Source: Clostridiales bacterium (lineage in GTDB: Bacteria > Bacillota > Clostridia > Oscillospirales > CAG-272). Taken from it: a DNA stretch of 63,822 nt. Position 1 is the stretch's first letter, and each line of letters begins with the position of its first letter. The notes under the pieces were generated by a model. It had not been told where the DNA came from. It was given only the letters and a program-made list of their open reading frames with translations, and did not search any database. This document shows positions 1 through 63,822 of this stretch, one piece after another. The translations under genes were made by a program, and so were the position numbers. The stretch covers positions 1 to 63,822 of the forward strand of contig JAAYLD010000066.1 in assembly GCA_012522015.1 (NCBI GenBank), read 5' to 3'.

Positions 1-64
1 GAATAATATTGTGCTTCACATAATCCCCTTCTTCAGTAATAGATATGTATTAAAGAATAAAATA

Positions 65-103
65 AAGCAAAAAAGTCAAGCGCCGCTTGACTTTTTTGCT
101 TTT
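65..103. terminator. Bidirectional intrinsic terminator-like palindrome
   Basis: 19-bp perfect inverted repeat AAAGCAAAAAAGTCAAGCG-C-CGCTTGACTTTTTTGCTTT with A and T tracts on the two arms. Confidence 0.7.
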
Positions 104-365
104 TATAGATAGATAACAAAACATACCCGGTGCGTTTGACCACAGTGACATAAACATCAAAAAGTGCATCAGTTTCATTGTTTTCCCATGTCTTTGCAGC
201 TTTCCTTATTTGCCTTGTGAGAAATTATTAAGGAAACCGGCATCAACAATATTAGAGATATATATTTTGTCATAACAACCCTCCTAAAAAATCAGCTGTA
301 TTCAAGTTCATTAATATCATAGCAATTGAACCTGTCATACAGCTGAAATGAATTTAAAATTTACC

Positions 366-920
366 TTAAATCACAGGAATCGCAATCCGGAAGGTGCTGC
401 CCTTGTCCTTACCGGGAAGCAAAGTCAAATCTCCTCCGTGAGCTTCTGCTATCCTTTTCGCTATGGAAAGCCCAAGGCCGCTGCCACCGGTTTTAGAGTT
501 GCGGGAATCATCTGCTCTGACAAAAGGCTTGAACATGCTTTTTACAAGATGTCCCGGTATGCCGACGCCGTCATCGCTAAAATCAATCAACACATAATTA
601 TTTTGCACCAGAAGACTTACCGTTACCAGCGTTCCTTCAGGATTGTACCGCATCGCATTGTTTGCGAGGTTTTGAATAATACGGTTAAACCGGTCGGTAT
701 CAAGCAGTACAAAAACACTATCTTAAGGAATGTTGAACTCATATTTAAAGCCTTCGCGTTCCAACTGCGGCACAAGATCGCCACGGATTTGCCGGATATA
801 CTCGCAGATATCTGTTTTTTGCAGCTTTAGTGAAAACTCAGGGCTGTCTAATTGTGAAAGCTCAAACAACTCGGTAAGAAGCCGGTTGGCTCTTTTGCTG
901 TTATTGAGAATGAATATAAA
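366..920 (-). pseudogene. Truncated sensor histidine kinase remnant with internal stop
   Basis: HATPase_c motifs (NLANNAMRY, DDGVGIP, GGSGLGLSI). The same frame continues upstream as ILNNSKRANRLLTELFELSQLD...FNIP*DSVFV with an in-frame TAA at 723-725. The H-box and N-terminus are missing; the 5' limit is approximate. Confidence 0.85.
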
Positions 921-956
921 TCAATACTCAACAGATAAACGAAATTGGACAGTAAA

Positions 957-1421
957 TTACAGTCTTGATTTAGCATAGTTATACGGAATACTTGTTCCTA
1001 CAAGTACATCCTCAATTTTTTCAATTATTAGCCAATCATCCATATTGGATTGTTTTTCAAATTGCAGGGGTGGTTCAATGTTCTCAACACCGATAAACTC
1101 TACAAGGCAAATGCACTTCTTGTGCATCACTCCTACTGCTTTTGCGTAAGTGCCAGTTTACTCTCATATTCAGAGAACACCTTGTTTATTTCTTCTTCCG
1201 ATAGTTTTACATAATTTTGCACTGAGGTGACGGTTGCTTTGGCGGATATCTCCATTGGTCCTTTTTCCATGAAATAGAGAGTTTCTCCTTCAAATACACG
1301 GCTGTGAGGAATCTTTCGACCGGACGCACTTCGGATTATCATTTTTTTTCGCCTGATAAAATCTTATCAAGAACCCGCTCTCCTTTTTGCCTGTGTTGTC
1401 GCAGCAAACTACGTGAACCAT
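957..1421 (-). pseudogene. Frameshifted conserved hypothetical protein (ASCH/PUA-like by recall)
   Basis: RBS GGAG and ATG at 1421. Reads MVHVVCCDNTGK/KGERVLDKILSGEK/MIIRSASGRKIPHSRV...QKQ*/HKKCICLVEF...IPYNYAKSRL*. It needs +1 nt at two A-runs (about 1385 and 1345) and has a stop plus frameshift near 1130. Confidence 0.7.
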
Positions 1422-1855
1422 AATTCTAACTCCATATTTTAATTTTTTGAACTGTATTTTTTCTGTTGCAATGCTTACTTAAACAGATGTTCAAACTATT
1501 ATACTACAATAATTAGCTTTCCTAAATACTTTCACCTTAAAACATTAACACAACCCACCCCAAACAGCTTAAGTTGATGGAATTGTGTCAGTGGGCTTTT
1601 CAGTGATTTTTAAAAATCGCTGTTCTTCAAGGGAACTATCAACAAAAAAATACGCCAACCACTAAATGTGTGATTGGCGTTAGAAAAAAGGTATTACATC
1701 GCAAAATGCAATACCTTTTTGTAGTTTAATTATAAATATTTCACCCGAGATAGGCCCGCTTGACTTTTTTCAGCACTGTTTTGAACGGATTATGTGTCAG
1801 TCGGGGCTAATAGCATTTTTTAAACATTGATTTACACGGGTATATTGACAGTATT

Positions 1856-2374
1856 TTAGCGACGTCCGCTTCTGGTGCCACCGCCGGAGCTACCAGAACC
1901 ACCAACTTGACGGCCAGGGCCACCACCAGGGCCACCGGAACCGCCACCGGGACGGCCGGGACCACCGCCGGGGCCGCCGGGACCACCACCGGGACGGCCG
2001 GGACCACCGCCGGGACCACCACCGGGGCCGCCACCGGGACGGCCGGGACCACTACCGGAACGGCGGATTGGGAACAGTGGGAATCTGATAAACGGCAGAC
2101 CGGATCTGCGTCTTGGCGGCGGAGGTGTGAACCTTGGGCGAAATCCCCTAAATGGCGGTCTGAACAGAAGTCTGGGTATAAAGCGTATGCCAATCTCATC
2201 AATTGGAACTGCGTAAAAGCCAAGAGAATTCATATATGGAATGTCGATGAAGAATATCTCCTCATCCGATACCTGCTGCGCCTGAAAAGGGTTATACGTA
2301 ACGGTCATTGTATTGAAATCACGGATGTAATCCGGATAACCAAAACCAGTGTTACGTCTGAAGATATAATACAT
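1856..2374 (-). CDS. Gly/Pro/Arg-rich low-complexity protein, possibly spore-surface associated
   Basis: Strong RBS AAAAGGAG before the ATG. Aromatic N-terminal domain, Pro/Arg/Phe-rich middle, and a GGGP/GRPG repeat tail. Confidence 0.75.
   Translation of the reverse strand: MYYIFRRNTGFGYPDYIRDFNTMTVTYNPFQAQQVSDEEIFFIDIPYMNSLGFYAVPIDEIGIRFIPRLLFRPPFRGFRPRFTPPPPRRRSGLPFIRFPLFPIRRSGSGPGRPGGGPGGGPGGGPGRPGGGPGGPGGGPGRPGGGSGGPGGGPGRQVGGSGSSGGGTRSGRR
1890..2070. repeat. GC-rich imperfect coding tandem repeat (GGGP/GPGRP units)
   Basis: GACGGCCGGGACCAC recurs at about 1951, 1993 and 2038, with CCGGGACCACC-like subunits between them. Confidence 0.85.
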
Positions 2375-2698
2375 TTGATAATACTCCTTTTATAATTGTG
2401 TAAAATAAAGGATATGACGTTTTTACGTTTATTTCAATATGGTCATAAAGAAAGGGAAAAGGCATTAAGGCGATTAAGATTTACTGTTTTATTTATGCTG
2501 TCATATCAATACATGCAGCGCCTGCTTACATGTATGTAAGATATTTAGTATGCTTCACTTGATTTTAAGCTTCTTCACTGGTACAATTATTTTTGTTATG
2601 TTAATAAAACTGTACAGCATTCTATATTCGTGGATTTGTTTTTTGTGTTCATCAAAAACCTGGGTCATAAAGACCGCCGCGCAGAGGAGGCAAGGCTT

Positions 2699-4462
2699 AT
2701 GAGGTTTATAGGCAGGGGAGCAGTAGTCGCTGCTGCAACGGTTGCCACCGCAGCGGTAGTATTAATGATAGCTCTAACGGGCTGTTCTTCCGGCAATAAA
2801 GTTGAGCAAAACAACTGGGAGAATTACGATGAACTTATAGATTCCATTATGGTATCCGGTGACGCCGCTGAACGCGAAGCTCTTCTTCATGAGGCTGAAG
2901 ACATGCTCATGGAGACAGGATGTGTTGTTCCGGTGCACACTAAAAACAGTGATTTCACATCTGTACCGGGTCTTACAGGAGTTTACGAATCATGCAGCGG
3001 AGCGAAATATTTTGCAGGCGCATCACTTGGCGACTCCTCAAAAATTTCCGTCGGATTAACAGGGGAGGCAAGAGAAATCGACCCTGCGATGGCATATGAC
3101 CCCATTGAGACGACAGTTGCCGTCAACATATCAGCCGGACTTTTTAAGTTTGGAGCCGACGGGCTGCCGACCCCTGATCTTGCTGCCGGTTATGTGGTGT
3201 CGGAGGATGGGCTGAGTTACACCTTCACGCTGCGCGAGGGGCTTTTGTGGTCGAATGGCACCGTAATTGATGCCGAAGATGTTAAATATTCGTGGGAGCG
3301 GGCAGCACAAGAATCAACTGGCTGTAAATATGCTTATCTTTTTGATGTAATTGCACGTGATGACAACGGCAAGATGATGATTACATCAACAGACTCAAGC
3401 TTACGCACGTTTATCGTGCAGCTAAAGCGTCCGTGCCCATATTTTATTGATTTATGCGCCACCCCAGCGTTTGCTCTTGTAAATGAATACTGCGTCAAAA
3501 GAGCGAAGGGTTATTCAGATATTTACGGAAACGTGCTTGATGCGGGCGCGTGGACGAGAGATGCAGACCCTGTCGTTTCAGGGCCGTATAAGTTTTCGTC
3601 TTGGACTTCGGGCAACTCAATTACGCTTGTAAAAAACGAAAAATACTACGATGCCGAAAATGTCCGAATTAGCGAAATAAAGATTTATTTCGGAAACAGG
3701 GAAGAAAATACAGCCGCTTTTGCGGCAGGGGGGCTTTCGCTTGTTGATTTTGTACCGACATTTGATGAAGAAACACAAAGCAGCAGCGGGCACCCTCAGA
3801 TGACAGTTAATGATGGCAAGATTCTTTCATCACATTATCTGTGCTTTAATTTTCACAGCAAAATATTTAGAGGAATGACAGCTGCTCAGGCTGCAAATCT
3901 GCGCCGCGCGCTTTCGCTTCTTATTGACCGCAATCAAGTTATAGAAACGGTTGGAGAAGGTGCTGTTGCATCGACGTCTATCATACCTAAGGATACGCCG
4001 GATGGCGTTGGTGGATTGTATGGTGTAAGCGATGCTCTTTATGCATATGCTGATGAGAAAGCGCCCGGATACTTTTCTAATAACACAGAAGAAAATTTAG
4101 CCGAGGCGAGGCGCATTCTTGCAGAAATTGGACTTGACGCTGATGGCGACGGAATTATAGATAACGCACGCCGCTTTGATATCAAATACCTAACGCTAAA
4201 CACTCCAAGCGAGATAAAATTGGCACAATGCGTTCAGCAAAATCTTGCAAAGGTCGGAATTATAGTAAAGCTTCGTGCTGTGAGGGAAGAAGGTTACCTT
4301 TACGAGCGGATGATATACAGCTATGATATTGTCGCGACGGAGTTTACGGCTGCCTATCCGTCAGCTACCAGCTTTCTTGAGCTTTGGTACACTGGCGGTG
4401 CACATAACTGGGCGCAGCTTGGTGCTGAAGCCGTAAAGGAAGAGAATAAAAACGCATATTAA
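2699..4462 (+). CDS. Family 5 ABC solute-binding lipoprotein (OppA-like), apparently circularly permuted
   Basis: RBS GAGGAGG 8 nt before ATG 2699, lipobox ALTGC, and SBP_bac_5 motifs (EIDPA, YTFTLREGLLWSNG, SGPYKF, LRRALSLLIDR). Confidence 0.9.
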   Translation: MRFIGRGAVVAAATVATAAVVLMIALTGCSSGNKVEQNNWENYDELIDSIMVSGDAAEREALLHEAEDMLMETGCVVPVHTKNSDFTSVPGLTGVYESCSGAKYFAGASLGDSSKISVGLTGEAREIDPAMAYDPIETTVAVNISAGLFKFGADGLPTPDLAAGYVVSEDGLSYTFTLREGLLWSNGTVIDAEDVKYSWERAAQESTGCKYAYLFDVIARDDNGKMMITSTDSSLRTFIVQLKRPCPYFIDLCATPAFALVNEYCVKRAKGYSDIYGNVLDAGAWTRDADPVVSGPYKFSSWTSGNSITLVKNEKYYDAENVRISEIKIYFGNREENTAAFAAGGLSLVDFVPTFDEETQSSSGHPQMTVNDGKILSSHYLCFNFHSKIFRGMTAAQAANLRRALSLLIDRNQVIETVGEGAVASTSIIPKDTPDGVGGLYGVSDALYAYADEKAPGYFSNNTEENLAEARRILAEIGLDADGDGIIDNARRFDIKYLTLNTPSEIKLAQCVQQNLAKVGIIVKLRAVREEGYLYERMIYSYDIVATEFTAAYPSATSFLELWYTGGAHNWAQLGAEAVKEENKNAY

Positions 4463-4626
4463 AAGAGTGAATACTGTTGTCAGCGGGGTAGTTTACTATA
4501 CAATTCATAATATGAAAGTAAAACGCCGCGCGTTAAAAGTATATATCGGCACTGGCAAAACACAACCTGCCGCTGACATTTTCACCGTTTTGTAAGTCAT
4601 AAGTCCCGCGTTTTAACTATATAAAT

Positions 4627-4668
4627 AAAAAAGAGACAAGTCTAAATTTTTACGACTTGTCTTTTTTT
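4627..4668 (+). terminator. Intrinsic terminator downstream of the oppA-like gene
   Basis: AAAAAAGAGACAAGTC...GACTTGTCTTTTTTT hairpin with T tract. Confidence 0.75.
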
Positions 4669-4765
4669 ATATAAGCAATGTAATGAAGATGTAATTTCAA
4701 AATTGGGTAATTGATACTACAAGAGGAAAACAAAATAGTTCTGTTGCCTGTTTTCTAAGACTTTA

Positions 4766-5247
4766 CTATGTATTATTCTTATCACTTTTTGTAGGTATCG
4801 TGAATTCGGCTACAAGTTTAAATGATTTATGCTTATCAACTGAAAATTCTTTCACAATTAGATAGGTTCCTTTTTTAAGATTGCCGCATAACCACTCCAA
4901 ATTAATTTCAAGTGTGTATTCTGATTCTTTAGGTACTATGGTTTCTATACAAACCGTGACAACATTCCTAAATATAGCGCTTGGTTTATATATAACTCGA
5001 TATCATTGTCCTAAGATTTTCTTTTCAAGAATATAGTCTTCACCAAATGTTAGTTCTTTGTCGGTATCATTTTTTATAATCAAAGTAATTCCTGTTTTAG
5101 ATATTCTATTTTCATCTACTGTTATTGTTACGCCATCGTAGTTTTCTTCCGTAAATTCGCTTTTCAATAAAATATTCAATCCAATAAGGATTGCAACACA
5201 AATAATTATCATAATTCCAAATATGATATATAAAGCTGTTTTTTCAT
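4766..5247 (-). pseudogene. Membrane-anchored bacterial Ig-like domain protein, disrupted
   Basis: RBS AAGGAG and ATG at 5247. One A is missing in the A-run after the start. In-frame TGA at 5003-5005 where Trp fits (GQ*Y), and the frame continues as WLCGNLKKGTYLIVKEF to TAG at 4766. Confidence 0.7.
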
Positions 5248-5547
5248 AGTTTTCTCCTTATTGTTTTACTGCGTTGTATTTTACCAATGTGTGATGACGC
5301 CATACTAACTGCTACCACTATATACTTCTTTCGTTACATTTTACATGTATAAGTTTAAAAGCTCTATAATCGGTTAACTTTTTCATAGATTTTATCATCA
5401 AGCCTGATAAACAACAGATGGTTTGGATTATTCTCAACGGGGCTTTGTTTTCTTCAATAGAAAAGACGAGACTTTCTTTATTTATGCACGTAATTTCAAT
5501 ATGTATTTCATATACATATATATGAATTCAACAGTTGGGGGGCGCAT

Positions 5548-5772
5548 ATGACGCTTTACGACGCGCCTGTTGGCGGATGCTACAGAGTCGTTGCAATATA
5601 CTCAAAACCATCACTGAAGCTGCGATTGTCCGCCCTCGGGCTCACCAAGGGCGCACAGGTAACGGTGCTTTCGCGTGGAAGGAGTGCTGTTGTGTTTCGT
5701 GTAAGGGGAGCGCGTTACGCGGCAGCAAAGGGGGCGGCATCATGCGTAATCCTTTCGCAGACGAGGAGATAA
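5548..5772 (+). CDS. feoA: Ferrous iron transport protein A
   Basis: 74 aa SH3-like FeoA pattern (RLSALGLTKGAQVTV...VRGARYA), directly upstream of feoB. Confidence 0.85.
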   Translation: MTLYDAPVGGCYRVVAIYSKPSLKLRLSALGLTKGAQVTVLSRGRSAVVFRVRGARYAAAKGAASCVILSQTRR

Positions 5773-5782
5773 TGTAATTTTT

Positions 5783-7822
5783 ATGACAGCAAAAGATATA
5801 GTAGCAAAATCGGGAGTTGCAGTTACAGCAGCAAAAATAAAACAGCATACGCTGGTGTCAGATACAAGAGGTGGCACGAAGAAAAATGATAGTAAAGTAA
5901 TAACCATTGCTTTTGCCGGAAACCCGAACAGCGGAAAGACGACGCTTTATAACGATTACACGGGCGCGCACTTCAAAACGGCGAACTGGCCCGGCGTTAC
6001 ATATGAAGTGAAGGAGGCAACAGTTCACTACAAGGGACGCACTCTACGCCTTGTCGATTTGCCGGGGGCATATGCTCTCTACCCGGGCTCGCCTGAGGAA
6101 GTGGAAGCGCTTCGGTTTTTAACAGGCGTTCGTAGTGACGCTGAAAACGCCGGTGAGGGTAGCACTGACTTTTCAGGAGGGGCGATTGGAGCCGATGTTA
6201 TCATAAACGTCACCGATTCCTGTACGCTTGAGAGAAGCCTTTTTTTCACCACACAGCTGATAGGCGCGGGAACACCTGTTGTCGTTGCGCTTAACATGGC
6301 GGATTTGGCAAAAAAAAACGGTATATTTATCAACACGCAGCGATTATCGCGGATGCTTGGCGCCCCGGCTGTTAGTGTTTCCGCTGCCCGCCGCACAGGG
6401 CTTGATGAGCTGCTTGATGCTGCAATTACTGAGGCTGAAAAAGCGCGCATTGATGGAAGCGGTAATCGCAGCAGTACATATAAAAATCAAAAACCTCCGG
6501 TGCCACAGGGTGCATCGGAGGTGATGAGATATGCTTTTATCAGCGACGTTATCAGTGCCTGCGTTACCGAATGCGCGCCGGCAAGAGGCAGCTTGCGCCG
6601 GGCAGCAGCAAGCGACAGAGCAGATGCCGTGCTGACGCACACTGTAGCAGGGCCTATTATATTTCTTGCTATTATGGCAGTCATTTTTTACATCACATTC
6701 AGTGCGGGAAATGCTATCGAGGAGTTTATTGGGAGGCTGCTTGATGCAATATCGGTATATATAGCGGGTGTGTTGTCTGACGCCGGTGCTGCCGACTGGG
6801 TTTTATCGCTTGTTATTGACGGGGTCATAGCCGGCGTTGGCGGCGTTTTGATGTTTTTACCGAATATACTTTTACTTTTTTTGCTTTTGGCGCTGCTTGA
6901 GGACAGCGGTTATATGGCGCGCGCCGCATATCTTGCCGACGGTGTTATGGTGCATCTCGGCCTGACGGGGAAGGCTTTCATCCCTATAATTCTTGGGCTC
7001 GGCTGCTCGGTGCCTGCTATCATGGCTACACGAATCCTTGATGGCAAACAACAGCGGCTCCGCACAATTTTAATGATACCGTTTGTGGCGTGCGGCTCGC
7101 GCCTTCCTGTATTTATTTTAATATCCGCTTTGTTTTTCGGGCGGTATGCGTGGCTTGTGACATTCGGGGCGTTTTGCTCAGGCATTTTAGCGGCTGTTAT
7201 CGTTGCTTTTATAGGATCACGGCTTGATGATGAAAAAAGCCGCCCGGGCCCGATGATAATTGAGCTGCCAGATTATAAGCTCCCGTCAGCAAGAACAGTT
7301 TTTATCAGTGTATATGAGAAGTTACGTGAGTACCTCGTGCGTGCGGGGACTGTTATTTTCCTATCGGCGGCGGGGCTATGGATATTTTTACATATTGGCG
7401 CCGAAGGCTATTCACCAGATATGAGCGGCAGCTTCGGTGCGGCTTTTTGCCGCGCTGCCGAGCCGTTTTTAGCGCCAGCCGGGCTTGGTTCTTGGCAGAT
7501 AGCGGCGGCGCTGATAGCAGGGATTGCGGCGAAAGAAGCCGTTGTTTCTGCGATGTGCGTCATATATGGTGTCAGCGGGCTTCATACTATCTCCGGTATG
7601 TACGCACTGCGCGAAGCTATGACGGCAACGGGGTTTGGAGCGGCAAATGCGCTTGCTTTTCTTGCGTTTACAGCGCTGTACGTTCCGTGCATTGCTTCTC
7701 TTGCCGTTATTAAAAGTGAAACCGGAGGATGGCGGCGCGTTATGTTCGCTATATTTGTTCATTTTATCACTGCATATACGGTGTCTTCGCTTGTTTATAC
7801 GATTGCTTTAATTTTTATGTGA
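5783..7822 (+). CDS. feoB: Ferrous iron transporter B
   Basis: G1 GNPNSGKT, G2 NWPGVT, G3 DLPG, G4 NMAD, then the polytopic membrane domain with EDSGYMARAA and GCSVPA motifs. Confidence 0.97.
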   Translation: MTAKDIVAKSGVAVTAAKIKQHTLVSDTRGGTKKNDSKVITIAFAGNPNSGKTTLYNDYTGAHFKTANWPGVTYEVKEATVHYKGRTLRLVDLPGAYALYPGSPEEVEALRFLTGVRSDAENAGEGSTDFSGGAIGADVIINVTDSCTLERSLFFTTQLIGAGTPVVVALNMADLAKKNGIFINTQRLSRMLGAPAVSVSAARRTGLDELLDAAITEAEKARIDGSGNRSSTYKNQKPPVPQGASEVMRYAFISDVISACVTECAPARGSLRRAAASDRADAVLTHTVAGPIIFLAIMAVIFYITFSAGNAIEEFIGRLLDAISVYIAGVLSDAGAADWVLSLVIDGVIAGVGGVLMFLPNILLLFLLLALLEDSGYMARAAYLADGVMVHLGLTGKAFIPIILGLGCSVPAIMATRILDGKQQRLRTILMIPFVACGSRLPVFILISALFFGRYAWLVTFGAFCSGILAAVIVAFIGSRLDDEKSRPGPMIIELPDYKLPSARTVFISVYEKLREYLVRAGTVIFLSAAGLWIFLHIGAEGYSPDMSGSFGAAFCRAAEPFLAPAGLGSWQIAAALIAGIAAKEAVVSAMCVIYGVSGLHTISGMYALREAMTATGFGAANALAFLAFTALYVPCIASLAVIKSETGGWRRVMFAIFVHFITAYTVSSLVYTIALIFM

Positions 7823-8021
7823 TTTTTTGTTCGTGAGCATCTCGCTGCTGTTTAAATTTGCGCTTTCGCATATAAAATCATAATTATCATGAGAAAAATG
7901 TGCGATGGTGCATTTCTGTGCTTTATCAGTCAGGTTAAAGCGGTGAAGCGTCTGCGTTGGATTATACTATATGACTAAAAACATTTTATATCAGATAAAA
8001 TATTATCATGATGACTTATGA

Positions 8022-8050
8022 TTGACACGCGTTATGGCTCGTGGTATAAT
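8022..8050 (+). promoter_or_regulatory. Sigma-A promoter for tRNA-Gln
   Basis: TTGACA-17 nt-TATAAT with TGn extended -10. Confidence 0.8.
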
Positions 8051-8164
8051 CATTTCCGTTGACGATAAATATACACCTAATTCGCGGTGTATATATGTAT
8101 CAGTATGCTTTTTTTGGGGAGCTTGACGGCATAGACACCTATAATTAAGCATACAAAAACTCAA

Positions 8165-8236
8165 TGGGATATAGTGTAAGGGGTAACACACCAGACTTTG
8201 ACTCTGATATTACAGGTTCGAATCCTGTTATCCCAG
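8165..8236 (+). tRNA. tRNA-Gln (anticodon UUG)
   Basis: Cloverleaf: acceptor TGGGATA/TATCCCA, D stem GTGT/ACAC, anticodon loop CT-TTG-AC, T arm ACAGG-TTCGAAT-CCTGT. CCA is not encoded. Confidence 0.95.
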
Positions 8237-8241
8237 CTTAC

Positions 8242-8284
8242 AAAACCCGACTGTAGTGCAATAGCGCTGCAGCCGGGTTTTTTC
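8242..8284 (+). terminator. Terminator after tRNA-Gln
   Basis: AAAACCCGACTGTAG...CTGCAGCCGGGTTTTTT hairpin plus T tract. Confidence 0.7.
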
Positions 8285-8378
8285 ATAAGAGGGTTGGCTT
8301 GAATTAATATATTGAAAGTGCTGATATTATGTGATAATGTATATTTACTACATACCATGACAGCATAAGGGGGCACAG

Positions 8379-8876
8379 ATGAACGTTATAGACTGTATCA
8401 TGACAAGGCGAAGCGTCAGGGGTTATACTGACAGACCGCTTGATGAAGATACGATAAAGACACTGCTGCAAGCAGCGATTAGCGCACCTTCGGGGAGAAA
8501 CGGACAGCCGTGGAAGTTTAAAGTTATTACTGACAAAGAGCTGATAAACAAAATTTCAGATTTATCAAGACACGGTACGTGGATGAGAACGGCTCCGTGT
8601 TTAGTTGCTGTTTATCTTGATAAAAGCCGCTCGTATGACCGTCTAAAGGACGCTCAGTCTTGTGGCGCGGCTATTCAGAATATAATGCTTGCCGCACATT
8701 CGCTTGGCATCGGAAGCTGCTGGATAGGCGAGATTTTACCGAAGGATGATGAGATAAAGGCTATGCTGAATATAAAAAACAGCGATTTGGAGCTGATGGC
8801 AATAATTTCACTCGGATACGGTGCGGGGCAACCGTCAAGCTATATAAGGAACAGTTTTGAATCGTTTTTGATATAA
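8379..8876 (+). CDS. Nitroreductase family protein
   Basis: RRSVRGY, APSGRNGQPWKF and NIMLAAHSLGIGSCWIG motifs. Confidence 0.93.
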   Translation: MNVIDCIMTRRSVRGYTDRPLDEDTIKTLLQAAISAPSGRNGQPWKFKVITDKELINKISDLSRHGTWMRTAPCLVAVYLDKSRSYDRLKDAQSCGAAIQNIMLAAHSLGIGSCWIGEILPKDDEIKAMLNIKNSDLELMAIISLGYGAGQPSSYIRNSFESFLI

Positions 8877-8953
8877 ACATACCGTAAGATAAAAAAGTTT
8901 ATTGGCTGTCTTAATGTATGTTGCTCGGTTGTGAAACAGCATAGTGCATGCAA

Positions 8954-8990
8954 AAGCCACACAAAAGGGGATAACCCTTTTGTGTGGCTT
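8954..8990. terminator. Terminator hairpin between convergent genes
   Basis: 16-bp stem AAGCCACACAAAAGGG-GATAA-CCCTTTTGTGTGGCTT. Confidence 0.75.
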
Positions 8991-9012
8991 GAATTTTTAT
9001 TGTTTTTGAGAT

Positions 9013-10026
9013 TTACTTATTGATAGCTCCGTCAGCTATATTAACCTCTCCGTCGCAGTTGACGATGGAACCGCCGGCGTCAGCGTTGATTTTACCGCCC
9101 GTCACAGTTATTGAAGTAACAGCCTGCAGTGAATCGTCTCCGGAGTCTATCGAGATAGTGCCACCTTCAATAAAGACATAACCTTTATCTTGCCTTGTTT
9201 TGTTTGTTGATTTGATACCGTCATTTTTACATGCGATAGTTATGTTTCCTTCTTTGATTGTCACGCTGTCATTGCCGCGGATTCCGTGATTTTCAGCAGT
9301 TACATTGATAGTGCCGCTTATTATCTTCAGGTCATCCTTAGAACCGATGCCGTTATTGTAGTTTGCATAAACTTTAAGCGTGCCTGTCCCATTTATGGTA
9401 AGGTCGTCTTTTGAGAAAAGACAGGCGTTAGGTTCACCTTCGGCATTCAAACCGGTGTAGTTGTCGCCATCCTGGAGAGTGGAGGTTGTTCCTTCAACAA
9501 GAGTAATTGATGTCTTGTCGCAACTTTTAATCCATATGGGAGCACTTGTTTTACAGATAAGGCTGAGCTTATCGAAGACGAGGTGAACCTTTTCCTCTTT
9601 TGTTACTTCGACTATGACCTGACCGTCTTTGCATGAGCCAGTGAGAATATATGTGCCCTCGGCGGATATTGTGACGACAGTGTCATTTGCAGCGGCGCCT
9701 TTACCGTCGATTTTAACGGATGAATCCGAAAATGTTATCTTTGCATCGTAGTCGTTGTATGATTCGTTAAGGTCGAACTTTGTATAGCGCACAACCTGGG
9801 TGTTATCAGGCTTTTCGCCAATTTCGTCGTCTCCTGTGTTGTCGCCGTCCGAATCATCGGGATCGTTATTTTCTGTGGGAGAACTACTGGGGGCTGTGCT
9901 GTTATCTTTTGTGTTGTCTGTATTGTCACCTTTTGATGAGTCACATGAGGCAAGCATTGCAGCACATAAAGCTGTTATAAGTAGAGCCGAAATAATAATT
10001 AAAAAAAATTTTTTATAAGCGTACAT
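9013..10026 (-). CDS. Carbohydrate-binding beta-helix lipoprotein (Cthe_2159/DUF4353-like)
   Basis: Lipobox MLASC, acidic Ser/Thr linker, and repeated beta-helix turns (GTYILTGS, SKDDLTINGTGTL, HGIRGNDSVTI, NDGIKS). Confidence 0.85.
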   Translation of the reverse strand: MYAYKKFFLIIISALLITALCAAMLASCDSSKGDNTDNTKDNSTAPSSSPTENNDPDDSDGDNTGDDEIGEKPDNTQVVRYTKFDLNESYNDYDAKITFSDSSVKIDGKGAAANDTVVTISAEGTYILTGSCKDGQVIVEVTKEEKVHLVFDKLSLICKTSAPIWIKSCDKTSITLVEGTTSTLQDGDNYTGLNAEGEPNACLFSKDDLTINGTGTLKVYANYNNGIGSKDDLKIISGTINVTAENHGIRGNDSVTIKEGNITIACKNDGIKSTNKTRQDKGYVFIEGGTISIDSGDDSLQAVTSITVTGGKINADAGGSIVNCDGEVNIADGAINK

Positions 10027-10142
10027 GGTGTACTCCTTTGGAAAATCAAAGTTGTATTCACACCGGCTACTATTTATTATGGACCGGTTTATTACGTATA
10101 AAAATCTATGTATTTTTAGGTTGGTTAAGACTAAAGCGGTTT

Positions 10143-10727
10143 TTATATTAATGTGATGTCGCTTATCAAGACGGCGCGGCAGGGAGCACCGTCGGAGCCG
10201 CCCATGTTTATAGGCGCTGCAAATAAAAAGTATCGACTGTCAGGTGCATTTTTAAGGCGCAGCCCCTCTATTATGGCGACGTTTGAAGACAAAAGAATGA
10301 GGTGTGTTTCACGAGGGGACTTGGGATTGCCTACACTTTGTGATTCTACGCCGACAAGGAGAATTCCCCGCTCAACGATAAGGCGTGCGGCGTCCGCAGT
10401 TATGTAGTCTGCTCCGCGTATGAGAAGACGCTTGCAGTCGGAGGGAATCAATCGGGCAAGAGCCTCAGCGTTTGCCGCTCCGTGCACGGAAATCACATCG
10501 GCTGTGCCCACAAAGCGTTGCAAATCAAGCTGGTCAACAGATGGAGCGCCGTCGATGAAATGACATGGCGCGTCGACGTGCGTGCCGTTGTGAACACACA
10601 TTGTAACATCTGTTAAGTTTATGGCATCACCGCTTGATATTGACATGACGCGCCGCGGCATAGGAGGTGTGTCGCCAGGGAAAACAACAGAGCTATAAAG
10701 CTCTTGAGATATATCAATAATTTTCAT
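10143..10727 (-). CDS. Cyclase family metal-dependent hydrolase (kynurenine formamidase-like)
   Basis: HNGTHVDAPCHF (HxGTHxDxPxH), IIEGL and DGAPCRAV motifs. Confidence 0.92.
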   Translation of the reverse strand: MKIIDISQELYSSVVFPGDTPPMPRRVMSISSGDAINLTDVTMCVHNGTHVDAPCHFIDGAPSVDQLDLQRFVGTADVISVHGAANAEALARLIPSDCKRLLIRGADYITADAARLIVERGILLVGVESQSVGNPKSPRETHLILLSSNVAIIEGLRLKNAPDSRYFLFAAPINMGGSDGAPCRAVLISDITLI

Positions 10728-10734
10728 TATAATT

Positions 10735-10830
10735 ATATAAAAACACCGAAGTGTTCAATTAGTGAGGGCGGCCGCAATTTCTGTACGCAAGCACAAAAAT
10801 CGCGCTTGGCACGACCGCTTTTAAATAAGT
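10735..10830 (-). ncRNA. Candidate structured leader RNA or sRNA ending in a C(UUCG)G terminator hairpin
   Basis: Lies between a consensus promoter and the cyclase start. Nested stems GCGGUCG/CGGCCGC and CAAGCGC/GUGCUUG, then GAACAC-UUCG-GUGUUU-UUAU. No match to a family I recognise. Confidence 0.45.
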
Positions 10831-10836
10831 TACATT

Positions 10837-10865
10837 ATTATATCACGATTATTTTACGATTGCAA
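10837..10865 (-). promoter_or_regulatory. Sigma-A promoter upstream of the cyclase leader
   Basis: Minus strand TTGCAA-17 nt-TATAAT with TGn extension. Confidence 0.75.
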
Positions 10866-11064
10866 CAAGCATAATTAAACGAAACGGTAAAAAAATTTGT
10901 AGGGTTACAATACAAAAAAATAGCTTGCTATTTATCTTTGAAAATCAAATTCTACCCCTATGCGCCCTCTCGGGTATCTTTCTCCTATCCATTTTCTTGA
11001 TCATTGACTGTCCAATATGTTTGAAAAACCTACAACGTTATAATAATATTTTCATTAATTACAC

Positions 11065-11093
11065 TTGACAGCGGACGGGCAATGTGCTATCAT
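11065..11093 (+). promoter_or_regulatory. Sigma-A promoter for tRNA-Arg
   Basis: TTGACA-17 nt-TATCAT, 21 nt upstream of the tRNA. Confidence 0.75.
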
Positions 11094-11114
11094 ATTTAGG
11101 CTCAAAAAAACCTT

Positions 11115-11187
11115 GCGCCCTTAGCTCAGTGGATAGAGTGCCCGGCTACGAACCGGTAGGTCAAAGGTTCGAATCCTTTAGGGCGCG
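11115..11187 (+). tRNA. tRNA-Arg (anticodon ACG)
   Basis: Acceptor GCGCCCT/AGGGCGC, D stem GCTC/GAGT, loop CT-ACG-AA, T arm AAAGG-TTCGAAT-CCTTT. Confidence 0.95.
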
Positions 11188-11189
11188 CT

Positions 11190-11221
11190 TAAACACCTCC
11201 CTTTGGAAGGTGTTTTTTTTG
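11190..11221 (+). terminator. Terminator after tRNA-Arg
   Basis: AAACACCTCC...GGAAGGTGTTTTTTTT hairpin plus T tract. Confidence 0.75.
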
Positions 11222-11356
11222 CCTTTTTTGTTTTTGCGTATTATCAGAAGTGCTTAACATTTAAAATAATATAACCTGCAAGCGAAGATTAAGCGCAAGC
11301 ACTAACATAGCAATATAAAGACAGACACATAAAATATAAAGCAAAAGTTATAATAA

Positions 11357-11385
11357 TTGCCACACGGTTGCTTTCATGATATAAT
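11357..11385 (+). promoter_or_regulatory. Sigma-A promoter for the rimM operon
   Basis: TTGCCA-17 nt-TATAAT with TGn extension. Confidence 0.7.
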
Positions 11386-11453
11386 GTACAAAATAGGTGT
11401 AGCATTTTATTAACGGCATTTGTCACATAATCGGACTGGAGGAACTTAATCTG

Positions 11454-11963
11454 ATGGCGAAGCCTCAGTACCTAAGATGCGGTGAGATCATCAACACGCA
11501 CGGCTTGCGCGGAGCAGTTAAAGTCCGTGCCGAATGTGATTCGCCAAAAATTCTTGCATCTCTGCGGCATATATATCTTGACCCGAATGGTGATGTGGTG
11601 TTTGAGATCGTGTCCAGTTCAGTTATGGGGAACTTCGTCTTACTCTCGCTCTCCGGTATCAACACGCTTGATGCTGCTGCCACTCTGAAAAATAAGATTA
11701 TTTACGCAGGACGCGACGAGCTTGAAGAGCATATAGCCCCGGGAGCACACTTTATTGCCGATTTAATTGGACTTCCGCTTATTCACGCCGATACCGGCGA
11801 GAAGCTTGGCATTTTAAAGGATGTATTCAATGTCGGTGCGTCGGATATCTATGTTGTCGATACACCGCGCGGTGAGAGGATGATGCCGGCTGTTGCAGAG
11901 TATGTAAAAGAAATTACAGACGATGCAATCTATGTGCGTCCGATTGAAGGAATGCTTGACTAA
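11454..11963 (+). CDS. rimM: 16S rRNA processing protein RimM
   Basis: GEIINTHGLRGAVKV, ADLIG, GASDIYVV and PIEGML motifs; RBS GGAGG. Confidence 0.95.
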   Translation: MAKPQYLRCGEIINTHGLRGAVKVRAECDSPKILASLRHIYLDPNGDVVFEIVSSSVMGNFVLLSLSGINTLDAAATLKNKIIYAGRDELEEHIAPGAHFIADLIGLPLIHADTGEKLGILKDVFNVGASDIYVVDTPRGERMMPAVAEYVKEITDDAIYVRPIEGMLD

Positions 11964-12019
11964 CGACAATATTTTACCGAAACAAAAAAAATATAAAATA
12001 TAATTTTGTATATAGACAG

Positions 12020-12784
12020 ATGATATTTGATATAATGACGCTTTTCCCGGAGGTAGTTCGCGCTGTACTTGACAGCAGCATAACGGGACGCGCACAAGCG
12101 GCGGGACATATTAAAATTAACACGTACAACATAAGAGACTACTCGAAGGACAAGCACCGTCGTGTTGATGATACGCCTTACGGCGGCGGGCGCGGAATGC
12201 TGATGACCCCGCAGCCGATATACGATTGTTATCAGGCGATTTTAAAGGAGTGCGCGCCGGGCGAATCACGCAGGGTTATTTATCTTTCGCCGAAGGGAAA
12301 AGTCTTCACACAACAAACAGCTAAAAGATTCGCTCAGTATGACAGGCTTATACTTCTGTGCGGTCATTATGAGGGAGTAGACCAGCGTGTGCTTGATCTT
12401 ATAGTCGATGAGTATGTTTCAATCGGCGATTATGTTTTGACCGGCGGGGAGATTCCGGCTTGCGTCGTTGTCGATTGCGTATCAAGGCTCATTGACGGTG
12501 TTCTTCCGTCGTCCGAATGTTATGAAAGCGAAAGCCTTACAGAGGGGCTTCTTGAGTATCCGCAGTACACGCGCCCGCCCGTTTTTATGGGAATACCGGT
12601 TCCCGAGGTTTTACTCTCGGGGAATCATGCGAAAATTGATAATTGGCGCCGCGAGAGGGCGATTGAAATAACGCGCCTTATGCGGCCGGATTTACTTTGC
12701 GACGGGGAGCGTGTCGGCGATAATAAATGCGGCGGCGAAGATGATAAAACAGCAGTCGGCGACAACAAGTCGAACATTGAATAA
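12020..12784 (+). CDS. trmD: tRNA (guanine37-N1)-methyltransferase
   Basis: VDDTPYGGGRGM, LCGHYEGVDQRV, SIGDYVLTGGE and LEYPQYTRP motifs. Confidence 0.98.
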   Translation: MIFDIMTLFPEVVRAVLDSSITGRAQAAGHIKINTYNIRDYSKDKHRRVDDTPYGGGRGMLMTPQPIYDCYQAILKECAPGESRRVIYLSPKGKVFTQQTAKRFAQYDRLILLCGHYEGVDQRVLDLIVDEYVSIGDYVLTGGEIPACVVVDCVSRLIDGVLPSSECYESESLTEGLLEYPQYTRPPVFMGIPVPEVLLSGNHAKIDNWRRERAIEITRLMRPDLLCDGERVGDNKCGGEDDKTAVGDNKSNIE

Positions 12785-12827
12785 GAAACATATGAATTGA
12801 TGACATAAAGCAAGGAGGGGGAGTGTT

Positions 12828-14759
12828 ATGGGCGACACCGATAAGTCCACATCGACCACCGTGGATACCGGGCGCGTTAAGTCTGGCAGCGGGCGTTGTG
12901 GCTCAATCAGTTCGCGAATAAGAGAATCGTTTGACTGCAGCGTCGTCAGACACTTTTTTACCTCATACAATGTCATCGCCGAAAAGTGGCGCTCCTCAGC
13001 ACTTGCGGGAATATTTAAGCACCGCTTGTTTTTGCGCTGTGAGGCGCGTGTCAGACGCACTGTTGCCGCATCTATTGAAAAAAGCACAAATCTCAGGTTT
13101 ATTTCCGCTCAGATGAAGCATCTTTTATCGCTGACACTTTCGCATTACGGGCTGGCTTTGTTCTTTTTCGGTGTGTATACATCAATTATATATTTGATAT
13201 GCCTGATGTTGCCGGCAATTGGCGCTGATATCGACTCGCTTATAACCGGTATATCACTCATGCTTGTTTCCCTGCCGCTTTTGCTCTCAAGAAAAACTCT
13301 TGCAGAGGCTATCTCTGAGAGCCGCATAGCGCGCTGGCTTGTTTTTAGTGTGTCCGGGTTCCGTCGTGAGGATTTGGCAACAGTTAAGCGCCGGAGGGGA
13401 CGTGCCGATGTTGCGTTTATTATTGGAATGATACTTGGGCTTTTAACGTTTTATGTTGATCCTCTTGTTATCACTTCTGTCCTTATTGCAATACCGGCGC
13501 TGTATATATTATTTATATCGCCGGAAGCCGGGGTCGTTGTTTTTTTTGCAATAGCCCCCTTAATTAGTGCAAGAGCGGCAGCACAGTTTATTCTTATCCT
13601 TTCGGCTTCATATTTTTTAAAGCTCATACGCGGCCGGCGTACATTTTCCCTTGATCCTGCTGATTTTCATGTGTTTTTATTTGGTGTGCTTTTATATTTC
13701 GCAGAGAAAATCAATTATGCAGGAAACGGCGCATCAAAAAGCGTCAATATGTACGTCGTTTATATACTGTTTTATTTCATCACCGTAAACTTAATAAAAA
13801 GCGAAGCCCAGCGTGAGCGCTGCCGTCGTGCGGCAGCGTATGGAGCCGCCACCGTCGCTGTTTTGTTTTTGGTACGGCGATTTGCATTTGATTTTATACC
13901 GGATTTATCTCATATCAACTCAAACGTCATAAAAGGTATATTTTCACTTGTAGAACAAGCAGCCAAAAACGCATCAGGCTGCGTTTTGTATCTTGTTGCT
14001 GCGCTACCTCTTTTTACAGCATCTTTCTTGAGAAGGCGGGGAGATTCAAAGCCGCTGCGCATGTTTTTATTTGCCGCCGTGTCAGTTGCTGCTGCCGTTT
14101 ACACGCTGTCGCGCGGGCTTTGGCTTGGGGCGGCAGGCGGGCTTTTGCTGTTTCTTTTAATTTATAACTTTAAGTATATATATGTCCTTATTGCTTTTGG
14201 CTGCATGGTTCCTATTCTTTTGTTTTCACTGCCTGAAAAAACAGCTGGGTACCTTGCAGGCATATTTAATATGTCTGGAAGTCAAACTATTGGGCGCGTT
14301 ATTGTTCGCCGCACCTCGCTTTCTATCCTAAACGACAACTGGATCTGCGGTGTTGGCCGCGCGGAGGGACTTTTCCCAAAAATATATTCTCTTTATTCAA
14401 ACGCGCCGTATTTTAGCGAGGACAGCCAAAATCTTTATCTTCAAATAGGTATTGAGCTTGGTATTGCGGGGCTTGTTGTCTTTTCCCTTGCTATGCTTCT
14501 TTTGATGATTAAAGCGTTTACAGCGGTTCGCTTTACGCGAGGCGGTATGAGGCTTAACAGCGCTGCCAGCGCCGCCGGTTTTGCCGCTATGCTTATATAT
14601 GGCATGACCGATTACATTTGGGCTGATCCGCGCGTGTTTTTAATATTCTTTATGTTTGCTGCATTTATTTCCGCGTATAATAGCGAGATGCCAAAGCAAG
14701 ATTCCGTACACTGGGGTGTTGTGATAGGCAGCAAGCGCGAAGCGTCGATTGATATTTGA
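12828..14759 (+). CDS. O-antigen ligase/polymerase (Wzy_C/WaaL-like) family membrane protein
   Basis: Many transmembrane segments, TLSRGLWLG, and a periplasmic-loop-like region with GVG...QNLYLQIGIELGIAGL. Confidence 0.8.
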   Translation: MGDTDKSTSTTVDTGRVKSGSGRCGSISSRIRESFDCSVVRHFFTSYNVIAEKWRSSALAGIFKHRLFLRCEARVRRTVAASIEKSTNLRFISAQMKHLLSLTLSHYGLALFFFGVYTSIIYLICLMLPAIGADIDSLITGISLMLVSLPLLLSRKTLAEAISESRIARWLVFSVSGFRREDLATVKRRRGRADVAFIIGMILGLLTFYVDPLVITSVLIAIPALYILFISPEAGVVVFFAIAPLISARAAAQFILILSASYFLKLIRGRRTFSLDPADFHVFLFGVLLYFAEKINYAGNGASKSVNMYVVYILFYFITVNLIKSEAQRERCRRAAAYGAATVAVLFLVRRFAFDFIPDLSHINSNVIKGIFSLVEQAAKNASGCVLYLVAALPLFTASFLRRRGDSKPLRMFLFAAVSVAAAVYTLSRGLWLGAAGGLLLFLLIYNFKYIYVLIAFGCMVPILLFSLPEKTAGYLAGIFNMSGSQTIGRVIVRRTSLSILNDNWICGVGRAEGLFPKIYSLYSNAPYFSEDSQNLYLQIGIELGIAGLVVFSLAMLLLMIKAFTAVRFTRGGMRLNSAASAAGFAAMLIYGMTDYIWADPRVFLIFFMFAAFISAYNSEMPKQDSVHWGVVIGSKREASIDI

Positions 14760-14809
14760 CACTGCTTGAGCTTCGGTTTTATGTATACGAAACGGAGGAA
14801 TGACTGTCT

Positions 14810-15271
14810 GTGAGAAAAAATGGCGTTGGTGTGGCATCAGCAAATAGGGTACGCATATCAGTGGCTGACATTGTCATCATTATAACAGTGGCCGTTTTTG
14901 TTGCTATGCTCATTCACTTTACATTTGCAAAAGACGATGGCACCGACGGATATATAATACAGTACGTTGTCAAGGTTACCGGCGTACGAGATGAGCTTTC
15001 GGACAGGATTACAGTTGGCGATGCTGTCTACAACATGGAAGACAATCTGCCGATGGGGACGGTGACAGCCTTCAGCCGCGAAGCGTCCGTTGATGAGAAG
15101 GGCAGAACAATACCCGGCATGATGGATCTTTATGTGACAATAGAGGCAAGTGCTCGTCCATACGGCGTTGGAAGCGCAGTATCGGGGCATATGATATATG
15201 CTGAGGGACATCTTGAGCTTCGAACGAGCAAGTTTTATTTTGCCGGCGTGTGCATCGACGTCAGCAGATGA
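14810..15271 (+). CDS. DUF4330-like membrane-anchored protein
   Basis: ADIVIIITVAVFV N-terminal anchor, then YVVKVTGVR...ITVGD...DLYVTIEA, a pattern I recall for DUF4330. Confidence 0.65.
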   Translation: MRKNGVGVASANRVRISVADIVIIITVAVFVAMLIHFTFAKDDGTDGYIIQYVVKVTGVRDELSDRITVGDAVYNMEDNLPMGTVTAFSREASVDEKGRTIPGMMDLYVTIEASARPYGVGSAVSGHMIYAEGHLELRTSKFYFAGVCIDVSR

Positions 15272-15855
15272 GGGAAGGTGGCGCGACAGCAATGAGAAAA
15301 AGAAGATACGGTGCTGGATCTGGTAGAGAGACTGTGTTAAATGAAAATAAAGCAAACATAAAAAATGGATTCGGTGTGCTCGATGCGTTCGCCGTCGTAC
15401 TTATTATTGTTTGCTTGGCCTCGGTCGCCGCAAGGTATATTTTAACCAACGAAAAAGGTATTTTGCATAATGAACCTGAATTATCAGATGTCGCAGTATC
15501 AATACTAATATCAGATGTTATGTATACAACAGCCGATAATTTCTCGGAAGGCATGGTGTTTTACCTTGACGGGTCATTTGAGGTGGTGGGGGAGCTTGCT
15601 GCGAATTTCACCGTTACTCCGGCACAGTATTATACTGAGAATGAAAATGGTGAGCTTGTGCTTGCTTACCGCAGTGAGGAAGGCGGCAATGTTGATATTC
15701 GCGCCACGCTAATTACCGAAGGTTATTTCAGTGATGGTACTTATTATTTGAATGGCAAAACACTCCTGACATCAGGAATGACAATCACTATAACAGATAG
15801 TAGCGGGTTGATGAAAGTTGTTGCGATGATACTTGACATTGCGCTTGTATCGTAA
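15268..15855 (+). CDS. Second DUF4330-like membrane-anchored protein
   Basis: ATGA overlap with the previous stop (alternative start 15292). LDAFAVVLIIVCL anchor, and VDIRATL..EGY...GTYYLNGK. Confidence 0.6.
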   Translation: MREGGATAMRKRRYGAGSGRETVLNENKANIKNGFGVLDAFAVVLIIVCLASVAARYILTNEKGILHNEPELSDVAVSILISDVMYTTADNFSEGMVFYLDGSFEVVGELAANFTVTPAQYYTENENGELVLAYRSEEGGNVDIRATLITEGYFSDGTYYLNGKTLLTSGMTITITDSSGLMKVVAMILDIALVS

Positions 15856-15907
15856 ATAATAAACAAAATGCGCGATATTAAAAATAATAAATGTATAAAT
15901 ATAGCTA

Positions 15908-15936
15908 TTGATTTTAATTATGGTATTGGTTATAAT
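15908..15936 (+). promoter_or_regulatory. Sigma-A promoter for HPr
   Basis: TTGATT-17 nt-TATAAT. Confidence 0.65.
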
Positions 15937-16005
15937 TTATTTGATCAGTATTATATTGGCTTCTGAGTATATGGGGCCGTTTTATGTTTTCTCATGGGAG
16001 GAAAT

Positions 16006-16269
16006 ATGACTTCTCGCTGTATTAAGATAAAAAACAGTGTTGGCCTTCATGCACGGCCAGCGACGTTTTTTATTCAAAAAGCTAATACGTACTCAAGCTC
16101 TATTTGGGTCGAATGTGATGGGGGGAAAGTCAACGCTAAAAGCTTACTTGGCATTCTTTCTCTCGGCATTAATCAAGGCATGGAAATTACTATTTCAGCG
16201 GAAGGCAGCGATGAGGTTGAAGCTGTCGAAGGTCTTGTTGCTTTGATAGACGCGGGTTTCAGCGAATAA
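16006..16269 (+). CDS. ptsH: Phosphocarrier protein HPr
   Basis: GLHARPA (His15) and NAKSLLG (Ser46); RBS GGGAGG before ATG 16006. Confidence 0.93.
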   Translation: MTSRCIKIKNSVGLHARPATFFIQKANTYSSSIWVECDGGKVNAKSLLGILSLGINQGMEITISAEGSDEVEAVEGLVALIDAGFSE

Positions 16270-16357
16270 TCGCTCTGCCCGCTATTTTTAATATCAACAA
16301 AAGACGGATGCACTTTTTACAATTGCGTCCGTTTGTTTTACGGAGGTTTTTACCGAT

Positions 16358-18247
16358 ATGGAGAGTCACAGCGCGCCTGATGCGAAAAGCGAACGCATGG
16401 CTCGTTTGCGCGCTGCGGCAGCGGCCCTGCCGCTCCTGCCGGGCGTTTACATTATGAGGGATAAACGCGGGCGGGTTATATACATCGGTAAATCAAGGGC
16501 ACTGCGTGCGCGTGTGTCGCAATATTTTGTTGAGGGGCGTCATCCACCAAAAACCGAGTGGATGGTATCGCTTGTCGACAGCTTTGACACGATAGTATGT
16601 ACTACCGAAATAGAAGCTCTGACACTTGAGGCTTCGCTTATAAAGCGCCATTCGCCAAAATACAATGTAAAACTTAAGGATGCAAAAAACTACCCGTATA
16701 TTAAGGTAACGGTGGGAGAAAAATACCCCCGTCTTATAATAACGCGGCGGCGCGGCGCAGAGCGTCCATCAGAAGCCCGTTATTTTGGCCCTTATTCGAG
16801 TGCTGCCGTAGCACGCGATATAATATCGTCTGTCTCTCAAATATTTGGCCTGCCGATTTGCCGGCATGAGTTCCCCCGTGACATTAGAAAAGTCCGTCCG
16901 TGCGTATATTATCAAATGGGACGATGCCGCGGTGTTTGCCGTGGCGATGTTTCAGATGATGAATATGCCGCTGCCATTAGCGCCGCACTGACAGTTTTAC
17001 GCGGGAATATAGGCGAGGCTAAAGCAACGCTTGAAGCGAAGATGATGGAAGCGGCTGAAGAGGAGAATTTTGAGGCGGCTGCTCGCTATCGGGACTCAAT
17101 TTCTGCACTTGAACGGCTGAGAGCACGTCAACATGTAGTTGCAGCACCTGATGAAGAAAAAGATGTTATTGGATATTATGCTGACGCTGACGGGATATGC
17201 TCATGCGCGGCGCTCATTTGTGTGCGTGACGGCGCTGTTGCCGACAAGGAAACATTTGAGTTTGGTGCTGAGCAGCTTATTGATGAAAACGGGATTTCAG
17301 GTGAGGGCGGGCTTTCGGGCTTTATAATTTCCCTTTATGAGCACAGAGAGTATATCCCCGCTGAAGTTTTGCTTTCATTCGATCTTGATGAAAATGAAAA
17401 TACGTTAGTTTCGGAATATTTGACGAAACTTGTCGGCCGTCGTGTTGTTGTGCGAACGCCACAACGCGGTGACGCCAGACGCCTTTGTGAAATAGCTCTT
17501 AATAATGCGAAAGAAGCGGCGGAGCTTTATAAAAAGAGGGCGCGCTCGGATGAGCGTATGCTCTCTGATCTTGCATCAATCCTGTCGCTTGAGGTTTTGC
17601 CGGAGAGGGTAGAAGCGTTTGATGTATCAAACCTCGGCTCTGAGCATATAACGGCTGGAATGGTTGTTGCTGTAGGTGGGAAACTAAAAAAGTCAGAGTA
17701 TCGGATGTTTAAAATAGAAGGGGGCAGCGCTCCCGACGATTATGCCGCTATGGCTGAGGCTGTCGTTCGCCGCATGGGACATCCGGAATGGGGTGAGCCT
17801 GATCTAATATTACTTGACGGCGGTGCAGGACACGTTGGCGTTGTGAGACGAGCACTATCAGCGCGTGGAATTGACATCCCGGTCTTTGGAATGGTTAAGG
17901 ATGAGCACCACCGCACCCGCGAAATCGTTGATGAGGAAGGCGTCGCGGGAATTGCAAGAAACCAGTCTGTTTTTCAGTTCGTTTATAGGCTGCAAGAGGA
18001 GGTTCACCGATTCACCGTTGCCGGAATGTCAAGGACGAAGCGAAAAACGCTTGTCAAGTCATCGCTGACAGCAGTCGATGGCATAGGCCCGGCAAAGGCA
18101 AAGGCCTTACTTGCTCACTTTGGCACGATGACAGCCCTTCGGGCGGCAAGCGAGGATGAAATCGCTGCTGTACGTGGTATCAGTGCAAAAAACGCATCCG
18201 ATGTGTATGCTTTTTTGCATAAAAATCAAAGCAACAGGAAGAGTTGA
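16358..18247 (+). CDS. uvrC: Excinuclease ABC subunit C
   Basis: GIY-YIG (GVYIM...IYIGKS), UVR (ENFEAAARYRD), RNase H-like (VEAFDVS, PDLILLDGG) and HhH (GIGPAKA) domains. Confidence 0.97.
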   Translation: MESHSAPDAKSERMARLRAAAAALPLLPGVYIMRDKRGRVIYIGKSRALRARVSQYFVEGRHPPKTEWMVSLVDSFDTIVCTTEIEALTLEASLIKRHSPKYNVKLKDAKNYPYIKVTVGEKYPRLIITRRRGAERPSEARYFGPYSSAAVARDIISSVSQIFGLPICRHEFPRDIRKVRPCVYYQMGRCRGVCRGDVSDDEYAAAISAALTVLRGNIGEAKATLEAKMMEAAEEENFEAAARYRDSISALERLRARQHVVAAPDEEKDVIGYYADADGICSCAALICVRDGAVADKETFEFGAEQLIDENGISGEGGLSGFIISLYEHREYIPAEVLLSFDLDENENTLVSEYLTKLVGRRVVVRTPQRGDARRLCEIALNNAKEAAELYKKRARSDERMLSDLASILSLEVLPERVEAFDVSNLGSEHITAGMVVAVGGKLKKSEYRMFKIEGGSAPDDYAAMAEAVVRRMGHPEWGEPDLILLDGGAGHVGVVRRALSARGIDIPVFGMVKDEHHRTREIVDEEGVAGIARNQSVFQFVYRLQEEVHRFTVAGMSRTKRKTLVKSSLTAVDGIGPAKAKALLAHFGTMTALRAASEDEIAAVRGISAKNASDVYAFLHKNQSNRKS

Positions 18248-18250
18248 CAC

Positions 18251-18838
18251 ATGAGAATTATAACAGGATCAGCACGTGGCACAAAACTTGAAGCGCTCGA
18301 GGGCGAGGCGATGCGCCCGACAGGAGGACGTGTTAAGGAAGCTGTCTTTTCAATGATACAGTTTGATATTGAGGGGCGTAAGGTGCTTGATTTATTTGCA
18401 GGATCGGGACAGCTTGCGCTGGAGGCGCTTTCACGCGGAGCTGAGAGCGCTGTAATAATTGATTCATCGGCCGAAGCTGTTGAAATTATAAAAAGAAATG
18501 CAAAAAAAACGCATTTATATGATAAATGCACTATCTCTGTTATGGATTATAAGGCGTATCTATCTCGCCGTTCTTATGATAGCGGTAGTGCAAACGAAAG
18601 CGGCGGTTTTGATATAATCTTCCTTGATCCGCCGTATAAAACCGATTATCTTAAAAAGTCCTTATCAATGATAGCAAGCGGTAGAATAGCAAAGCCAAAC
18701 TCTATAATTATATGTGAGTCAGATCATGAGGATGTATTTTCCGGCGATGAAGAGTTGGCGACAAAATATCGGGTGCTGAAAAAGAATCGTTATGGCAGGT
18801 TATATATAACCTTGCTCACACCAGCATACAACGCTTGA
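18251..18838 (+). CDS. rsmD: 16S rRNA m2G966 methyltransferase
   Basis: MRIITGSARG, RPT..RVKEAVF, LDLFAGSG and FLDPPY motifs. Confidence 0.95.
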   Translation: MRIITGSARGTKLEALEGEAMRPTGGRVKEAVFSMIQFDIEGRKVLDLFAGSGQLALEALSRGAESAVIIDSSAEAVEIIKRNAKKTHLYDKCTISVMDYKAYLSRRSYDSGSANESGGFDIIFLDPPYKTDYLKKSLSMIASGRIAKPNSIIICESDHEDVFSGDEELATKYRVLKKNRYGRLYITLLTPAYNA

Positions 18839-18989
18839 TTTTTACCCGTTGCCCTGTGATGCAAAATAGGTGCATAAAAAACCAAGATACCGGTGTTATG
18901 CATGGTAGGCAGGCAAGCAACAAGTTAGTTAATACCTTATTTTGCGATAAGTAAATTGAAATGAATCAAAGTGGAATAGGGATGGGAAT

Positions 18990-19526
18990 ATGTCGGAGAT
19001 GAAATTTGTAAGGGCGCTTGTTACAGGAAGCTTTGATCCTGTGACGGCGGGGCACGTCGATCTTATCCGCCGCGCTGCGGCAATATTTAATGAAGTTCAC
19101 GCCGTCATTTTCATCAACACGGAAAAAGGCGCTGGCATGTTTTCACCGGAGGTGAGATTATCGCTTCTTCGCGCGGCGACAGCGTCGATTCCAAACGTTG
19201 TTACAGGACTGTCGCGTGGGCTTGTTGCCGATTATATAACAGAGCACAATATAAACGTCATTGCGCGCGGTATTCGCGGGCCAGCGGAATATGAATATGA
19301 GATGATGCTTAGTGAGATAAACAAAAGGCTGACCGGCGGGCGTGTTGACACTGTTGTTTTTCCGGCATCCCCAGAGTTCGGGCATGTCAGCTCGGCTTTT
19401 GCGCGCGACATGGTAATATACGGACGGCCTGAGCTCGCCCTGACAAAAGAAACAATTGTTGAGCTTGAGAGGCTTGGCGGGCATAAGGTGCTCGTCGAAA
19501 AAGAAGAAGACGAAGATAAAGATTAA
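18990..19526 (+). CDS. coaD: Phosphopantetheine adenylyltransferase
   Basis: GSFDPVTAGH, IARGIRG...EYE and VSSAFARD motifs; follows rsmD as usual. Confidence 0.93.
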   Translation: MSEMKFVRALVTGSFDPVTAGHVDLIRRAAAIFNEVHAVIFINTEKGAGMFSPEVRLSLLRAATASIPNVVTGLSRGLVADYITEHNINVIARGIRGPAEYEYEMMLSEINKRLTGGRVDTVVFPASPEFGHVSSAFARDMVIYGRPELALTKETIVELERLGGHKVLVEKEEDEDKD

Positions 19527-19605
19527 GAGCATAACAGAAAATTAACATAGTATAAAAGCATAAATTTTAAAGTAAAAAAACGCAAAACGACATATAAAGG
19601 CGCAC

Positions 19606-19639
19606 ACGCCGGCGGGAAATTCCCCGCCGGCGTTTTTTT
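19606..19639 (+). terminator. Terminator after coaD
   Basis: ACGCCGGCGGG-loop-CCCGCCGGCGT followed by a T tract. Confidence 0.85.
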
Positions 19640-19830
19640 ATTCGGAAGAAGCAGTTATGCGTCTGTATAAAATTTTATCTTCGGCGAAAGCATAATAACC
19701 TGAGGCGAAGAACGTCGCGCAGTGTTGCCATTTAGCGGGCATTGACATAACTTGTGGTCGAAATATGCGCAATATCACATAAAATATAGAAAAAAATCAT
19801 AAAATATTATGAAAATTTTACTATGTGCTA

Positions 19831-19860
19831 TTGACATGATGAAAGAATAGTATGTATAAT
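19831..19860 (+). promoter_or_regulatory. Sigma-A promoter of the dcw cluster
   Basis: TTGACA-18 nt-TATAAT. Confidence 0.75.
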
Positions 19861-19869
19861 AACAGTGAA

Positions 19870-19895
19870 GTGGTGTAATGTGGAGCAAAATGGTG
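19870..19895 (+). promoter_or_regulatory. MraZ binding repeats
   Basis: GTGGTG, GTGGAG and ATGGTG hexamers at exact 10-nt periodicity just downstream of the promoter, matching the known MraZ operator architecture (GTGGAG-like repeats with 4-nt spacers). Confidence 0.8.
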
Positions 19896-19933
19896 AGGCA
19901 TATGCTCAATTTGGAGGGGAGGGGTGAATCGTT

Positions 19934-20359
19934 GTGACATATTTTTTCGGTGAATACCAGCAAGTTATCGATTCTAAAAACCGAATATTCATCCCTGCCA
20001 AGTTTCGTGAAATATTAGGTGAAAAGGCATACATCGCACGGAACGTAGACGGATGCCTATCCATTTATACGGAAGAAGGATGGCGCGCTTACTGCGATAA
20101 GATACTGTCGCTCCCCTCGGCAGAGGGCAGCGCGCTTGCGCGCTTCATATTCCCGGCAACGCTCGATGCGAAGATCGACTCGCAGGGGCGTATAGTTTTA
20201 ACACAGCAGATGAAGGAATACGCTGGGCTTGAAAAGGAAATATGTATAATAGGTGTCGGCGATCACGCAGAGATTTGGGATAAAGCCAGACGCCAGGCAT
20301 ATATAAACAATGAAAAAACGGAGGAGCTGATAGCGCTCATGCTCCGCAAACAGTTTTAA
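19934..20359 (+). CDS. mraZ: Division/cell wall cluster transcriptional repressor MraZ
   Basis: IDSKNRIFIPAKFR and IDSQGRIVL SpoVT/AbrB repeats; GVGDHAEIWD. Confidence 0.96.
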   Translation: MTYFFGEYQQVIDSKNRIFIPAKFREILGEKAYIARNVDGCLSIYTEEGWRAYCDKILSLPSAEGSALARFIFPATLDAKIDSQGRIVLTQQMKEYAGLEKEICIIGVGDHAEIWDKARRQAYINNEKTEELIALMLRKQF

Positions 20360-20364
20360 GATGC

Positions 20365-21453
20365 ATGGAGAAGAAAGCTTCTCATCGAAAGGATAAGAAT
20401 ATAAAAAATATAAATAAGGATAACAATACCCGCCGGAGCGGTGCGGCACGCGAAGGCGATTCCATTATACGGGGAATGGCTGCCGGGGATGCGCTAACAT
20501 CGGAGACAGCTCCCGTGTTTTCGCATCTCCCGGTAATGCTCCACAGTGCTGTTGGGGGCCTTGCAATAAAACCCGGCGGTGTTTACGTTGACTGCACAGC
20601 AGGCGGAGGAGGTCATTCGGAAGCAATAGCCGAGCACTTATCCGGTGGAGGGTTGCTCATTGCTATTGACCGTGATGCCGACGCAATAGAAGCATGTCAA
20701 AAAAGGCTTTCTCGATTTGGCGATACTGTAAAGATTGTCCATGATAATTATGTAAATCTTCCGGCAATACTCGATGATCTTGGGATAAAAGAAATCGATG
20801 GCATTTTAATGGATCTTGGTGTGTCGTCGCACCAGCTTGACACAATAGAACGAGGTTTTTCCTACAGCACAGATAAAGACGCGCCGCTTGATATGCGTAT
20901 GGACAGAAGCTCGCCGCTTGATGCAAGCATAGTTGTAAACAGCTACAGTGAGGACGAGCTTTGCAGAATAATACGCGACTACGGCGAAGAGCGTTATGCA
21001 GCAAGAATAGCCAAAAGGATTGTTGAGGAGCGGGAGCGCGAGCCAATTTTAACGACGCGGCGCCTCTCCGAGATAATTAAATCAGCAGTACCGGCAGCTT
21101 CTGTTCAGCACGGGTCACATCCGGCAAAAAGGACATTTCAAGCGATACGCATAGAAGTAAACGGTGAGCTTGATGCGATTGAACCGACGCTCAGATTTGC
21201 CATCTCCGTGATGAGGAGCGGTGGACGAGCATCGGTGATAACGTTTCATTCGCTTGAAGATAGAATTGTTAAGACTCTTTTTACAGAACTATCGGTTAGA
21301 TGTACCTGTCCGCCGGATTTTCCGGTTTGTGTGTGCGGCAAGCGGCCGTCACTGAAAATTATCAATAAAAAGCCGATAACTGCAGATGAAGAAGAATTGA
21401 AAATGAACCCGCGCAGCCGAAGCGCAAAGCTTCGTATCTCAGAAAAGATATAA
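20365..21453 (+). CDS. rsmH: 16S rRNA m4C1402 methyltransferase
   Basis: HLPVML, VDCTAGGGGHS, DLGVSSHQLD, PLDMRMD, TFHSLEDRIVK and NPRSRSAKLR motifs; about 50 aa N-terminal extension. Confidence 0.97.
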   Translation: MEKKASHRKDKNIKNINKDNNTRRSGAAREGDSIIRGMAAGDALTSETAPVFSHLPVMLHSAVGGLAIKPGGVYVDCTAGGGGHSEAIAEHLSGGGLLIAIDRDADAIEACQKRLSRFGDTVKIVHDNYVNLPAILDDLGIKEIDGILMDLGVSSHQLDTIERGFSYSTDKDAPLDMRMDRSSPLDASIVVNSYSEDELCRIIRDYGEERYAARIAKRIVEEREREPILTTRRLSEIIKSAVPAASVQHGSHPAKRTFQAIRIEVNGELDAIEPTLRFAISVMRSGGRASVITFHSLEDRIVKTLFTELSVRCTCPPDFPVCVCGKRPSLKIINKKPITADEEELKMNPRSRSAKLRISEKI

Positions 21454-21482
21454 CTGGATTGCCGACGGAAGGAGGAGGCGTG

Positions 21483-22511
21483 ATGACAAATCAAACTGCC
21501 GTTTTATATAACGGTCATGTCGCACGCGGCAACAGGGGGACGCGGTCAAATGCTGTTGCCATGCCGAGTGTCCGCCATTATCCTGCTGCAGATGCCGGGA
21601 CCGCTAAGCTCGTGAACAAGCTGCGCTCACGCAGCAGTAAAACTTTTTACGCTATCAGCAGGCAAAACTCATCTGATTTAATGAAAATGGCCTATATGAT
21701 GCCGGCATTTTATCAATCGACACCGGTAGTTAGTAGTGTCAGCGTTAATATAAACGAAAACCGAAATAACATGGTGAGAACAGCACCAGTCCATACAGCA
21801 GCTAAGGTTGGCACAGGCACAAGATATTCTGCTTCTATATCAGCTCAGGCAAAAACAAGAGGAGCGGAAGTTCGAAGACAGCCATATACAGCGGCGGTGA
21901 CCTCATCAAACAGGGTTATAAATAAGCCCGTAAACGGGCGTGTAAACGCACCGGTGAATCAACATTTACACCCGCTTCCGTCATCACAGCAGAAGCAGCT
22001 TCGCTCATCAAGTGTAAGCAAAAACAGCGGATATCCGGCTTCTCGCGCTAACAGTGTAAGCGGACAAAGACGCACACACAATGGTAGGAAAGCATATGCA
22101 AAAGCGCATGGGAATTATCATGCGGTCATAGCAAAAAAACCGATGCCGCTTATGTCGCTTTCACTTATCGTTCTTTGTGCCGCGCTGTTAATGATGATTA
22201 TTTACAGCGCAATGCAGAATTATCAGTATAAAAATGAGATAGCGGAACTTCAGTCAAAACTTACCTCTCTTAAGGCGGAAGCAGAAGATTTAAGGCTTTC
22301 GCTTGAAGCACGCGATGATCTTGCTGAAATTGAGAAGCGTGCCGTTGAGATTGGAATGGTCAAAACGGGTCAGGTCGAACAGCGGTACATAGATATCGGC
22401 GCACCCGATGCTGTTGAGAACTTAAAGACTGAAGGAAATGAACCTGCTACGCTTGCGACGATGTTCAGCGCATTTGGTCGAACGCTCTCAAGATTCTTTT
22501 CGAGAAAGTAA
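21483..22511 (+). CDS. ftsL: FtsL-like cell division protein with about 220 aa N-terminal extension
   Basis: Sits between rsmH and the PBP. Single TM, then a coiled coil ending DLAEIEKRAVEIGMVK; RBS GGAGGAGG. Confidence 0.75.
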   Translation: MTNQTAVLYNGHVARGNRGTRSNAVAMPSVRHYPAADAGTAKLVNKLRSRSSKTFYAISRQNSSDLMKMAYMMPAFYQSTPVVSSVSVNINENRNNMVRTAPVHTAAKVGTGTRYSASISAQAKTRGAEVRRQPYTAAVTSSNRVINKPVNGRVNAPVNQHLHPLPSSQQKQLRSSSVSKNSGYPASRANSVSGQRRTHNGRKAYAKAHGNYHAVIAKKPMPLMSLSLIVLCAALLMMIIYSAMQNYQYKNEIAELQSKLTSLKAEAEDLRLSLEARDDLAEIEKRAVEIGMVKTGQVEQRYIDIGAPDAVENLKTEGNEPATLATMFSAFGRTLSRFFSRK

Positions 22512-22624
22512 AGTTTCCGCTATACAGGGTTAAAAAGCTCGTTCCTTGAGATGTTATTTTAAAACAAGCGGGTTGTGTCATAAGCGAAGCCCGTATTAAG
22601 TAAAATTAATATTGATAGCGATAA

Positions 22625-22664
22625 AAAAGAGTAAGGAGTCAAAAAAACAACTCGTTACTCTTTT
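22625..22664 (+). terminator. Hairpin/terminator between ftsL and the PBP gene
   Basis: AAAAGAGTAAGGAGT...ACTCGTTACTCTTTT. Confidence 0.6.
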
Positions 22665-22769
22665 CTAATCTATTAGCTCTATTAGCTTATTATGTTTTAG
22701 GCCGTGATATTGTTATAAAACTACGAAAAAGCGCCATGGGCATAAATGAAATATTGAGGAGAAGAGTAT

Positions 22770-25136
22770 ATGAATATCAGCAAAAGAATAACAAGACGCG
22801 CGCTTGTTGTACTCGGCGTTTACATCCTCTTGTGGATTTTGCTGTCCGTTGTGCTCTTCAAACTTCAAATACTTTCTTATGATTATTATCAGAACCTTGT
22901 TATCAAGCAGATGACGAAGGAAACAACAGTCACGGCCTCGCGCGGCAGTATTTACGATACAAATATGAATCTTTTGGCCGGCAATAAGACTGTCTGGCTT
23001 ATAGTCATATCTCCGCAGGACATTATTGACGCTATGGCTGACGCTGAAAAAGCTAAGGCGGCTGCTTCTAATGCAACAGAATCCTCCGATACGACAGAAG
23101 ACGATAGAAGAATATATGGGGAGTATGAATATACAGGGCCTGATGGGAAAACAGAAGTGCTGCCAATGAATAAACTCATTGCAAGGGCACTTTCCGATAT
23201 ACTTGGCGTTGATTATGACCGTGTTATAGAACTTGCAGCCAAAAACGGGCGATACTATGAAGTTATAAAAAAGAATGTTGAAAAAGAAGAAGCAGATAAA
23301 GTTCGTGCTTTCATCGACGAATACGGGCTGGAGGATCAGATATACCTAAAAGCAAGCACAAAGCGTTATTATCCGAATTGTTCGCTTGCCAGTCATGTAA
23401 TAGGATTTTGCAATGCTGACGGTGTCGGTGTTTATGGTATTGAAGCATACTACAACGACGTACTTGAAGGAAGTTCCGGCACATACATAACGGCACGAAG
23501 CGGAACGGGCGGCGATTTGCCATATGAATATGAAACATATATTGATGCTCGGGATGGCTATAGCATCGTAACGACAATAGACAGCTATATACAGTACGAG
23601 CTTGAAAACGTCCTCCTTGAAACGATGACCGAGAACAACGCTCAAAACCGCGTTGCTGGTATCGTTATGGATGTAAACACGGGAGCTATACTTGCGATGG
23701 CGACGCTTGGCGGCTTTGATTTAAACAAGCCGTACGAGCTGCCGGATTATTATGCAAGTCTTCTTGATGAAAAGGGTCTTGAGGAGGGAACGGACGAATA
23801 TAATAAAGCTTATTTCGACATTCTTTATGGAATGTGGACGAACAAAGCGGTTACCGAACTTTACGAGCCCGGCTCCACGTTTAAAATTATAACGACATCT
23901 ATAGCACTTGAGACGAACACGTCTAAGCTTACCGATAAATTTACATGCTCAGGAAGCTTAAAGGTTGGCGGCTTTAATATAAGCTGTCATAAGACAATCG
24001 GACATGGCACGCTGAATTTTGCTGAAGCACTGCAGAATTCATGCAACCCTGCCCTGATGACGATAGCGGCACGCGTCGGGCGGGAAGATTTCTATAAATA
24101 TTTTAAAATATTTGGCTATGGCGAAAAAACCGGCATAGACCTACCGGGTGAAGCTAAAGCTTATTACCACAGCTACAGTAATTTTTCTGATGTTTCACTT
24201 GCTGTTTATGCATTTGGTCAGACGTTTAAGGTGACGTCAATACAGCACTTGCTGGCAATAAGCGCGGTTGCTAATGGCGGTTATCTTGTGACGCCTCATG
24301 TAATGCGTGAAATTATTGATTCCGACGGAAATGTTATACAGTCATATGAACCGAATGTTGTAAGGCAGGTTATTAGCACGGATGTAAGTAAAAAGATTTC
24401 AGCTATTCTTGAGGAAGGTGTATCAGGCAGCGGCGGCGCGAAGAACGCATATGTCGCCGGTTATAGGGTAGCAGCGAAGACAGGTACGTCTCAAAAGCGC
24501 GACAAGCTTGATGAGCACGGTCAGGATACGCTTCGCGTAAGCTCCTGCGTCGCTTATGCACCGGTTGATAACCCGCAGGTAGCAGTTTTGATACTTGTCG
24601 ATGAGCCGTCAAGTGGCGTTGTTTATGGCTCGCTTGTCGCAGCACCGTATGTATCAAAGCTACTGTCGTTCGTACTTCCGTATATAGGCATTGAACCGCA
24701 GTATGCGGACAGCGAGGAAGCGTCGATTGAGAAGACAATATCAAATTATGTTGGTATGGACATTGAGGTTGCTAAGGCTGCAGCGGAGGCTGCAGAGCTT
24801 GAATATATCATTGTCGGTGACGGAAGTGAAGTCACAGCGCAGTCACCGTCATCAGGAACAATAGTATCGAAGATATCGAAGCTCCTCGTTCTTTATACTG
24901 GCTCTGAAAAGCCGAAAAATACAGTTGAGGTTCCCGATGTCGTTGGAAAAACGGCAGAAGCGGCAAACAGACTCATAATAAACAAAAAGCTTAATATAAG
25001 AATAGCAGGCGCTGCTAACTATGCGAGCGGCAGCGGAGCAACAGTTATATCACAGAGTCCGGAGGCGGGTACGTTCGTCCCCGAAGGAACTGTCGTAACT
25101 GTTGAGTTCATGCACCTCTCAGATATAAGTGACTAA
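22770..25136 (+). CDS. Class B penicillin-binding protein (FtsI/SpoVD type) with two PASTA domains
   Basis: N-terminal TM, RGSIYD, EPGSTFK (SxxK), SCN, KTGT, and C-terminal PASTA repeats (ISNYVG, VPDVVG). Confidence 0.95.
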   Translation: MNISKRITRRALVVLGVYILLWILLSVVLFKLQILSYDYYQNLVIKQMTKETTVTASRGSIYDTNMNLLAGNKTVWLIVISPQDIIDAMADAEKAKAAASNATESSDTTEDDRRIYGEYEYTGPDGKTEVLPMNKLIARALSDILGVDYDRVIELAAKNGRYYEVIKKNVEKEEADKVRAFIDEYGLEDQIYLKASTKRYYPNCSLASHVIGFCNADGVGVYGIEAYYNDVLEGSSGTYITARSGTGGDLPYEYETYIDARDGYSIVTTIDSYIQYELENVLLETMTENNAQNRVAGIVMDVNTGAILAMATLGGFDLNKPYELPDYYASLLDEKGLEEGTDEYNKAYFDILYGMWTNKAVTELYEPGSTFKIITTSIALETNTSKLTDKFTCSGSLKVGGFNISCHKTIGHGTLNFAEALQNSCNPALMTIAARVGREDFYKYFKIFGYGEKTGIDLPGEAKAYYHSYSNFSDVSLAVYAFGQTFKVTSIQHLLAISAVANGGYLVTPHVMREIIDSDGNVIQSYEPNVVRQVISTDVSKKISAILEEGVSGSGGAKNAYVAGYRVAAKTGTSQKRDKLDEHGQDTLRVSSCVAYAPVDNPQVAVLILVDEPSSGVVYGSLVAAPYVSKLLSFVLPYIGIEPQYADSEEASIEKTISNYVGMDIEVAKAAAEAAELEYIIVGDGSEVTAQSPSSGTIVSKISKLLVLYTGSEKPKNTVEVPDVVGKTAEAANRLIINKKLNIRIAGAANYASGSGATVISQSPEAGTFVPEGTVVTVEFMHLSDISD

Positions 25137-25262
25137 AAATTTCATATGAAATAAACGTTGAAGCGCCAAAACATATAAGCGTTATAGCAGCACGAAAAAC
25201 ACGGACAAAGTAAAAAAAGGACGTTTTTTGAGAAGAATCCAATATAAAATGGAGGCGTCCTT

Positions 25263-26795
25263 TTGAAACTTTCACGTCTTTTTGCAGCGGCCGGCATACC
25301 GTGCCGTTTGCCAGACAGGGAAATTACAGGCATCACATCGGATAGCCGGTGTGTTTATGAGGGATTTATATTTGTCGCTGTGCGCGGAGCGCAAACAGAC
25401 GGCATACGCTTTGCTGCGGATGCTGTTCGGCGCGGGGCTGCCGTGATTGTAGCGGAGACGGAGCCGGAGGGGCTTCGGGTCGGTGATACTGAAGCATCGG
25501 TTGTTATAGTTCCGTCTGCAAGGGAAGCTGTGGCGCGTCTGTGCTCTGCTTGGTATTTTGCCGATGCTGTTGAACGCGGAGGGCGTCGTCCCAGAATCAT
25601 AGCTGTTACCGGCACGAATGGCAAAACGACGGTAACACACATGATAACGGCGATTTTATCGGCGGCGGGGTATAAAACAGGACTTATAGGTACTGTTGGA
25701 TGTATTCTTGGCGGAGAGCGCATCATTGCGCCTGACGGGATGACGACGCCGGCGCCGGAAAACTTTTACCGCATAATGTATGAAATGTACTGCGGTGGCG
25801 CTGAATTTATTGTATTTGAAGCAAGCTCGCATGGCATAGCGCAAGGGCGTCTTGCGGGGCTTCCGCTTGTCGGGCCACTTGATGTGGCCGTATTTACAAA
25901 TCTTACGCCGGAACATCTTGACTACCATCGCGACATAGAAGATTATTTCCAAGTTAAGGCGCGGCTTTTTACAGAATTTTCTCCCGCAACCTCGGTTGTA
26001 AACGTTGACGATCAGTACGGCGAGCTGATTGCTGCCATGTGCACCGGGCGTCTGATTACGGCAGGTGTGCGAGATGACACAGCCGCCGAGTGGAAAGCCG
26101 CTGAGCGTGAGTTTTACGGCACGGGCGGTGTCGGGTATTTGCTTTCATCGCCCGACCTTACGCTTCGTGTGTTTTGTCCGACGCCGGGCGGCTTCACATA
26201 TATAAACACACTTGAAGCTCTTGCGTGCGCCATAGCTGTCGGAGTTGATCCTCCTGTCGCACAAGAGGCAATACGCGTATTTTATGGCGTAAAGGGGCGT
26301 ATTGAGCGCGTGAAAACAGATGCGACAAAGTTCGCGGGGGATGTGTTTATTGATTATGCGCACACACCGGCAGCACTTGAGGGACTTTTGCGGACAGTTC
26401 GTGCTTTCACTGATGCACGCCATAGAATAGTCCTTCTTTTCGGGTGCGGCGGGGATCGTGACAAAGCAAAACGCCCGCTTATGGGCGAGATTGCATCAAG
26501 GCTATCTGATTATGTTATAATTACAAGCGACAACAGGCGTGGGGAATCAGCTTGGCGAATAATTGCCGACATAATGAGCGGCTATAACATCAATACACCG
26601 CACATAATCATATCAGACAGGGAAACTGCTATCCGTCACGCAATTTTGGAGGCAAAAGACGGGGATGTTATACTGCTTGTCGGCAAAGGCCATGAAACAT
26701 ACGATGATGCGGGCGGTATAAAGCGACCGTTTGACGAGCGAGAGGTAGTTTTTGCGGCGGTAAACGACAGATACCGTATAATAAGTGGGAGATAA
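25263..26795 (+). CDS. murE: UDP-MurNAc-tripeptide synthetase
   Basis: TTG start; VTGTNGKTT, EASSHG, FTNLTPEHLDYH, DYAHTP and GCGGDRD motifs; DNRR at the DNPR site. Confidence 0.96.
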   Translation: MKLSRLFAAAGIPCRLPDREITGITSDSRCVYEGFIFVAVRGAQTDGIRFAADAVRRGAAVIVAETEPEGLRVGDTEASVVIVPSAREAVARLCSAWYFADAVERGGRRPRIIAVTGTNGKTTVTHMITAILSAAGYKTGLIGTVGCILGGERIIAPDGMTTPAPENFYRIMYEMYCGGAEFIVFEASSHGIAQGRLAGLPLVGPLDVAVFTNLTPEHLDYHRDIEDYFQVKARLFTEFSPATSVVNVDDQYGELIAAMCTGRLITAGVRDDTAAEWKAAEREFYGTGGVGYLLSSPDLTLRVFCPTPGGFTYINTLEALACAIAVGVDPPVAQEAIRVFYGVKGRIERVKTDATKFAGDVFIDYAHTPAALEGLLRTVRAFTDARHRIVLLFGCGGDRDKAKRPLMGEIASRLSDYVIITSDNRRGESAWRIIADIMSGYNINTPHIIISDRETAIRHAILEAKDGDVILLVGKGHETYDDAGGIKRPFDEREVVFAAVNDRYRIISGR

Positions 26796-26913
26796 TCATT
26801 ATACCAAGCAAATCTGGGTTGGACTTACTCCGGTATAATGTATAACGTCGCATTTGATATACAAGAAAAAAGAAAAGATAGGAGGCAAGTGGTGGCTTCA
26901 CGGTAATAAAGAT

Positions 26914-28458
26914 ATGGAAATAAAAAATAGAAGCGTTAATATAAATAATATTCAAAATGAAGATATAAAGTCAGCCGAAAATATAAAGGAAAGCAACACA
27001 AAGCAAACGGGGGGAGAAAACAGCGCTCTGCTTTCCGTTTGTCCGCTTACAGCGGAGCTGATAGCAAATATAACGGGCGGGGACGTCATACCTGTGAATG
27101 GCGGCTTCGGCGGTGAGTCGAGAGTCTTTACAAAGGATTCCCGCGAGGTGTCGGAGGGATGTATTTTTGTTGCAATACGCGGGGAAAAGTATGACGCACA
27201 TGATTTTATTACGCAGGCTATAGAAGGAGGCGCACGGATAATAATAGCTGAGCGGTGCCCTGCGGCTGATACGCTTCCATGCGGCGCTGATGTTGTAATA
27301 GTCCATAATACCGTCGCAGCAATGGGCGCTCTTGCAGCCTATTTCATAGAAAAGAGCGGCGCAAAAACAATAGCTGTGACAGGCAGTGTCGGTAAAACGA
27401 CGACGAAAGAGTTGATTGCCACTGTTTTATCGGAGCGATACAAAACGCATAAAACGGAAGGCAATAAAAATAATGAGATAGGACTTCCGCTCACAGCGCT
27501 TTCTATGCCATCCGACGCTGAATACGGCGTTTTTGAAATGGGGATGAGCGCTCGTGGCGAGATAGGAGCGCTTTCACGCATTGTAAAGCCCAACATTACC
27601 GTCATAACAAATATCGGTACCGCGCATATGGAGCGTCTCGGCAGCCGCGAAAACATAGCAAAGGCGAAGCTGGAGGTGCTTTGGGGTATGAGCGAGGGCA
27701 GGATCCTTATAATCAACGCGGACGAGCCTCTTCTGACGCATGCTGATGTAAGTCCAGCTAAAGCAGTAACTGTTTCGCTTTACAGCCGATCGGCTGATTA
27801 TCGTGCAGTTAACATCCGTCAGATAGGCGGCGGCATGATATTTGATCTCATCTATAACAGTAAAGTCTGCACGAACGTCGAAATCCCTATACTTGGCACG
27901 CACAATGTTTTGGACGCACTTTACGCCTTCGCCATCGGTATCATCGAGGGAATGACTGAGGAGGAGATTAGGCGCGGGCTTAGGAAATTCCGTGGCGTGT
28001 CGATGAGACAGCGTATATATGACATCTCAGGCGTCACGATAATCGAGGACTGCTATAATGCAAGCCCTGAGTCTATGAGAGCTGGGATTGACGTTCTTTG
28101 CTCCATGGCAAAGGAGAAAGGAGGGCGTCCCGCCGCTCTTCTTGGCGATATGCTTGAGCTTGGCGAATATTCAAGCCTGCTACATGAACAGCTTGGCATA
28201 TACGCGGCGCGCGCCGGTGTGAAACTTCTTTTCACATATGGCCCTTTTGCCGAAAATATAGCTCACTCGGCAATTACAAATGGCATACGAGCTGAAAACG
28301 TTTATGTTAACCTTAATTACACAGATCCTGCATCAACAGGGGAAATGATACTCAGCGCGCTTCGTCCGGGTGATGTACTGCTTGTAAAAGCAAGCCGTGC
28401 AGTCGCAGCAGAGAAGGTTATTGAATATATTAAGGGAAGGAAGTTCGCCGGCGTTTGA
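26914..28458 (+). CDS. murF: UDP-MurNAc-pentapeptide synthetase
   Basis: VTGSVGKTTTKE, NNEIGLP, EMGM, DCYNASPES, GDMLELG and KASR motifs; start position uncertain. Confidence 0.96.
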   Translation: MEIKNRSVNINNIQNEDIKSAENIKESNTKQTGGENSALLSVCPLTAELIANITGGDVIPVNGGFGGESRVFTKDSREVSEGCIFVAIRGEKYDAHDFITQAIEGGARIIIAERCPAADTLPCGADVVIVHNTVAAMGALAAYFIEKSGAKTIAVTGSVGKTTTKELIATVLSERYKTHKTEGNKNNEIGLPLTALSMPSDAEYGVFEMGMSARGEIGALSRIVKPNITVITNIGTAHMERLGSRENIAKAKLEVLWGMSEGRILIINADEPLLTHADVSPAKAVTVSLYSRSADYRAVNIRQIGGGMIFDLIYNSKVCTNVEIPILGTHNVLDALYAFAIGIIEGMTEEEIRRGLRKFRGVSMRQRIYDISGVTIIEDCYNASPESMRAGIDVLCSMAKEKGGRPAALLGDMLELGEYSSLLHEQLGIYAARAGVKLLFTYGPFAENIAHSAITNGIRAENVYVNLNYTDPASTGEMILSALRPGDVLLVKASRAVAAEKVIEYIKGRKFAGV

Positions 28459-28477
28459 TTTCGGCGGCGTGATATTT

Positions 28478-29491
28478 ATGACGTCAACGCTGTCATATAT
28501 TATTATTGCCACAGGCCTTGCGACGTTTATTCTTACATTTATCTTTTCAAAAAAAATAATACCGGTTCTAAAAAGCCATAAAATGGGGCAGAAGATTCTT
28601 GATATAGGGCCGAGGTGGCATAAATCGAAGGAAGGCACGCCCACAATGGGCGGAATTATCTTCATTCTTGCGTCGACTTTGTCGCTTATCGGTGCGGAGA
28701 TAGCCTTTGCCCTTGCCGGATGGGGTGTTCCGAAGCTTCTCACAGCTACGTTTGTCTACGCGCTTGCCAACGCTTTTATCGGCTGTGTTGACGACACGGC
28801 AAAGCTTATGCGCCGGCAAAACGAAGGCCTGACAGTGCGTCAGAAAATAGCACTTCAGATTTTCGTTTCACTTTTGTATATTGCAGCTCTTGTGTGGCTT
28901 AGCGGGCCTAAAACGGAGCTTTATATACCATTTGCTGACATTACTATCGACCTTGGATGGTATTATTACGCATTTGCCCTCATCCTGCTTGTCGGAATGG
29001 TCAACAGCGTCAATTTAGCTGACGGTATAGACGGGCTTGCCTCATCTGAGGTTTTCGTTGTTTCTCTCTTTTATATTGCCGCTGCATATTCCGGAAAAAA
29101 CGTGAACTCTTCGACCGATGCGGAGATAGCTCTCCTTGGCGCCGTGACAGCCGGTTGTGCCGCGGGGTTCCTTATCTACAATTTTCACCCCGCACGGGTG
29201 TTTATGGGTGATACTGGCTCCCTCTTTTTTGGAGCAATCGTTGTCGGCGGCTCCTTTATTATGGATAACCCGCTGCTCTGTGTTGTCTTTGGCTTTATGT
29301 TTGTGCTTGAATCGCTGTCGGACATTGTTCAGGTGCTTTATTTCAAGGCAACACGCGGTAAACGCTTCTTTAAAATGGCGCCGCTTCACCACCATTTTGA
29401 AAAATGCGGATGGAGCGAGAATAAAATTGTCGCTGTCTTCACACTTGCAACGGCAATTTTATGCGTTCTTTCATATTTCGGACTTGGTTAA
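28478..29491 (+). CDS. mraY: Phospho-MurNAc-pentapeptide transferase
   Basis: KEGTPTMGG, VNLADGIDGL, FMGDTGSL and MAPLHHHFE motifs. Confidence 0.97.
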   Translation: MTSTLSYIIIATGLATFILTFIFSKKIIPVLKSHKMGQKILDIGPRWHKSKEGTPTMGGIIFILASTLSLIGAEIAFALAGWGVPKLLTATFVYALANAFIGCVDDTAKLMRRQNEGLTVRQKIALQIFVSLLYIAALVWLSGPKTELYIPFADITIDLGWYYYAFALILLVGMVNSVNLADGIDGLASSEVFVVSLFYIAAAYSGKNVNSSTDAEIALLGAVTAGCAAGFLIYNFHPARVFMGDTGSLFFGAIVVGGSFIMDNPLLCVVFGFMFVLESLSDIVQVLYFKATRGKRFFKMAPLHHHFEKCGWSENKIVAVFTLATAILCVLSYFGLG

Positions 29492-29550
29492 TCATAAAAT
29501 CATACAGTAATAAAAGCATTTAAAGTAAGCGTGAGGGAGGTGACGCGAAG

Positions 29551-30969
29551 ATGAATTCAGGGCAAAAGGAAATTCAGCGCCAAAAAGCAGGGCAAAACCA
29601 AAGCCATAGACGAGTTAAAATTATAGGTACGACGTCAGCTGCAAAAAATCAGGCGAAATCAAGCTCTGGTGTTGCCGTGAAATCATACGACGCTGCGCCA
29701 CCCACAAGCGTCGGGTACGGCACTGCCCGCGCGAAAAAGACTAAAGCAAGTACTCCGCTACCAACGCAGGTAAACGCACAACAGGAGAGAGCTGTCGCGC
29801 CAACAAACGCAACGGCATCTGAGGGAAGGCGTGAATACATAAGAGTTAAAGTTGCGCCTGACAGGATAATGATAGTGCTGATATTGCTACTTGTATCCAT
29901 CGGTTCCGTTGTGGTTTTCAGTGCGAGTTATCCATATGCTTTGAGCCGAGGCCTTGACAGCTATTATTATGTCAGACGCCAGATAGTGTTTGTTGCGCTT
30001 GGGCTTTTCGTAATGGCGGTTATCATGAGGCTTCCGCATACGCTCATTAAGCGCTGTGCGCCTATTGTCTACGGCGTTGCTTTTGTCCTGCTTATTGTTG
30101 TTTTATTCATCGGCGTTTCAGAAGGTGCTGCGAGGCGATGGATATACATAAAAGGTGCTGGCATTACAATCCAACCGTCTGAGATAATGAAAGCGGGACT
30201 TGTTATGATGCTTGCTTGGTATATAGACAGGCGGGTAGAGGATATACAAAAAGGAGCGCCTACCAAGCGCAGGCTTATTTACGGAGTTATCGTTCCTGGC
30301 GCTTTCATCGTAGCCGCGTGCGGTCTTGTCCTGCTTGAAAAGCATCTCTCTGGAACCTTAATTTTATTTATAATCGGTGCCATTGTTATGTTTATAGGCG
30401 GCTCAAGTGTCGGCTGGATGTCGGTAATTTTCGGCGCGCTTGGCATATCCAGCGGGACTGCTTATCTTTTGGCAAACCCGTATGCTCTGCAGCGTGTTTT
30501 AACATTCCTTGACGAAAATGCCGATAAACTTGATGAGGAGTGGCAGACATATCAAGGGCTGCTTGCTATCGGGTCGGGCGGGCTTTTCGGGCTCGGCCTT
30601 GGTGAGAGCCGTCAAAAGTTTAGCTATATATCCCAGCCTCAAAACGACTATATTTTTACAGTTTGGTGTGAGGAGATGGGATATATAGGTGCCATCACCG
30701 TCATACTGATATTCATAGTGTTTATCTGGCGCGGTTTCACTATTGCGATGCGTGCGCCTGACACATTTTCATCGCTGACAGTATTCGGCATAATAAGCCA
30801 TGTCGCGATACAGGCGATACTTAATGTTGCTGTCGTTACGGACACGATACCTAACACGGGCATTTCGCTCCCATTTTTCTCGTACGGCGGCTCATCACTG
30901 ATTATTTTGCTGGCTGAGATGGGGGTAGTTTTGTCAATATCACGTTATTCACGGCAGCGAAAGCTGTAG
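29551..30969 (+). CDS. ftsW: SEDS peptidoglycan polymerase FtsW/SpoVE with about 100 aa N-terminal extension
   Basis: GAARRWI, IQPSEIMK, GSGGLFGLGLG, NDYIFTVWCEEMG and LPFFSYGGSS motifs. Confidence 0.95.
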   Translation: MNSGQKEIQRQKAGQNQSHRRVKIIGTTSAAKNQAKSSSGVAVKSYDAAPPTSVGYGTARAKKTKASTPLPTQVNAQQERAVAPTNATASEGRREYIRVKVAPDRIMIVLILLLVSIGSVVVFSASYPYALSRGLDSYYYVRRQIVFVALGLFVMAVIMRLPHTLIKRCAPIVYGVAFVLLIVVLFIGVSEGAARRWIYIKGAGITIQPSEIMKAGLVMMLAWYIDRRVEDIQKGAPTKRRLIYGVIVPGAFIVAACGLVLLEKHLSGTLILFIIGAIVMFIGGSSVGWMSVIFGALGISSGTAYLLANPYALQRVLTFLDENADKLDEEWQTYQGLLAIGSGGLFGLGLGESRQKFSYISQPQNDYIFTVWCEEMGYIGAITVILIFIVFIWRGFTIAMRAPDTFSSLTVFGIISHVAIQAILNVAVVTDTIPNTGISLPFFSYGGSSLIILLAEMGVVLSISRYSRQRKL

Positions 30970-31027
30970 CTTTAAACACCGCGTATGTGGGAAACACATA
31001 CGCGTACGCAATAAAATCCGAAAGGAC

Positions 31028-32179
31028 ATGCATTTATCTAAAATGAGAGTACTAATGACGGGCGGCGGGACCGGTGGACATGTTAATCCAGCAATCGCTA
31101 TCGCTGAAACGATAAAATTAAATATTCCGGGCAGTGTGATTGCTTTTGTCGGTACGCCACGCGGTATAGAAAATAAGCTTGTAAAGGCGGCGGGGTACGA
31201 ACTTTATCATGTTGATGTCCGCGGGCTGCGCCGTTCGCTTTCTTTTGCAAATTTTAAGGCGGCATACCTTGCCCTGACGTCACCCGGGCAAGCGAAAAAG
31301 ATTATCCGGAACTTTAAGCCCGATATTGTTATTGGCACAGGAGGTTATGTAAGCTGGCCGGTTCTGCGGGCGGCTGCATCGCTTGGTATACCGTCGATGA
31401 TACATGAGTCAAACGCTTATCCCGGTGTGACGACGCGTATGCTTGCCCGCCACATTGATACGATACTGCTCAATTTTGAAAAAACAGCCGAATATTTAAA
31501 ACCTCTGCGGCCGAAGAAGATGGTGCTTGTCGGAAATCCTCTTAGGAGCGGATTTTTTGCGTCGTCAGCAAAGACAGCGTCTGCAAGTGTGAGCGTATCC
31601 GACGCTAAGGAAGGTTATCAAAAAATGATACTTTCCTACGGCGGAAGCCTTGGGGCTCAGCACATAAACGAAGCTGTCCTCGCCATGATGCGCGATTATA
31701 CGAAGCATCACCCCGAAATCCTTCATATATTAGCCGCAGGGTCAATCGAGTGGGAAGATGCGAATAAGATGTTTGACGACTATGGGCTTCGCGGATATCC
31801 AAATCTGCGGCTTGTTGAGTATATTTACGATATGCCACATCGCATGGCAGCCGCTGACCTTATCATCTGCCGCGCCGGAGCAATGACGGTGTCTGAAATT
31901 GCGGCAATGCGGCGGGCGGCGATTTTTATCCCATCGCCAAACGTCACTGAGAACCATCAATACAAAAATGCCCGCGTACTTGAGGAAGCAGGCGCTGCCG
32001 TTATAATCGAGGAAAAGGATCTTACAGGAGAAAGCCTTACGGCGGTAGTGGACGCCCTTCTTAGAGATGATAAGCGGCGTCGTGCAATGGGGGATGCGGC
32101 AGGCGCTTTTGCCATTGAGGATGCTAATAAGCGAATATTCAAAGAAATATGTGCTCTCACAGGATATAAAAAACTATAA
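31028..32179 (+). CDS. murG: Undecaprenyl-PP-MurNAc-pentapeptide GlcNAc transferase
   Basis: GGGTGGHVNP, HESN, GGSLGA, CRAGAMT and ENHQYKNA motifs. Confidence 0.97.
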   Translation: MHLSKMRVLMTGGGTGGHVNPAIAIAETIKLNIPGSVIAFVGTPRGIENKLVKAAGYELYHVDVRGLRRSLSFANFKAAYLALTSPGQAKKIIRNFKPDIVIGTGGYVSWPVLRAAASLGIPSMIHESNAYPGVTTRMLARHIDTILLNFEKTAEYLKPLRPKKMVLVGNPLRSGFFASSAKTASASVSVSDAKEGYQKMILSYGGSLGAQHINEAVLAMMRDYTKHHPEILHILAAGSIEWEDANKMFDDYGLRGYPNLRLVEYIYDMPHRMAAADLIICRAGAMTVSEIAAMRRAAIFIPSPNVTENHQYKNARVLEEAGAAVIIEEKDLTGESLTAVVDALLRDDKRRRAMGDAAGAFAIEDANKRIFKEICALTGYKKL

Positions 32180-32357
32180 ATAATTATGTTGTTTTAGATA
32201 ATGAAGTGCGTTATCATCAGATTTGCGGACAAGCATAGGCGAGGCAGGCGCATTTAACAAAACACCTTTAAATTTTTTATGAGGAGGAAACTGATGTGAC
32301 GGTGCGAAAACACCACTTGGTTCGGGTGCTCTTAGCTCAAGGAAGCGCAGACAAGGT

Positions 32358-33521
32358 GTGGTGTGTACAAGCATGAGCACGGGCATGACGCGTAATATGC
32401 AAGAGCCAAATTCAGCACGAGCAAATCTGCGTATAAAATCCGTCGCACCCTCCGCAGCAGTTTGGTCAAATAAGTACGGAAACATCACCGCTAAAGGGCG
32501 GGTGAGTACTGTTCGTCCAGCTTCAACTTCCCTCCCGACAAAGGAATCAATGCGGCAGGAGGATTCACAGCACAAGAGTCTGCAACAAAAGAGAGGTCAA
32601 CAAGATGTGAAAGCAGAGTCTATATCAGCGAAACGTAAGGAAAGACTTCGCCACGATGAAAAACTAAATCGTGATGCGGAGGTGGCTGAGGCTTATATAT
32701 GGACGCGCCGCCGACGGGCTCGTGCGCGTTTATATGCAATTATAGTTATCTGTATTGCGCTCATAGCGCTGTCTTCTTATGTCATTTACAAAGGCGTTTT
32801 TGTTGTTAAAAGCATATCTGTCGAGTTGCCGGGTGACGAGGCATCTCAATATTCGGAGTTGGATATAATCGCCGCTGCCGGTATTACAGAAGGGGATGGA
32901 ATGTTTTCCTTTTCTTCTGCAAAGATAAAGCAGGCAGTGATTAGGGTGTGTCCATATATCTCCGATGTTACAATTCGCAGGAAATATCCTGACGGCATTT
33001 TGATTTCTGTCACCGAGGAAAAAGCAGTGTTTTACACAGTAATTTCAGGGCAGTATGCGCTTGTTTCACCGACATTTCGCGTCCTTGAGTTTATTGGTGG
33101 TGACGACGGTGTTGAAGATGCGGCAAGGGCGGCTGAGTATGTAAAAAACGCAGGGCTGATAAAGCTTAAATTGCCGCGTGTGACGGAGGTAATAGCCGGT
33201 TTCCCAATAAAACTTGAGGCAAGTGAAAATAACGGCGAAATGGAAGATATAGTGCTCACTGTTCTTGCAAGAGTGGCACAGGATGATTTTATTGATCGCA
33301 TCAGTGTTGTCGGAGCTACAAATCGCTTTGCTCTTTATATGGTGTGCGATTGTAAGTATAGATTTGAGCTCGGATCTGTCGACGATCTTGACGTAAAAAT
33401 GACACTTGCTGATAAAATGCTTCGCGATGAGATCTTTGCGACGGGAAATAAAGGTACGCTTTATTTATCAGATGTAACTCAGCCAAGCGTTATCATTGAC
33501 AACAGAATTGATCTTGATTAA
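32358..33521 (+). CDS. ftsQ: Cell division protein FtsQ/DivIB, start codon uncertain
   Basis: Between murG and ftsZ. Basic N-terminal tail, single TM, and a POTRA region (CPYISDVTIRRKYPDGILISVTEE). The frame is open from 32295. Confidence 0.85.
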   Translation: MVCTSMSTGMTRNMQEPNSARANLRIKSVAPSAAVWSNKYGNITAKGRVSTVRPASTSLPTKESMRQEDSQHKSLQQKRGQQDVKAESISAKRKERLRHDEKLNRDAEVAEAYIWTRRRRARARLYAIIVICIALIALSSYVIYKGVFVVKSISVELPGDEASQYSELDIIAAAGITEGDGMFSFSSAKIKQAVIRVCPYISDVTIRRKYPDGILISVTEEKAVFYTVISGQYALVSPTFRVLEFIGGDDGVEDAARAAEYVKNAGLIKLKLPRVTEVIAGFPIKLEASENNGEMEDIVLTVLARVAQDDFIDRISVVGATNRFALYMVCDCKYRFELGSVDDLDVKMTLADKMLRDEIFATGNKGTLYLSDVTQPSVIIDNRIDLD

Positions 33522-33848
33522 ATATGTTTTATAAATCAAAACGTAATTTTTACATAGAACAATCAATAATTGCGGTATTATTACAATATTTTTTCATAAA
33601 ACATATTGCAAAAAACAATAAAGTATATTATTCTATAGATAATAGTACACATTTTGTTGAAATAGGCACGCGTCTATCTCAGCAATATTAGACATATGAA
33701 TAACAAAACGCTGCGGTAACTTGTGAGCATACGATGTGTGCCGCCGTGGTGTCTTTGTTTGTAGCGGAACTAAAGTAAACTAAATTAAAATGTAAAAGAA
33801 AAGAAAAAGAAAGGCGCGCCAAAAAAACGCACCGGAGGAGAACCTAAT

Positions 33849-35162
33849 ATGGCATTTGAGCTTGACGATAGTTTTGAAAGCGGCGTAAATATAAAAGTCG
33901 TCGGCGTTGGTGGAGGCGGCAGTAACGCTGTGAACCGCATGATATCATCGCACATACGCAGCGTCGATTTTATATGTATCAACACAGACAAACAGGCTCT
34001 GCAGCAGAGCAGTGCCCAGAATAAAATTGCTATTGGTGAAAAAATAACGAAAGGCCATGGTGCCGGTGCTGATCCCGAAATCGGACGCCAGGCGGCTGAG
34101 GAAAGCATTGAGGAAATTAAAAGTGCTCTTTCCGATGCTGACATGGTGTTTATAACGACTGGTATGGGAGGCGGCACTGGAACTGGAGCCGCACCTCTCA
34201 TCGCAAAAGCGGTGAAGGAAATGAACATACTGACAATTGCCATCGTTACAAAGCCTTTTGCTTTTGAAGGAAAACGCAGAATGATGCAGGCAGAGGAAGG
34301 TATAGCAAACCTCAGCCAGTATGTTGACTCACTTGTTGTAATACCTAACGAGCGCTTAGCACAGGTGTCTGATGCGCGTATAACGCTTCTCAATGCGTTT
34401 GAAATAGCTGACGACGTGCTTCGTCATGGCGTTCAGAGCATTTCAGAGCTTATAAATGTGCCGGGTCTTGTAAACCTGGACTTTGCTGACGTATCAGCGA
34501 TAATGAAAGATGCGGGATACGCTCACATGGGCGTTGGCGAAGCGCAGGGCAAAGATAAAGCGGAGCTTGCTGCAAAAGCGGCAATATCATCTCCGCTTCT
34601 TGAGACATCCATCTCCGGCGCGCGAGGGATTCTTATCAGCATTACAGGTTCGCCCGATATCGGCCTTGATGACGTTATTCAAGCGTCGACAATGGTTGCG
34701 GCAGAAGCCCATCCGGAAGCAAACATCATCTGGGGCGCAAACTTTGATCCTTCGCTTGAAGACAAGATGAAGGTTACAATCATCGCGACCGGATTTGAAA
34801 AAAAGGATGATCCACGAGTACAGAAGCGCACAGACTCCGCTTTTGATAAGCGCGGCTCAAGTGCGGTGACTGCTGGCACAAGTGGCAGAGCTTTTGCTCC
34901 AAAATCAGAACCGGCGAAGAAGTCTCTTGCAGATATTATAGAAGAAAAACGCACAGGCAGGGATTTACGCGATATTCAAAGCCAGTCAGATATCCCTGGC
35001 GACGAGTTTGATTTAGACGAGAGTGATACTGAAACTCCACCTGAAATTGAAGAGGATATTTTAGGTGATGAAGATTTCGACGATCTAATCAGCATACTCA
35101 AAAAGCAGAAAAGACAAGAGGGCGGTTCTGCTGGTGTAAATCCGTACAAGAGAAGGTTTTAA
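33849..35162 (+). CDS. ftsZ: Cell division protein FtsZ
   Basis: VGVGGGGSNAVNRM, GMGGGTGTG, PFAFEG and NLDFADV motifs; RBS GGAGGAG. Confidence 0.99.
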   Translation: MAFELDDSFESGVNIKVVGVGGGGSNAVNRMISSHIRSVDFICINTDKQALQQSSAQNKIAIGEKITKGHGAGADPEIGRQAAEESIEEIKSALSDADMVFITTGMGGGTGTGAAPLIAKAVKEMNILTIAIVTKPFAFEGKRRMMQAEEGIANLSQYVDSLVVIPNERLAQVSDARITLLNAFEIADDVLRHGVQSISELINVPGLVNLDFADVSAIMKDAGYAHMGVGEAQGKDKAELAAKAAISSPLLETSISGARGILISITGSPDIGLDDVIQASTMVAAEAHPEANIIWGANFDPSLEDKMKVTIIATGFEKKDDPRVQKRTDSAFDKRGSSAVTAGTSGRAFAPKSEPAKKSLADIIEEKRTGRDLRDIQSQSDIPGDEFDLDESDTETPPEIEEDILGDEDFDDLISILKKQKRQEGGSAGVNPYKRRF

Positions 35163-35185
35163 TATTTTTTGAATTTTAATAAAGC

Positions 35186-35224
35186 AAAAACCCGGGCAAG
35201 CCAAATTGGCTTGCCCGGGTTTTA
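35186..35224. terminator. Bidirectional terminator between ftsZ and the convergent gene
   Basis: 19-bp perfect arms AAAAACCCGGGCAAGCCAA-A-TTGGCTTGCCCGGGTTTTT. Confidence 0.85.
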
Positions 35225-35254
35225 TTTTATGTTGACGATAAAGCTATTTGTTAA

Positions 35255-36028
35255 CTATGGGCTGCTGAACGATACGGAGATGTTATCAATTAGGACGGTA
35301 CCGTCTCCATATTCAATAACAGTGTAGAAAAGCGGGCGGGATGCATCGCTCTCTATATCATTTCTGAATGTACCGTTGTTTTTGAAGATTTTATATCCGA
35401 CTTTATAAACATAAGTCGTCTCGTTCGTTTCATTAGAAAAAGACTTAGAGATGTGTTTTATTTCAATGTCATATATTTTTTGAGGTGCAAATATTTCTTT
35501 ATTTTTATGATTTTTGAAATAATTCTCGGTAAAATATGAATCGTATTCTTCGTATTTACCCTCTATGACTGTCTTAAAATATCGTGCGAAAAAAGCGATC
35601 GGCGCGTCATATCTGCTGTAATCATCGTCGGTGATGTAAAACGTGTCCATCCCCTCGGTATATGCAATATACCTATTGAGATTCATGTACTCTTTGTCAT
35701 CATAAACGTTTTCCTCATAATTAGCTTCATAAAACCGAAGGCTTTTTATGCGATCAAGATAGTCTGATGTTACTTTCTTTTCATTAATCTTTTGTTCGAT
35801 ATAATTATAAAGGCTCTGAGCTGCCGGAACTCCAGCGTACCAGATAACAACAATGGCTAACATCGCGGCAAAGGTTAGTAGTATTGCGCGCTTCTGTTTT
35901 TGACGGCTGTTTTTATTGCCACCGGGCAAGGTATGTGCTGCTTCTGTGCCTTTTGTTGTGTGAAGTGTTATGTCATCGGTTGTTTTTACGAGATCGGCAG
36001 GCTTTTTATCGTTGTTAGTTTGTTTCAT
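35255..36028 (-). CDS. Hypothetical single-pass membrane protein with a Tyr/Asp-rich extracellular domain
   Basis: 257 aa ORF with a basic stretch then a TM (AILLTFAAMLAIVVIWYAGV); no family recognised. Confidence 0.75.
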   Translation of the reverse strand: MKQTNNDKKPADLVKTTDDITLHTTKGTEAAHTLPGGNKNSRQKQKRAILLTFAAMLAIVVIWYAGVPAAQSLYNYIEQKINEKKVTSDYLDRIKSLRFYEANYEENVYDDKEYMNLNRYIAYTEGMDTFYITDDDYSRYDAPIAFFARYFKTVIEGKYEEYDSYFTENYFKNHKNKEIFAPQKIYDIEIKHISKSFSNETNETTYVYKVGYKIFKNNGTFRNDIESDASRPLFYTVIEYGDGTVLIDNISVSFSSP

Positions 36029-36380
36029 CGCAATATTAAAGCTGTCCCTTCCGTTAAATTTGTATTTTATTCTATGTAATATTCCGTATATATTGGAATA
36101 TTATAACTATTGAAGTGTATTAAATTATGGACTGTGAACATAGTATACTAATATATGATATTATAACCTTGGTGAGGGATAAAATCAACGAGTTGTTGCC
36201 CTTAAGTGATGCCATATATCTACTTTAATGACATAATGTGTTGTCTTTTTTATATAGCAGATTGACAAACTGAGAGAGAAGAAAAATATAATTGCAATGT
36301 TAATAAATAACACAAATTGTTAAAGAGGAATTATATATTATAGACACTCACTCAGTTGGCTTTTCTATCTAAAATTGTTA

Positions 36381-36409
36381 TTGACAATCTATAAATATTA
36401 TAATATAAT
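36381..36409 (+). promoter_or_regulatory. Sigma-A promoter of the acyl ligase-carrier protein operon
   Basis: Perfect TTGACA-17 nt-TATAAT. Confidence 0.8.
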
Positions 36410-36423
36410 TAACAAAATTATTG

Positions 36424-36445
36424 TATATGCCCAATTGGGCACATA
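36424..36445. promoter_or_regulatory. Palindromic operator candidate
   Basis: TAT(A)TGCCCAATTGGGCA(C)ATA with a perfect 14-bp core, just downstream of the predicted +1. Confidence 0.4.
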
Positions 36446-36467
36446 ACATGTGACAGTGGAGCGAGAC

Positions 36468-38174
36468 ATGAAATTTTTAAACACATTACGTGCAGACCCG
36501 CCAAAGCAGATAACTGATCTTCGCCACCTTGTTTACAGTAGTGCGGAAAAATTTAAAGATAAAGCGATTTATTTGTATATTGAAGACGGTGTTCAAAAGG
36601 AGTTTACGTATACCGACTTAGCTCGTGATATGGACTGCCTTGGCACCGCGTTTTATGCTCTTGGGATCGGCGGTGCGAAGATTGCTGTTATCGGTGATAC
36701 CCATCCAAAATGGATAACAACATATTATGCAACTGTCAATGGTGGCGGTGTAATCGTACCTCTCGACCGCGAACTGATAATTGAGAGTATAATTGGCTTT
36801 TGCTGTGAAGCTGAGGTATCGGCGATTGTATATACGGGTTCTTTCAACAAAACGCTTGTCAGCGTGCGCGATAAAATGCCAACGGTGAAATATTTCATAC
36901 CGATTCATCCTGATGGCGAAGAAAAGTTAGATTGCGTTCGTCCTTATGACGAGCTTCTTGAACTTGGTCGCAACGAAATTGCTTCTGGAAACAACGCGTT
37001 TTTATCACATGAAATTGATATGGACGCTATGTGCGCCATCATATTCACATCGGGCACTACGGGCGCAAGCAAGGGCGCCATGCTTTCGCAGCACAACCTG
37101 ACGTCGTGTGTTAATGCGGCGTGTCGTGCGACTAAATTCGACTCTAAGAGCACGTTTGTATCTGTACTCCCGCCGCATCACACATATGAGATGGCCTGTG
37201 GTCACCTTGCGATGGCAAATATCGGCGGCACGGTGTTTATTAATGACAGCTTAAAGCACACGCTTCGAAATTTTCAAAAATTCGCTCCCAACTCGCTCAT
37301 TCTTGTCCCACTGTATCTTGAGACAATGCATAAGAAAATATGGGACGAGATACGCAAGAAAAACTTAACCGCAAAAGTTCGTGCCGCTATGCGCTTTTCA
37401 AATATGCTTTTGCGTATAGGCATAGACCGTCGGCGCGTGCTTTTCAAAAGTATACTTGATGCCTTCGGCGGAAATCTGAAGTGCATAATCAGCGGCGGAG
37501 CGCCTCTCTCACCCCATATAATACGCGATTTTTATTCGTTTGGTATTATGGTGCTCGAAGGATACGGCATCACCGAATGTTCGCCCCTTGTCTCTGTTAA
37601 CAGAGCGGACGGTGTGCGCCTGCGCAGCGTCGGAAAGCCGGTTGAAAACTGTTATGTGAAAATCGCAAAATTAGATGACAGTGATGATACGGGCGAGATT
37701 CTCGTTAAGGGTGATAATGTAATGCTTGGCTATTATAAAAACGAGAAAGCTACGGCAGCCGCATTTACTGAGGATGGATGGTTCCGCACAGGTGATGTTG
37801 GACACATAGATAAAGACGGTTATCTTTATATAACCGGCAGACTTAAAAACGTTATAATACTTTCAAATGGGAAGAATATATATCCTGAAGAGATAGAGGA
37901 ATACTTGAAACCTTATCCGGAGATAAAGGAATGCGTTGTAATAGGCGCTCCGAATGATAAGGGTGAGGTTGTTATAACAGCCGTTGTATATCCGGATCGC
38001 GATCTTTTCTCCGGAAAGACTGATGACGAGATACTCCTTGCTATTAAGGATATAATTAATAACGTCAACAGGCAGCTCCCATCCTTTAAGCACATTGTTA
38101 ATGTGCGTCTTCGTACAGAGGAGTTCGAGAAAAACACCTCACGCAAGATACTTAGATTTAAAATTAAGGGATAA
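36468..38174 (+). CDS. Long-chain fatty acyl-CoA/ACP ligase (ANL adenylating enzyme)
   Basis: IIFTSGTTGASKG, EGYGITECSP, WFRTGDVG, ITGRLKNVIILSNGKNIYPEEIE and terminal KNTSRKILR motifs. Confidence 0.93.
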   Translation: MKFLNTLRADPPKQITDLRHLVYSSAEKFKDKAIYLYIEDGVQKEFTYTDLARDMDCLGTAFYALGIGGAKIAVIGDTHPKWITTYYATVNGGGVIVPLDRELIIESIIGFCCEAEVSAIVYTGSFNKTLVSVRDKMPTVKYFIPIHPDGEEKLDCVRPYDELLELGRNEIASGNNAFLSHEIDMDAMCAIIFTSGTTGASKGAMLSQHNLTSCVNAACRATKFDSKSTFVSVLPPHHTYEMACGHLAMANIGGTVFINDSLKHTLRNFQKFAPNSLILVPLYLETMHKKIWDEIRKKNLTAKVRAAMRFSNMLLRIGIDRRRVLFKSILDAFGGNLKCIISGGAPLSPHIIRDFYSFGIMVLEGYGITECSPLVSVNRADGVRLRSVGKPVENCYVKIAKLDDSDDTGEILVKGDNVMLGYYKNEKATAAAFTEDGWFRTGDVGHIDKDGYLYITGRLKNVIILSNGKNIYPEEIEEYLKPYPEIKECVVIGAPNDKGEVVITAVVYPDRDLFSGKTDDEILLAIKDIINNVNRQLPSFKHIVNVRLRTEEFEKNTSRKILRFKIKG

Positions 38175-38284
38175 GCATTTTGACGTTCGACAATACGATA
38201 TTATAATTTTAGTTCTCTCTTAGGTTTCGTTTCAACCTATAATTATTAAAAAATAAATATTATAAGTAAAAAGGAGACATCAAA

Positions 38285-38518
38285 ATGTTTGATGAGATTA
38301 AAAAAATTCTCGCTGAGGAGCTGCAGGTTAATGAAGATCTGATAACAATGGACGCGGAGCTTGCAAACGACCTCGGTGTTAATTCCATTGAGCTTGCTGA
38401 TCTTGTTATGACATGTGAAGATAAATTTAACATTGAGATAAATGAGGACGATATTGGTAAGTTTATTACTGTTGGTGATATCGTCAATTATATGGAAGCT
38501 CTCAAAGACGAGAAATAA
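38285..38518 (+). CDS. Acyl carrier protein, atypical NSI motif
   Basis: 77 aa acidic four-helix ACP pattern; phosphopantetheine site LGVNSIELADL; RBS AAAGGAG. Confidence 0.9.
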   Translation: MFDEIKKILAEELQVNEDLITMDAELANDLGVNSIELADLVMTCEDKFNIEINEDDIGKFITVGDIVNYMEALKDEK

Positions 38519-38589
38519 TAGGTTTTACTTTGCGCTTTGACTACGCTACATAGCGCTGTATAGAGTGTGATTATAATATAAAATGATAG

Positions 38590-38630
38590 ATACCGAGAAT
38601 AGCTTAATTTTAGCTTCTCGGTATTTTTTT
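38590..38630 (+). terminator. Terminator after the ACP gene
   Basis: ATACCGAGAA...TTCTCGGTAT followed by a T tract. Confidence 0.75.
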
Positions 38631-38701
38631 GCTTTAATGCCGCGGAGCGAATGTGCAGAATGAAAATTTGCCGGTAAGTTATTATTTAAACATAGCAGTG
38701 C

Positions 38702-38730
38702 TTGACACTACCGAATTATGGCAATATAAT
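38702..38730 (+). promoter_or_regulatory. Sigma-A promoter upstream of the XRE regulator
   Basis: TTGACA-17 nt-TATAAT. A CAAC-N5-GTTG palindrome at 38770-38782 overlaps a second TTGACA. Confidence 0.65.
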
Positions 38731-38892
38731 AACAATATCGGATATGTAAATGGTAAAAATGAAGTAATGCAACCCACAGTTGACACATTTCAAGCTGTCG
38801 TTTGGTAGTCTGTAACTTGGAAATAAGATATATTTGATGCAGATGGATGGCGTGATGTCATCCGAGATAATATCCGGAGGTTTTAATATAAC

Positions 38893-39877
38893 ATGATTCT
38901 TGCTGATAAAATTATCAGACTGCGAAAAAAGTATGGCTGGTCGCAGGAAGAGCTGGCAGAGAAAATGAATGTGTCCCGTCAGGCGGTATCTAAGTGGGAG
39001 GCAACGCAGACTACTCCAGATCTTGAGAAGATTCTTCAGCTGAGTGCGCTATTTGGCGTGACGACGGATTATTTGCTTAAGGATGAAATTGAAGACGAAG
39101 AATACACAGACGATGCAAATGATACAAACGTCAAAAGACTTTCACTTTCTGATGCGAATGCGTTTATTGAATGGCGAAAAACTGCGTCTGTTCAAATAGC
39201 CATCGCAACAATGCTTTGTATTGTGTCCATAATACCACTGCTTATCCTTACGTCTGCGTCGGCGCTAACGTTTTTTAACATGTCGGAAAATTTGGCAGGC
39301 GGAATGGGAATTATATCGCTGTTTTTGTTTGTTTCAGTTGCCGTTGTTATTTTTACTTCTGTTAGATTTAAAAATAAGCCATACGAATTTCTTGATAATG
39401 AATACTTTGAAACCGAGTATGGCGTTGTTGGAATGGTTAAGGAAAGGCAAAAAGCATACCGTAACACTTATGCCAGGACAAATATTATTGCTATCTTTTT
39501 GTGTATAATCTCTCCGGTTCCTCTTTTATGCAGTTCATTTTTTGATAATGAATTTATAAGCGTTCTTTTATTGTCATTGACAATACTAACAGCAGGCGTA
39601 GGCGCTATGCTGCTCATCATTGCCGAGGTCAGATGGGCAAGTATGCAGAAAATATTAAAAGAGGGTGACTACTCACAAAAAGAGAAGAAGAAAAGTAAAG
39701 TCAAAGGAACTGTTGCACTTTTATATTGGCTCATTGTAGTAGCAATATACCTTGCTATTATATACCTCTAACGAGAAATATCATAACGGCTGGGTTATAT
39801 GGCCGTTTTCAGGCGTTTTGTTTGTAGTAGTAATGGTGCTTTGTGATTTTCTTGAAGACAGGTTCGATAGGTGGTAA
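38893..39877 (+). CDS. XRE/Cro-C1 HTH regulator with C-terminal membrane domain; last helix frameshifted
   Basis: IIRLRKKYGWSQEELAEKMNVSRQAVSKWE HTH. The ORF stops at 39771, but the +1 frame continues GWVIWPFSGVLFVVVMVLCDF to TAA at 39877. Confidence 0.85.
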
Positions 39878-40058
39878 ATTAGCATTTTAATAAGCCTGAG
39901 ACTGCAGAACATTTGCATATGCTTTGAATAAGTATCTTACAGCAAAAAGCGGCGTAACCTCATTTAATTTAAAGGTTACACCGCAGAGGGGCGCAATAAT
40001 TTTATAACTTTAGGCTTCCTTTGATGAGGAAGCCTTTATATTTGTGTATTACTAACTA

Positions 40059-41297
40059 TTAGCCGCGCATGATGGACTCTATTTCGTCAATAGAACGCGG
40101 TGTGCATGCGGACAGGTTTTCACAGCCATCTTCTGTGATAAGGCAGTTGTCCTCAAGGCGGAAGCCGATACCCCATTCCTCGACGTAAATGCCTACATCA
40201 ACGCAGAACACCATACCCGGGCGAAGCTCGCCTTTTGCGTCAACCATATCATGTGTATCAAAGCCTACATGGTGTGCACCACCATGCCACATGTAACGGC
40301 CTTTGTTTTCAGGTTTATCGAGCAGGCCTATATCACAAAGAAGTTGAGCACAATAACGGTGAATTTCCTCATCGACGAAATTCATCGGGAGCCCCGGTTT
40401 TAAAATTTCAAACATATGATTTGATGTTTCATAAGCACACTCATAAAGAGCACGCTGACGGGGCGAATATTTGCCATTACACGGCCAGCCGCGTGAAACA
40501 TCGGTGTGCATGTGGTCATATTTAGCGCCGACATCGTTTAAAATCATGTCGCCGTCGTTTGCACGGCCCATATAACCGTAATAATGGATGCAGAAGTTGT
40601 TCGCACCCGCCGATATTATCGAAGGGAATGCGGGGTAAACGCAACCGCGTTTGGCGAGGGCATAATCAAACTCCGCTCTGTATTCATATTCATACATACC
40701 GGGCTTTGACGCGCGCATCATGGCAATAATGCCGTCCCGTGTTATAGTTTCGGCAACTCGCATTGCTTCTATCTCACACGGTGCTTTAATTGTGCGCTGT
40801 GCGCGAAGCTGCGGGCGAATGTCGTGGATGTTATTGGCTATGTTTGGTAAAAGCGAACGCATACGTGCCTGAAACTCAAGCTGCGATGCGTTGTTCGCTT
40901 TCATATCATCTATGTCAAGGGCAAGAGTATTACAGCCAAGAGCTGCTGTTTTTACGTAATCATCAAGTTCAGATGTGCTCTTTATATCCTTGCAGCCGGA
41001 GATATCGTATGCTTCATTTGTCGTTAAGCGGCGGCCTGTCCAGCGTTCCGCTATCAGGTCGGACGGCAGAAGGAAAAGGGTTTCCGAGACATCACCTGCA
41101 CTGCGTTTGACGGCGATGAGGACGGAATTAACCTGTTCAATGCCTGTTAAGTATAAAAAGTTTGTGTCGGCGTAGAAAATATAATCTTCATCAGCGGTTT
41201 TTCTTATGTGCGATCCGGAAAATACGGCAAGCAGTGTGCCGTCAGGAAGAGAATCATATAGCCGCGATCTGTTTGCAGAATAAAAAGACGAATGCAT
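40059..41297 (-). CDS. pepP: Xaa-Pro aminopeptidase (M24B)
   Basis: AMP_N region (NFLYLTGI), DVGAKY...TDVSRGW, HHVGFDTHD and FRLEDNCLIT motifs. Confidence 0.9.
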   Translation of the reverse strand: MHSSFYSANRSRLYDSLPDGTLLAVFSGSHIRKTADEDYIFYADTNFLYLTGIEQVNSVLIAVKRSAGDVSETLFLLPSDLIAERWTGRRLTTNEAYDISGCKDIKSTSELDDYVKTAALGCNTLALDIDDMKANNASQLEFQARMRSLLPNIANNIHDIRPQLRAQRTIKAPCEIEAMRVAETITRDGIIAMMRASKPGMYEYEYRAEFDYALAKRGCVYPAFPSIISAGANNFCIHYYGYMGRANDGDMILNDVGAKYDHMHTDVSRGWPCNGKYSPRQRALYECAYETSNHMFEILKPGLPMNFVDEEIHRYCAQLLCDIGLLDKPENKGRYMWHGGAHHVGFDTHDMVDAKGELRPGMVFCVDVGIYVEEWGIGFRLEDNCLITEDGCENLSACTPRSIDEIESIMRG

Positions 41298-41637
41298 AAC
41301 AGTAAAATCCCCCGTCGGGCTGATAAACAGCCGGTATTTTATGAAATAATTTTATAGTTATTATACCACTGATGAAAAGAAAAGCAATGTTATTGTAGAA
41401 ATGTGCTGCAATAAATACATAAAGCAAAATTATGACGCCTGACGTAAAAAGACAGGGTGCATCCGCTTTAATTATTTTATGTAATTAACTGTTTTTGTGT
41501 TTAAAGATAGGACTTTGTATGATATAATTATACTAAAGATGGCCAGATAGAGCCATGTTGAATTAGTTATGCAAAAGCATAACATAATTCGACAATATAA
41601 TACAATTGTAAAAAATCAAAATGGCGAGGCTTGTCTC

Positions 41638-44100
41638 ATGAGAAAGATTGCATACGAAAAAGGACGCCTTCCACATGGCTTTAATCTTGATGCGCTCCCG
41701 CGCACACCGCTGCCTGAATTCGACCGGATTTGCCGGCGTGCTGCAGCGGAAGGGATAGTACTGTTGCGCAACGAGAATAATACGCTGCCTTTGCGCCGTG
41801 GCGAGACAGTTTCGCTGTTCGGACGCGCTCAACTTGATTATGTCAAATCCGGCACAGGCTCCGGTGGGCTTGTGCATCCGCCGTATGTGATTAATATTGT
41901 CGATGGTTTAATTGAGAACGGCAGTGTAAAGCTTAACGAGGAGCTTTTATCAAAATACCGCGAGTGGATTCGGGAGAACCCGTACGACAACGGTCATGGC
42001 TGGGCAACTGAACCGTGGAGTCAGAAGGAATATGTTCCTGACGAGGAGCTTGTCAGGCGGGCGGCAGCATCATCCGACGCAGCCGTTATCGTAATAGGGC
42101 GTACGGCGGGCGAGGACCGCGATATCACAGGTGACAAGGGTAGCTATAACCTCTCAGATGAAGAGCGTGAGCTACTTCGCCTTGTCACAAGCCATTTTAA
42201 GCGCGTTGTCGTCGCGCTTAACGTGGGCGGTATTATTGATATGAAGTGGGTCGATGAATACAAAATCGGCGCTGTTATTTACCTCTGGCAGGGCGGTCAG
42301 GAAGGTGGACGTGCCGCGGCTGATGTTCTGACGGGCGTTGTATCTCCATGCGGCAAGCTTGCGGACACAATAGCTTACGATATAACGGATTATCCGTCCC
42401 ACAAAAATTTCGGTGGGGATAATTACAACCTTTATGAAGAAGATATTTACGTCGGTTACAGGTATTTTGAGACATTTGCGCCCGATCGCGTGATGTTCCC
42501 ATTCGGCTTTGGTCTGTCTTACACGACGTTTAAGCTGTCATGTGATAAAGTTACTGTTAGGGGCGGCAAGCGCGGCGGCAGAATATATGCAGACATAACG
42601 GTCGTAAACACTGGTAGTATGCCCGGGCGTGAGGTTGTTCAGATATATTTCGAAGCGCCGCAGGGGGTGCTTGGCAAGCCGGCGCGTGTACTTTGCGCTT
42701 TCGGAAAGACGAAAACGATTCTCCCGGGCGGAAGTCAAAAAATACAGCTTTCGTTTCCGATATCATCAATGGCGTCATATGATGACGGAGGTTTTACAGG
42801 CTATAAATCGTCTTACGTTCTTGAAGCGGGCGATTATCACATTTACGCAGGTGCCGATGTCCGCTCGGCGGAGCGTATTTTCACATATAATGTGCCGAAA
42901 ACTATTGTCACACAGCGCCTGACGGAAGCAATGTCACCGTCGCGCGAGTTTTATAGAATAAAGCCGGGTGAAAAAATAACTACTGAGGGAACAGATAAGC
43001 CCATACGTTATAGCCTTGTACGCGAACGTGTGCCGATGCGCTCGTATGATGTTTGTGCGCGCATTGAAAAGGCACGGGAATCGATACTGGAGCATAAATA
43101 TACGGGCGACGTGGGAATTAAACTTCGTGACGTATATTTAGGCAACAGTACAATTGATGAGTTTATTGCGCAGCTTACGAACGAAGAGCTTGCCGCGCTG
43201 TCACGTGGTGAGGGCATAAACAGCAAAAGGCGTAGCGATGTATGGACGACAGCAGTTATAGGTGGTGTCACCGATTCGCTTGTCGAAAAAGGGATACCTG
43301 TATCAACAAATACAGATGGGCCGTCGGGCATTCGCAGCGATTCGGGAGAGCAGGCGACGCTCATGCCGTGCGGCACGCTTATCGGCTGCACATGGGACAC
43401 AGCTCTTGCCGAAGAAATGTTCATCTATGAAGGTCTTGAGCTTCGGGCGCGCGGTCTTGATGCGCTGCTCGGGCCGGGAATGAACATACACCGGCATCCG
43501 TATAACGGGCGCAACTTTGAATATTTCTCGGAGGATCCGCTTCTGACAGGGAAAATGGCTGCGGCGGAGACGCGCGGCGCGGAACGGTGCGGTGTGTCGA
43601 CAACGCTGAAGCATTTTGCCGCCAACAATCAGGAAAAACGCCGCCACGACTGCGATTCTGTTATGAGCGAGCGTGCGGCACGCGAGATATACCTTCGTGG
43701 TTTTGAGATAGCAGTAAGGGAAGGTAACGCCCGCGCCATAATGACGTCATATAACCCCATAAACGGCATATACAGCGCCGGAAACTACGATCTTTTGACG
43801 ACAATTCTGCGTGGCGAATGGGGATTTACCGGTTTTGTTATGACAGACTGGTGGGCAAAGGTTAATTATGTCGGCTGTGTCGGCTCACAAAAAGCGCGAG
43901 GCGCTATGGTGCGGGCACAAAACGATGTTTATATGGTAGTATCAAACGCCGAAGCGGAAAATGACAGTGAAAATGGAGACGACATTCTGTCGTGCCTTTC
44001 GGCGGGGATTATTACACGCGGGGAGCTTGAGAGAAACGCTAAAAACATTCTTAATTATATAATGAAGACACCGACGTTTGAAAAAACTCTCATAAGATGA
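41638..44100 (+). CDS. GH3 beta-glucosidase/xylosidase, inverted domain order
   Basis: Sandwich domain first (AAAEGIVLLRNE, GRTAGED), then Fn3 (PFGFGLSYTTF, GREVVQIY), then the catalytic barrel (DGPSGIR, KHFAANNQE, VMTDWW). Confidence 0.93.
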   Translation: MRKIAYEKGRLPHGFNLDALPRTPLPEFDRICRRAAAEGIVLLRNENNTLPLRRGETVSLFGRAQLDYVKSGTGSGGLVHPPYVINIVDGLIENGSVKLNEELLSKYREWIRENPYDNGHGWATEPWSQKEYVPDEELVRRAAASSDAAVIVIGRTAGEDRDITGDKGSYNLSDEERELLRLVTSHFKRVVVALNVGGIIDMKWVDEYKIGAVIYLWQGGQEGGRAAADVLTGVVSPCGKLADTIAYDITDYPSHKNFGGDNYNLYEEDIYVGYRYFETFAPDRVMFPFGFGLSYTTFKLSCDKVTVRGGKRGGRIYADITVVNTGSMPGREVVQIYFEAPQGVLGKPARVLCAFGKTKTILPGGSQKIQLSFPISSMASYDDGGFTGYKSSYVLEAGDYHIYAGADVRSAERIFTYNVPKTIVTQRLTEAMSPSREFYRIKPGEKITTEGTDKPIRYSLVRERVPMRSYDVCARIEKARESILEHKYTGDVGIKLRDVYLGNSTIDEFIAQLTNEELAALSRGEGINSKRRSDVWTTAVIGGVTDSLVEKGIPVSTNTDGPSGIRSDSGEQATLMPCGTLIGCTWDTALAEEMFIYEGLELRARGLDALLGPGMNIHRHPYNGRNFEYFSEDPLLTGKMAAAETRGAERCGVSTTLKHFAANNQEKRRHDCDSVMSERAAREIYLRGFEIAVREGNARAIMTSYNPINGIYSAGNYDLLTTILRGEWGFTGFVMTDWWAKVNYVGCVGSQKARGAMVRAQNDVYMVVSNAEAENDSENGDDILSCLSAGIITRGELERNAKNILNYIMKTPTFEKTLIR

Positions 44101-44140
44101 ATTTTATCAATCACAAAACCAAATAATATTTAAACATAAG

Positions 44141-44178
44141 AAAAAACCGCTTTGGCACGGCTGCCAAAGCGGTTTTTT
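44141..44178. terminator. Bidirectional terminator between GH3 and clpX
   Basis: AAAAAACCGCTTTGGCA-CGGC-TGCCAAAGCGGTTTTTT. Confidence 0.88.
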
Positions 44179-44209
44179 ATTTTAATACATATTGAGTTGT
44201 GTTGTTAAA

Positions 44210-45478
44210 TTATGCTGAATACTTGTATATCGGCTCTCCAATGCCACGCATTGCGGCGTCGGTAATGACAACGCTGACGACGCCTGTGAGTGATGGCGCG
44301 TCAAACATAACTGGTTCCATCACCTTCTCAAGAATGTTGCGAAGACCGCGGGCACCGGTGTTTCGTTCAATGGCAAGCGATGCTGCTGTACGAAGCGCCG
44401 ATTTCTCAAACTCAAGCTTAATTCCGTCCATCTCAAAGAGCTTCTTGTACTGCTTTACAAGGCTGTTTTTCGGCTCCGACAGAATGCGGATGAGAGCTTC
44501 CTCATCAAGATCGTCAAGGGCAACAATAACCGGCAAGCGTCCAACAAGCTCAGGTATCAAACCGTATTTAATAAGATCGTGCGGTATAACGTCATGAAAA
44601 GTACCCTTGCCTTTCTTGCTCTTTATATCGCTGCAGAATCCGATACTATTGCTACCGAGACGCTTACCAATAACATCGGCAAGTCCGTCGAAAGCACCTC
44701 CGCATATAAACAGAATGTTTTCTGTGTTTATTTGTATGAATTCCTGATTCGGGTGTTTTCGTCCGCCCTGAGGGGGAACGTTAGATATTGTGCCCTCAAG
44801 TATTTTTAGCAGCGCCTGCTGTACACCCTCACCCGATACATCGCGTGTTATGCTGCGGTTTTCGCTGCGCCTTGAAATCTTGTCAATTTCATCAATATAT
44901 ATGATGCCGCGCTCAGCCTTTTCAATATCGTAATCGGCAGCTTGTATGAGGCGCAGGAGGATGTTTTCAACGTCCTCACCAACATAACCAGCCTCCGTGA
45001 GTGTTGTAGCATCGGCAATGGCAAAGGGAACCTGAAGTATTTTAGCGAGCGTCTGTGCAAGATAAGTCTTGCCGACACCGGTTGGGCCGAGGAGCAAAAC
45101 ATTGCTTTTTTGAATTTCAACAGTATCGTCCTCATCTTCAACCCGCCTGCTTCGTGGACGATGGCTAAGTATGCGTTTATAGTGATTGTAAACGGCGACT
45201 GACAGCGCACGTTTAGCAGCATCCTGACCGATGACATATTCGTCAAGCGTTGCCTTGATCTCGTGCGGTTTTGGCAGCGTTTCATAGGTTATCCCATCAA
45301 CTGACGGATTGTACCTTAGTTGGCTGTCTATTATGTCGTTACAGAGTTCAACGCACCGGTCGCATATATAAAGTCCCGTTGACGATGGTATTAGAAAAAG
45401 AACCTGGCTTTCCGGGCGTTCGCAGAATGAGCATTTTCGCTCAATACGCCGTGTCGTGATTCCGTTGTTAGCGGGCAT
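44210..45478 (-). CDS. clpX: ATP-dependent Clp protease ATP-binding subunit
   Basis: C4 zinc finger, [27 protein letters not shown] and GARGLR motifs. Confidence 0.98.
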
Positions 45479-45542
45479 ATTAAAGATACCTCCGGTGCCG
45501 CCGCGGGCGGCTTATTAATTGTTGCGTTATTTTTTGTTTGTT

Positions 45543-46133
45543 TTACATCAAGGACTTAGAAACTATAATCCTGTCGATAAGGCCGTATTCAAGAGCTTCT
45601 TCAGCGGTCATGAAGTTGTCGCGGTCGGTGTCGCGCTCGATAGTTTTAAGCGGCTTACCGGTGTTTTGTGAAAGGATGCGGTTAAGTCTTGCGCGTGTCT
45701 TAAGAATGTGATCGGCGTGTATTTTTATATCGGTTGCCTGACCCTGCATACCGCCAAGCGGCTGATGGATGAGCATTTCACTGTTCGGAAGTGCAAAGCG
45801 CTTTCCCTTTGTACCGGAAGAGAGCAGGAAAGCACCCATGCTTGCAGCCATACCCATACAGATTGTAGAAACATCGCACTTGATAAAGTTCATTGTGTCA
45901 TAAATCGCAAGGCCGGCTGATACTGAACCGCCGGGTGAATTTATATAAAGCGAAATATCCTTGTCCGGATCCTGGGCTTCAAGGAAAAGAAGCTGTGCGA
46001 TTACAAGTGATGATGTTACATCGTTGATTTCATCGGTGAGGAATATAATGCGTTCATTTAAAAGACGAGAATATATATCATAAGCGCGTTCTCCTCGGTT
46101 TGTCTGCTCTATTACTGTTGGGACCAGTGGCAT
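45543..46133 (-). CDS. clpP: ATP-dependent Clp protease proteolytic subunit
   Basis: [22 protein letters not shown] and HQPLGG motifs. Confidence 0.98.
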
Positions 46134-46303
46134 ATTGATACCTCCATCTGTTAGTATTATTTTTCTTTTTATTTAAGCCCCGTTGTTATTATATTATTAT
46201 ATCATAGAAAAAGTCTTCGGTGACGATGTCATTGTCACACAAAAAGAAAAATAAGCCGCCGTAAAGAAAGGCGGCATTTGTTTTGTTATCCGGTGCCGCC
46301 CTT

Positions 46304-47638
46304 TTATTCTGCGGCATCAGTGCCGTCGCCGGACGCTTCATTGTTGTCCTCAGGCTGCTTTTCGGTCACAACAGCGGCCGCTTTGACAAGCTCGATCGCC
46401 TTTTTTAAACGGAGATCGGCTTTAATGTCCTCTGCGGAAAGGGCTTCTTTGACCTTTTCAAGCTCCACCGAATAAAGCGACGCCATACGTGAAAACTCGG
46501 CTTCAACTTCCTCGTCTGATACCTCGATATTCTCAATTTCGGCTATCTTCTCAAGAGCTAAGCGCGTCTTGACCTGACGGATTGCCGTTGGCCTCATCTG
46601 TGCGCGAAGCTGGACGAGCGTCTGCCCGGTATATTTGAGATAGGTGTTTAAATCAAGGCCCTGGCTTCGCATACGCAAGTCGTAGTCGCGCAGGATGTTT
46701 TCCGTTTCAGCTTCATAATAAGGTTCCGGAATATCTCCCTTGACTATTTCAACAAGGCGGTCAATCAGTTGGGCTTCAACAGCCGCGTCGGCAGATTTTT
46801 CTTTCCGCTCTGTGATTTTTGCCTTCATATCGGCACGATATTCATCAAGAGTATCAAATTCCGAAACATCTTTTGCAAATTCGTCGTCAAGCGCGGGAAG
46901 TTCCTCGTGTTTTATACTGTTAAGCTTAACTTTAAATACCGCTGATTTACCAGCAAGCTTATTATCATGATATTTTTCGGGGAACGTGACGTTTACATCA
47001 AACTCATCGCATATGGAGTGACCGACAATTTGATCCTCAAAACCAGGGATGAAGTAACCCGAGCCAAGTTTTAAAATATGACTCTTATCAGCACCGCCAT
47101 CAAAAGGAACACCGTCAATTAAACCTTCGTAGTCAATGTTGACGATATCACCATTTTCTGCGGGGCGGTCAGTTATATCGATTTCGCGGGCGTTGCGCTC
47201 GCGGACATGTTCTATTTCGTGATCAACCTCGTCGTCGGTTACAACGACAGGAACTTTAGTTGCTTCGATACCCTTATATCCTTCTATTTCGATTTCAGGT
47301 TTAACATATACAACGGCTTTGAGTACAAGCCCGTTTTCATCGATTGATACTACGTCAAATTCAGGGCGACCGACAGGCTCAATACCAGCGGTACGAACAG
47401 CTTCCTCGTAATTTTCTGGCAAAAGCTCATTGATGGCATCTTCATAGAAGAAGCCCTTTCCATACATCTTCTCGACAATGGAACGTGGAGCCTTACCAAG
47501 GCGGAAGCCGGGAACGTTTATTTTACCGATATTTTTACGATAAGAACGGTTTATGGCCGCTTCAAAAACGTCCGGTTCAATTTTAAACTGCAGCTCGTAT
47601 TTACTGCCCTCGATTTTCTCTGATTTTGTCAGCGTCAT
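46304..47638 (-). CDS. tig: Trigger factor
   Basis: PGFRLGKAP signature, FKBP domain (FIPGFEDQIVG); upstream of clpPX. Confidence 0.97.
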   Translation of the reverse strand: MTLTKSEKIEGSKYELQFKIEPDVFEAAINRSYRKNIGKINVPGFRLGKAPRSIVEKMYGKGFFYEDAINELLPENYEEAVRTAGIEPVGRPEFDVVSIDENGLVLKAVVYVKPEIEIEGYKGIEATKVPVVVTDDEVDHEIEHVRERNAREIDITDRPAENGDIVNIDYEGLIDGVPFDGGADKSHILKLGSGYFIPGFEDQIVGHSICDEFDVNVTFPEKYHDNKLAGKSAVFKVKLNSIKHEELPALDDEFAKDVSEFDTLDEYRADMKAKITERKEKSADAAVEAQLIDRLVEIVKGDIPEPYYEAETENILRDYDLRMRSQGLDLNTYLKYTGQTLVQLRAQMRPTAIRQVKTRLALEKIAEIENIEVSDEEVEAEFSRMASLYSVELEKVKEALSAEDIKADLRLKKAIELVKAAAVVTEKQPEDNNEASGDGTDAAE

Positions 47639-47687
47639 TATGCGGCAATTCCTCCAAATATGATCCTATTTTTACGACATCCGCTAT

Positions 47688-47716
47688 ATTATATTACTTA
47701 AAAAAATACTTGTCAA
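47688..47716 (-). promoter_or_regulatory. Sigma-A promoter of tig
   Basis: Perfect TTGACA-17 nt-TATAAT on the minus strand. Confidence 0.8.
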
Positions 47717-47791
47717 CACAAAAGCATAATAAACATTAGTGAATATATACCTTAATTATTGTCTAATAGGATGATTTTTCGTATGTGGGCA

Positions 47792-48514
47792 TTAGGTGAC
47801 TATGACGGGCGTGAAATTTAAATAATCGGCGGAAATAATTGAAAAGGTAATTCCCTGCAATTCAAATGAGCGCGGGATAGCTGTGTTGCCGTGGATATGC
47901 CCGTAATATACACGGCGAATGCCGGTTTCCTTAAGCACTGAAAGTATCGGCTCACACACTTCACCAAAAAGCACAGCGGGGAAATGCAGAAAAACGCGGA
48001 GAGGAGTCGGATCGCCGCCGGATATTCTAAGACCGGATGCAATGCTCGACCTTAAGCGGGATGCTTCACGAAGGACAATTTTTTCGCAGTCGGTATCAAA
48101 TATCTCCGGCTGGTCATTTGATGAAAAAAACCATCCTCGGGCCCCGCAAATGACAATACCACCTGCATCAAAAGCATTCCCATGCAAAAAGCGGATAGTC
48201 TTTATACCGGACGACTCAAGTGCTTTATTCATTTTCGTTATTGTTGTCCACCAAAAGTCATGATTGCCCTTGCCGATGATTTTTAACCCGGGGAGAGAAT
48301 CAATTATGGATAAGTCTGCGATTGCATCATCGAGCGTCATTGCCCAGGAAATATCACCGGGAATTACGACGGTGTCGGAGTCAGTGACAACGGAGCGCCA
48401 TGTTTTTATGATTTTTGATGTGTGGTCACACCATCGTGAGCCGAATATGTCCATTGATTTGTTAATTGTGTTCCCGCCTGACAAATGAAGATCAGATATT
48501 GCAAATACTGACAC
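47792..48514 (-). CDS. Calcineurin-like metallophosphoesterase
   Basis: SDLH, PGDISW, GNHD, LHFP and GHIH motifs. Confidence 0.9.
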   Translation of the reverse strand: MSVFAISDLHLSGGNTINKSMDIFGSRWCDHTSKIIKTWRSVVTDSDTVVIPGDISWAMTLDDAIADLSIIDSLPGLKIIGKGNHDFWWTTITKMNKALESSGIKTIRFLHGNAFDAGGIVICGARGWFFSSNDQPEIFDTDCEKIVLREASRLRSSIASGLRISGGDPTPLRVFLHFPAVLFGEVCEPILSVLKETGIRRVYYGHIHGNTAIPRSFELQGITFSIISADYLNFTPVIVT

Positions 48515-48715
48515 TATTAACTCCAGTTTTAATCAAATTTTAGATTTATTTTTATAGAGACAAGCGGCAAGCATATGATGTTTTCCGATATACACTTCAT
48601 TTATATAGGGTTGTAAACGAATAAACTTATTAAGCGAAGGCAAAAATAAATGTGTACGAATGAATATAGAGATAAGTCTAAACAGTACTACTTTGCAAAT
48701 GGAGGGACAGAAGAA

Positions 48716-48925
48716 ATGGCTCTTTTTGAACCAACCGAATACTTCAACGTGAATATTAAGGACAAACCGCCAAAGCACATACGCGGGATCGTCTGTGATG
48801 TGAAAAACTGCGTTTACCACGATGGCGATAATTTCTGTACAGCAAACAGAATATCAATAGGGCCAAGCTATGCGACAAGTAGCAGGGATACATTATGCGC
48901 GACGTTCCGTCAGCGGACGTTGTAA
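48716..48925 (+). CDS. DUF1540-like small Cys-rich protein
   Basis: CDVKNCVYH...CTANRISIG...TLCATF pattern; RBS GGAGG before ATG 48716. Confidence 0.8.
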   Translation: MALFEPTEYFNVNIKDKPPKHIRGIVCDVKNCVYHDGDNFCTANRISIGPSYATSSRDTLCATFRQRTL

Positions 48926-49119
48926 AGGCATCTTTACGACGGTTTTTGCGAAAACATAAGCAAAAGCTAAAGTGCCTTTCATAAGAAAAATGGGCGGCGG
49001 AGCCGCTCTTTTTTTATAACATAATGCTTGCATCACAAATCCGCCACGCACATCACAAAGCACTCAGTACACAGCTTATTTTGCCCCTGAAAACTTAAAA
49101 ACAAAAACTTATATCAATT

Positions 49120-49154
49120 CCAAAGCCCTTTTTCGTTGATAAAAAGGGCTTTGG
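49120..49154. terminator. Terminator hairpin downstream of thrC
   Basis: CCAAAGCCCTTTTT-loop-AAAAAGGGCTTTGG. Confidence 0.65.
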
Positions 49155-49194
49155 CAAACTTATCACAACTAAAAAAACGAAGCTTCCTTAAGCA

Positions 49195-50685
49195 TTATAA
49201 ACCTACGAAAATTTCATCGGCCATATCTTTTGTTGGCACAACACGCGTATGACGAAGCGGAAGCGTCAAAGTGCGTGACAGGGGCTGTGGAATTTGTTTG
49301 CCTGTTAGCTCAGACAGCTCACCCAGCGCCGATACATCGTCAGATGGGTCACGCCCGGTGAGCGAACGATAAACGTCGGCGGCAAACTTGAACGGGCTTG
49401 CTGTACTACATATTATTATCGGTGCAGACTCATCGCTTGTCTGACCGTGTAGGTGTTTCTCGGCACCGCCTATGCCGACGGCTGTATGTGGGTCGACAAG
49501 GTAGGCGGATGTTTCACATATACGTTTTATTGTGGCTGCCGTGCCCGGCTCATCGACGTAAAATCCGGAGAAATCGCTCTTTATTTTGGCATGTGTTTCG
49601 GGGATAACTGTGTATCGACCCGTGTTGGCAAGCGATTTCATGTAAGCAGCAGTTTCGGTGGGCCCTGCTGCGAAATACAAAAGGCGCTCAAGGTTGCTTG
49701 ATATCAGTATGTCCATTGAAGGTGACATTGTTGTATAAAAGGTGCGGTTCCGGTCATAAGTGCCGGTTGCGATGAAATCAGTCAGGACGTTGTTTGCGTT
49801 TGATGCGCAGATAAGACGCCTGATCGGTACCCCCATCCTCTTTGCTATATAAGCGGCAAGGATATTGCCGAAGTTTCCAGTAGGGACGCATATGTCGGCA
49901 ACATCGCCCATGCTGATGACGCCGCCCGACACAAGATCACAGTATGCAGATACGTAATAAGCGATCTGCGGCGCAAGACGCCCCCAGTTTATGGAGTTTG
50001 CGCTTGAGAGGAAGTAACCTTTATCATTTAGGCGGCATTTGATGTCAGCGTCGGCGAAAATACGCTTGACGCCGCTTTGCGCGTCGTCAAAGTTACCGTC
50101 GATAGCGCAAACGGAGACATTATCACCCTCCTGCGTCATCATTTGAAGCTTCTGGACGCGGCTCACGCCGTTTGTCGGGTAAAAAACCTTGATACGGACG
50201 CCCGGCACATCGCGATAACCTTCAAGCGCAGCCTTGCCGGTGTCGCCGGATGTTGCAACGAGGATGTAAGCAGTGCGTTTCTCACCAGTTTCGCGAAGGG
50301 AAGCGGTGAAAAGATGCGGCATTATCTGCAGCGCCATGTCCTTGAAGGCGCATGTAGGCCCATGCCAAAGCTCAAGCGAGTACATGGGGCCGTTTATATG
50401 AACGAGCGGCGCAGCACCACCGGGGAAGCGGTCGTTTGAATACGCCGTCCGGCACATTGAAAGAAGCTCCTCATACGCCATCCCGTCGAAAAACAGCGAC
50501 AGAATATATGCGGCGCGGGAGGGGTAGTCATCATTTAACAAAGAACGCAGCGTATCAGCTGACAGGGTGGGGATATATTCGGGCACATAAAGCCCGCCGT
50601 CCGGCGCGATGCCGCGGCAAACAGCAACTTCAGATGTTACCTTTTCTTTTTTTTCTGATATATCACGTGTACTTATATAAAGCAT
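49195..50685 (-). CDS. thrC: Threonine synthase
   Basis: GIAPDGGLYVP, ELWHGPTCAFKDMAL (PLP Lys), ATSGDTG, SANSINWGR and PTGNFGN motifs. Confidence 0.97.
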   Translation of the reverse strand: MLYISTRDISEKKEKVTSEVAVCRGIAPDGGLYVPEYIPTLSADTLRSLLNDDYPSRAAYILSLFFDGMAYEELLSMCRTAYSNDRFPGGAAPLVHINGPMYSLELWHGPTCAFKDMALQIMPHLFTASLRETGEKRTAYILVATSGDTGKAALEGYRDVPGVRIKVFYPTNGVSRVQKLQMMTQEGDNVSVCAIDGNFDDAQSGVKRIFADADIKCRLNDKGYFLSSANSINWGRLAPQIAYYVSAYCDLVSGGVISMGDVADICVPTGNFGNILAAYIAKRMGVPIRRLICASNANNVLTDFIATGTYDRNRTFYTTMSPSMDILISSNLERLLYFAAGPTETAAYMKSLANTGRYTVIPETHAKIKSDFSGFYVDEPGTAATIKRICETSAYLVDPHTAVGIGGAEKHLHGQTSDESAPIIICSTASPFKFAADVYRSLTGRDPSDDVSALGELSELTGKQIPQPLSRTLTLPLRHTRVVPTKDMADEIFVGL

Positions 50686-50767
50686 AGTAGTTGCTTATCC
50701 TATTTGTAATATTTATTAGATGTTTTTATATCGGCGCTTGCTTTGATTATTTTGTGCTGAAGTGCCA

Positions 50768-51184
50768 TCATTTATTGTACCCCGGCTTGACAATAACGGC
50801 ATTGCGAAGGTGAGTTATGCGCGGGGATGAAGAATCGTCCGGCGCGTACACTTCAATAATGTCAATGCGGACGGGCTTGCCTTCACATATATCCGGGTGC
50901 GTGCGTATGTACTGTTCCGCCGCGGCAATAAGGTGACGCTGTTTTTCGCGTCCGACGGCGGCAGCCGGCCGCCCGAAACGAGAAAAAGCTGAAAAATTCG
51001 AGCGCATCTTAACTTCAACGAAGACAACAGCGCCGTCTTGTTCTTGTGCCACAATATCAAGCTCACAGTGACCGGCATAATAGTTGCGTTCGATTATTTC
51101 ATAACCATGTGACTTCAAAAAATTAGAGGCGATATCCTCGCCGGTTTTGCCTGCCGCACGCGTGCCGCCCCTGTCTTTTCTCAT
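50768..51184 (-). CDS. YraN (UPF0102) family nuclease-fold protein
   Basis: GKTGEDIA, ERNY...ELDIVA...VFVEVKMR; follows rnhB. Confidence 0.92.
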   Translation of the reverse strand: MRKDRGGTRAAGKTGEDIASNFLKSHGYEIIERNYYAGHCELDIVAQEQDGAVVFVEVKMRSNFSAFSRFGRPAAAVGREKQRHLIAAAEQYIRTHPDICEGKPVRIDIIEVYAPDDSSSPRITHLRNAVIVKPGYNK

Positions 51185-51233
51185 AAAGCGGTCTCCCTCG
51201 TATTTATTGAGTTATTATTTGTTGATTTGCTTT

Positions 51234-51842
51234 TTACTGCTGTTCGCGATATAAAAACGAAAGAAATGTTTTTCTGTGGCACGGAGAGGGGCCAAGGCGG
51301 CGCAGCGCTTCTACGTGCTCTTTTGTGCAGTAGGATTTATTTTTCGCAAAGCCGTACCCCGGGTATTCTTTGTCAAGAGCAACAAGCAGATCATCACGGT
51401 ATACCTTAGCTAAAATTGATGCTGCCGCTATCGACGGCGAAATCAAGTCTCCTTTGATAACGGGTACTGCATGTATGGGGAAATCCCGAGCGATGTTTCC
51501 GTCGACAAGTATTAAATTAGGTTGTGGGTTAAGACCAGCGACGGCTCGCCTCATGGCAAGCTGGGCAGCGTTTAGAATGTTCATTTCGTCTATTTCATCG
51601 ACAGTTGCAAATGAAATAGCATATGATATAGCTTGCTTTTTTATTATATCGGAAAATGCTTGGCGCCGGGCGGGGGAGAGCTTTTTCGAGTCGTTGAGAC
51701 CATCGATTATAAGCCCACGGGGCAATATACATGCCGCCGCGACGACAGGGCCCGCAAGACATCCTCGCCCTGCTTCATCTGTTCCAGCAATTATAGCGTA
51801 TCCGCGCTTTTCGTATTCATACTCAAGTGTGTATTGAAGCAT
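51234..51842 (-). CDS. rnhB: Ribonuclease HII
   Basis: GTDEAGRGCLAGPV, LNDSKKL, LVDGN and SIAAASILAKV motifs. Confidence 0.97.
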   Translation of the reverse strand: MLQYTLEYEYEKRGYAIIAGTDEAGRGCLAGPVVAAACILPRGLIIDGLNDSKKLSPARRQAFSDIIKKQAISYAISFATVDEIDEMNILNAAQLAMRRAVAGLNPQPNLILVDGNIARDFPIHAVPVIKGDLISPSIAAASILAKVYRDDLLVALDKEYPGYGFAKNKSYCTKEHVEALRRLGPSPCHRKTFLSFLYREQQ

Positions 51843-51942
51843 TTGTATATTGTCTTTCGCTTATGTGTCGATTGTGTCAGCTGTGCCTGTATTATCTGCC
51901 GTGCTTGTTGTGCCGCTGCTCTCGCTCTTAATGACGCTGCTT

Positions 51943-52836
51943 TCATTGGTACAGGGGCACGTCGCATGGAACCTCAAGCGTTATCCTGCCAATTTTAGCT
52001 GCGCGGAATTCGTCAAGGAATACGCTTGCTGTCCGCTCAGAATCAATTTCGCCCCCGCGAAGAAGGAAGCCGCGTCTGCGTCCTATCTCAAGCAAAAGCT
52101 CATAGTCGGTTAGGTCAGCAAAGGTGGATATTTCTCGGAGCCCGTATCTTGCGCACAGAGCATCGGGGTACATGGCGCGCAGCCGTCCGCATAGTACAGT
52201 AGCTATTGATTCTAAGTCTAAAACGCTGTCGCGTATAGCGCCCGTAATGGCAAGGTTTTCGCCTGTGGTTCTATCTTCAAACTTTGGCCAGAGAACGCCG
52301 GGGGTATCAAGGAGTAAAAGCCCCGTCCCCTTCTTTTCAACCTCAACCCACTGGATGTCGCGTGTGACGCCGGGGCGGTCTTCAGTCTTTGCTTTGCGGG
52401 CACCGGCAAGTTTATTTATAAATGTCGATTTTCCCACATTCGGTATTCCGACCACCATCACCTTTATTTTGCGCCCGATCATGCCGCGCTCACGCCAGCG
52501 CGATAATTTATCGCTGAGCATAGAAGTGAGAGTAGGAACTATCTTACTAAAACTTTCACCTGTTATGGAGTCAACTGCTGCCGCCCAGCCGCTTTCTTGG
52601 CGAATGGCAGCTATCCACATCTCAGTGACAACAGGATCTGCAAGTGACGCTTTATTGAGCAGCGTTAATGTTGGTTTTGTGCCAAGTATTGATTTAATAT
52701 CAGGGTTTCTTGAAGATAGCGGAATGCGGGCGTCTAAAAGCTCAACGACGGCGTCGACGAGCTTTAAATCTTCGCGTATACGCCGTCGTGTTTTGGCCAT
52801 ATGACCTGGGAACCATTGTATAAGACTGCCTTCCAT
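51943..52836 (-). CDS. rbgA: Ribosome biogenesis GTPase RbgA/YlqF
   Basis: IQWFPGHM, LDARIP, GIPNVGKST, PGVT and DTPGVLWP motifs; start placed just after the lepB stop. Confidence 0.96.
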   Translation of the reverse strand: MEGSLIQWFPGHMAKTRRRIREDLKLVDAVVELLDARIPLSSRNPDIKSILGTKPTLTLLNKASLADPVVTEMWIAAIRQESGWAAAVDSITGESFSKIVPTLTSMLSDKLSRWRERGMIGRKIKVMVVGIPNVGKSTFINKLAGARKAKTEDRPGVTRDIQWVEVEKKGTGLLLLDTPGVLWPKFEDRTTGENLAITGAIRDSVLDLESIATVLCGRLRAMYPDALCARYGLREISTFADLTDYELLLEIGRRRGFLLRGGEIDSERTASVFLDEFRAAKIGRITLEVPCDVPLYQ

Positions 52837-52840
52837 TATT

Positions 52841-53614
52841 TCATGAAAACCTTTCAAAAACCTTGATTTTAGATATTGGAGCTATACGGCATATAACGCG
52901 GCCGATAATACGGCGAGTGTCAACAGGACCTACGCGCGTGTCTCGGCTGTCAGTCGAATGGTTGCGATTGTCTCCCATAACAAAGACATAACCAGCCGGA
53001 ACAGTAAAGGGGTACTCGACATCTGAAAATGCACGCGAGTTTGGATCAATATAGATATAATCACTCTCATCAATGAGAACACCGTCGACGGTGACGGCCC
53101 ATGTCTCAAAATCAATATCGACAACTTGCCCTTCTGTTGCGATGACGCGTTTGACAAGAGGCTTATCAAAATTGTCACTTGTAAATACGACTATATCGCC
53201 ATATTTCGGCTCGAAAAATAAATTAGAAACGAGTAAAGCATCACTATTTTCAAGTGTGTGCCGCATCGATGGCCCGTCTACGATAGCAAGGCGGACAATT
53301 ATGGTAAAAACAAGCACGACAGCGCATGTTGATATGGCAAGCGTCTCGACAATATCGAAAAGAAATTTTATCAGGCTGACTTTTTCTTCACCGTTGTCAT
53401 CAGAGCTGTCTGTGCTGCCATCGGACGGTAAATCTTGCGGCTTCTCTTCATAAGAGGTTTCTTCCGTACCGCTTGTCGTCGCGTTTTCGGAAGAATTATC
53501 TTTACTCTCATCTATATTTATTTTCTTATCGTTTGGGCCATCATCGTCTGGCGTTATAAATATTTCGTTTAAATCAGGCTTATTGTTATTAACGCCAACA
53601 CTGTTTTCATCCAT
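52841..53614 (-). CDS. lepB: Signal peptidase I with acidic N-terminal extension
   Basis: DGPSMRHTL (Ser), LVKRVIA (Lys) and MGDNRNHSTDSR motifs. Confidence 0.95.
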   Translation of the reverse strand: MDENSVGVNNNKPDLNEIFITPDDDGPNDKKINIDESKDNSSENATTSGTEETSYEEKPQDLPSDGSTDSSDDNGEEKVSLIKFLFDIVETLAISTCAVVLVFTIIVRLAIVDGPSMRHTLENSDALLVSNLFFEPKYGDIVVFTSDNFDKPLVKRVIATEGQVVDIDFETWAVTVDGVLIDESDYIYIDPNSRAFSDVEYPFTVPAGYVFVMGDNRNHSTDSRDTRVGPVDTRRIIGRVICRIAPISKIKVFERFS

Positions 53615-53674
53615 ACTTGTGTATAAATCCGTCCTTTTAGATTATAATTAGCAAAAACGCATTTGATAAGCTCA

Positions 53675-54922
53675 TCAGTGCACATGATGGTGCTGCCGGA
53701 CGTTATGAGGACATCCAGCCTGCAAGAGATACTCCATCAAGCGGTAGCCGTCCGGTATGTAAAGCGGCTGGCTCGCGCAAAAGGCCTCGGTGAATGATGT
53801 GACACCTTCGTGCTCAACTTTGCTGTCGTAAATGAAAAATGGCACAGGATCAATTGTATGTGTGCGGGCAGCGATTGGCGTCGGATGATCCGGAAGAACC
53901 ATTATACGGAAATGCTCACCACGACGCGAGAGATAATCGTACACAGGGCCAAGAATGTCTTTATCAATATATTCGATGGCTTTTATCTTGCCTTCCGTAT
54001 CACCATGGTGACCGCATTCATCTGGCGCCTCGACGTGAACGTAAACGAAATCGCAGTCTCTCTCAAAAGCATCGATAGCGGCTTGAGCTTTGCCTTTATA
54101 ATTAGTTTTTATGTTGCCGGTAGCGCCTTCAACTGTAGGCGTTTCCATCCCAGCGCATATGCTGATACCGCGAATGAGGTCGACAGCGCTAACGGCACAT
54201 CCGCGAAGCCCCCATTTTTCATAAAATGACGGCAGCGAAGGCTTTTTTCCGGGGCTCCAGAGCCACGTGGAGTTTGCCGGGAGAAGCCCTCGGCGGCGTC
54301 TTGCTTCATTTACGGGGTGATGTTTGAGAAAACGAGCGCTTTCTATCATAAAATTAAGATATTTTTGACCACGTTCGCCACAGGGCAGAAAACCCTTTAT
54401 CTTTTGCCCTAAAATGTCGTGCGGCCGCATAAAAGGGTATGAGTCGTCGTCATCGCGCAGGACAAGACAATGGCGATAACTGATACCGGGATATAAACGG
54501 CGGACATCATTTGCAAGCGCTTCGTTCAGCGCGGAGATAAGCTCACGAGCCTCATCAGTTGTGATTTCATCCGCGCTGTGATCAATCATAGTCCGCTCTG
54601 TGTAATCATCTTCCTCTGAGAGGGTTACAAGATTGCAGCGTATTGCAACTTCGTCGGGGCGCAAATTTATACCCATGCTGACGGCTTCAAGCGGCGAGCG
54701 CCCTTTTGAATATACTCTCGGATCATAGGATAAAACTGAAAGATTTGCTGTATCGCTTTCAGGCACCATTCCCTCCGGTACATTTGATACGGTGCCACAA
54801 ATCGCGCGGGCGGCAAGCTTGTCCATATTAGGCTTCACAGCGGCGCCCATAGGAGTTTTGCCACCAAGTGATGACAATGGGGTGTCAGCCATACCATCCG
54901 GTACAAGAACAAAATAAATCAA
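53675..54922 (-). CDS. apgM: Cofactor-independent phosphoglycerate mutase (ApgM type)
   Basis: DGMAD, ESDTANLS, DHSA, HVEAPDECGHHG and PDHPTP motifs; probable TTG start at 54922 with GGAG upstream. Confidence 0.92.
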   Translation of the reverse strand: MIYFVLVPDGMADTPLSSLGGKTPMGAAVKPNMDKLAARAICGTVSNVPEGMVPESDTANLSVLSYDPRVYSKGRSPLEAVSMGINLRPDEVAIRCNLVTLSEEDDYTERTMIDHSADEITTDEARELISALNEALANDVRRLYPGISYRHCLVLRDDDDSYPFMRPHDILGQKIKGFLPCGERGQKYLNFMIESARFLKHHPVNEARRRRGLLPANSTWLWSPGKKPSLPSFYEKWGLRGCAVSAVDLIRGISICAGMETPTVEGATGNIKTNYKGKAQAAIDAFERDCDFVYVHVEAPDECGHHGDTEGKIKAIEYIDKDILGPVYDYLSRRGEHFRIMVLPDHPTPIAARTHTIDPVPFFIYDSKVEHEGVTSFTEAFCASQPLYIPDGYRLMEYLLQAGCPHNVRQHHHVH

Positions 54923-54969
54923 GACAAATGCTGCTCCGTATTTAAAAGGATTATACATTTTTTCGTATT

Positions 54970-54998
54970 ATTATAACATGACAATATCTATGTTACAA
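54970..54998 (-). promoter_or_regulatory. Sigma-A promoter of the apgM-lepB-rbgA-rnhB-yraN unit
   Basis: TTGTAA-17 nt-TATAAT with TGn extension. Confidence 0.7.
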
Positions 54999-55095
54999 TA
55001 ATATAATGTAAAAAATACGCCTGTTCGGAGATGGCGGTGCTATTAGAACAATCGAAAAAGTTCACAAAATATTAACAAAAACAATCTTCACTTTA

Positions 55096-55124
55096 TTGCA
55101 CGAACGAATTAATTGTGATATAAT
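55096..55124 (+). promoter_or_regulatory. Sigma-A promoter of rplS
   Basis: TTGCAC-17 nt-TATAAT with TGn extension. Confidence 0.75.
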
Positions 55125-55156
55125 CTCTTTTACGTGTGGTCCGGTGTACCGCCGGC

Positions 55157-55190
55157 GAAGCAGTCCTCTGCCGCTCTGTATGAATGCTTC
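55157..55190 (+). ncRNA. L19 ribosomal protein leader-like element
   Basis: Stem GAAGCA/TGCTTC enclosing GTCCTCTG...TATGAA directly upstream of rplS; resembles the Firmicutes L19 leader by recall. Confidence 0.55.
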
Positions 55191-55220
55191 GATATTTAAA
55201 GGGAAGGATGTTGGTTGGTC

Positions 55221-55589
55221 ATGAATAAAAAGATCGACGCACTTGTGAATGAGCAGCTTAAGACCGTCGTGCCGCAGTTTAAGATTGGCGACACGGTTAG
55301 AGTCTATAATAGGATTAAAGAGGGTGCGAAGGAACGTATCCAGATATTTGAGGGAACAGTAATAGCCCGTCACGGCGGTGGAATATCCGAAACCTTTAAG
55401 GTTCGCCGTATTGCATATGGCTGCGGAGTTGAGAAGACATTCCCGCTCCATTCTCCTGCTGTCGAAAAAGTAGAAGTTGTCCGTCAAGGTAAGGTTCGCC
55501 GCGCGAAGCTTTACTATCTGCGTGGCCGTAAGGGTAAAAGGAGTAAGGTAAGAGAATACATCGACCTTGGCAAACAGGATAATGGATGA
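55221..55589 (+). CDS. rplS: 50S ribosomal protein L19
   Basis: [20 protein letters not shown] and [12 protein letters not shown] motifs. Confidence 0.99.
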
Positions 55590-55641
55590 TTGATGGCTGA
55601 TACTTAATCGGCTCATTCAAAAGAGTAATTATTGCATATAT

Positions 55642-55693
55642 AAAGGGCACGGCGGATGCAGGTTTTATCTGCGTCTGGCGTGCTCTTTATTTT
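55642..55693 (+). terminator. Terminator after rplS
   Basis: Long hairpin AAAGGGCACG...CGTGCTCTTT followed by ATTTT. Confidence 0.65.
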
Positions 55694-55778
55694 GACGGGA
55701 TAAGGCTTATTGCCTTTTCTTTTTTCTGGTGATATCATCTTATCATGTTATAATATTAGTAAAATCTGAGGAGTTATT

Positions 55779-57617
55779 ATGGAGTTTACAGTCCAGTTTA
55801 AAGTCAGAGGCGACAGATATACTGGGCATTATGCGAACGGGATGACAATGGCGTGCAGTGAAAGTGTTGAAAAATGCAAGCTTATTCATTCCGACGAGAA
55901 TAAGAGCGTATATGAGTCAAGTGACGGCTATAAAATCACCTGTCTTCATATAAAAAAAGAAAATGTATATGAATGTTATACTGTTTTTGAAAACTGCTCG
56001 GGATCAACTGTAACTCTTGATATGATATCTTCTTTTGCACTTACCGGAATTTTTGCTGATATTTTGCATAGAGCAACATCATTCTGGAGCGCAGAGGGAA
56101 AAATTCTTTCACAAAAGCTTACAAGCCTTAATATGGAGCGGTCGTGGAGCGGCAATGGCATGAGAATTGAAAAATTCGGCCAGTTAGGCTCGATGCCCGT
56201 TAGAAAATGGTTTTCATTTGCCGCGCTTGAGGACAGCAAAACTGGCAGTTTTATAGGTGTTCAGCTTTATTGCCCCTCAAGCTGGCAAATTGAGCTGTTC
56301 AGACTGCGTGAGCCGCTTACACTTACCGGCGGGCTTGCGGACTTTGATTACGGACACTGGTGTAAGGATATAGCGCCGGGCGAGAAATTTACAACACCAA
56401 AAGCTGTCGTGGCTACGGGAAAAACTCTGCTTGAAGTATGTGATTCACTTGTAAAGGCACAAAAGCCAAGAATAGCACCAAATGACGCCGACTTGCCTGT
56501 GATTTTCAATGAATACTGCACCACATGGGGAAATCCGACAATTAAAAACCTTGAAAGAATTGCGAAAAAACTTCAGGAGAGTGGCGTAAAATATCTTGTT
56601 ATTGACTGCGGATGGTATAAGGAAGAAGGGAAGAACTGGTGGGATTCCATCGGTGACTGGAATGTCAGCAAGGTTCTTTTCCCAAACGGACTGAAAGAAG
56701 TCTGTGACATGATCAAATCATACGGGCTTATACCGGGGATATGGTTTGAGTTTGAAAATGCAGCTCCCGGAGCAGAAATATATATAAAAACGGAGCACCT
56801 GCTTTCTCGTCACGGATATCCATTAACTGTCGGGGGACGCCGGTTCCTTGATATGCGTGACGAGTGGTGCGTTAAATATCTTGATGAAAAGGTTATAAAT
56901 CTATTGTCCGAGTGCGGCTTCGGGTACTTGAAAATTGATTATAATGAAACTATCGGTGTCGGATGTGACGGTGCCGAAAGCTTAGGAGAAGGTCTTCGTC
57001 AGGCGGTACTTGCAAGCCAGAAATACATCAGGCGGATTTCAGAAAAATTACCCGACCTTGTTATTGAAAATTGCTCAAGCGGCGGTCACAGGCTTGAGCC
57101 GTCAATGATGGAGCTTGTTTCACAGGCGAGCTTTTCCGATGCACACGAGTGCGTCAGCATACCGATTATTGCGGCAAACGTCCAGCGCTTCATACAGCCG
57201 CGTCAAAGTCAGATTTGGGCTGTTTTGCGCAGCCGCGACGACATTCACCGAGTGAATTACAGCCTCACAGCCGGATTTTTAGGCAGGCTTTGTCTGAGCG
57301 GATCAATTTTCGATATACCCGATGAAAACTGGGAAGCTGTTTTAGCTGGGATAGCATTCTACGGTGAAATAAAAGATATAATCAAAGACGGTTATACAAG
57401 CGTCATTGAATGTACGGCCGAGGATTATAATAATCCTGTTGGTTATCAGGCTGTACTTCGTGAGCTTGGCAACATGGAGCTTCTTATTGTTCATACGTTC
57501 AAAGACGGTGCAAATCCGCCGATTGAAAAATTTTTAAGTAATCGACAGATTGTTAAGACTTTCGGCAACGACCTTGATGGAGATTTTAGAGGCAAAGCAT
57601 TTTTGTTGAAGAAGTAA
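55779..57617 (+). CDS. GH36 alpha-galactosidase
   Basis: LVIDCGWY, PGIWFE, YLKIDYN (nucleophile region), IENCSSGGHR and SFSDAHE motifs. Confidence 0.88.
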   Translation: MEFTVQFKVRGDRYTGHYANGMTMACSESVEKCKLIHSDENKSVYESSDGYKITCLHIKKENVYECYTVFENCSGSTVTLDMISSFALTGIFADILHRATSFWSAEGKILSQKLTSLNMERSWSGNGMRIEKFGQLGSMPVRKWFSFAALEDSKTGSFIGVQLYCPSSWQIELFRLREPLTLTGGLADFDYGHWCKDIAPGEKFTTPKAVVATGKTLLEVCDSLVKAQKPRIAPNDADLPVIFNEYCTTWGNPTIKNLERIAKKLQESGVKYLVIDCGWYKEEGKNWWDSIGDWNVSKVLFPNGLKEVCDMIKSYGLIPGIWFEFENAAPGAEIYIKTEHLLSRHGYPLTVGGRRFLDMRDEWCVKYLDEKVINLLSECGFGYLKIDYNETIGVGCDGAESLGEGLRQAVLASQKYIRRISEKLPDLVIENCSSGGHRLEPSMMELVSQASFSDAHECVSIPIIAANVQRFIQPRQSQIWAVLRSRDDIHRVNYSLTAGFLGRLCLSGSIFDIPDENWEAVLAGIAFYGEIKDIIKDGYTSVIECTAEDYNNPVGYQAVLRELGNMELLIVHTFKDGANPPIEKFLSNRQIVKTFGNDLDGDFRGKAFLLKK

Positions 57618-57708
57618 TAATAAAGACTGTATAGATAAAAAGAAGCACGCAGGCGCGTATAAAATCAGCGCCTGACGCGCTTTTTTATATTTTGATAAAT
57701 TACAGCGC

Positions 57709-58626
57709 TCACTCATTGTCAAATCGTATCGTTACGCTCATACCGTCACGGCCACATATAGCGTCCGGGAATATAGCTTTTGCTTCACCGATATACGCCT
57801 CGGGATCGGGCATTGATGGGCTGTAGTGCGTCAGCCACATACGCCGTGGTTTTATGGGCGCTGCGGCGGCAAGGTTTGCTGCTTCCGAAAACGTCATGTG
57901 CCGTGATTCGCGGGCACGTCCCGCTTTGTCCTCATCACCGTACATCCCCTCGCAGATGAAAAGGTCGGAGCCAGATGCTTGATCAGTTATGATAGGCATA
58001 GGTCGGGTGTCGGTGCAGTACGTAACTTTGATTCCGCGGCGTGGCGGGCCCATAACCATATCTTGAGTGTAGATGACGCCTTCATACTCCGCCGTTAGAT
58101 TCTTCTGCAGCTTGTTCCATACGCGCAGCGGCACGCTGTTTCGACGGGCGCGCTCGGGGTCGAATTTCCCGGCTCGAGGGATTTCGATTGTATATCCGTA
58201 ACAAGTTATTGTATGGTTGACGTGGAAAGCGGTAATATAAAATCCGTCAAAAACAAACGTTTCAACTTTTTCGTTTATCGGAACGCAAATGACCTCAAAT
58301 GGCAGCTCAGGCGCTATGATAAGAAGCGACGAAATATACTTTTGCACATTTCCAGGGCCGATTATAACGACGGGGTCAGTTCTCCCCTCACCACCCATTG
58401 ATAGAAGAAGCCCCGGTAGTCCGCTTATGTGGTCGGCATGAAAATGTGTTAAGCAAATAACGCTGAGCGGCTTAAATGGAAGGGAGGCTTCCTTCATGGC
58501 AATTTGTGTGCCCTCGCCGCAGTCAATGAGCAGGCACTTCCCGTTATAACGCATCATGCAGGCTGTAAGCCACCTTTTTTTTAGCGGGATTGTGCCGCCG
58601 CATCCGACGAGAGTTACGTCAAGCAT
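57709..58626 (-). CDS. rnz: Ribonuclease Z
   Basis: LIDCGEGTQ, THFHADHISGL, YCTDTRP, CEGMY, HMTF and LTHYS motifs; RBS GGAGG. Confidence 0.93.
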   Translation of the reverse strand: MLDVTLVGCGGTIPLKKRWLTACMMRYNGKCLLIDCGEGTQIAMKEASLPFKPLSVICLTHFHADHISGLPGLLLSMGGEGRTDPVVIIGPGNVQKYISSLLIIAPELPFEVICVPINEKVETFVFDGFYITAFHVNHTITCYGYTIEIPRAGKFDPERARRNSVPLRVWNKLQKNLTAEYEGVIYTQDMVMGPPRRGIKVTYCTDTRPMPIITDQASGSDLFICEGMYGDEDKAGRARESRHMTFSEAANLAAAAPIKPRRMWLTHYSPSMPDPEAYIGEAKAIFPDAICGRDGMSVTIRFDNE

Positions 58627-58722
58627 TGAAAAAACCACACCTCCCTTTAACATAATATCCATAACAATATAATACAACATAATATCATATTAACGCCGTC
58701 TTTTCAACTGATATGTGTAAAG

Positions 58723-58756
58723 GAAAAGCTCTGACGCGTACGCGTCAGAGCTTTTC
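58723..58756. terminator. Perfect 34-bp spacer-less palindrome overlapping the plsC-like stop
   Basis: GAAAAGCTCTGACGCGT-ACGCGTCAGAGCTTTTC. Confidence 0.7.
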
Positions 58757-60001
58757 TTTGCTTTCATCTGTCACGCGGTCAAGGAAGGCGACCCATTTTA
58801 TTGCCGCGCGGCCGTCGGGGATGGGATAAATATAATAAAGCCTGCCATTATAGTAAAAATCAAATTCCTCACCGAGCGTTATCGGAAATGCTATTATTTT
58901 TTCTGTCGGTATGGATAGCGTAATATTCTCCCCGAAGACACAGCCGTCAAAATAAAGAGCATGTCTGTCAAGCTTCACTTCTGCAACACCTGCGTTTTTG
59001 TCCATATTGCCCTCACTGTTAACGCAGCCAACGCGAGCATGGCACTCAAGCGGAGAGTTAAGATTAATTTTATCGCACTGCCACTCGTACCAGTCTGATA
59101 TTGTATCAAACGGGGCGCCGGATAAGCGGTAGTACTCGTCAAGCGTTGCATCAAGCCCGCAGGGGCAGCGTATGTGACCCTCCGATGTGTCAAGCGTAAA
59201 TTCACTCTCACACAAAGGACATTTATAAAGGATTCTGTCGAGTCCAAGCGTTGTGTCGCGGCATCGATAGCGGACACCAGCCATTGCTACCTCATCGTCG
59301 TGACGGATAGCGTCCGCTATTTTCTTGTGAAGCTCATCCGCTGTCATCGAGCGGACTTCCTCACCTGTCATTAGCTTTTCTGTGCGGATGTGAATTCTTC
59401 CGCGGCGCTTTGATTTCGCCCACTTCGGGAATGTCAGCCCGGCGCCATTGCTTGTGACGATGTAAATATCAAGCCCAAGCCTCCGCGCAAGCTCGGCGGT
59501 GCCGTTGGTGATTCGCAGAGAACGTGCGTACCACGTAAGCCGCCCCTCTGGAAAGAGCACGATTATTCGCCCCGATCTTGCTGCACGTATTATATTAATG
59601 ACTGTCTGCGCGTCAGGGTAAAACATTTTTTTCGTTATTACGTTCAGTTTGCGAAGAACCGGACGGAGCTTCGGTGATGTGAAAAAATGCTCACTGATAA
59701 CATATGTGACGCGATGAGGTAAAAGAGCCATACCGGTTAAGAGAGGGTCATAATTGCTTACGTGCGGCGCTAAAACGAGGGCAGGGCTGCGCATACCGCG
59801 AATTGCACGTTTATCAATAGTAATTCTGTATTTCAGCCGAAGGTATGGCACTACAAATACAGCCGCGATGATGTATAAAAACAGCGACGGCGGTTTTATT
59901 TGATTTTTAGCTTTGTTTTTTCCCTTAGATTTTGCTTTTTTATCGCTTTTTCGGGCAATTTGAGTGGAGGAAACATCAGATTTTTTGCTGTTATCTTTCA
60001 T
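58745..60001 (-). CDS. Lysophospholipid acyltransferase (PlsC-like) with Cys-containing C-terminal domain
   Basis: HVSNYD (HxxxxD) and VLFPEG motifs; C-terminal CPLC...CPC. Confidence 0.88.
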   Translation of the reverse strand: MKDNSKKSDVSSTQIARKSDKKAKSKGKNKAKNQIKPPSLFLYIIAAVFVVPYLRLKYRITIDKRAIRGMRSPALVLAPHVSNYDPLLTGMALLPHRVTYVISEHFFTSPKLRPVLRKLNVITKKMFYPDAQTVINIIRAARSGRIIVLFPEGRLTWYARSLRITNGTAELARRLGLDIYIVTSNGAGLTFPKWAKSKRRGRIHIRTEKLMTGEEVRSMTADELHKKIADAIRHDDEVAMAGVRYRCRDTTLGLDRILYKCPLCESEFTLDTSEGHIRCPCGLDATLDEYYRLSGAPFDTISDWYEWQCDKINLNSPLECHARVGCVNSEGNMDKNAGVAEVKLDRHALYFDGCVFGENITLSIPTEKIIAFPITLGEEFDFYYNGRLYYIYPIPDGRAAIKWVAFLDRVTDESKEKL

Positions 60002-60105
60002 GTTGCGCACAACTCCCCCGCTATAGTCATAGCGGCGCCCCAAAAGGCACCGCATATTCTGTCTATCTCAACTAATATTTATTACTTACTTTTAAAGCAC
60101 CAGAA

Positions 60106-61860
60106 TTATATGTTTGCGTCGTCAGTATCGTCGCTTCCTAATCCTACACGGCTTATTTTGCGGGATGTTGTCTTTTCAAACTCAGTCTTACGCAGTTTGA
60201 TTTTTGCTATACGTTTGTAGGAGGGCAGCTCGCGGTTGATTTTTGCAACTTCCTTGATCATTAACTCAAGGCGTTCCCTTGCGCTCATACCTTTTGTTAA
60301 TTGCTCATCAAGGAACATTTCGGCGTAAAGACCCGTTTCGTCACCATCCTCGTTTTTAAGCGCGTAAACGACAACTTCGCGAATATATGGTATGAATTAA
60401 GGTAACCTTCGATTTCTTCGGGATAAACATTTTTACCGTTTTTGAGGACGATGAGGTTTTTCTTGCGTCCGGTTATAGTAAGGCGGCCGTCTTCACCAAT
60501 ACGGCCATAGTCACCGGTGTAAAAAGCGCCGTCGCGGAGAACTTCTGCCGTTGCTTCGGGATTTTTATAATATCCCATCATAACGACATCGCCCGAAACC
60601 GTTATCTCGCCCTCGCCGTTTTCGTTCGGGTTATCAATTCCGATTTTAACGCACGGAAGTGGAACGCCGACTGTATGGTAGTCATTACAAAAGTCGCGGT
60701 TTGCAGAGACAAGCGGCGAGCATTCGTTATACCATAGCCGTTGATGAGCGTTATGCCGATTGCATCGAAAATTCCGCAAGCTCCGGACGAATCGGCGCGC
60801 CGCCGCAAACGATTTTAATAAGCCTGCCGCCGAAGACCTTGTGGACACTCTCGAAAAGTTCGCGCCGGCGGTCAATGCCTATTTTTCTTAACCTTGCGCT
60901 TATCTTTATGAGTTTACGCAGGCCGTCAGCCTTACCGGCGGCCTCTGCGCTGCTCCAAATCTTTTTATAAAAGTTATCGACGTATGCCGGAACGAGCATT
61001 ATATAGTCAGGCTTATAAAGTTTTAAATTTTCGGCAATGGAGCGAAGATTTTCGTTAATACAGAGTGTTGCGTGCTTTTGAATCGACACAAGAATGTCGC
61101 ATACGGCTTCGTATGTGTGGTTATAGGGTAAAACAGAAAGCCCGGTTGTGTAGACTGTAGAAATCTGCATTCCATAATAAACGGAGGATACAAGGTTGTG
61201 CTCCGATAACATTACGCCCTTTGCAACGCCCGTTGTGCCGGATGTATATACGAGCATTTTAAGCTCGTATTCACCGCGGCGGGCGTCAAGATATGAGCGG
61301 TCGCAACAGTCAGCGCCGAGCCGCCATAACGGATAAGATCCTCTGCCCGGACGGCTTTGTCGTTTTGCAGATTTCTATGTTCATTTTCGGGAAGCCCGAA
61401 TACGATAAACTTACGTATAGCGGGTATTTCATCGGCATACGGGAGAAGCTTGCCCGCAAAATTCTTTGTTAAAAACAGCGCTTCACAGTCACTGTGATGA
61501 ACAATGTTTATTATTTCGCGAACAGGAAGCTCACGGTCGATCGGGACAAAAACGTTATCGCTGCACAGTGTCGTCAGATATGCAAGATCCAGCCGTAGCA
61601 GTTTTCACCTATCATATGATGTGTATATTCCTAAGGCCAAGAAGCGCCATTCCTGTTCCAAGCGCGTCAACAGCGTCGCGGAAGCGTGAATATGTGACCT
61701 CAGTAACAGTGCCTTCTTCGCCTTTGAATTTATAAGCCACGGTGTCCGGTGCTTCTTCTGCGGCAAGGTCGAGCATTTCGCGTATTGAGGAAAAAGGCTT
61801 TACTTCGTAAAGCGGGTAATTATGTTTCAAATTCGTTCCCCTGGGATACATTGTTTCCAT
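60106..61860 (-). pseudogene. Long-chain acyl-CoA/ACP ligase split by six single-base deletions (pseudogene or consensus error)
   Basis: Pieces in different frames carry YTSGTTG, NGYGITECSP, FYTGDYG, ITGRKKNLIVLKNGKNVYPEEIE and KTTSRKISR. Adding 1 nt at about 61615, 61586, 61304, 60770, 60725 and 60393 restores a 586 aa ORF. Confidence 0.85.
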
Positions 61861-61944
61861 AAAAGTTTTGTGTCCTTTCTTTATGCGGTATCAGCCTTTT
61901 ACGCTTCACGCACTGTTAGCAGCGGTTGTGTACGGTGTCCGCTT

Positions 61945-63363
61945 TTATTTTTCAATTCTATAAATTGTTCCCTCGGGGATATCAATGAGTATTATGCCGC
62001 GCGCGGCAAGCTCTGCTCTTATTCTGTCAGCCTCGGCATAATTTTTTGCTTTTTTTGCCTCAGCACGGGCGGCAATAGCTGCCATAATCTCAGGATCGCC
62101 TTCAGTTGTATTTTCAGTTGCGCGTTCGGCATACTTTTTAGCAGCTTCAATTAAGTCAAGAGCAAGTACACTGTCAAAATCAGCAATCGCCGCAAGTTTT
62201 GTCGCGTCAGAAGAATCGGATTTTAAAGTGTCATAAAGGACTGTTATGGCAAGTGATGTATTTAGGTCGTTGTCAAGCGCCTCACGGAAAGAGGCTTTGT
62301 GCGCATCAAGCGCATCGGGGTCGGGGTTGCCAACAGGTTTTAGCTGTGATATACGCGCGATGAGCTTTTCATATGCGGATGCCGCATTGTTAAGCGTTTC
62401 CCACGAGAAGGCGAGTGATTTCCTGTAGTGAGACTGCAGGCAGAAGAATCTATATGCAAGCGGGCTGTATCCTTTTTCTTTGAGAAGCGAAAGCGTAAGA
62501 AACTCGCCCGTTGATTTGCTCATTTTACCGCCCGGTGTATTTAAGTGCATTATATGGAACCAGTGACGGCACCACGGGTGGCCAAGATAAGCTTCGCTCT
62601 GCGCGATTTCATTTGTGTGATGGGGGAAAGCGTTGTCAATCCCGCCGCAGTGTATGTCGACTGTTTCACCGAGATGCTTCATACATATTGTGGAGCACTC
62701 TATGTGCCAACCAGGATAACCCATCCCCCAAGGGCTTGGCCACTTTAATTCCTGATCTTCAAATTTGCTTTTAGTAAACCAAAGCACAAAGTCGGTTTTA
62801 TTGCGTTTGTTTTTATCTTCGCCAACGCCCTCACGGACGCCGACATCAAGGTCTTCGGCGTTGTGACGGCTGAAAACATAGTATTCACTAAGCTTAGATG
62901 TGTCAAAGTATATGTTGCCGCCAGCTTCATATGCATAACCTGTTTCAATTAGGCGCGATATAATCTTAATGCAATCGTCAATACATGCTGTTGCCGGCTC
63001 TACAACATCGGGCCAGCGTATATTGAGAGCGTCGCAGTCGGCACGAAAAGCCTTTGTGTAAAAATCAGCTATTTCAAGCACTGTTTTACGTTCGCGGCGC
63101 GCCCCGCTGACCATCTTGTCTTCGCCTGTATCGGCGTCGCTTGAGAGATGGCCGACGTCCGTTATATTCATCACGCGCTTCACATCATAACCGAGGTAAC
63201 GGAGATAGCGATCAAGCACATCCTCCATGATGTATGAGCGCAGGTTTCCTATGTGAGCGTAATGATAGACAGTGGGCCCGCATGTGTACATGCCGACATG
63301 ATTACCGTTTGCGGGAGTAAACGGCTCCTTTTTCCGAGTGAGGGAGTTATATAGATAAAGCAT
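61945..63363 (-). CDS. cysS: Cysteine-tRNA ligase
   Basis: YTCGPTVY, HIGN, PGWHIECS, FPHHTNE and KMSKS motifs. Confidence 0.98.
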   Translation of the reverse strand: MLYLYNSLTRKKEPFTPANGNHVGMYTCGPTVYHYAHIGNLRSYIMEDVLDRYLRYLGYDVKRVMNITDVGHLSSDADTGEDKMVSGARRERKTVLEIADFYTKAFRADCDALNIRWPDVVEPATACIDDCIKIISRLIETGYAYEAGGNIYFDTSKLSEYYVFSRHNAEDLDVGVREGVGEDKNKRNKTDFVLWFTKSKFEDQELKWPSPWGMGYPGWHIECSTICMKHLGETVDIHCGGIDNAFPHHTNEIAQSEAYLGHPWCRHWFHIMHLNTPGGKMSKSTGEFLTLSLLKEKGYSPLAYRFFCLQSHYRKSLAFSWETLNNAASAYEKLIARISQLKPVGNPDPDALDAHKASFREALDNDLNTSLAITVLYDTLKSDSSDATKLAAIADFDSVLALDLIEAAKKYAERATENTTEGDPEIMAAIAARAEAKKAKNYAEADRIRAELAARGIILIDIPEGTIYRIEK

Positions 63364-63451
63364 ATATTTTTTGCTCTCCTTGTATTGCTTTGTGCTTTTT
63401 ACTTAAGGCTATTTATTTCTACTTACAGCTTTCAGTTTTGTGTGCCGGAGG

Positions 63452-63822
63452 TCAGATTGTTGTGTTATCTGAGCCGTCGCCGCCGTTTATACTATTTTTT
63501 ACTTTGTTTTCACTATTCCTTGAGCGAAGTATGAAAAAAGCGCTCGCAGCGAATATGACAAAGCTTATGGCAACGGTAATCATTATCTCGACGGTGGACG
63601 AATCCTCACGTAGAAAAGGCAGATAATTTGCAGTATTGAAGCCTATGTGCAATAGAATTGGCGCCCAAAGTGAGCGGAAGCGCTCCATCAAGAAGCATAG
63701 AATTAGGCCAATGATGAAAGCGTACATTGTGGCAATGATATGACCGTGTGCAAGCGCAAAGATAGCGGCACACAGCCCGGCCGCGATGGGGGCGCTCATC
63801 GCGCGGCGAAGGCGCGTGTAAA
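63452..63822 (-). CDS. CPBP (CAAX protease self-immunity) family intramembrane metalloprotease, 5' end outside the window
   Basis: AIFALAH and SLWAPILLHIGFN motifs. Confidence 0.88.
   Translation of the reverse strand, partial: YTRLRRAMSAPIAAGLCAAIFALAHGHIIATMYAFIIGLILCFLMERFRSLWAPILLHIGFNTANYLPFLREDSSTVEIMITVAISFVIFAASAFFILRSRNSENKVKNSINGGDGSDNTTI

Follow-up and report, generated by a model that had tools for sequence, protein, structure and literature searches.

Can a binding lipoprotein of the OppA type have its chain order rotated in nature, such that the block which ordinarily closes the polypeptide stands directly behind the lipobox, and what would such a protein do? The question is raised by a gene coding for a 587-residue lipoprotein at positions 2699-4462 (+ strand) of the window, the entire 63,822-nucleotide stretch of a Clostridiales contig that was analyzed here. 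Binding proteins of cluster C, to which OppA belongs, are the receptors of ABC importers for peptides, nickel, opines and oligosaccharides, and are widely used as scaffolds for biosensors. We confirm that the gene encodes a natural circular permutant of an OppA-family binding lipoprotein, as an earlier sequence-only reading of this DNA had proposed; homology in swapped order, a collinear alignment upon rotation, a confident predicted fold, conservation, and independent DNA and RNA assemblies all point the same way. With a probability of about 0.88, we take 2699-4462 to code for a membrane-tethered, circularly permuted cluster C/family 5 (OppA-DppA) binding lipoprotein that is likely to act as a predicted Venus-flytrap receptor for an Opp-type permease.

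The gene lies on the + strand inside a longer open frame (2630-4462) and probably begins with an ATG at 2699, 8 nt downstream of a ribosome-binding site that is legible in the sequence (GAGGAGG, 2684-2690, +); further upstream is a promoter-like site, TTGATT-17-TACAAT with a TG (2559-2587, +; a consensus match only), and transcript contigs begin no later than 2694. The product is made up of a signal peptide with lipobox, a 10-residue tether, the canonical C-terminal block, a 6-residue joint, the core, and a 12-residue tail, all coordinates of which are on the + strand. The signal peptide (residues 1-29; 2699-2785) ends in ...MIALTGC, where comparison with homologues points to L-T-G-C as the lipobox and Cys29 as the lipidated residue; in the permuted homologues at large this position holds a lipobox cysteine, although some clades seem to have an ordinary signal peptide instead. 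It is followed by the tether SSGNKVEQNN (residues 30-39; 2786-2815), which runs from the lipid anchor to the first helix, corresponds to the loop after QLGK in canonical relatives, and is 10-12 residues long throughout the clade of the query. The displaced block, W40-ENYDELIDSIMVSGDAAEREALLHEAEDMLMETGCVVPV…KYFAGA108 (WENYDELIDS...KYFAGA; residues 40-108; 2816-3022), thus stands directly after the lipobox region as had been claimed, except that it starts at 2816 with W40; position 2813, given previously, is Asn39 and one codon early. Recognized by homology, it contains residues that are invariant across the permuted homologues, namely W40, Y43, L46, D55, H64, A66, E67, L70, M71, P78 and G94.

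A new joint, SLGDSS (residues 109-114; 3023-3040), delineated by comparison with homologues and of equal length in all permuted ones, connects the old C-terminus to the old N-terminus. The core (residues 115-575; 3041-4423; Pfam, PDB and Foldseek matches) opens with the canonical N-terminal strand KISVGLTGEAREIDPA at 3041, practically where it had been placed before (about 3040), and runs to ...LELWYTGGAHNWAQLG, with G575 closing ...FLELWYTGGAHNWAQLG at 4423. The chain ends 12 residues beyond this motif, which in canonical proteins precedes the displaced block, again in agreement with the sequence-only reading. The intervening C-terminal tail AEAVKEENKNAY (residues 576-587; with the stop codon, 4424-4462) has a pLDDT of 38, and conservation of its motif V-x-[ED][ED][ND]-x-NAY is confined to the P0001-P0012 clade, which comprises the homologues nearest to the query. 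We considered the tail (..VKEENKNAY) as a duplication scar of the start of the block (..VEQNNWENY) and rejected this, the 3 identities in 9 positions not being significant. An intrinsic terminator, a hairpin followed by a T-run, is found at 4628-4668 (+; -17.8 kcal/mol, z -6.3), and an RNA contig ends within it at 4656.

The assignment to family 5/cluster C follows from the Pfam SBP_bac_5 model (PF00496), which matches residues 157-568 with 230.4 bits (cut-off, 32.4); since this model reaches no further than the middle part of the protein, routine annotation does not reveal the rearrangement. Phmmer searches against all PDB chains recovered the two parts in swapped order: residues 118-570 and 31-84 of the query match Bacillus subtilis DppE 26-444 and 439-494, and residues 115-564 and 37-108 match B. 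subtilis OppA (BsOppA) 21-441 and 449-522, respectively; residues 106-574 also match Salmonella typhimurium OppA (StOppA) 5-441. The canonical C-terminal block (40-108) hence precedes the N-terminal strand (115), in place of the usual family-5 chain order. A word-based search yielded 120 homologues, of which 75 have the block first, 44 are canonical and 1 is different; the block alone matches the extreme C-terminus of the 44 canonical relatives with e-values of 1e-11 to 1e-17, as expected from the earlier statement that it normally closes family-5 proteins. Upon in-silico rotation (residues 109-575 followed by 31-108), a check that had been suggested at the outset, the query aligns as one stretch, 8-544 to BsOppA 22-521 of 525, and likewise as single stretches to DppE 29-494 and StOppA 21-484, with e-values that improve on those of the unrotated sequence. 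The rotated query also covers the NCBIfam OppA model from 47 to 510 of 543. Scores of the protein against the NCBIfam equivalogs are far under their cut-offs (NF011684, 96.9 bits vs 947; Opp5A_nikA, 105 vs 600). Two swapped homologous segments together with full-length collinearity once rotated are what defines a natural circular permutant in sequence, and by homology we accordingly describe the protein as a family-5 member with a rotated order.

An AlphaFold2 model of the whole chain, computed from a 36-sequence alignment of permuted homologues, has a mean pLDDT of 85.7 (87-95 in the block) and a pTM of 0.83. Poor definition is confined to the signal peptide (which includes a helix at 10-26 of low pLDDT), the tether (pLDDT below 50 for residues 22-36) and the last 8 residues. 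The model displays the three-domain, two-lobed OppA-like fold, and the best 50 PDB matches in Foldseek searches are all family-5 binding proteins (E 1e-26 to 1e-19). The top matches are OppA, DppE and MppA (E 1e-26), whose target-normalized TM-scores of 0.64-0.69 come from a sequential aligner that aligns the core only, and are compatible with it missing about 75 of 510 residues and with differences in lobe opening. In cluster C proteins the N-terminal part and the last ~40 residues form lobe 1, the middle forms lobe 2, and two crossing segments constitute the hinge (PMC10924461). In the model, the block (40-108) would accordingly supply two lobe-2 helices (41-52 and 56-73), the second hinge crossing and the last lobe-1 strands; this predicted placement is drawn from the AlphaFold2 confidence and from the 85% identity between rotated and canonical relatives.

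The site of the cut can be read from close relatives. Canonical ones start as 'lipobox-linker-VLNINLASEPDYLDPAL…' and end as '…LEIFTSDSGNNDMQLGK-G.SAAAPEW..YD.LI…MKYFMYATKS*', whereas the permuted ones read 'lipobox-linker-GSSAPEW..YD.LI…MKYFMHATK-EGS-KTLSINLASEPD…SGNNDMQLGK*' or, in short, 'lipobox-linker-GSSAPEW...KYFMHATKEGSKTLSINL...QLGK*'. These boundaries place the cut in the loop after QLGK, at about StOppA 441-445, a variable loop that accommodates an insertion of ~25 residues in one canonical clade. It is a surface loop of lobe 2, about 35 residues ahead of the second hinge crossing, and both hinge segments are therefore covalently intact. For this cut, the suggestion that the permutation could alter the hinge geometry is thus not supported. 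The effect of the permutation is that the chain ends, and the lipid tether with them, are on lobe 2 and no longer on lobe 1. The chain would start in lobe 2 after the position of '...SGNN..QLGK', form the last two helices of this lobe, cross the hinge and add the final strands of lobe 1; it would then pass through the 6-residue joint into the normal first strand, build lobe 1, cross the hinge again and end in lobe 2 where it began. From this path the fold, both hinge crossings and the cleft are predicted to be retained, and the altered features would be the connectivity and the exit point of the tether, which would leave lobe 2 instead of lobe 1 and is only about 10 residues long.

To survey the spread of such orders we added the best 150 matches of a profile search of 1.84 billion cluster representatives. 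The pooled set of 270 homologues contains 133 block-first and 99 canonical proteins, along with complete lipoproteins displaying other orders: C2-C3-C4-B-C1, cut at about StOppA 125; C3'-C4-B-C1-C2-C3'', cut at about StOppA 284; and C4-B-C1-C2-C3, cut at about StOppA 350. In the order cut at 284, which is opened at the first hinge crossing, the lobes would be covalently connected only once. P0117, one of the permuted proteins that are not block-first, has a complete gene, flanked by an oppF-like gene and spoVAC. The set further includes tandem double modules, some permuted and some canonical. Moreover, the same permuted module forms the C-terminal, putative extracellular part of the Ser/Thr kinases P0139, P0140, P0143, P0145 and P0147, and the C-terminal part of proteins containing SLH, Ig and LRR domains. 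Queries of the PDB with the block-first order and with those cut at ~284 and ~350 recovered no solved structure that shares a permuted order.

As regards function, the most likely role is that of an ordinary Venus-flytrap receptor that would hand its ligand to the Opp-type ABC permease of the genome. Here the gene is an orphan, away from any permease in the window; a relative with 86% identity has it in the same place, and in a sister clade it has other neighbors. A functional link to the downstream feoAB genes was considered and set aside, as the adjacency is kept only in the 86% relative and the neighbors in the sister clade differ. The genome does encode oppF and a partial oppD at the very start of contig C71, which begins inside oppD; OppB and OppC were not found in its assembly and are also absent from that of the closest relative, and OppC is present in 17 of the 19 genomes of the genus. 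The ABC permeases on contigs C70, C58, C38 and C108 were examined as partners and are not of the Opp type. That on C70 looks like a spermidine/putrescine (pot-like) system.

The ligand itself is uncertain. The StOppA motif gW416-C-a-D419-Y (gWCaDY) aligns with eF549-T-a-A552-Y (eFTaAY) in the query, whereby Trp416 is replaced by Phe549 and Asp419 by Ala552. We take Asp419 to be the residue that forms a salt bridge with the alpha-amino group of the ligand, and Tame et al. reportedly described in 1994 this role of an OppA aspartate in binding peptides. With alanine at the Asp419 position and phenylalanine at that of Trp416, peptide binding by this clade is not assured, and judging from these residues its ligand may be something other than a peptide whose amino terminus is free. 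The Asp419 equivalent is lost in the sister clade P0005-P0012 as well, but other permuted clades keep the W/D pair; as they do so, its loss is not tied to the permutation, and the idea that the permutation altered the ligand range finds no support in this clade-specific change.

These observations bear on the main rival explanation, under which the protein is permuted but serves as an orphan sensor, or another ligand-binding lipoprotein that signals to a different membrane protein, rather than in transport. It draws on the apparently monocistronic gene, which stands apart from any permease both here and in relatives, and on the loss of the peptide-anchoring aspartate; it is made more credible by the fusions to kinase, SLH, Ig and LRR proteins, in which the module belongs to non-transporters. 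Yet OppD and OppF are encoded in this genome and OppC in nearly all genomes of the genus, and in other permuted clades (e.g. P0090) no binding-protein gene except the permuted one was called within or next to oppBCDF-oppA operons. It is, furthermore, common for an Opp permease to be served by a binding protein whose gene is an orphan located elsewhere. We therefore consider a sensor role unlikely and retain the receptor reading.

That the order might be an artefact of assembly, chimerism or gene calling had to be weighed, given that the window is a metagenome-assembled contig. However, the exact 2-kb stretch is found in 20 public runs from 9 studies of biogas and anaerobic-digester metagenomes, where it was independently assembled, and contigs from four different studies cover 2400-4800 with 0 differences and no joint. 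Metatranscriptome contigs on the gene, from four runs of four studies, cross both new junctions: one (2694-3060) spans signal, block, joint and core, a second (2947-3163) runs from block into core, and a third (4051-4656) passes across the stop into the terminator hairpin. RNA coverage extends over 2694-4656 with a short break at 3927-4050, and there is none across the spacer to feoAB, which suggests a monocistronic gene. In each of the 19 genomes of the genus a homologue covers the query from residue about 11-20 to 587, and the permuted order is therefore present at full length in 19 of 19. Tblastn and three-frame reading of the DNA beyond the stop, here and at loci L007 and L008, revealed no additional, degenerate copy of the block and matched only the shared ...MQLGK end. 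A C-terminal block encoded downstream had been named beforehand as grounds for dropping the permutation; with none there, that test does not refute it. Given these assemblies, the RNA contigs and an order common to many homologues and the whole genus, an artefact is scarcely conceivable.

The step between the two orders can be followed in a group of close relatives. Upon rotation, the permuted P0069 is 85% identical to the canonical P0106 and 34% identical to the query. P0090, a permuted protein grouped with P0069, closes an oppB-oppC-oppD-oppF-oppA operon, and the canonical P0102 closes another with matching layout and gene sizes; P0106 is on a short contig, where only partial oppD and oppF are visible before it. 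The DNA of the permuted and canonical loci comprises three segments with 82-83% identity that are rearranged relative to each other, namely oppF with signal and linker, the block, and the core. Their boundaries are exactly complementary: where the canonical protein has the end ...KYFMYTTKS* and the start ...NILNINL, the permuted one reads STK-EGS-NTLNINL, with a 3-codon joint EGS and a new stop directly after K. At the sequence level, this case reads as a recent in-place rearrangement inside an otherwise unchanged oppBCDF-oppA operon. Gene conversion between paralogues was considered for this permuted group nested among canonical proteins, but an in-place rearrangement is favored because the three segments are evenly 82-83% identical and occupy the same operon position. 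The data likewise dispose of the notion that there is no permutation, an unrelated helical N-terminal extension having been gained and the true C-terminal block lost: the block alone is weak against distant PDB proteins (i-E 0.05 to DppE), but it matches the C-terminal block of close canonical relatives with e-values of 1e-13 to 1e-17, at the level of DNA the block is 83% identical to the 3' end of a canonical orthologue, the rotated sequence is collinear, and a fold without it would miss the second hinge strand, for which reasons we give this notion next to no credence.

Phylogenetic analysis of the rotated sequences indicates more than one such event. A maximum-likelihood tree of 79 sequences implies at least four changes of order, 3 of which are forced by well-supported branches, and monophyly of the permuted sequences is rejected in the AU test (ΔlnL 139, p 0.0002). 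In a FastTree analysis of 207 sequences there are 25 changes of order, 13 of them between block-first and the rest, with at least nine forced by supported branches. Several block-first proteins have their closest relatives clearly among the canonical ones; P0197 and P0190, for instance, are respectively 63% and 57% identical to their nearest canonical relative vs 44% and 40% to their nearest block-first one. By these trees, the family gained or lost the block-first cut on several occasions, and they fit repeated gains or gains with reversions alike.

Probably one of two routes led to the permuted order: an in-frame tandem duplication or fusion that was later trimmed, or a transfer of the 3' block to its new place. 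The former is the textbook sequence of duplication, fusion and trimming, with which the tandem fusions agree; a direct move of the 3' block would also be compatible with the recent case, in which the boundaries complement each other exactly. Duplication and loss, as originally suggested, thus has a foothold in the existence of natural tandem double-module proteins, but a single module with the block at both ends, the intermediate that the sequence-only reading had proposed to look for, does not occur among the 270 homologues, where only the tandem forms were found. We are inclined, on balance and with some reserve, to regard the OppA-type (family 5) binding proteins of Bacillota as a natural hot-spot of recurrent permutation, with at least three further cut points (~125, 284 and 350). 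Repeated fixation would then imply a selectable benefit, for which the candidates are the exit point of the tether or of a fused domain (Ser/Thr kinase, SLH or Ig-like) and the dynamics of opening and closing.

The canonical cluster C references for these comparisons were OppA (8ARE) and DppE (8AY0) of B. subtilis, OppA of Listeria monocytogenes (5KZT) and S. typhimurium (1B05/1OLA), and MppA of Escherichia coli (3O9P). The query is like canonical OppA, DppE and MppA in its PF00496 domain, its two-lobed fold and its end-to-end collinearity once rotated; its lipoprotein tether is as in the Gram-positive canonical members, and relatives sit in oppBCDF operons. It differs in starting about 75 residues before the canonical C-terminus and ending at that same loop, in the 6 residues that join the old termini, in the exit of the tether from lobe 2, and in the Asp419/Trp416 to Ala/Phe replacements of its clade.

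A precedent exists in cluster B: Treponema pallidum Tp0684 (TpMglB-2) is a circularly permuted glucose-binding lipoprotein for which the designation 'Type Ic / Cluster Bc' was proposed and a link to tethering was noted (PMC4990184). Permutants of this type are mostly tethered lipoproteins of spirochaetes and Gram-positive gut bacteria (PMC4990184). Both are natural permutations of ABC binding proteins, and Tp0684 keeps its fold and function (PMC4990184). Unlike Tp0684, a sugar-binding protein of a single topology, the query belongs to a cluster C family that was permuted repeatedly and at several cut points, and stems from an unrelated event; all its Pfam, PDB and fold matches are to family 5/cluster C, which makes Cluster Bc an analogous phenomenon only. 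In a full-text literature search for a permuted family-5/cluster C protein, Tp0684 of cluster B was the only permutant that we found.

All solved structures and searchable classification papers on cluster C assume one chain topology, and the many natural members with rotated connectivity reveal which sites of this fold tolerate new termini. The main weight of the finding lies in the recurrent origins and in the very close permuted/canonical pairs, which at 82-85% identity differ only by rotation. The same operon equipped with either a canonical or a permuted receptor offers a natural test of how tether position and connectivity affect docking and dynamics, and because the rotation originated repeatedly, the family lends itself to work on how circular permutations come about. 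Finally, the only other family-5 protein of this genome, encoded at C81:23233-25239, is likewise a binding lipoprotein whose gene does not adjoin a permease, but it differs from the query in having the canonical order, with the block ...YNNIIEQAF...AEELLMEDMPIIPI... at its C-terminus.

Among the homologues of the query, the family-5 fold was recovered in rotations distinct from that in which the canonical C-terminal block of about 70 residues precedes the core. In P0117 (L018:382-2133), P0182, P0198, P0219, P0221, P0245 and P0253, all complete lipoproteins, the core pieces and the block follow the order C3'-C4-block-C1-C2-C3'', with the cut falling at about residues 281-284 of S. typhimurium OppA (StOppA), between the motifs '..GTYYLxFN' and '..VRxAlsLaiDR'. 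This cut coincides with the site of the first hinge crossing, and a protein with such an order would retain a single covalent link between the lobes. Further rotations of the same fold are cut at about StOppA 350 (P0177, P0200, P0203, P0243 and P0261) and about StOppA 125 (P0209, P0214 and P0256); each of these proteins has its own lipoprotein signal in front, except P0214, whose N-terminus is truncated. When compared after rotation, P0177, cut at about 350, shows 67% identity to the canonical P0120 and 60% to P0117 with its cut at 284.

We also identified predicted proteins with at least two family-5 modules in tandem, namely P0122 (1398 aa), P0160, P0227, P0254, and P0129 and P0176 (2.7-2.8 kaa). 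P0122 combines two permuted modules, and P0160, P0227 and P0254 each combine two canonical ones. Such tandem proteins represent the type of fusion from which trimming can yield a rotation.

The block-first permuted module additionally forms the C-terminal portion of larger proteins (P0139, P0140, P0143, P0145, P0147; P0135; P0126; P0125/P0127; P0134; P0144). Its fusion partners include Hanks-type Ser/Thr kinases (five cluster representatives), an SLH-domain protein, DUF6709, apolipoprotein-like coiled coils, LRR_5 and a zinc ribbon; in P0162, Ig domains are instead located C-terminal to the module. In these fusions the receptor could be used as a sensor or be anchored to the cell wall.

The query itself ends in a tail, AEAVKEENKNAY (window 4424-4459, plus strand), conserved in its nearest homologues with the consensus [AS]x[AVIL]V(K)[ED][ED][ND]xNAY-COOH and predicted with low pLDDT. 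This motif is confined to the P0001-P0012 clade; the other permuted clades end directly after QLG[KR]. One low-depth metatranscriptome contig (X25) displays an extra A after window position 3039, close to the contig end; since this base is absent from every DNA contig, an error of assembly is the most likely explanation.

Neither OppB nor OppC was found in the query's own assembly or in that of its closest relative. Contig C71 of the same genome (3-1427) starts within oppD, and about 250 residues of its open frame, upstream of the aligned part (from OppD residue 129), cannot be aligned to OppD, thereby suggesting a large insertion in this ATPase. Between the binding-protein gene and feoA is an AT-rich stretch of about 1 kb (window 4500-5500; 29-32% GC) with a small minus-strand ORF (5003-5212) whose product would have a hydrophobic N-terminus. 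Given that the same gap spans just about 380 nt in the 86% relative (L013), this stretch looks like an insertion. Separately, a G+C-rich tandem repeat with a period of 21/42 nt and 4-8 copies (window 1878-2064) lies within overlapping ORFs, which would give a low-complexity protein, Gly/Pro-rich on the minus strand or Thr/Ala/Gly-rich on the plus strand.

What the first reader, a model, noticed from the sequence alone, without database searches (positions are those of the whole stretch)
10728..10865. Unrecognised promoter-structured RNA-terminator leader upstream of a cyclase-family hydrolase
Seen on the minus strand: TTGCAA-17-TATAAT; then, about 12 nt after the predicted +1, an outer stem GCGGUCG/CGGCCGC enclosing CAAGCGC/GUGCUUG and a possible small CAG-AAA-UUG arm; then GAACAC-UUCG-GUGUUU with a U-rich tail, 13 nt before an ATG that has no Shine-Dalgarno. 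Both large stems need G-U pairs that become mismatches on the plus strand, which supports the transcribed strand. It does not fit the T-box, TPP, SAM, purine, THF or ZTP consensus that I recall. Inference: a new riboswitch/attenuator or a stand-alone sRNA of about 95 nt.
Basis: partly seen in the sequence, partly recalled or inferred. Interest (0 to 1): 0.62.

Follow-up and report, generated by a model that had tools for sequence, protein, structure and literature searches.

The report
Lineage-restricted structured leader of a hydrolase gene
This is a real, conserved promoter followed by a roughly 105-base untranslated leader with two simple RNA hairpins in front of a kynurenine-formamidase-like gene; it occurs only in three closely related uncultured Clostridia lineages, and nothing found here supports calling it a riboswitch.

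Summary
They are a sigma-70 promoter with an extended -10, stems in the minus-strand transcript, and a short hairpin plus U5 lying 13 nt before an ATG with no Shine-Dalgarno. Comparison with the only relatives found changes the picture. These are five sequence variants from three lineages whose cyclase genes differ at 27-35% of four-fold sites.

- A 59-nt promoter block (10884-10826) is invariant.
- A 22-nt block (10799-10778) is invariant and folds into a 9-bp hairpin.
- The short cUNCGg hairpin plus U5 (10756-10739) is nearly invariant.
- The segments between these blocks change at or above that four-fold-site rate.

There is no covariation beyond shuffled controls and no Rfam match. No copy turned up among 61 relatives searched by DNA or 401 genomes of the order searched with a covariance model. 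No antiterminator comes close in energy. The "terminator" is weak: -5 kcal/mol, within this genome's background.

Best reading: a lineage-specific 5' leader whose two hairpins act in cis, probably through a trans-acting factor. It is not a metabolite aptamer. Interest is low.

The parts
10826..10884 (-). 59-nt block identical in all variants; holds the promoter and the first bases of the transcript
   Evidence: Alignment of the whole intergenic region of four of the variants (V1-V4); upstream of it the sequences hardly align
10837..10865 (-). Sigma-70-type promoter: -35 TTGCAA (10865-10860), 17-nt spacer, extended -10 TGaTATAAT (10845-10837). The spacer and -10 carry a direct repeat, AATCGTAAAAT / AATCGTGATAT (10861-10840)
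   Evidence: 10 of 12 matches plus TG; invariant
10819..10831 (-). Predicted +1 (A at 10831/10830, inferred from the -10 position) and a conserved, probably single-stranded 5' tail AACUUAYWUAAAA
   Evidence: 0-2 changes in 13 nt between lineages; unpaired in most predicted folds
10778..10799 (-). Invariant core hairpin UUUUUGUGC-UUGC-GUACAGAAA (9 bp including 2 G-U pairs, -6.9 kcal/mol). The only polymorphism is the length of the U-run at its 5' edge (5, 6 or 7)
   Evidence: 0 of 22 changes in all pairwise comparisons; energy; U-run lengths
10774..10803 (-). Extended 13-bp form of the core hairpin in the window's variant (GCGA...UUGC added)
   Evidence: Minimum-free-energy and centroid folds; 96% of cells paired across variants
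10768..10818 (-).
   Evidence: 61% of cells paired, both arms in segments that differ at 28-52% of positions
10739..10756 (-). Hairpin 2: GA(A/G)CAC-U(U/C)CG-GUGUUU, a 6-bp stem closing a cUNCGg tetraloop, running into a U5 tract. A weak terminator-like element
   Evidence: -5 to -6 kcal/mol. The only substitutions keep the pairing (A-U to G-U) and the UNCG loop
10728..10738 (-). A/U-only spacer before the start codon, with no Shine-Dalgarno. Contains a TATAAT (10737-10732) only 4 nt before the ATG
   Evidence: No enrichment of -10-like hexamers at that distance from starts in this genome
10143..10727 (-). Cyclase-family (PF04199) metal hydrolase gene, 194 aa, kynurenine-formamidase-like
   Evidence: Pfam E = 2e-16. 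TIGR03035 scores 113 bits, below its 223-bit cut-off. PDB relatives include 1r61 and 4cz1
10759..10812 (-). Small upstream ORF (GUG here, AUG in the other variants); judged not functional as a coding unit
   Evidence: Read directly from the variant sequences printed: no Shine-Dalgarno, peptide not conserved, and U-run indels shift the frame and move the stop
11115..11188 (+). Divergently transcribed tRNA-Arg(ACG) with its own conserved promoter and terminator; it bounds the intergenic region

Best explanation
The region is the promoter and 5' untranslated leader of the cyclase-family hydrolase mRNA.

Shown:
- A strong sigma-70 promoter with an extended -10 sits in a 59-nt block that is identical in all variants.
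- The roughly 105-nt leader contains two blocks under purifying selection. Each is a simple hairpin in the minus-strand RNA: an invariant 22-nt A/U-rich hairpin with a UUGC loop, and a short cUNCGg hairpin followed by U5 that ends 13 nt before an AUG with no Shine-Dalgarno.
- The sequence between these blocks changes about as fast as four-fold degenerate sites in the gene.

Inferred:
- Every base of hairpin 1, including loop and wobble pairs, is invariant. This points to a sequence-specific binding site for a trans-acting factor (a protein or another RNA) rather than part of a ligand pocket.
- Hairpin 2 acts in cis at the junction with the coding region. It could be a weak, partial or factor-assisted terminator that releases a roughly 90-nt short transcript and limits read-through. 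It could equally be a structural element that sets how well the Shine-Dalgarno-less start is used.
- The invariant promoter block suggests additional control by a DNA-binding regulator.

The element is a recent innovation of one small clade and not a widespread RNA family.
For: - Promoter: 10 of 12 matches plus TG, inside the invariant block 10884-10826.
- Neutral yardstick: 27-35% of four-fold sites differ between lineages.
- Leader segments: core 0/22, hairpin 2 plus U-tract 1-2/21, flanking segments 5-11 of 18-21.
- Both conserved blocks fold as hairpins (-6.9 and -5 to -6 kcal/mol). Every non-Watson-Crick pair in them is G-U on the minus strand, which would be C-A on the plus strand.
- The only changes in hairpin 2 keep the pairing (A-U to G-U) and the UNCG loop.
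- Hairpin 1 plus hairpin 2 is the default fold in V1, V2 and V4; both hairpins also appear in V3 once the first coding bases are included.
- The element is single-copy, so it is not a repeat.
- Synteny rimM / tRNA-Arg / leader / cyclase / 337-359-aa protein is kept in all lineages.
Against: - There are no transcript data.
- With three lineages there is no statistical covariation.
- Hairpin 2 is energetically indistinguishable from background hairpin-plus-T-run sites in this genome. Real terminators here are around -15 to -23 kcal/mol.
- No candidate trans-acting factor was identified, and no second copy of the core motif exists in the genome.
- Total invariance of the core would also fit a DNA operator at about +33 to +54.
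Confidence: 0.45

Rival explanations
1. Ordinary 5' UTR. The hairpins only influence mRNA stability or the efficiency of the Shine-Dalgarno-less start, with no regulated switch and no termination. All regulation is transcriptional, through the invariant promoter block.
For: - Hairpin 2 is weak (-5 kcal/mol) and within background.
- No competing antiterminator fold exists.
- The 59-nt invariant promoter block with a direct repeat suggests transcription-factor control.
- One variant's leader folds no better than shuffles.
Against: Invariance of all 22 core bases, including the loop, at 27-35% neutral divergence is more than a generic stabilising hairpin needs. The hairpin is also not at the very 5' end, where protective hairpins act.
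Confidence: 0.25
2. DNA-level operators. The invariant 22-bp block at about +33 to +54 is an imperfect palindromic binding site for a repressor acting as a roadblock, together with sites in the promoter block. The RNA hairpin is a by-product.
For: The complete invariance fits sequence-specific recognition. The promoter block is also invariant well beyond the -35 and -10 hexamers. The 8-mer TRTGCTTG occurs in both blocks; this is seen directly in the sequence.
Against: As DNA the palindrome matches only 7 of 9 positions, and both mismatches happen to be G-U-compatible on the transcribed strand. That is expected for an RNA hairpin but has a chance of roughly 1 in 36 for a DNA site (my estimate from the sequence). 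No other copy of the motif sits upstream of any gene in the genome, and the best near-match lies inside a coding region. No regulator gene is adjacent.
Confidence: 0.12
3. Stand-alone sRNA of about 90 nt made from the strong distal promoter and ended at hairpin 2, while the cyclase mRNA is leaderless from a proximal promoter (TTGAAC, 15 nt, TATAAT, 4 nt, ATG).
For: - The layout looks like an sRNA: a conserved single-stranded 5' tail, a hairpin, and a terminal hairpin with a U-tract.
- The start codon lacks a Shine-Dalgarno in every variant.
- A -10-like [T/C]ATAAT is kept 4 nt before the ATG.
Against: - The proximal promoter has a 15-nt spacer and no TG.
- The ATG would be only the 5th base after the -10, which is outside the usual start-site range (established knowledge of sigma-70 promoters).
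- -10-like hexamers are not enriched at that distance from start codons in this genome (ratio 0.9).
- The terminator is weak.
Confidence: 0.1
4. New metabolite- or ion-sensing riboswitch, with the stems forming an aptamer and hairpin 2 acting as the expression platform.
For: No known family matches, so it would be new. The window's own variant folds well (z = -2.6). The gene is an enzyme of small-molecule metabolism.
Against: - The multi-stem fold is not conserved, and the junction and outer-stem segments evolve neutrally.
- Only two simple hairpins are conserved.
- The terminator and antiterminator folds are not balanced.
- The element is confined to three close lineages, and homologous genes elsewhere lack it.
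- A literature search for 'riboswitch' plus 'kynurenine formamidase' returned two papers, neither with either term in its title or abstract; I did not open them.
Confidence: 0.04
5. Ribosome-mediated attenuation through the small upstream ORF that runs across hairpin 1 and, in most variants, stops at the 5' arm of hairpin 2 (pyrBI/trp-like).
For: A start codon (GUG or AUG) is kept at the same column in all variants. The frame is open for 17-27 codons across a U-run, and it ends at or next to hairpin 2 in four of five variants. These points were read directly from the sequences printed.
Against: There is no Shine-Dalgarno before it, and the peptide is not conserved. U-run lengths of 5, 6 and 7 put the ORF in different frames. 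In the U6 variant the stop moves past hairpin 2 (sequence printed). No alternative hairpins exist for a ribosome to choose between.
Confidence: 0.04

Closest known systems
Intrinsic-terminator attenuators in Bacillota 5' leaders, including weak NusA/NusG-assisted terminators
   Same: The order of parts is the same: promoter, structured leader, a short hairpin with a UNCG loop, then a U-tract just upstream of the regulated ORF. The default fold has the terminator hairpin formed.
   Different: The stem has only 6 bp with 2 G-C pairs (-5 kcal/mol) and 5 U. No competing antiterminator is present. The hairpin lies 13 nt from a start codon that has no Shine-Dalgarno. Termination itself is untested.
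Protein-dependent antitermination and leader-binding systems (BglG/LicT RAT hairpins, PyrR, HutP, TRAP)
   Same: A short RNA hairpin whose sequence is invariant lies upstream of a terminator-like hairpin. That is the signature of a protein-binding site rather than a ligand pocket.
   Different: I see no resemblance to RAT, PyrR, HutP or TRAP binding motifs; this comparison is from memory and was not tested. The hairpin does not overlap the terminator, and no cognate regulator gene is nearby.
Rfam riboswitch families and 'orphan' candidate motifs
   Same: A cis-located structured RNA upstream of a metabolic enzyme gene.
   Different: No match at E up to 10 in the leader. There is no conserved junction or multi-helix core, no covariation, and the taxonomic range is extremely narrow.
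5' UTR-derived or terminator-ended small RNAs
   Same: About 90 nt, its own strong promoter, a conserved unpaired 5' tail, and a terminal hairpin plus U-tract.
   Different: It ends 13 nt before an ORF that has no convincing promoter of its own. No target or transcript evidence is available.

Membership tests
Any described RNA family (Rfam 15) | Match to a covariance model | tested here: not met
   A permissive E-value scan of 10000-11500 gave only tRNA-Arg and chance-level hits (E of 1.9 and 2 or more inside the leader), all far below gathering scores
Riboswitch | Conserved multi-helix aptamer supported by covariation | tested here: not met
   The outer stem pairs in 61% of cells and lies in segments that differ at 28-52% of positions. 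Covariation measures are reached by 97-253 of 500 shuffles. Only three lineages exist, so power is low
Riboswitch | Recurrence upstream of the same gene family or pathway across taxa | tested here: not met
   Found only in G000 and G018 among 61 relatives. None found in 401 genomes of the order with model R1. Homologues at 41-58% identity have unrelated leaders or follow folD
Riboswitch | Expression platform with mutually exclusive terminator and antiterminator | tested here: not met
   The best forced antiterminator (GUGCUU:GA[A/G]CAC) is 6.4-12.2 kcal/mol less stable than the default fold in all variants
Riboswitch | Direct ligand binding | not testable with these tools
   Needs in-line probing or ITC
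Intrinsic terminator / attenuator | G+C-rich stem-loop immediately followed by a U-tract | tested here: inconclusive
   6-bp stem, 2 G-C pairs, cUUCGg loop, U5, -5 kcal/mol. Not listed by the terminator scan. Lies within the background distribution, whereas the strongest quarter of gene-end hairpins is at or below -15 kcal/mol. It is nevertheless conserved with structure-preserving changes
Intrinsic terminator / attenuator | 3' ends of transcripts at the U-tract | not testable with these tools
Sigma-70 promoter | -35 and -10 hexamers with 16-18 nt spacing | tested here: met
   TTGCAA, 17 nt, TATAAT with TG, 10 of 12 matches; invariant in all variants. The start site itself has not been mapped
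Leader-peptide (ribosome-mediated) attenuation | Translatable upstream ORF kept in frame relative to the terminator | tested here: not met
   Read from the sequences: no Shine-Dalgarno; U-run of 5, 6 or 7 shifts the frame; stop position not kept
Leaderless mRNA | -10 element placed so that transcription starts at the A of the ATG | tested here: inconclusive
   TATAAT ends 4 nt before the ATG, with a 15-nt spacer to TTGAAC. There is no genome-wide enrichment at that spacing (ratio 0.9)

The most novel reading that the evidence does not exclude
A clade-specific cis-regulatory leader RNA. An invariant 22-nt hairpin is read by an unidentified RNA-binding factor, or by a small ligand through a very small pocket. 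This controls read-through of a weak cUNCGg terminator, and so expression of a kynurenine-formamidase-like hydrolase translated without a Shine-Dalgarno. The prematurely ended roughly 90-nt RNA may also act in trans.
Probability: 0.25. Interest if true: 0.4.

Novelty: new member of a known kind. Interest (0 to 1): 0.2.

Why it matters
If the leader is regulatory, it would show how quickly a new cis-acting RNA control element can arise. Relatives of the gene at 46-58% identity carry ordinary leaders with a Shine-Dalgarno, while this clade has a structured leader without one. It would also mark a hydrolase of unknown substrate as tightly controlled in an uncultured bacterium whose sequences were recovered from anaerobic-digester and bioreactor samples. 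The narrow distribution, the two simple hairpins and the missing transcript data limit its wider importance. The main value of this check is to remove it from the list of riboswitch candidates.

Tried and rejected
- Rfam scan with permissive thresholds: nothing in the leader.
- Repeat element: rejected, the element is single-copy in its genome.
- DNA search of 61 relatives: one hit only, G018 at 86% identity.
- Orthologue collection from 80 genome loci, 28 family genomes and 6 genus genomes: the upstream regions are unrelated.
- Protein search plus contig look-ups: only clusters at 99, 88 and 84% identity carry the leader. The next relatives, at 58%, do not.
- Metagenome scan with the 20-nt core: one true hit, an already known variant, and two chance hits.
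- Covariance model R1 over 401 genomes of the order: no further member.
- Antiterminator (2:3) pairing: present on paper but 6-12 kcal/mol too weak, and mismatched in the window's variant.
- Upstream ORF / leader peptide: rejected, based on frame-shifting U-run polymorphism and the missing Shine-Dalgarno, read from the sequences.
- Leaderless promoter: poor geometry and no genome-wide support.
- Regulon search for the core motif in the genome: only chance near-matches, the best one inside a uppP-like coding region.
- A shared 'ACTTCGGTGTTT' near another Shine-Dalgarno-less gene on contig C51: coincidence, there is no hairpin there.
- Plus-strand ORF 10704-10874: it spans the U-run whose length differs by 1-2 nt between variants, so it would be frame-shifted in them.
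- Earlier notes of this scan: nothing relevant.

Full report
**What is at the coordinates.** On the minus strand the window reads TTGCAA (10865-10860), a 17-nt spacer and TGaTATAAT (10845-10837). The consensus scan scores this 10 of 12 with the TG of an extended -10. From the -10 position, the transcript should start at A 10831/10830; this is inferred.
- GCGGUCG (10818-10812) with CGGCCGC (10774-10768);
- CAAGCGC (10808-10802) with GUGCUUG (10794-10788);
- GAACAC-UUCG-GUGUUU (10756-10741), running into U5.

Eleven A/U-only bases then lead to the ATG at 10727, with no Shine-Dalgarno. The ORF is a 194-aa PF04199 cyclase-family protein. It resembles kynurenine formamidase but scores well below the arylformamidase equivalog cut-off, 113 against 223 bits. 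The leader folds better than shuffled versions (z = -2.6). The upstream neighbour is a divergently transcribed tRNA-Arg(ACG) with its own promoter and terminator. No minus-strand gene reads into the region.

**Known families and copy number.** A permissive Rfam scan found nothing in the leader. The element is single-copy in its 1.8-Mb genome, so it is not a repeat.

**Distribution.**
- A DNA search of 61 relatives found one other copy, in a genome of the same genus (G018, 86% identity).
- Homologous cyclase genes at 41-52% identity in 80 genome loci, in the family and in the genus have unrelated upstream regions. Many start on the stop codon of folD, others follow a VanY-like gene, and same-genus homologues have a TGATATAAT promoter, a short leader and a normal Shine-Dalgarno.
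- In the 5.8-billion-protein collection, identity drops from 99, 88 and 84% straight to 58%. Contigs for the three close clusters all carry the leader, in conserved synteny: rimM, tRNA-Arg, leader, cyclase, a 337-359-aa protein. The two 58% relatives do not carry it.
- A metagenome scan with the 20-nt core returned one true hit, an already known variant, and two chance hits.
- A covariance model built from the variants found no further member in 401 genomes of the order.

In total there are five sequence variants from three lineages. Several of the samples are labelled anaerobic digester or bioreactor.

**Conservation pattern.** The three lineages differ at 27-35% of four-fold degenerate sites in the cyclase gene. 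Against that yardstick the intergenic region splits into sharply different blocks.

| Segment | Differences between lineages |
|---|---|
| Upstream of 10884 | hardly alignable; the window has about 60 extra bases |
| 10884-10826 (about -54 to +5) | identical, 59 nt |
| 5' tail of the transcript | 0-2 of 13 |
| Next 21 nt | 7-11 of 21 |
| Core, 10799-10778 | 0 of 22 |
| Next 18 nt | 5-9 of 18 |
| Hairpin 2 plus U-tract | 1-2 of 21 |
| A/U spacer | 1-3 of 11 |

The two conserved leader blocks coincide exactly with two simple hairpins.
- **Hairpin 1** is UUUUUGUGC-UUGC-GUACAGAAA: 9 bp, -6.9 kcal/mol.
- **Hairpin 2** is GA(A/G)CAC-U(U/C)CG-GUGUUU: -5 to -6 kcal/mol.

All non-Watson-Crick pairs in both hairpins are G-U on the minus strand, so they would be C-A mismatches on the plus strand. 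The two substitutions in hairpin 2 turn A-U into G-U and UUCG into UCCG, which keeps a cUNCGg tetraloop. It also favours RNA over a DNA operator for the core. As DNA the core is only a 7-of-9 palindrome, and I estimate roughly a 1-in-36 chance that both mismatches would be wobble-compatible on the transcribed strand.

**Tests of the proposed structure.** The outer stem pairs only 61% and is intact only in the window's lineage. Its arms lie in the fast-changing segments. The inner stem (93%) and the alternative long hairpin (96%) are both compatible with the data and exclude each other. No covariation measure exceeds shuffled controls: 97-253 of 500 shuffles reach the observed values. With three lineages the test has almost no power, so this is absence of evidence for the hairpins. 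For the outer stem it is positive evidence against. Each lineage extends the base of hairpin 1 with 6-7 further pairs, but using different columns. One variant's whole leader folds no better than shuffles (z = -0.17; the others are -1.7 to -2.6).

**Is hairpin 2 a terminator?**
- It has 6 bp, two of them G-C, and five U.
- The simple terminator scan did not list it.
- I applied one procedure to 417 gene ends with a hairpin plus T-run. The strongest quarter is at or below -15 kcal/mol. The rest overlaps the distribution from random windows, whose median is -4.3. The leader hairpin scores -3.6 by that procedure.
- The most plausible antiterminator, GUGCUU with GA(A/G)CAC, is mismatched in the window's variant. 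It costs 6.4-12.2 kcal/mol relative to the default fold in every variant.

If hairpin 2 terminates at all, it is weak, partial or factor-assisted, and there is no self-contained switch.

**The start codon without a Shine-Dalgarno.**
- Neighbouring genes mostly have clear Shine-Dalgarno sequences. About 47% of naive first-ATG ORFs in the genome have a core motif, against 7% background.
- The cyclase start lacks one in every variant.
- A TATAAT lies 4 nt before the ATG, with TTGAAC 15 nt upstream. That geometry is poor for a start at the A of the ATG.
- -10-like hexamers are not enriched at that distance from start codons in this genome (ratio 0.9; modest 1.5-1.6 at 5-6 nt). A leaderless transcript is possible but not favoured.
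- Reading the variant sequences directly, a small upstream ORF starts at the same column in all of them (GUG or AUG). It has no Shine-Dalgarno and its peptide is not conserved. The U-run that crosses it is 5, 6 or 7 bases long in different variants, which shifts the frame and, in the U6 variant, carries the stop beyond hairpin 2 (sequences). I reject it as a leader peptide.

**Mechanism.** What is shown is a conserved strong promoter and a leader RNA with two hairpins under purifying selection. What I infer is as follows.
- Hairpin 1 is a recognition site for a trans-acting factor, because its loop and wobble pairs are invariant.
- Hairpin 2 acts at the boundary with the coding region. It may be a weak terminator that yields a roughly 90-nt RNA and limits read-through, or a structural element next to an unusual ribosome-loading site.
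- The invariant promoter block suggests an additional DNA-binding regulator. Its direct repeat AATCGTAAAAT / AATCGTGATAT has an 11-bp period.

I put this composite reading at 0.45. The rivals are a plain UTR (0.25), DNA operators (0.12), an sRNA plus a leaderless mRNA (0.10), a riboswitch (0.04) and uORF attenuation (0.04).

**Comparison with known systems.** It works most like the leader/attenuator regions of Bacillota. It is not a member of any described RNA family. The defining features of a riboswitch that could be tested here were not met: a conserved multi-helix aptamer, recurrence across taxa, and balanced alternative folds. The terminator criterion is inconclusive. A full-text search for 'riboswitch' with 'kynurenine formamidase' returned two papers, neither with either term in its title or abstract; I did not open them.

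**Limits.** The organism is known here only from assembled, largely metagenomic, contigs. Only three lineages exist for comparison. The decisive experiments are end-mapping of transcripts, in vitro termination assays, and hairpin mutagenesis in reporter fusions.

**Verdict.** This is a real but ordinary-looking, clade-restricted promoter and leader. Interest is 0.2.

Noticed in passing
L038, L042, L045-L047, L049, L050, L052, L054, L057, L058, L060 (about position 1490-1505 in each): In many related Clostridia MAGs the homologous cyclase-family gene starts on or right after the stop codon of a gene whose C-terminus looks like FolD (...GGAATGATATGAAA...). This points to a functional link with one-carbon/formyl metabolism rather than tryptophan breakdown. 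The FolD call is from reading the sequence and was not run against a family library.
   Followed up: no
window 10840-10861 (-): Direct repeat AATCGTAAAAT / AATCGTGATAT (9 of 11 identical, 11-bp period) occupies the promoter spacer and -10, inside a 59-nt block that is invariant across lineages. It looks like a tandem binding site for a transcription factor.
   Followed up: partly
window 10795-10799 (-) and the same place in L143, L148, L163: The U-run at the 5' edge of the invariant hairpin is 5, 6 or 7 bases long in different variants. It is the only polymorphism in the core. It could be homopolymer slippage or an assembly error.
   Followed up: partly
window 10900-11045: The spacer between the tRNA-Arg promoter and the cyclase promoter is about 60 nt longer in the window than in the other lineages and is otherwise hardly alignable. 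The tRNA promoter (TTGACA, 17 nt, TATCAT; 11065-11093, + strand) is conserved.
   Followed up: partly
genome G000, e.g. C78 (-) 20752, C67 (-) 31439, C51 (-) 52831, C62 (-) 14504: Several long ORFs without a Shine-Dalgarno have a TGnTATAAT extended -10 element 5-7 nt before the ATG. These are candidate leaderless mRNAs, which would be unusual for Bacillota. The genome-wide enrichment is modest (1.5-1.6-fold).
   Followed up: partly
window 12020 (+), trmD: The first ATG of trmD also has no recognisable Shine-Dalgarno, 57 nt after the rimM stop.
   Followed up: no
L141 (G017) about 1440-1500: A same-genus cyclase homologue has an inverted repeat CCCTGCC...GGGCAG bracketing its TGATATAAT promoter and short leader. 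This is a different and unexplained arrangement.
   Followed up: no

Follow-up and report, generated by a model that had tools for sequence, protein, structure and literature searches.

In the order of gut Clostridia considered here, the conserved C-terminal peptide of FtsZ exists in an order-wide derived form, from which the proline is missing and which is predicted to be one continuous amphipathic helix. Rather than a new tether, the arrangement is most probably a variant, peculiar to this lineage, of a system already known: the Z-ring is probably fastened to the membrane by SepF alone, with the SepF dimer binding the proline-less FtsZ helix. Nearly all partners of the Z-ring dock on the C-terminal peptide of FtsZ. 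The proline in it has been called ‘fully conserved across species’ (PMC3418248) and ‘almost universally conserved’ (PMC8178401), and no prior description of FtsA loss or of a variant tail in this clade was found in the literature searched. What is new is, first, the fact that a proline on which binding by B. subtilis SepF depends has been lost naturally throughout an order and, secondly, judged from the sequences, a genus-level pairing of an RR[FY] end on FtsZ with an acidic SepF tail.

The ftsZ gene was located at 33849..35162 on the + strand of the window (the whole stretch of 63,822 nucleotides that was analysed), and its translation gives 437 amino acids followed by a TAA stop codon. Against the TIGR00065 equivalog (cut-off 295.2) the product reaches 422 bits, over residues 12-331, and the genome has no second FtsZ match. 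Pfam Tubulin and FtsZ_C matches, which reach residue 317, delimit the globular GTPase core, residues 1-317 (33849..34799, + strand). Within it, the tubulin signature GGGTGTG (residues 107-113) and the T7 loop NLDFADV (NLDFAD at residues 209-214) are invariant in an alignment of 79 sequences, and the AlphaFold2 pLDDT exceeds 90 across about residues 11-320. The Shine-Dalgarno sequence GGAGGAG is read directly at 33834..33840 (+ strand), 8 nt 5' of the ATG. In these respects it is an ordinary FtsZ, the only one of this gut Clostridia bacterium.

According to the Pfam matches and the ORF table, ftsZ is the last gene of a dcw cluster (19934..35162, + strand) with the order mraZ, rsmH, ftsL, a PBP2B-type transpeptidase, murE, murF, mraY, ftsW, murG, ftsQ/divIB and ftsZ, in which ftsL has a long N-terminus and the transpeptidase carries PASTA domains. 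By the same means, neither ftsA nor murD was found in the cluster. The usual ftsA position is taken by the ftsQ-ftsZ intergenic region (33522..33848, + strand; ftsQ ends at 33521), which contains no + strand ORF of at least 60 aa. On the other side of ftsZ, a bidirectional intrinsic terminator is present at 35187..35223, with a 17-bp stem of which 10 pairs are G-C and with T-runs on either strand.

The absence of ftsA from the cluster, which had already been reported in the first-pass annotation, extends to the genome as a whole: searches with TIGR01174 and PF14450 gave nothing above cut-off in this genome, which is 94.5% complete. Two proteins of about 340 aa did match these models, and they were rejected as FtsA, being of MreB length and covering model positions 161-347 only, with 40-58 bits against a cut-off of 176. 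With the same two models FtsA was found in none of the 41 order genomes examined, among them one closed genome and several that are 100% complete. Of 120 other Clostridia, 51 gave FtsA or FtsA-like genes in the same search, which is therefore sensitive enough. As regards membrane anchors other than SepF, the search covered FtsA. MinC, EzrA and ZapA were likewise not found in this genome, and FtsW and a class B PBP are present in its dcw cluster.

The FtsZ tail comprises residues 318-437, i.e. 120 residues, and the segment 34800-35162 encodes exactly these plus the stop codon; the median length among 120 Clostridia FtsZ tails is 58. Its layout is the standard one of linker, conserved peptide and variable region, with three lineage-specific features. 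The proximal linker, residues 318-380 (34800..34988, + strand), is disordered and mildly basic (15 K/R and 10 D/E), and the AlphaFold2 pLDDT is below 50 over residues 328-403. It is followed by an acidic block, DIPGDEFDLDESDTETPPEIEEDILGDEDFDD, residues 381-412 (34989..35084, + strand), and then by LISILKKQKRQEGGSAGVNPYKRRF; the 3' end of the block overlaps the conserved peptide. Translation confirmed the earlier statement that 17 of these 32 residues are acidic and none basic. The acidic run exceeds chance: by net acidic count per 32 residues it ranks second among the 120 Clostridia tails (median 4, 95th percentile 11). As the first of the three features, the linker is long and charge is segregated, with net +5 over residues 318-380, -17 over 381-412 and +6 over 413-437. 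In the sister species (86% identical) the composition of the block is retained and its sequence is not, and such extreme acidity is confined to these two species. We infer that the block, constrained in its composition, acts as a spacer or tunes assembly and is not a docking site. An internal DIPGDEF (residues 381-387) was considered as a vestigial docking peptide and rejected, since the sister species does not have it.

The second feature is the conserved C-terminal peptide itself, EDFDDLISILKKQ, residues 408-420 (35070..35108, + strand), delimited by its conservation in the genus and the order. Canonical C-terminal peptides are a common, though not a family-defining, feature of FtsZ. In the translation no D-I/V-P-x-F-L was found at or near the C-terminus, and where the canonical form reads D/E-I/V-P-x-F/Y-L-R/K, the present one reads D-L-I-S-I-L-K-K, the core DLISILKK corresponding to DIPxFLRx. 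The peptide had been called non-canonical for lack of a terminal D-I/V-P-x-F-L, and this was correct; it has nevertheless not disappeared, since EDFDDLISILKKQ is by alignment a recognisable homologue in which Pro and Phe are each replaced by Ile. The B. subtilis peptide, DDTLDIPTFLRNR, aligns with it position by position and free of gaps. B. subtilis belongs to the same phylum and its tail has the same succession of linker, conserved peptide and basic variable region. In contrast to the present bacterium, it possesses FtsA, EzrA, ZapA and MinC, and its variable region has 6 residues against about 17 here. The variable region of the present FtsZ, KRQEGGSAGVNPYKRRF, residues 421-437 (35109..35159, + strand), is the third, clade-specific feature; it is basic and long and ends in a clade-conserved RRF-COOH at 35151-35159. 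Members of this genus, and 20 of 79 public relatives, retain a terminal [RK]R[FY] across spacers of about 6-50 residues.

The proline-less peptide was found in all 37 order genomes in which it was scored, which represent 17 families, and 78 public relatives, Clostridium leptum among them, have it as well. Proline occupies the peptide position in 0 of 37 order genomes, as against 115 of 115 Clostridia sampled from other orders (a sample that left out C. difficile itself). The replacing residue is Ile414 here and Met in most of the order. Named relatives place the bacterium in an Oscillospirales-type order (C. leptum, Anaeromassilibacillus, Caproiciproducens, Acutalibacteraceae, Ruminococcaceae, Oscillospiraceae). 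Since the pattern is invariant in 18 species of the genus and, as DDxFxDIMxIF, recognisable across the order in all 17 families, the peptide is evidently under selection.

A simple possibility would be that the proline was lost because FtsA was lost, and this was rejected. Clostridia of other orders keep the proline both with and without FtsA, and in about 57% of the sampled Clostridia FtsA is absent yet the proline is present, which indicates that FtsA loss alone does not free the peptide to change. Within the order the proline-less tail goes with the absence of FtsA and the presence of SepF; outside it, 64 FtsA-less genomes keep the proline.

SepF is encoded outside the window (PF04472, 92-94 bits against a cut-off of 27) in a conserved yggS-sepF-yggT-ylmH cluster, and it is present in 40 of 41 order genomes and in 116 of 120 of the class. 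A SepF or an FtsA that binds this tail normally, together with basic tails that do not interact with FtsZ, had been named beforehand as refuting an alternative tether; half of this is given, in that an intact SepF is encoded, and FtsA was not found. The N-terminal amphipathic helix of SepF, MGLMDKIKRIAGG, is predicted to be membrane-targeting (hydrophobic moment 0.47, hydrophobicity 0.06, net charge +2), and the MGFMDKIKK pattern of this N-terminus is kept in the genus. AlphaFold2 gives a helix at residues 3-12, a disordered linker, an alpha/beta core and a predicted C-terminal helix alpha3. Residues 81-153 match B. subtilis SepF (3ZIH) with E = 1.5e-16 and 64 bits. The core also aligns without gaps to C. 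glutamicum SepF (6SAT), whose residues K125 and F131 abolish FtsZ binding when mutated (Sogues 2020, PMC7118173); these correspond to R135 and Y141, and across the order the two columns hold K/R and Y/F, so that they are conserved in type. SepF is therefore the most likely tether, because FtsA is missing in all 41 genomes and SepF in only one, its membrane helix and contact residues are kept, and MinC, EzrA and ZapA are absent. The first-pass annotation had put forward a possible alternative Z-ring tethering system, an idea left unsupported by an intact SepF (94 bits) with membrane helix, conserved gene context and both FtsZ-contact positions.

By sequence comparison, then, SepF may bind the proline-less peptide. 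In the mechanism we propose, the SepF dimer would bind the DDFDDLISILKK helix of FtsZ in its alpha2/beta3 groove, while the N-terminal amphipathic helix of SepF would insert into the membrane. SepF-only arrangements are known in Actinobacteria, Cyanobacteria, archaea and C. difficile. FtsZ and SepF are enough for Z-rings to form in a strain of B. subtilis deprived of FtsA, EzrA, ZapA, MinC and four more proteins (PMC11790237). C. glutamicum resembles the present case in that its divisome lacks FtsA and the classical Z-ring regulators and has only SepF; however, D-x-P-x-F is preserved in its FtsZ tail (DDLDVPSFLQ), which on binding forms a hook kinked at the proline, whereas the tail here is free of proline and predicted to be a straight helix (6SAT, PMC7118173). 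C. difficile is of the same class, has neither FtsA nor EzrA and needs SepF as an essential partner; it differs in keeping an essential ZapA and in the absence of FtsW and FtsI, while FtsW and a class B PBP occur here and ZapA does not (PMC12871735).

Some results count against SepF as the anchor. In B. subtilis, the substitution P372A in FtsZ abolishes SepF binding (PMC3418248), and Pro372 corresponds to Ile414 here. In the C. glutamicum complex, moreover, the proline lies at the point at which the peptide bends toward the alpha-interface of the dimeric SepF (PMC8178401). Therefore the proline-less helix cannot bind in exactly the canonical way. In addition, C. difficile depleted of SepF still makes FtsZ rings (PMC12871735), which means that further tethers can exist in Clostridia.

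Since the peptide is altered in this order only, while other FtsA-less Clostridia retain the proline, a changed binding partner or a changed binding mode is suggested. A changed partner would be an order-specific adaptor that replaced FtsA and docks on the proline-less helix, with SepF acting secondarily or later, for example in synthase recruitment. The failure of B. subtilis SepF to bind the P372A tail is in line with such an adaptor, as is the case of C. difficile, where rings form without SepF, whose main role is to connect the ring with the synthase. However, no candidate was found. The gene 3' of ftsZ (35255-36028, minus strand) encodes an uncharacterised membrane protein with no match in Pfam or NCBIfam; it is shared with the sister species only and was for this reason rejected as a conserved adaptor. 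An order-wide SepF with intact, experimentally validated FtsZ-contact residues speaks against the adaptor as well, and we regard it as unlikely.

A changed mode of binding to SepF itself is a more plausible, though still tentative, proposal. FtsZ and SepF of this order may have co-evolved a non-hook interaction, in which a straight, proline-less, acidic amphipathic helix would lie on a remodelled SepF groove, possibly in an archaeal-like manner; in the genus and its neighbours a second contact may be made between the FtsZ end G-R-R-[FY]-COOH and a genus-specific, acidic, aromatic-ended SepF tail. Order-specific SepF substitutions occur at positions 110, 125/126, 134, 137, 139 and 140, in and around alpha2, beta3 and beta4. 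Their apparent enrichment at the FtsZ groove, uncorrected for phylogeny, is suggestive, and they could reflect co-adaptation or mere phylogenetic signal. The C-terminal tail of SepF in the genus is indeed acidic and aromatic-ended (...EPDDTYSF, ...EEETNYGY). The archaeal precedent is M. smithii (7AL2; Pende 2021, PMC8178401), which also relies on SepF only and has a proline-less, acidic, hydrophobic tail. Set against EDFDDLIS without gaps, the archaeal NEDQLDDFIDGIF would match its three ion-pairing Asp, its Phe and its Ile (E408, D409, D412, F410 and I414 here), and in both lineages the terminal aromatic is conserved in a sub-clade. The two systems differ in that the present SepF is of the bacterial type, strongly matching B. 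subtilis SepF and showing no evident archaeal eta1 insertion, and in that archaeal tails centre on a GID motif, which the present tail does not have. The resemblance may thus be taken as a lead.

The shape of the tail also raises the possibility that FtsZ anchors itself, as in Mycoplasma genitalium, through binding of the helix FDDLISILKK to the membrane. AlphaFold2 predicts a single continuous helix over residues 407-422 (pLDDT up to about 79), and FDDLISILKKQ has a hydrophobic moment of 0.55 and a mean hydrophobicity of 0.02, values as in known membrane-targeting sequences and close to those of the bacterium's own SepF helix. Mycoplasma FtsZs without the canonical peptide, among them that of M. 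genitalium, which has lost its consensus, offer a precedent for a membrane-binding amphipathic C-terminal helix (bioRxiv 10.1101/2023.08.29.555414). The M. genitalium helix, however, has 23 residues and binds the membrane, in cells that lack a wall but retain FtsA, whereas the helix here has about 16 residues, an acidic N-terminus and a clear homology to the docking peptide, with which it aligns residue by residue. The present helix is also short and carries no net positive charge (0 to -1, and about -3 in DDDDTFYDIMSIFNRK, the consensus of the order), so that the direct membrane contact envisaged earlier is disfavoured by charge. The -17 block directly upstream should repel anionic membranes, and the order keeps SepF as a dedicated anchor. 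Self-anchoring therefore seems very improbable.

The remaining proposal was that the acidic FtsZ linker pairs electrostatically with polycationic tails of FtsL, FtsW and FtsQ, coupling the ring to the synthase complex and bypassing a dedicated anchor. The tails are real, as first described: long basic N-terminal extensions are present with K+R/D+E of 33/5 in FtsL, 19/6 in FtsW and 27/12 in FtsQ, and the acidic block is an outlier among Clostridia. A direct FtsW-FtsZ contact has also been proposed for FtsA-less mycobacteria, as cited in a passage of PMC9939409. Nevertheless, across 62 relatives FtsZ linker acidity did not co-vary with the net charge of the FtsQ tail, the one of the three that the test covered (rho = 0.008, p = 0.95), and electrostatic co-variation between the two was rejected on this basis. 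A weak relation to tail length (rho 0.27, 62 relatives) is uncorrected for phylogeny. Throughout the order FtsQ has basic tails, 5-350 residues long, regardless of FtsZ acidity, and cytoplasmic juxtamembrane segments are basic in general. Furthermore, the extreme acidity is limited to the present species and its sister, while the tail peptide and SepF are order-wide. Electrostatic coupling is, in our judgement, very improbable as well.

Taken together, these results suggest that this FtsZ can be accounted for without the proposed new tethering system. A whole, ecologically important gut order has replaced the proline of the peptide while probably relying on SepF alone. It provides a natural counterpart to the engineered minimal FtsZ-SepF divisome of B. 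subtilis, and a natural experiment on whether SepF recognises the shape of the peptide or specific residues within it.

The ftsZ gene (33849-35162, forward strand) encodes 437 aa and lies at the end of a dcw cluster (19934-35162, forward strand) comprising mraZ, rsmH, ftsL, a PASTA-bearing class B PBP gene, murE, murF, mraY, ftsW, murG, ftsQ/divIB and ftsZ. A ribosome-binding site, GGAGGAG, is located 8 nt upstream of ftsZ and a strong bidirectional terminator (35187-35223) at its 3' side. The product, the only FtsZ of the genome, scores 422 bits against equivalog TIGR00065 (cut-off 295). The murD gene, usually found between mraY and ftsW, is not in the cluster, and mraY is followed directly by ftsW (28397-30969).

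Positions 34800-35162 correspond exactly to FtsZ residues 318-437. The first-pass annotation had quoted this tail correctly: residues 381-412 contain 17 acidic and 0 basic residues and are followed by LISILKKQKRQEGGSAGVNPYKRRF. The tail is charge-blocked, with net charges of +5 (318-380), −17 (381-412) and +6 (413-437). In an AlphaFold2 model built from 79 homologues, the core is confident to about residue 320 (pLDDT >90), the linker 328-403 is disordered (pLDDT <50), a single helix, DEDFDDLISILKKQKR, is predicted at 407-422 (pLDDT up to ~79), and the end beyond it is again disordered. In a set of 120 Clostridia FtsZ tails, the net acidic count per 32 residues has a median of 4 and a 95th percentile of 11; at 17, the run seen here is the second highest, and this tail is roughly double the median in length. 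The observation on the tail is thus confirmed, and its unusual acidity and length are a matter of degree only. Comparable acidity was found solely in an 86%-identical sister species with a different sequence, a pattern typical of a disordered region under compositional constraint.

It had been proposed that the acidic linker may be coupled electrostatically to basic N-terminal tails of FtsL, FtsW and FtsQ. Such tails are real features: low-complexity, basic, cytoplasmic extensions of about 228 aa in FtsL (21459-22511; K+R versus D+E, 33/5), 105 aa in FtsW (29551-30969; 19/6) and 125 aa in FtsQ (32358-33521; 27/12), as measured from the predicted starts. However, FtsZ acidity did not follow FtsQ tail charge in 62 relatives (rho 0.008, p 0.95), and basic FtsQ tails of all lengths (5-350 aa) occur across the order, which argues against the proposed coupling.

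The docking peptide D-I/V-P-x-F-L was also said to be missing. Its canonical form is indeed absent, but a homologue is still recognisable, since B. subtilis DDTLDIPTFLRNR aligns without gaps to E408 D409 F410 D411 D412 L413 I414 S415 I416 L417 K418 K419 Q420. Both start acidic, end basic and share the hydrophobic positions, whereas Pro and Phe are each replaced by Ile here. The 'missing' peptide is a derived form of the canonical one. In 18/18 species of the genus it is DDDFDDL[MIL]xIL[KR]K, and in other families of the order it takes the form DD[FY]xDI[MI]xI[FL] with basic residues after it; the peptide reads DDDDTFYDIMSIFNRK in Clostridium leptum DSM 753, DDDDTFTDIMSIFNRK in Anaeromassilibacillus senegalensis and DDEDFTDIMSIFNRK in a Caproiciproducens MAG. 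None of 78 complete tails of public relatives has Pro at the motif position. It is this helix (FDDLISILKK) that was suggested to contact the membrane itself. A membrane-binding FtsZ helix has a precedent in mycoplasmas (bioRxiv 10.1101/2023.08.29.555414), and the helix predicted here is amphipathic, with a hydrophobic moment (0.55) that fits such a role; nevertheless, it is neutral to acidic, lies behind the −17 block and is homologous to the docking motif.

In three public MAGs labelled Ruminococcus sp. (L050, L051, L057), the proline-less peptide is separated from a terminal DFGRRY by a G/N/Y-rich spacer of ~40-50 residues (e.g. ...GGNNPYGNGGNNPYGNFGYGNGGN...) that looks like a low-complexity region of the prion type. 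The aberrant hydrophobic FtsZ end of the MAG HRGM_Genome_3390 (...KLRLSFLLFLE), unlike that of any relative, is likely a frameshift or assembly error in the record.

Within the class Clostridia, to which sampling was confined, the motif Pro is kept in 115/115 genomes of other orders (26 with FtsA above cut-off, 25 with a weaker or long FtsA-like protein, 64 without) and absent in 37/37 complete-tail genomes of the order studied here, covering all 17 sampled families. Because other orders keep Pro with or without FtsA and this one uniformly lacks it, the loss is an order-level trait and not an effect of FtsA loss as such; the 64 FtsA-less genomes that retain Pro rule out that explanation.

The reported lack of ftsA in the cluster extends to the whole genome: domain and equivalog models match just two ~340-aa proteins, which were rejected as FtsA on their MreB length and scores far under cut-off. 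Of 41 genomes of the order, one of them closed and several 100% complete, none has a hit at the FtsA cut-off and 40 encode SepF. MinC, EzrA and ZapA were not detectable in the source genome. Of the 120 Clostridia genomes sampled, 69 lack any FtsA-like gene at E ≤ 1e-20 and a further 13 encode only a long FtsA-like protein (580-770 aa). As SepF is present in 116/120, most members of the class seem to have a divisome with SepF and without FtsA.

The sepF gene is on a different contig from ftsZ (L003:1420-2007, reverse strand; 92-94 bits), in the conserved order yggS-like/sepF/yggT/ylmH. The architecture of its product is complete: the amphipathic N-terminal segment MGLMDKIKRIAGG, predicted to be helical over 3-12, is followed by an acidic linker that is disordered, an alpha/beta core strongly matching B. 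subtilis SepF 3ZIH (E = 1.5e-16, 64 bits) and a predicted alpha3 helix. In C. glutamicum SepF, FtsZ binding is abolished by mutation at K125 and F131 (PMC7118173). An ungapped alignment with 6SAT places these residues at R135 and Y141, columns occupied by K/R and Y/F throughout the order. FtsZ and SepF are enough for Z-ring formation in a B. subtilis strain without FtsA, EzrA, ZapA, MinC and a further four proteins (PMC11790237), and C. difficile, of the same class, has no FtsA and depends on SepF (PMC12871735). Given the absence of FtsA, a complete SepF with its contact residues and this published sufficiency, the best-supported reading is a known system in which SepF alone would tie the FtsZ ring to the membrane; binding of this FtsZ tail by SepF is inferred.

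Less probably, some other adaptor holds the ring; in C. difficile, rings assemble even without SepF (PMC12871735). No candidate was found: the 257-aa protein encoded convergently over the shared terminator (35255-36028, reverse strand; one predicted transmembrane segment, no Pfam or NCBIfam match) is kept beside ftsZ in the sister species only (81% identity). The first-pass interpretation is partly supported: the facts behind the proposed alternative tether were right, but with a complete SepF encoded in the genome a new tether is unnecessary.

Anchoring by SepF would have to accommodate the missing proline. In B. subtilis, FtsZ P372A abolishes SepF binding and the Pro was termed 'fully conserved' (PMC3418248); Pende et al. 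called it 'almost universally conserved' and located it at a turn by which the peptide is pointed towards the alpha-interface within the SepF dimer (PMC8178401). A straight proline-less helix cannot reproduce this geometry. In a direct column-by-column comparison with 71 SepFs of other orders, the order's SepF differs at otherwise well-conserved columns in or beside alpha2, beta3 and beta4: L/V/I to T at 110, A-V to V-A at 125/126, Q to K at 134, S to A at 137, G to N/S at 139 and I to T at 140. These changes, which offer a lead, would be compatible with co-adaptation to the proline-less tail or with phylogenetic signal alone. Proline is likewise absent from NEDQLDDFIDGIF, the archaeal peptide that binds SepF; the three Asp that form ion pairs, the Phe and the Ile of this peptide match E408, D409, D412, F410 and I414 without gaps, a likeness that we take as a resemblance.

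FtsZ ends in [RK]R[FY]-COOH in the genus and several neighbouring genera, after a spacer of ~6 to ~50 residues. SepF has a genus-specific extension in 18/18 recovered C-termini (REQR[RK], a Q/P-rich stretch, a D/E run and [YF]x[YF]-COOH), ending ...QPGEPDDTYSF in the source genome, whereas SepF of most other families of the order ends ...DELENNG[VL][FY]F. The SepF extension and FtsZ G-R-R-[FY]-COOH co-occur in the genus, a pairing that represents a single evolutionary event, and most other families of the order lack both. In M. smithii the terminal Phe of FtsZ binds a second SepF protomer (PMC8178401); by analogy, the basic-aromatic and acidic-aromatic ends could perhaps form a second FtsZ-SepF contact.

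The tail is most likely a variant of the FtsZ-SepF system particular to this lineage. No prior description of the variant tail or of FtsA loss in this clade was found in the literature searched. The tail is of interest chiefly because, in nature and across a whole order, the docking peptide of FtsZ departs from its 'invariant' Pro.

Follow-up and report, generated by a model that had tools for sequence, protein, structure and literature searches.

A candidate acyl-ACP synthetase encoded with an Asn-Ser acyl carrier protein in a Clostridiales genome

We asked whether a ligase gene and the small acyl carrier protein (ACP) gene that follows it in a Clostridiales genome could form a dedicated route for exogenous fatty acids. 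In Bacillota, exogenous fatty-acid use is currently explained by FakA/FakB. The original prediction, which concerned part of a 63,822-nt stretch of DNA (the window), described one promoter, a ligase, an Asn-Ser-type ACP and a terminator, with no fab genes nearby; it proposed a fatty acid-scavenging pair independent of FakAB, possibly in a lineage with reduced FASII. Judging from sequence comparisons, we favor, with moderate confidence, the reading that the first gene specifies an acyl-ACP synthetase and the second the ACP that it prefers as acceptor.

Organization and products of the locus

The ligase, ACP, promoter and terminator were all recovered at the predicted positions, with Pfam, consensus and folding evidence for them (Table 1). 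The upstream neighbors are ftsW, murG, ftsQ-like and ftsZ genes, and an XRE regulator and an Xaa-Pro aminopeptidase are encoded downstream. As predicted, none of the unit's neighbors is a fab gene, and the neighboring genes examined in the window gave no aminotransferase-type Pfam match. The description of a single promoter held only in part: the promoter before the ligase matches the consensus perfectly, but a second promoter-like site sits inside the 110-nt ligase-ACP spacer, and therefore the ACP may also be transcribed alone. The spacer contains no terminator-like site; the folding of the terminator hairpin was equaled by none of 200 shuffles. The ligase ORF start is 36450/36468, with the protein length counted from the ATG.

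The leader palindrome, ATGCCCAATTGGGCAC, is a candidate operator. Its 12-nt core, GCCCAATTGGGC, has no second copy in the 1.82-Mb genome with one mismatch allowed, which rules out an operator shared across a regulon. As RNA, the palindrome folds no better than shuffled sequences (z -1.1).

Table 1. Features of the ligase-ACP unit, in window positions
Feature	Position	Strand	Evidence or remark
Sigma-70-type promoter, TTGACA-17-TATAAT	36381..36409	+	12/12 consensus matches
Near-perfect palindrome	36427..36442	.	between -10 box and ribosome-binding site
ANL-superfamily acyl-activating ligase, 568 aa	36468..38174	+	PF00501 and PF13193
Second promoter-like site (putative), TTGACG-16-TATAAT	38180..38207	+	11/12 consensus matches
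Auxiliary ACP, 77 aa	38285..38518	+	PF00550 and NF002148 matches
Intrinsic terminator, bulged hairpin then U-run	38588..38630	+	dG -17.9 kcal/mol, z -4.2

The ligase is a member of the ANL (adenylate-forming) superfamily: it contains both domains (PF00501, E 4.9e-57; PF13193, E 3.4e-10) and core motifs, including FTSGTTG and GYGITE, that are invariant in 22 orthologues, and its AlphaFold2 model (pLDDT 88) has a generic ANL fold. Among curated families, the best NCBIfam model was the long-chain-fatty-acid--CoA ligase NF004837, with which it scored 267 bits (cut-off 476), and the protein stayed below the cut-off for every one of the best 25 models (102 matches in all). It falls outside the curated long-chain-fatty-acid--CoA ligases (NF004837 and the FadD models), although CoA ligases make up the top-scoring curated models. 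With the E. coli-type Aas model (NF005291) the score was 143 bits where 1349 is the cut-off, and only the ligase part of the model was matched; Pfam found no acyltransferase domain, so the protein is not a fusion of the E. coli Aas type. We describe it as a ligase of the long-chain fatty-acid type and propose that it is an acyl-ACP synthetase.

Sequence features do not separate ACP-loading from CoA-loading ligases. Searches of the PDB by sequence and by fold returned only generic ANL relatives (≤25% identity), which are of no help in choosing between the two acceptors. Thioester-state structures, 5bsr and 4g37 among them, gave the best superpositions with the model (TM 0.76-0.77), although the conformation adopted by an AlphaFold2 model is no functional test. 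In fatty acyl-AMP ligases (FAALs), an insertion blocks the thioester-forming conformation and only carrier proteins are loaded. The Pfam N-domain alignment of this ligase places 399 residues over 381 profile positions, and thus there is no large insertion.

The PF00550 match of the second protein (E 3.1e-12) and its predicted four-helix bundle, in which Ser34 begins helix II (AlphaFold2, pLDDT 89), identify it as an acyl carrier protein. Its sequence, which reads in part NDLGVNSIELADLV, carries the attachment motif DLGVNSIELAD, with the Asn-Ser pair at positions 33 and 34. It is not an AcpP of the FASII type: it reads Asn-Ser-Ile rather than Asp-Ser-Leu, scores 63.5 bits, under the 70.45 cut-off, with TIGR00517, and is encoded on a different contig from the fab cluster. 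Its closest relatives are fatty-acid ACPs. The predicted LGVNSIEL site is no one-off, as all 120 nearest ACP homologues carry NS at the attachment position.

In the ACPs of fatty-acid synthesis, the residue preceding the attachment Ser is a near-invariant Asp, which contacts AcpS-type transferases. Its replacement by Asn might hinder phosphopantetheinylation. The protein could accordingly be a relic, non-functional or never phosphopantetheinylated, but we consider this highly improbable. Constraint is clear: the family search returned 702 clusters at E<=1e-5, and ten positions, namely Asn33, Ser34 and eight more, are invariant in 22 orthologues (mean column identity 60%), in which Cys44 is also at least 90% conserved. 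The fold is predicted confidently, an Sfp-type transferase gene directly follows the ACP gene in some genomes, and the protein is the only carrier in two high-quality genomes (see below).

Conservation of the ligase-ACP pairing

Adjacency of the two genes is kept in at least four families of the order, with spacers of 12-127 nt across 28 loci. In the ligase tree, every ACP-adjacent ligase (54/54) falls inside one clade of 60 (SH-like support 95), to which the ligase of this locus belongs; paralogues without an ACP fall outside it. Members of the clade include one ligase whose downstream ACP is of the Ser-Ser kind and one whose ACP, of the Asp-Ser kind, lies upstream. Neighborhood conservation, suggested in the original prediction as a check, was thus found for this ligase clade, but 44 of the 80 nearest Asn-Ser-ACP loci have no ligase within 6 kb. 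At other loci, the genes next to the ACP encode unrelated housekeeping functions, a TagA-type glycosyltransferase or an Sfp-type transferase. Occurrence of the Asn-Ser ACP thus does not depend on the ligase, and the two need not be paired. The 54 paired loci share no recurrent third gene other than those that follow lineage synteny (a NERD protein and a membrane-anchored unknown protein). No natural ligase-ACP fusion was found among longer proteins, which is weak evidence; the Rosetta-stone matches were rejected as ACPs with unrelated extensions or Helicobacter GTPase-ACP fusions.

These observations bear on the possibility that we are dealing with a common long-chain acyl-CoA synthetase whose adjacency to an ACP gene has no mechanistic meaning. 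Such a reading would fit the top curated families and solved relatives, all CoA ligases, the presence of about eight ANL ligases in this genome, the many loci where the ACP stands alone, and a possible promoter for the ACP itself. We nevertheless regard it as improbable, since adjacency is kept in one ligase clade that spans several families, whereas no sampled paralogue shows it, and since the Ser-Ser and Asp-Ser variants are independent instances of pairing. Moreover, genomes with PlsX and PlsY that lack FASII and Fak need acyl-ACP, which acyl-CoA does not supply (PlsX specificity: PMC6509188).

Lipid genes, distribution and proposed role

The source genome, from an uncultured Clostridia bacterium of the gut or rumen, is metagenome-assembled and 94.5% complete, and absence calls rest on genomes of this kind. 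Contig C22 carries a FASII cluster (fabH-acpP-fabK-fabD-fabG-fabF-fabZ-accD-accA) with its own Asp-Ser ACP, and a third ACP, stand-alone and canonical, lies on contig C78. With a complete FASII cluster that has its own ACP and a further stand-alone ACP, the Asn-Ser ACP (contig C96) is auxiliary and cannot be the sole housekeeping ACP. PlsX, PlsY, three PlsC-family genes and a single Sfp-type phosphopantetheinyl transferase, on contig C81, are present; at this level of completeness, neither FakA nor FakB/DegV was found. The inventory of fab, fak, plsX and acpP that had been suggested as a check therefore agrees with expectation in its missing Fak, its PlsX and its extra ACPs, but not in its FASII, which is complete. 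Reduced FASII is true for most relatives, not for this genome, whereas a non-housekeeping ACP is borne out by the Asp-Ser ACP of the FASII cluster. On comparative genomics, the prediction is partly supported, by the missing FakA and FakB, the conserved adjacency, the single ligase clade and the phyletic pattern; the many ACP loci without a ligase count against it.

We surveyed 201 genomes of the order. A DNA pattern for the Asn-Ser ACP gave exactly one match per genome in 28 of them and zero control matches; a variant (G007) brought the count to 29. DegV is absent from 18 of these 29 genomes, compared to 10 of the 172 others, and in all 18 the ACP gene comes immediately after the ligase gene. 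Of the 28 DegV-lacking genomes, 26 encode such a ligase at E<=1e-40. The two Asn-Ser-ACP genomes in which the best ligase match is only at paralogue level (39-40% identity; G049 and G114) keep DegV. Fak and the ligase-ACP module are thus largely complementary in this order, a phyletic link that rests on few lineages (families f1, f6, f8, f11 and f17) and not on independent genomes. FabF is present in 2/11 genomes of the family and 100/201 of the order, and FabF and DegV are both absent, with the pair retained, in 11 of the 29 Asn-Ser-ACP genomes; among relatives without FASII and Fak, the pair is invariably present.

In G147, a member of the same family (98% complete), the Asn-Ser ACP is the only significant PP-binding protein, while PlsX and PlsY are kept; it is likewise the sole carrier protein in G195, and both genomes are of high quality. 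There it must serve PlsX and PlsC. Most FASII-less relatives also retain a canonical stand-alone ACP, and the ligase could load that ACP instead.

The same canonical ACP opens another reading, in which it serves PlsX and PlsC while the pair feeds a specialized acylation rather than bulk phospholipid. Such an acylation might yield a glycolipid, modify a lipoteichoic or wall polymer, or provide a regulatory acyl-ACP ligand in the manner of AcpB of Enterococcus faecalis. Dedicated ACPs usually have dedicated pathways, as AcpR does in sphingolipid synthesis (PMC9386255). AcpB is chiefly a regulatory ligand carrier (PMC6509188). In some genomes, a TagA/WecG glycosyltransferase or an Sfp-type transferase lies directly 3' of the Asn-Ser ACP. 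We judge a specialized role unlikely, though it deserves more weight than the alternatives considered above. No acyltransferase, ketosynthase, condensation domain or aminotransferase is conserved beside the pair, whose recurrent neighbors reflect lineage synteny, and a specialized role sits poorly with G147 and G195. A regulatory role finds no FabT-type regulator beside the FASII cluster, where the gene upstream encodes an ECF sigma factor instead.

We return to the proposed acyl-ACP synthetase assignment, whose support is indirect and lies in the kept adjacency of the genes, the single ligase clade and a phyletic distribution that complements those of Fak and FASII. The ligase would adenylate a free fatty acid, probably long-chain, and the single Sfp-type transferase would convert the Asn-Ser ACP to its holo form. 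The acyl group would then be moved from the ligase onto the phosphopantetheine thiol of the ACP. The resulting acyl-ACP would enter phospholipid synthesis, with PlsX making acyl-phosphate for PlsY and PlsC taking acyl-ACP directly. In this lineage the module would fill the role of FakA/FakB of other Bacillota. De novo fatty-acid synthesis persists in this genome, so the module would be a salvage route here; in many relatives without FASII and Fak, it would be the sole route to acyl-ACP.

A broader claim, to which we give an even chance, is that a group of gut and rumen Clostridia swapped Fak for an ANL ligase loading an undescribed ACP class, in which Asn or Ser replaces Asp, and that the pair is the only entry of acyl chains to the membrane where FASII has been lost. 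Known acyl-ACP synthetases come from Proteobacteria, Chlamydia, cyanobacteria and Bacteroidota (PMC12086093; PMC9386255). We found no paper describing one in Clostridia, nor anything specific on an Asn-Ser ACP. If the prediction holds, Bacillota would gain their first described route through an acyl-ACP synthetase, Gram-positives would have a third solution for exogenous fatty acids, and an ACP subfamily able to do without the conserved Asp would be defined. The pair would also offer a simple explanation of fatty-acid auxotrophy in these uncultured lineages: in ~280 species-level genomes, mostly from the ruminant gut, fatty acids from the diet or the host may be the only supply for the membranes. 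This would bear on the cultivation of these lineages, on how rumen lipid supplementation is read and on why they would be insensitive to FASII inhibitors.

Comparison with known systems

DltA/DltC likewise combines an ANL ligase with a carrier protein of ~80 aa in Gram-positive genomes. This reading was rejected: no DltA model is among the best 25 of the 102 NCBIfam matches, DltB and DltD are not encoded next to the pair, and this ACP is closest to fatty-acid ACPs.

In Bacillota, the FakA/FakB fatty-acid kinase and PlsX bring exogenous fatty acids into the PlsX/PlsY/PlsC pathway (PMC6509188, PMC12594616). This is the same physiological job as is proposed for the pair, though Fak works through acyl-phosphate chemistry whereas the pair would proceed from an acyl-adenylate to a thioester. 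The gene for E. faecalis AcpB follows plsX; PlsX loads the protein using acyl-phosphate made by Fak, and its action runs through FabT. Its likeness to the proposed role of the Asn-Ser ACP is that of a second, divergent, non-essential Bacillota ACP for exogenous chains rather than de novo synthesis (PMC6509188). Unlike the AcpB of Lactobacillales, whose gene lies immediately downstream of plsX, the Asn-Ser ACP is encoded on another contig from plsX (C96 versus C67) and has a ligase gene for a partner, in a genome where no Fak was found.

The soluble acyl-ACP synthetases, namely Vibrio harveyi AasS, Neisseria AasN, Chlamydia AasC, Alistipes Aas and cyanobacterial Aas (PMC12086093; PMC9386255), resemble this ligase in the chemistry and role proposed for it, in which exogenous fatty acids are attached to ACP at the cost of ATP and FASII is bypassed. 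They are reported from Gram-negative, cyanobacterial and Bacteroidota lineages and load the housekeeping AcpP, with no dedicated ACP gene adjoining.

AasR/AcpR of Caulobacter crescentus and other Proteobacteria shares the arrangement itself, a ligase encoded with a small specialized ACP additional to the housekeeping AcpP. The Caulobacter ligase is annotated as an acyl-CoA synthetase, yet in experiments it acylates only its own, adjacently encoded ACP and not CoA (PMC9386255). That system occurs with serine palmitoyltransferase and feeds sphingolipids, whereas no serine palmitoyltransferase-type gene is present among the neighbors examined here. The present pair differs further in its Bacillota host, its Asn-Ser ACP and its proposed sink, PlsX/PlsY/PlsC.

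Gene arrangement around the ligase-ACP pair

Both open reading frames were recovered where the original prediction had placed them, with the expected promoter ahead of the pair and a hairpin with a U-run behind it. The ligase matched PF00501 (E 4.9e-57) and PF13193 in Pfam, and is followed after a 110-nt spacer by the ACP gene, whose attachment region is NDLGVNSIELADLV. That one promoter serves both genes is less certain than was first supposed: the consensus promoter upstream of the ligase is present, but the spacer holds a second promoter-like site.

Coordinates of the pair and of other features named in the text (window positions, or positions within a locus, a stretch around a matched gene)
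Feature	Position	Strand	Details
Membrane protein gene	35255-36028	-	divergent; 257 aa; one transmembrane helix; no Pfam or NCBIfam match
Promoter TTGACA-17-TATAAT	36381-36409	+	consensus matches 12/12
Palindrome ATGCCCAATTGGGCAC	36427-36442		between -10 box and ligase ribosome-binding site; unique in genome
ANL ligase	36450 (GTG) or 36468 (ATG) to 38174	+	568 aa; GGAG before ATG
Promoter-like site TTGACG-16-TATAAT	38180-38207	+	inside ligase-ACP spacer
Asn-Ser ACP	38285-38518	+	77 aa; AGGAGA ahead of start; matches PF00550 and NCBIfam ACP subfamily NF002148
Hairpin and U-run	38588-38630	+	dG -17.9 kcal/mol, z -4.2
Family-3 glycoside hydrolase	41569-44100	+	843 aa; GH3 C-terminal 63-297, Fn3-like 355-430, GH3 N-terminal 571-829
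PlsC-like acyltransferase	58745-60055	-	436 aa
Second ligase of the pair's type	60148-61800	-	40-53% identity in pieces
Canonical ACP, contig C78	L001:1483-1710	-	LGADSLDV
ANL ligase, contig C72	L011:1471-2991		506 aa
Carrier-like ORF, contig C72	L011:3047-3274		75 aa; weak PF00550 match (E 2.5e-4)
ORF after Asn-Ser ACP of a relative	L066:6467-6967		matches Sfp-type phosphopantetheinyl transferase family

Upstream lie division and cell-wall genes (ftsW, murG, an FtsQ-like gene and ftsZ) and a gene for an unannotated membrane-anchored protein; downstream are an XRE regulator, an Xaa-Pro aminopeptidase and a GH3 glycosidase. As predicted, no fab genes adjoin the pair. The palindrome is a candidate operator of some regulator. 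Of 54 paired loci, 17 also have a homologue of the 257-aa membrane protein next to the ligase, a recurrence that may be synteny only. The domain order of the glycoside hydrolase is permuted.

The Asn-Ser ACP and its linkage to one ligase clade

Each of the 120 closest homologues in the database (60-100% identity to the ACP) has Asn-Ser, and across 22 orthologues Asn33 and Ser34 were invariant and Cys44 was at least 90% conserved. The AlphaFold2 model (pLDDT 89) is an ordinary four-helix ACP with helix II capped by Ser34; the nearest solved structures are fatty-acid ACPs, whose Asp aligns with Asn33. Such strong conservation makes it very improbable that this is a dead ACP. Of 185,579 species genomes scanned, 281 carry the ACP. 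The assemblies holding the best 80 of these loci are all of uncultured Clostridia, "Eubacteriales" or Oscillospiraceae, for the most part sampled from the guts of ruminants and other animals; the nearest is that of Clostridiales bacterium DTU064 (94% identity).

The Asn-for-Asp change may reflect reliance on Sfp-type rather than AcpS-type transferases; alternatively, it may serve the ligase in recognising the ACP. The sole phosphopantetheinyl transferase of the focal genome is a 242-aa Sfp-type protein (contig C81). In several relatives (loci L066, L069, L075, L078, L098 and L106) an ORF of 166-167 aa directly follows the Asn-Ser ACP; the L066 copy is 28% identical to the C81 protein.

A ligase of the pair's type (E<=1e-40) is carried by 49 of the 201 genomes in our order sample, and in 23 of the best 30 ligase loci the Asn-Ser ACP lies immediately 3' of it. 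Variants include a Ser-Ser ACP downstream (L019) and an Asp-Ser ACP directly upstream (L018). Among the nearest 80 ACP loci of the species-genome scan, conservation of the neighbourhood was partial: the ligase was upstream in 28 (gap 12-127 nt) and elsewhere in the locus in 3, but 44 had none within 6 kb; 5 were on contigs too short to judge. Genomes with an unlinked ACP encode a ligase of 42-47% identity elsewhere. In a tree of 73 ligases, all 54 ACP-adjacent enzymes fell within one clade of 60 (SH-like support 95), where the unlinked orthologues formed a single subclade; paralogues, including the focal genome's own on contig C88 (40% identity), fell outside. Because one clade holds all adjacent ligases and many ACP loci are unlinked, the link is confined to one orthologous group, yet not obligatory.

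Stand-alone Asn-Ser ACPs neighbour unrelated housekeeping genes (xerC-like, comEC, GHMP kinase, cytidylate-kinase-like) or, elsewhere, a TagA/WecG glycosyltransferase or the 167-aa Sfp-type transferase. We found no conserved third gene beside the pair beyond lineage synteny, and a search for natural ligase-ACP fusions returned none.

Fatty-acid gene content across the order

In the focal genome (1.82 Mb, 110 contigs, 94.5% complete) PP-binding matches number four: the ACP under study and one each on contigs C22, C78 and C72. Contig C22 carries fabH-ACP-fabK-fabD-fabG-fabF-fabZ-accD-accA with its own ACP (IGIDSLDV); therefore FASII is complete, contrary to the suggestion of a reduced pathway. 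This cluster ACP rules out the Asn-Ser ACP as sole housekeeping ACP, and the auxiliary status of the Asn-Ser ACP stands. The canonical Asp-Ser ACP on C78 stands alone beside a ROK-family regulator and is orthologous (46-54% identity) to stand-alone ACPs of FASII-less relatives. The ligase and carrier-like ORF on C72 adjoin a transglutaminase-like surface protein. The genome also encodes PlsX, PlsY and three members of the PlsC family. Searches of this genome for DegV/FakB and FakA (TIGR03599), the fatty-acid kinase system of Bacillota, found neither, in agreement with the predicted independence from FakAB.

When the order sample was searched with a degenerate DNA pattern of the Asn-Ser site, 28 genomes each gave exactly one match (control matches, 0); a variant (NSLQLAD, in G007) brought the total to 29 of 201. 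DegV was missing from 28 genomes: 18 of the 29 with the Asn-Ser ACP versus 10 of the 172 others. These counts and those below, coming from related genomes of about five families (f1, f6, f8, f11, f17), are patterns rather than statistics. In all 18 DegV-lacking Asn-Ser-ACP genomes the ligase adjoins the ACP. The two Asn-Ser-ACP genomes with only a paralogue-level best ligase (G049 and G114; 39-40% identity) both keep DegV. A ligase of the pair's type occurs in 26 of the 28 DegV-lacking genomes, the exceptions being 62% and 73% complete.

We detected FabF in just 100 of 201 genomes and, within the focal family, in just 2 of 11; much of the order seems to have no FASII, although almost every member keeps at least one ACP. 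The adjacent pair is present in 11 genomes lacking both FabF and DegV. The clearest case is a 98%-complete member of the focal family (G147), which has PlsX and PlsY and in which the Asn-Ser ACP, adjoining the ligase, is the one ORF with a significant PP-binding match. The Asn-Ser ACP is also the only ACP of G195; most other FASII-less relatives retain a canonical stand-alone ACP besides, orthologous to that on C78.

Proposed function and relation to known systems

PlsX requires acyl-ACP to make acyl-phosphate, the substrate of PlsY (PMC6509188), so a cell with both enzymes and neither FASII nor Fak requires another source of acyl-ACP. The simplest would be the ligase adjoining the ACP. Judging from gene content, a free fatty acid would be activated by the ligase as its adenylate and the acyl chain then handed over to the thiol of the ACP. 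The focal genome still has FASII, and there the pair would take the place of Fak as a means of salvage. We consider it reasonably likely that the two are an acyl-ACP synthetase and its preferred acceptor. Family scores and solved relatives favour a CoA ligase, but a plain acyl-CoA synthetase beside the ACP by coincidence is improbable given that adjacency is specific to one ligase clade and that FASII/Fak-less cells need acyl-ACP. Somewhat less doubtful, though still unlikely, is that the pair feeds a specialised pathway other than phospholipid synthesis or acts in regulation: coexisting canonical ACPs and the TagA and transferase neighbourhoods would fit it, whereas genomes in which the Asn-Ser ACP is the sole ACP, and the absence of any conserved consumer gene beside the pair, argue against it.

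The second ligase in the window has matches spread across at least four reading-frame changes and looks like a pseudogene or a badly assembled stretch; lying upstream of the PlsC-like gene, it gives an order resembling a split version of E. coli Aas.

Judged by sequence, on the best 25 of 102 NCBIfam matches, the ligase-ACP module belonged to none of the curated Aas, FadD or DltA families tested, and we found no published description of it in the literature searched. Experiments have shown AasS-type enzymes to load ACP (PMC12086093). Closer still is the precedent of AasR, which is annotated as an acyl-CoA synthetase and acylates only its neighbouring specialised ACP, AcpR (PMC9386255); no nearer one is known to us. 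The module would work like AasR/AcpR and like AasS-type scavenging; it differs in phylum, ACP motif and proposed sink. Comparative genomics suggests a module that resembles known acyl-ACP synthetase and ACP systems in kind and would be a variant of them in those three respects.
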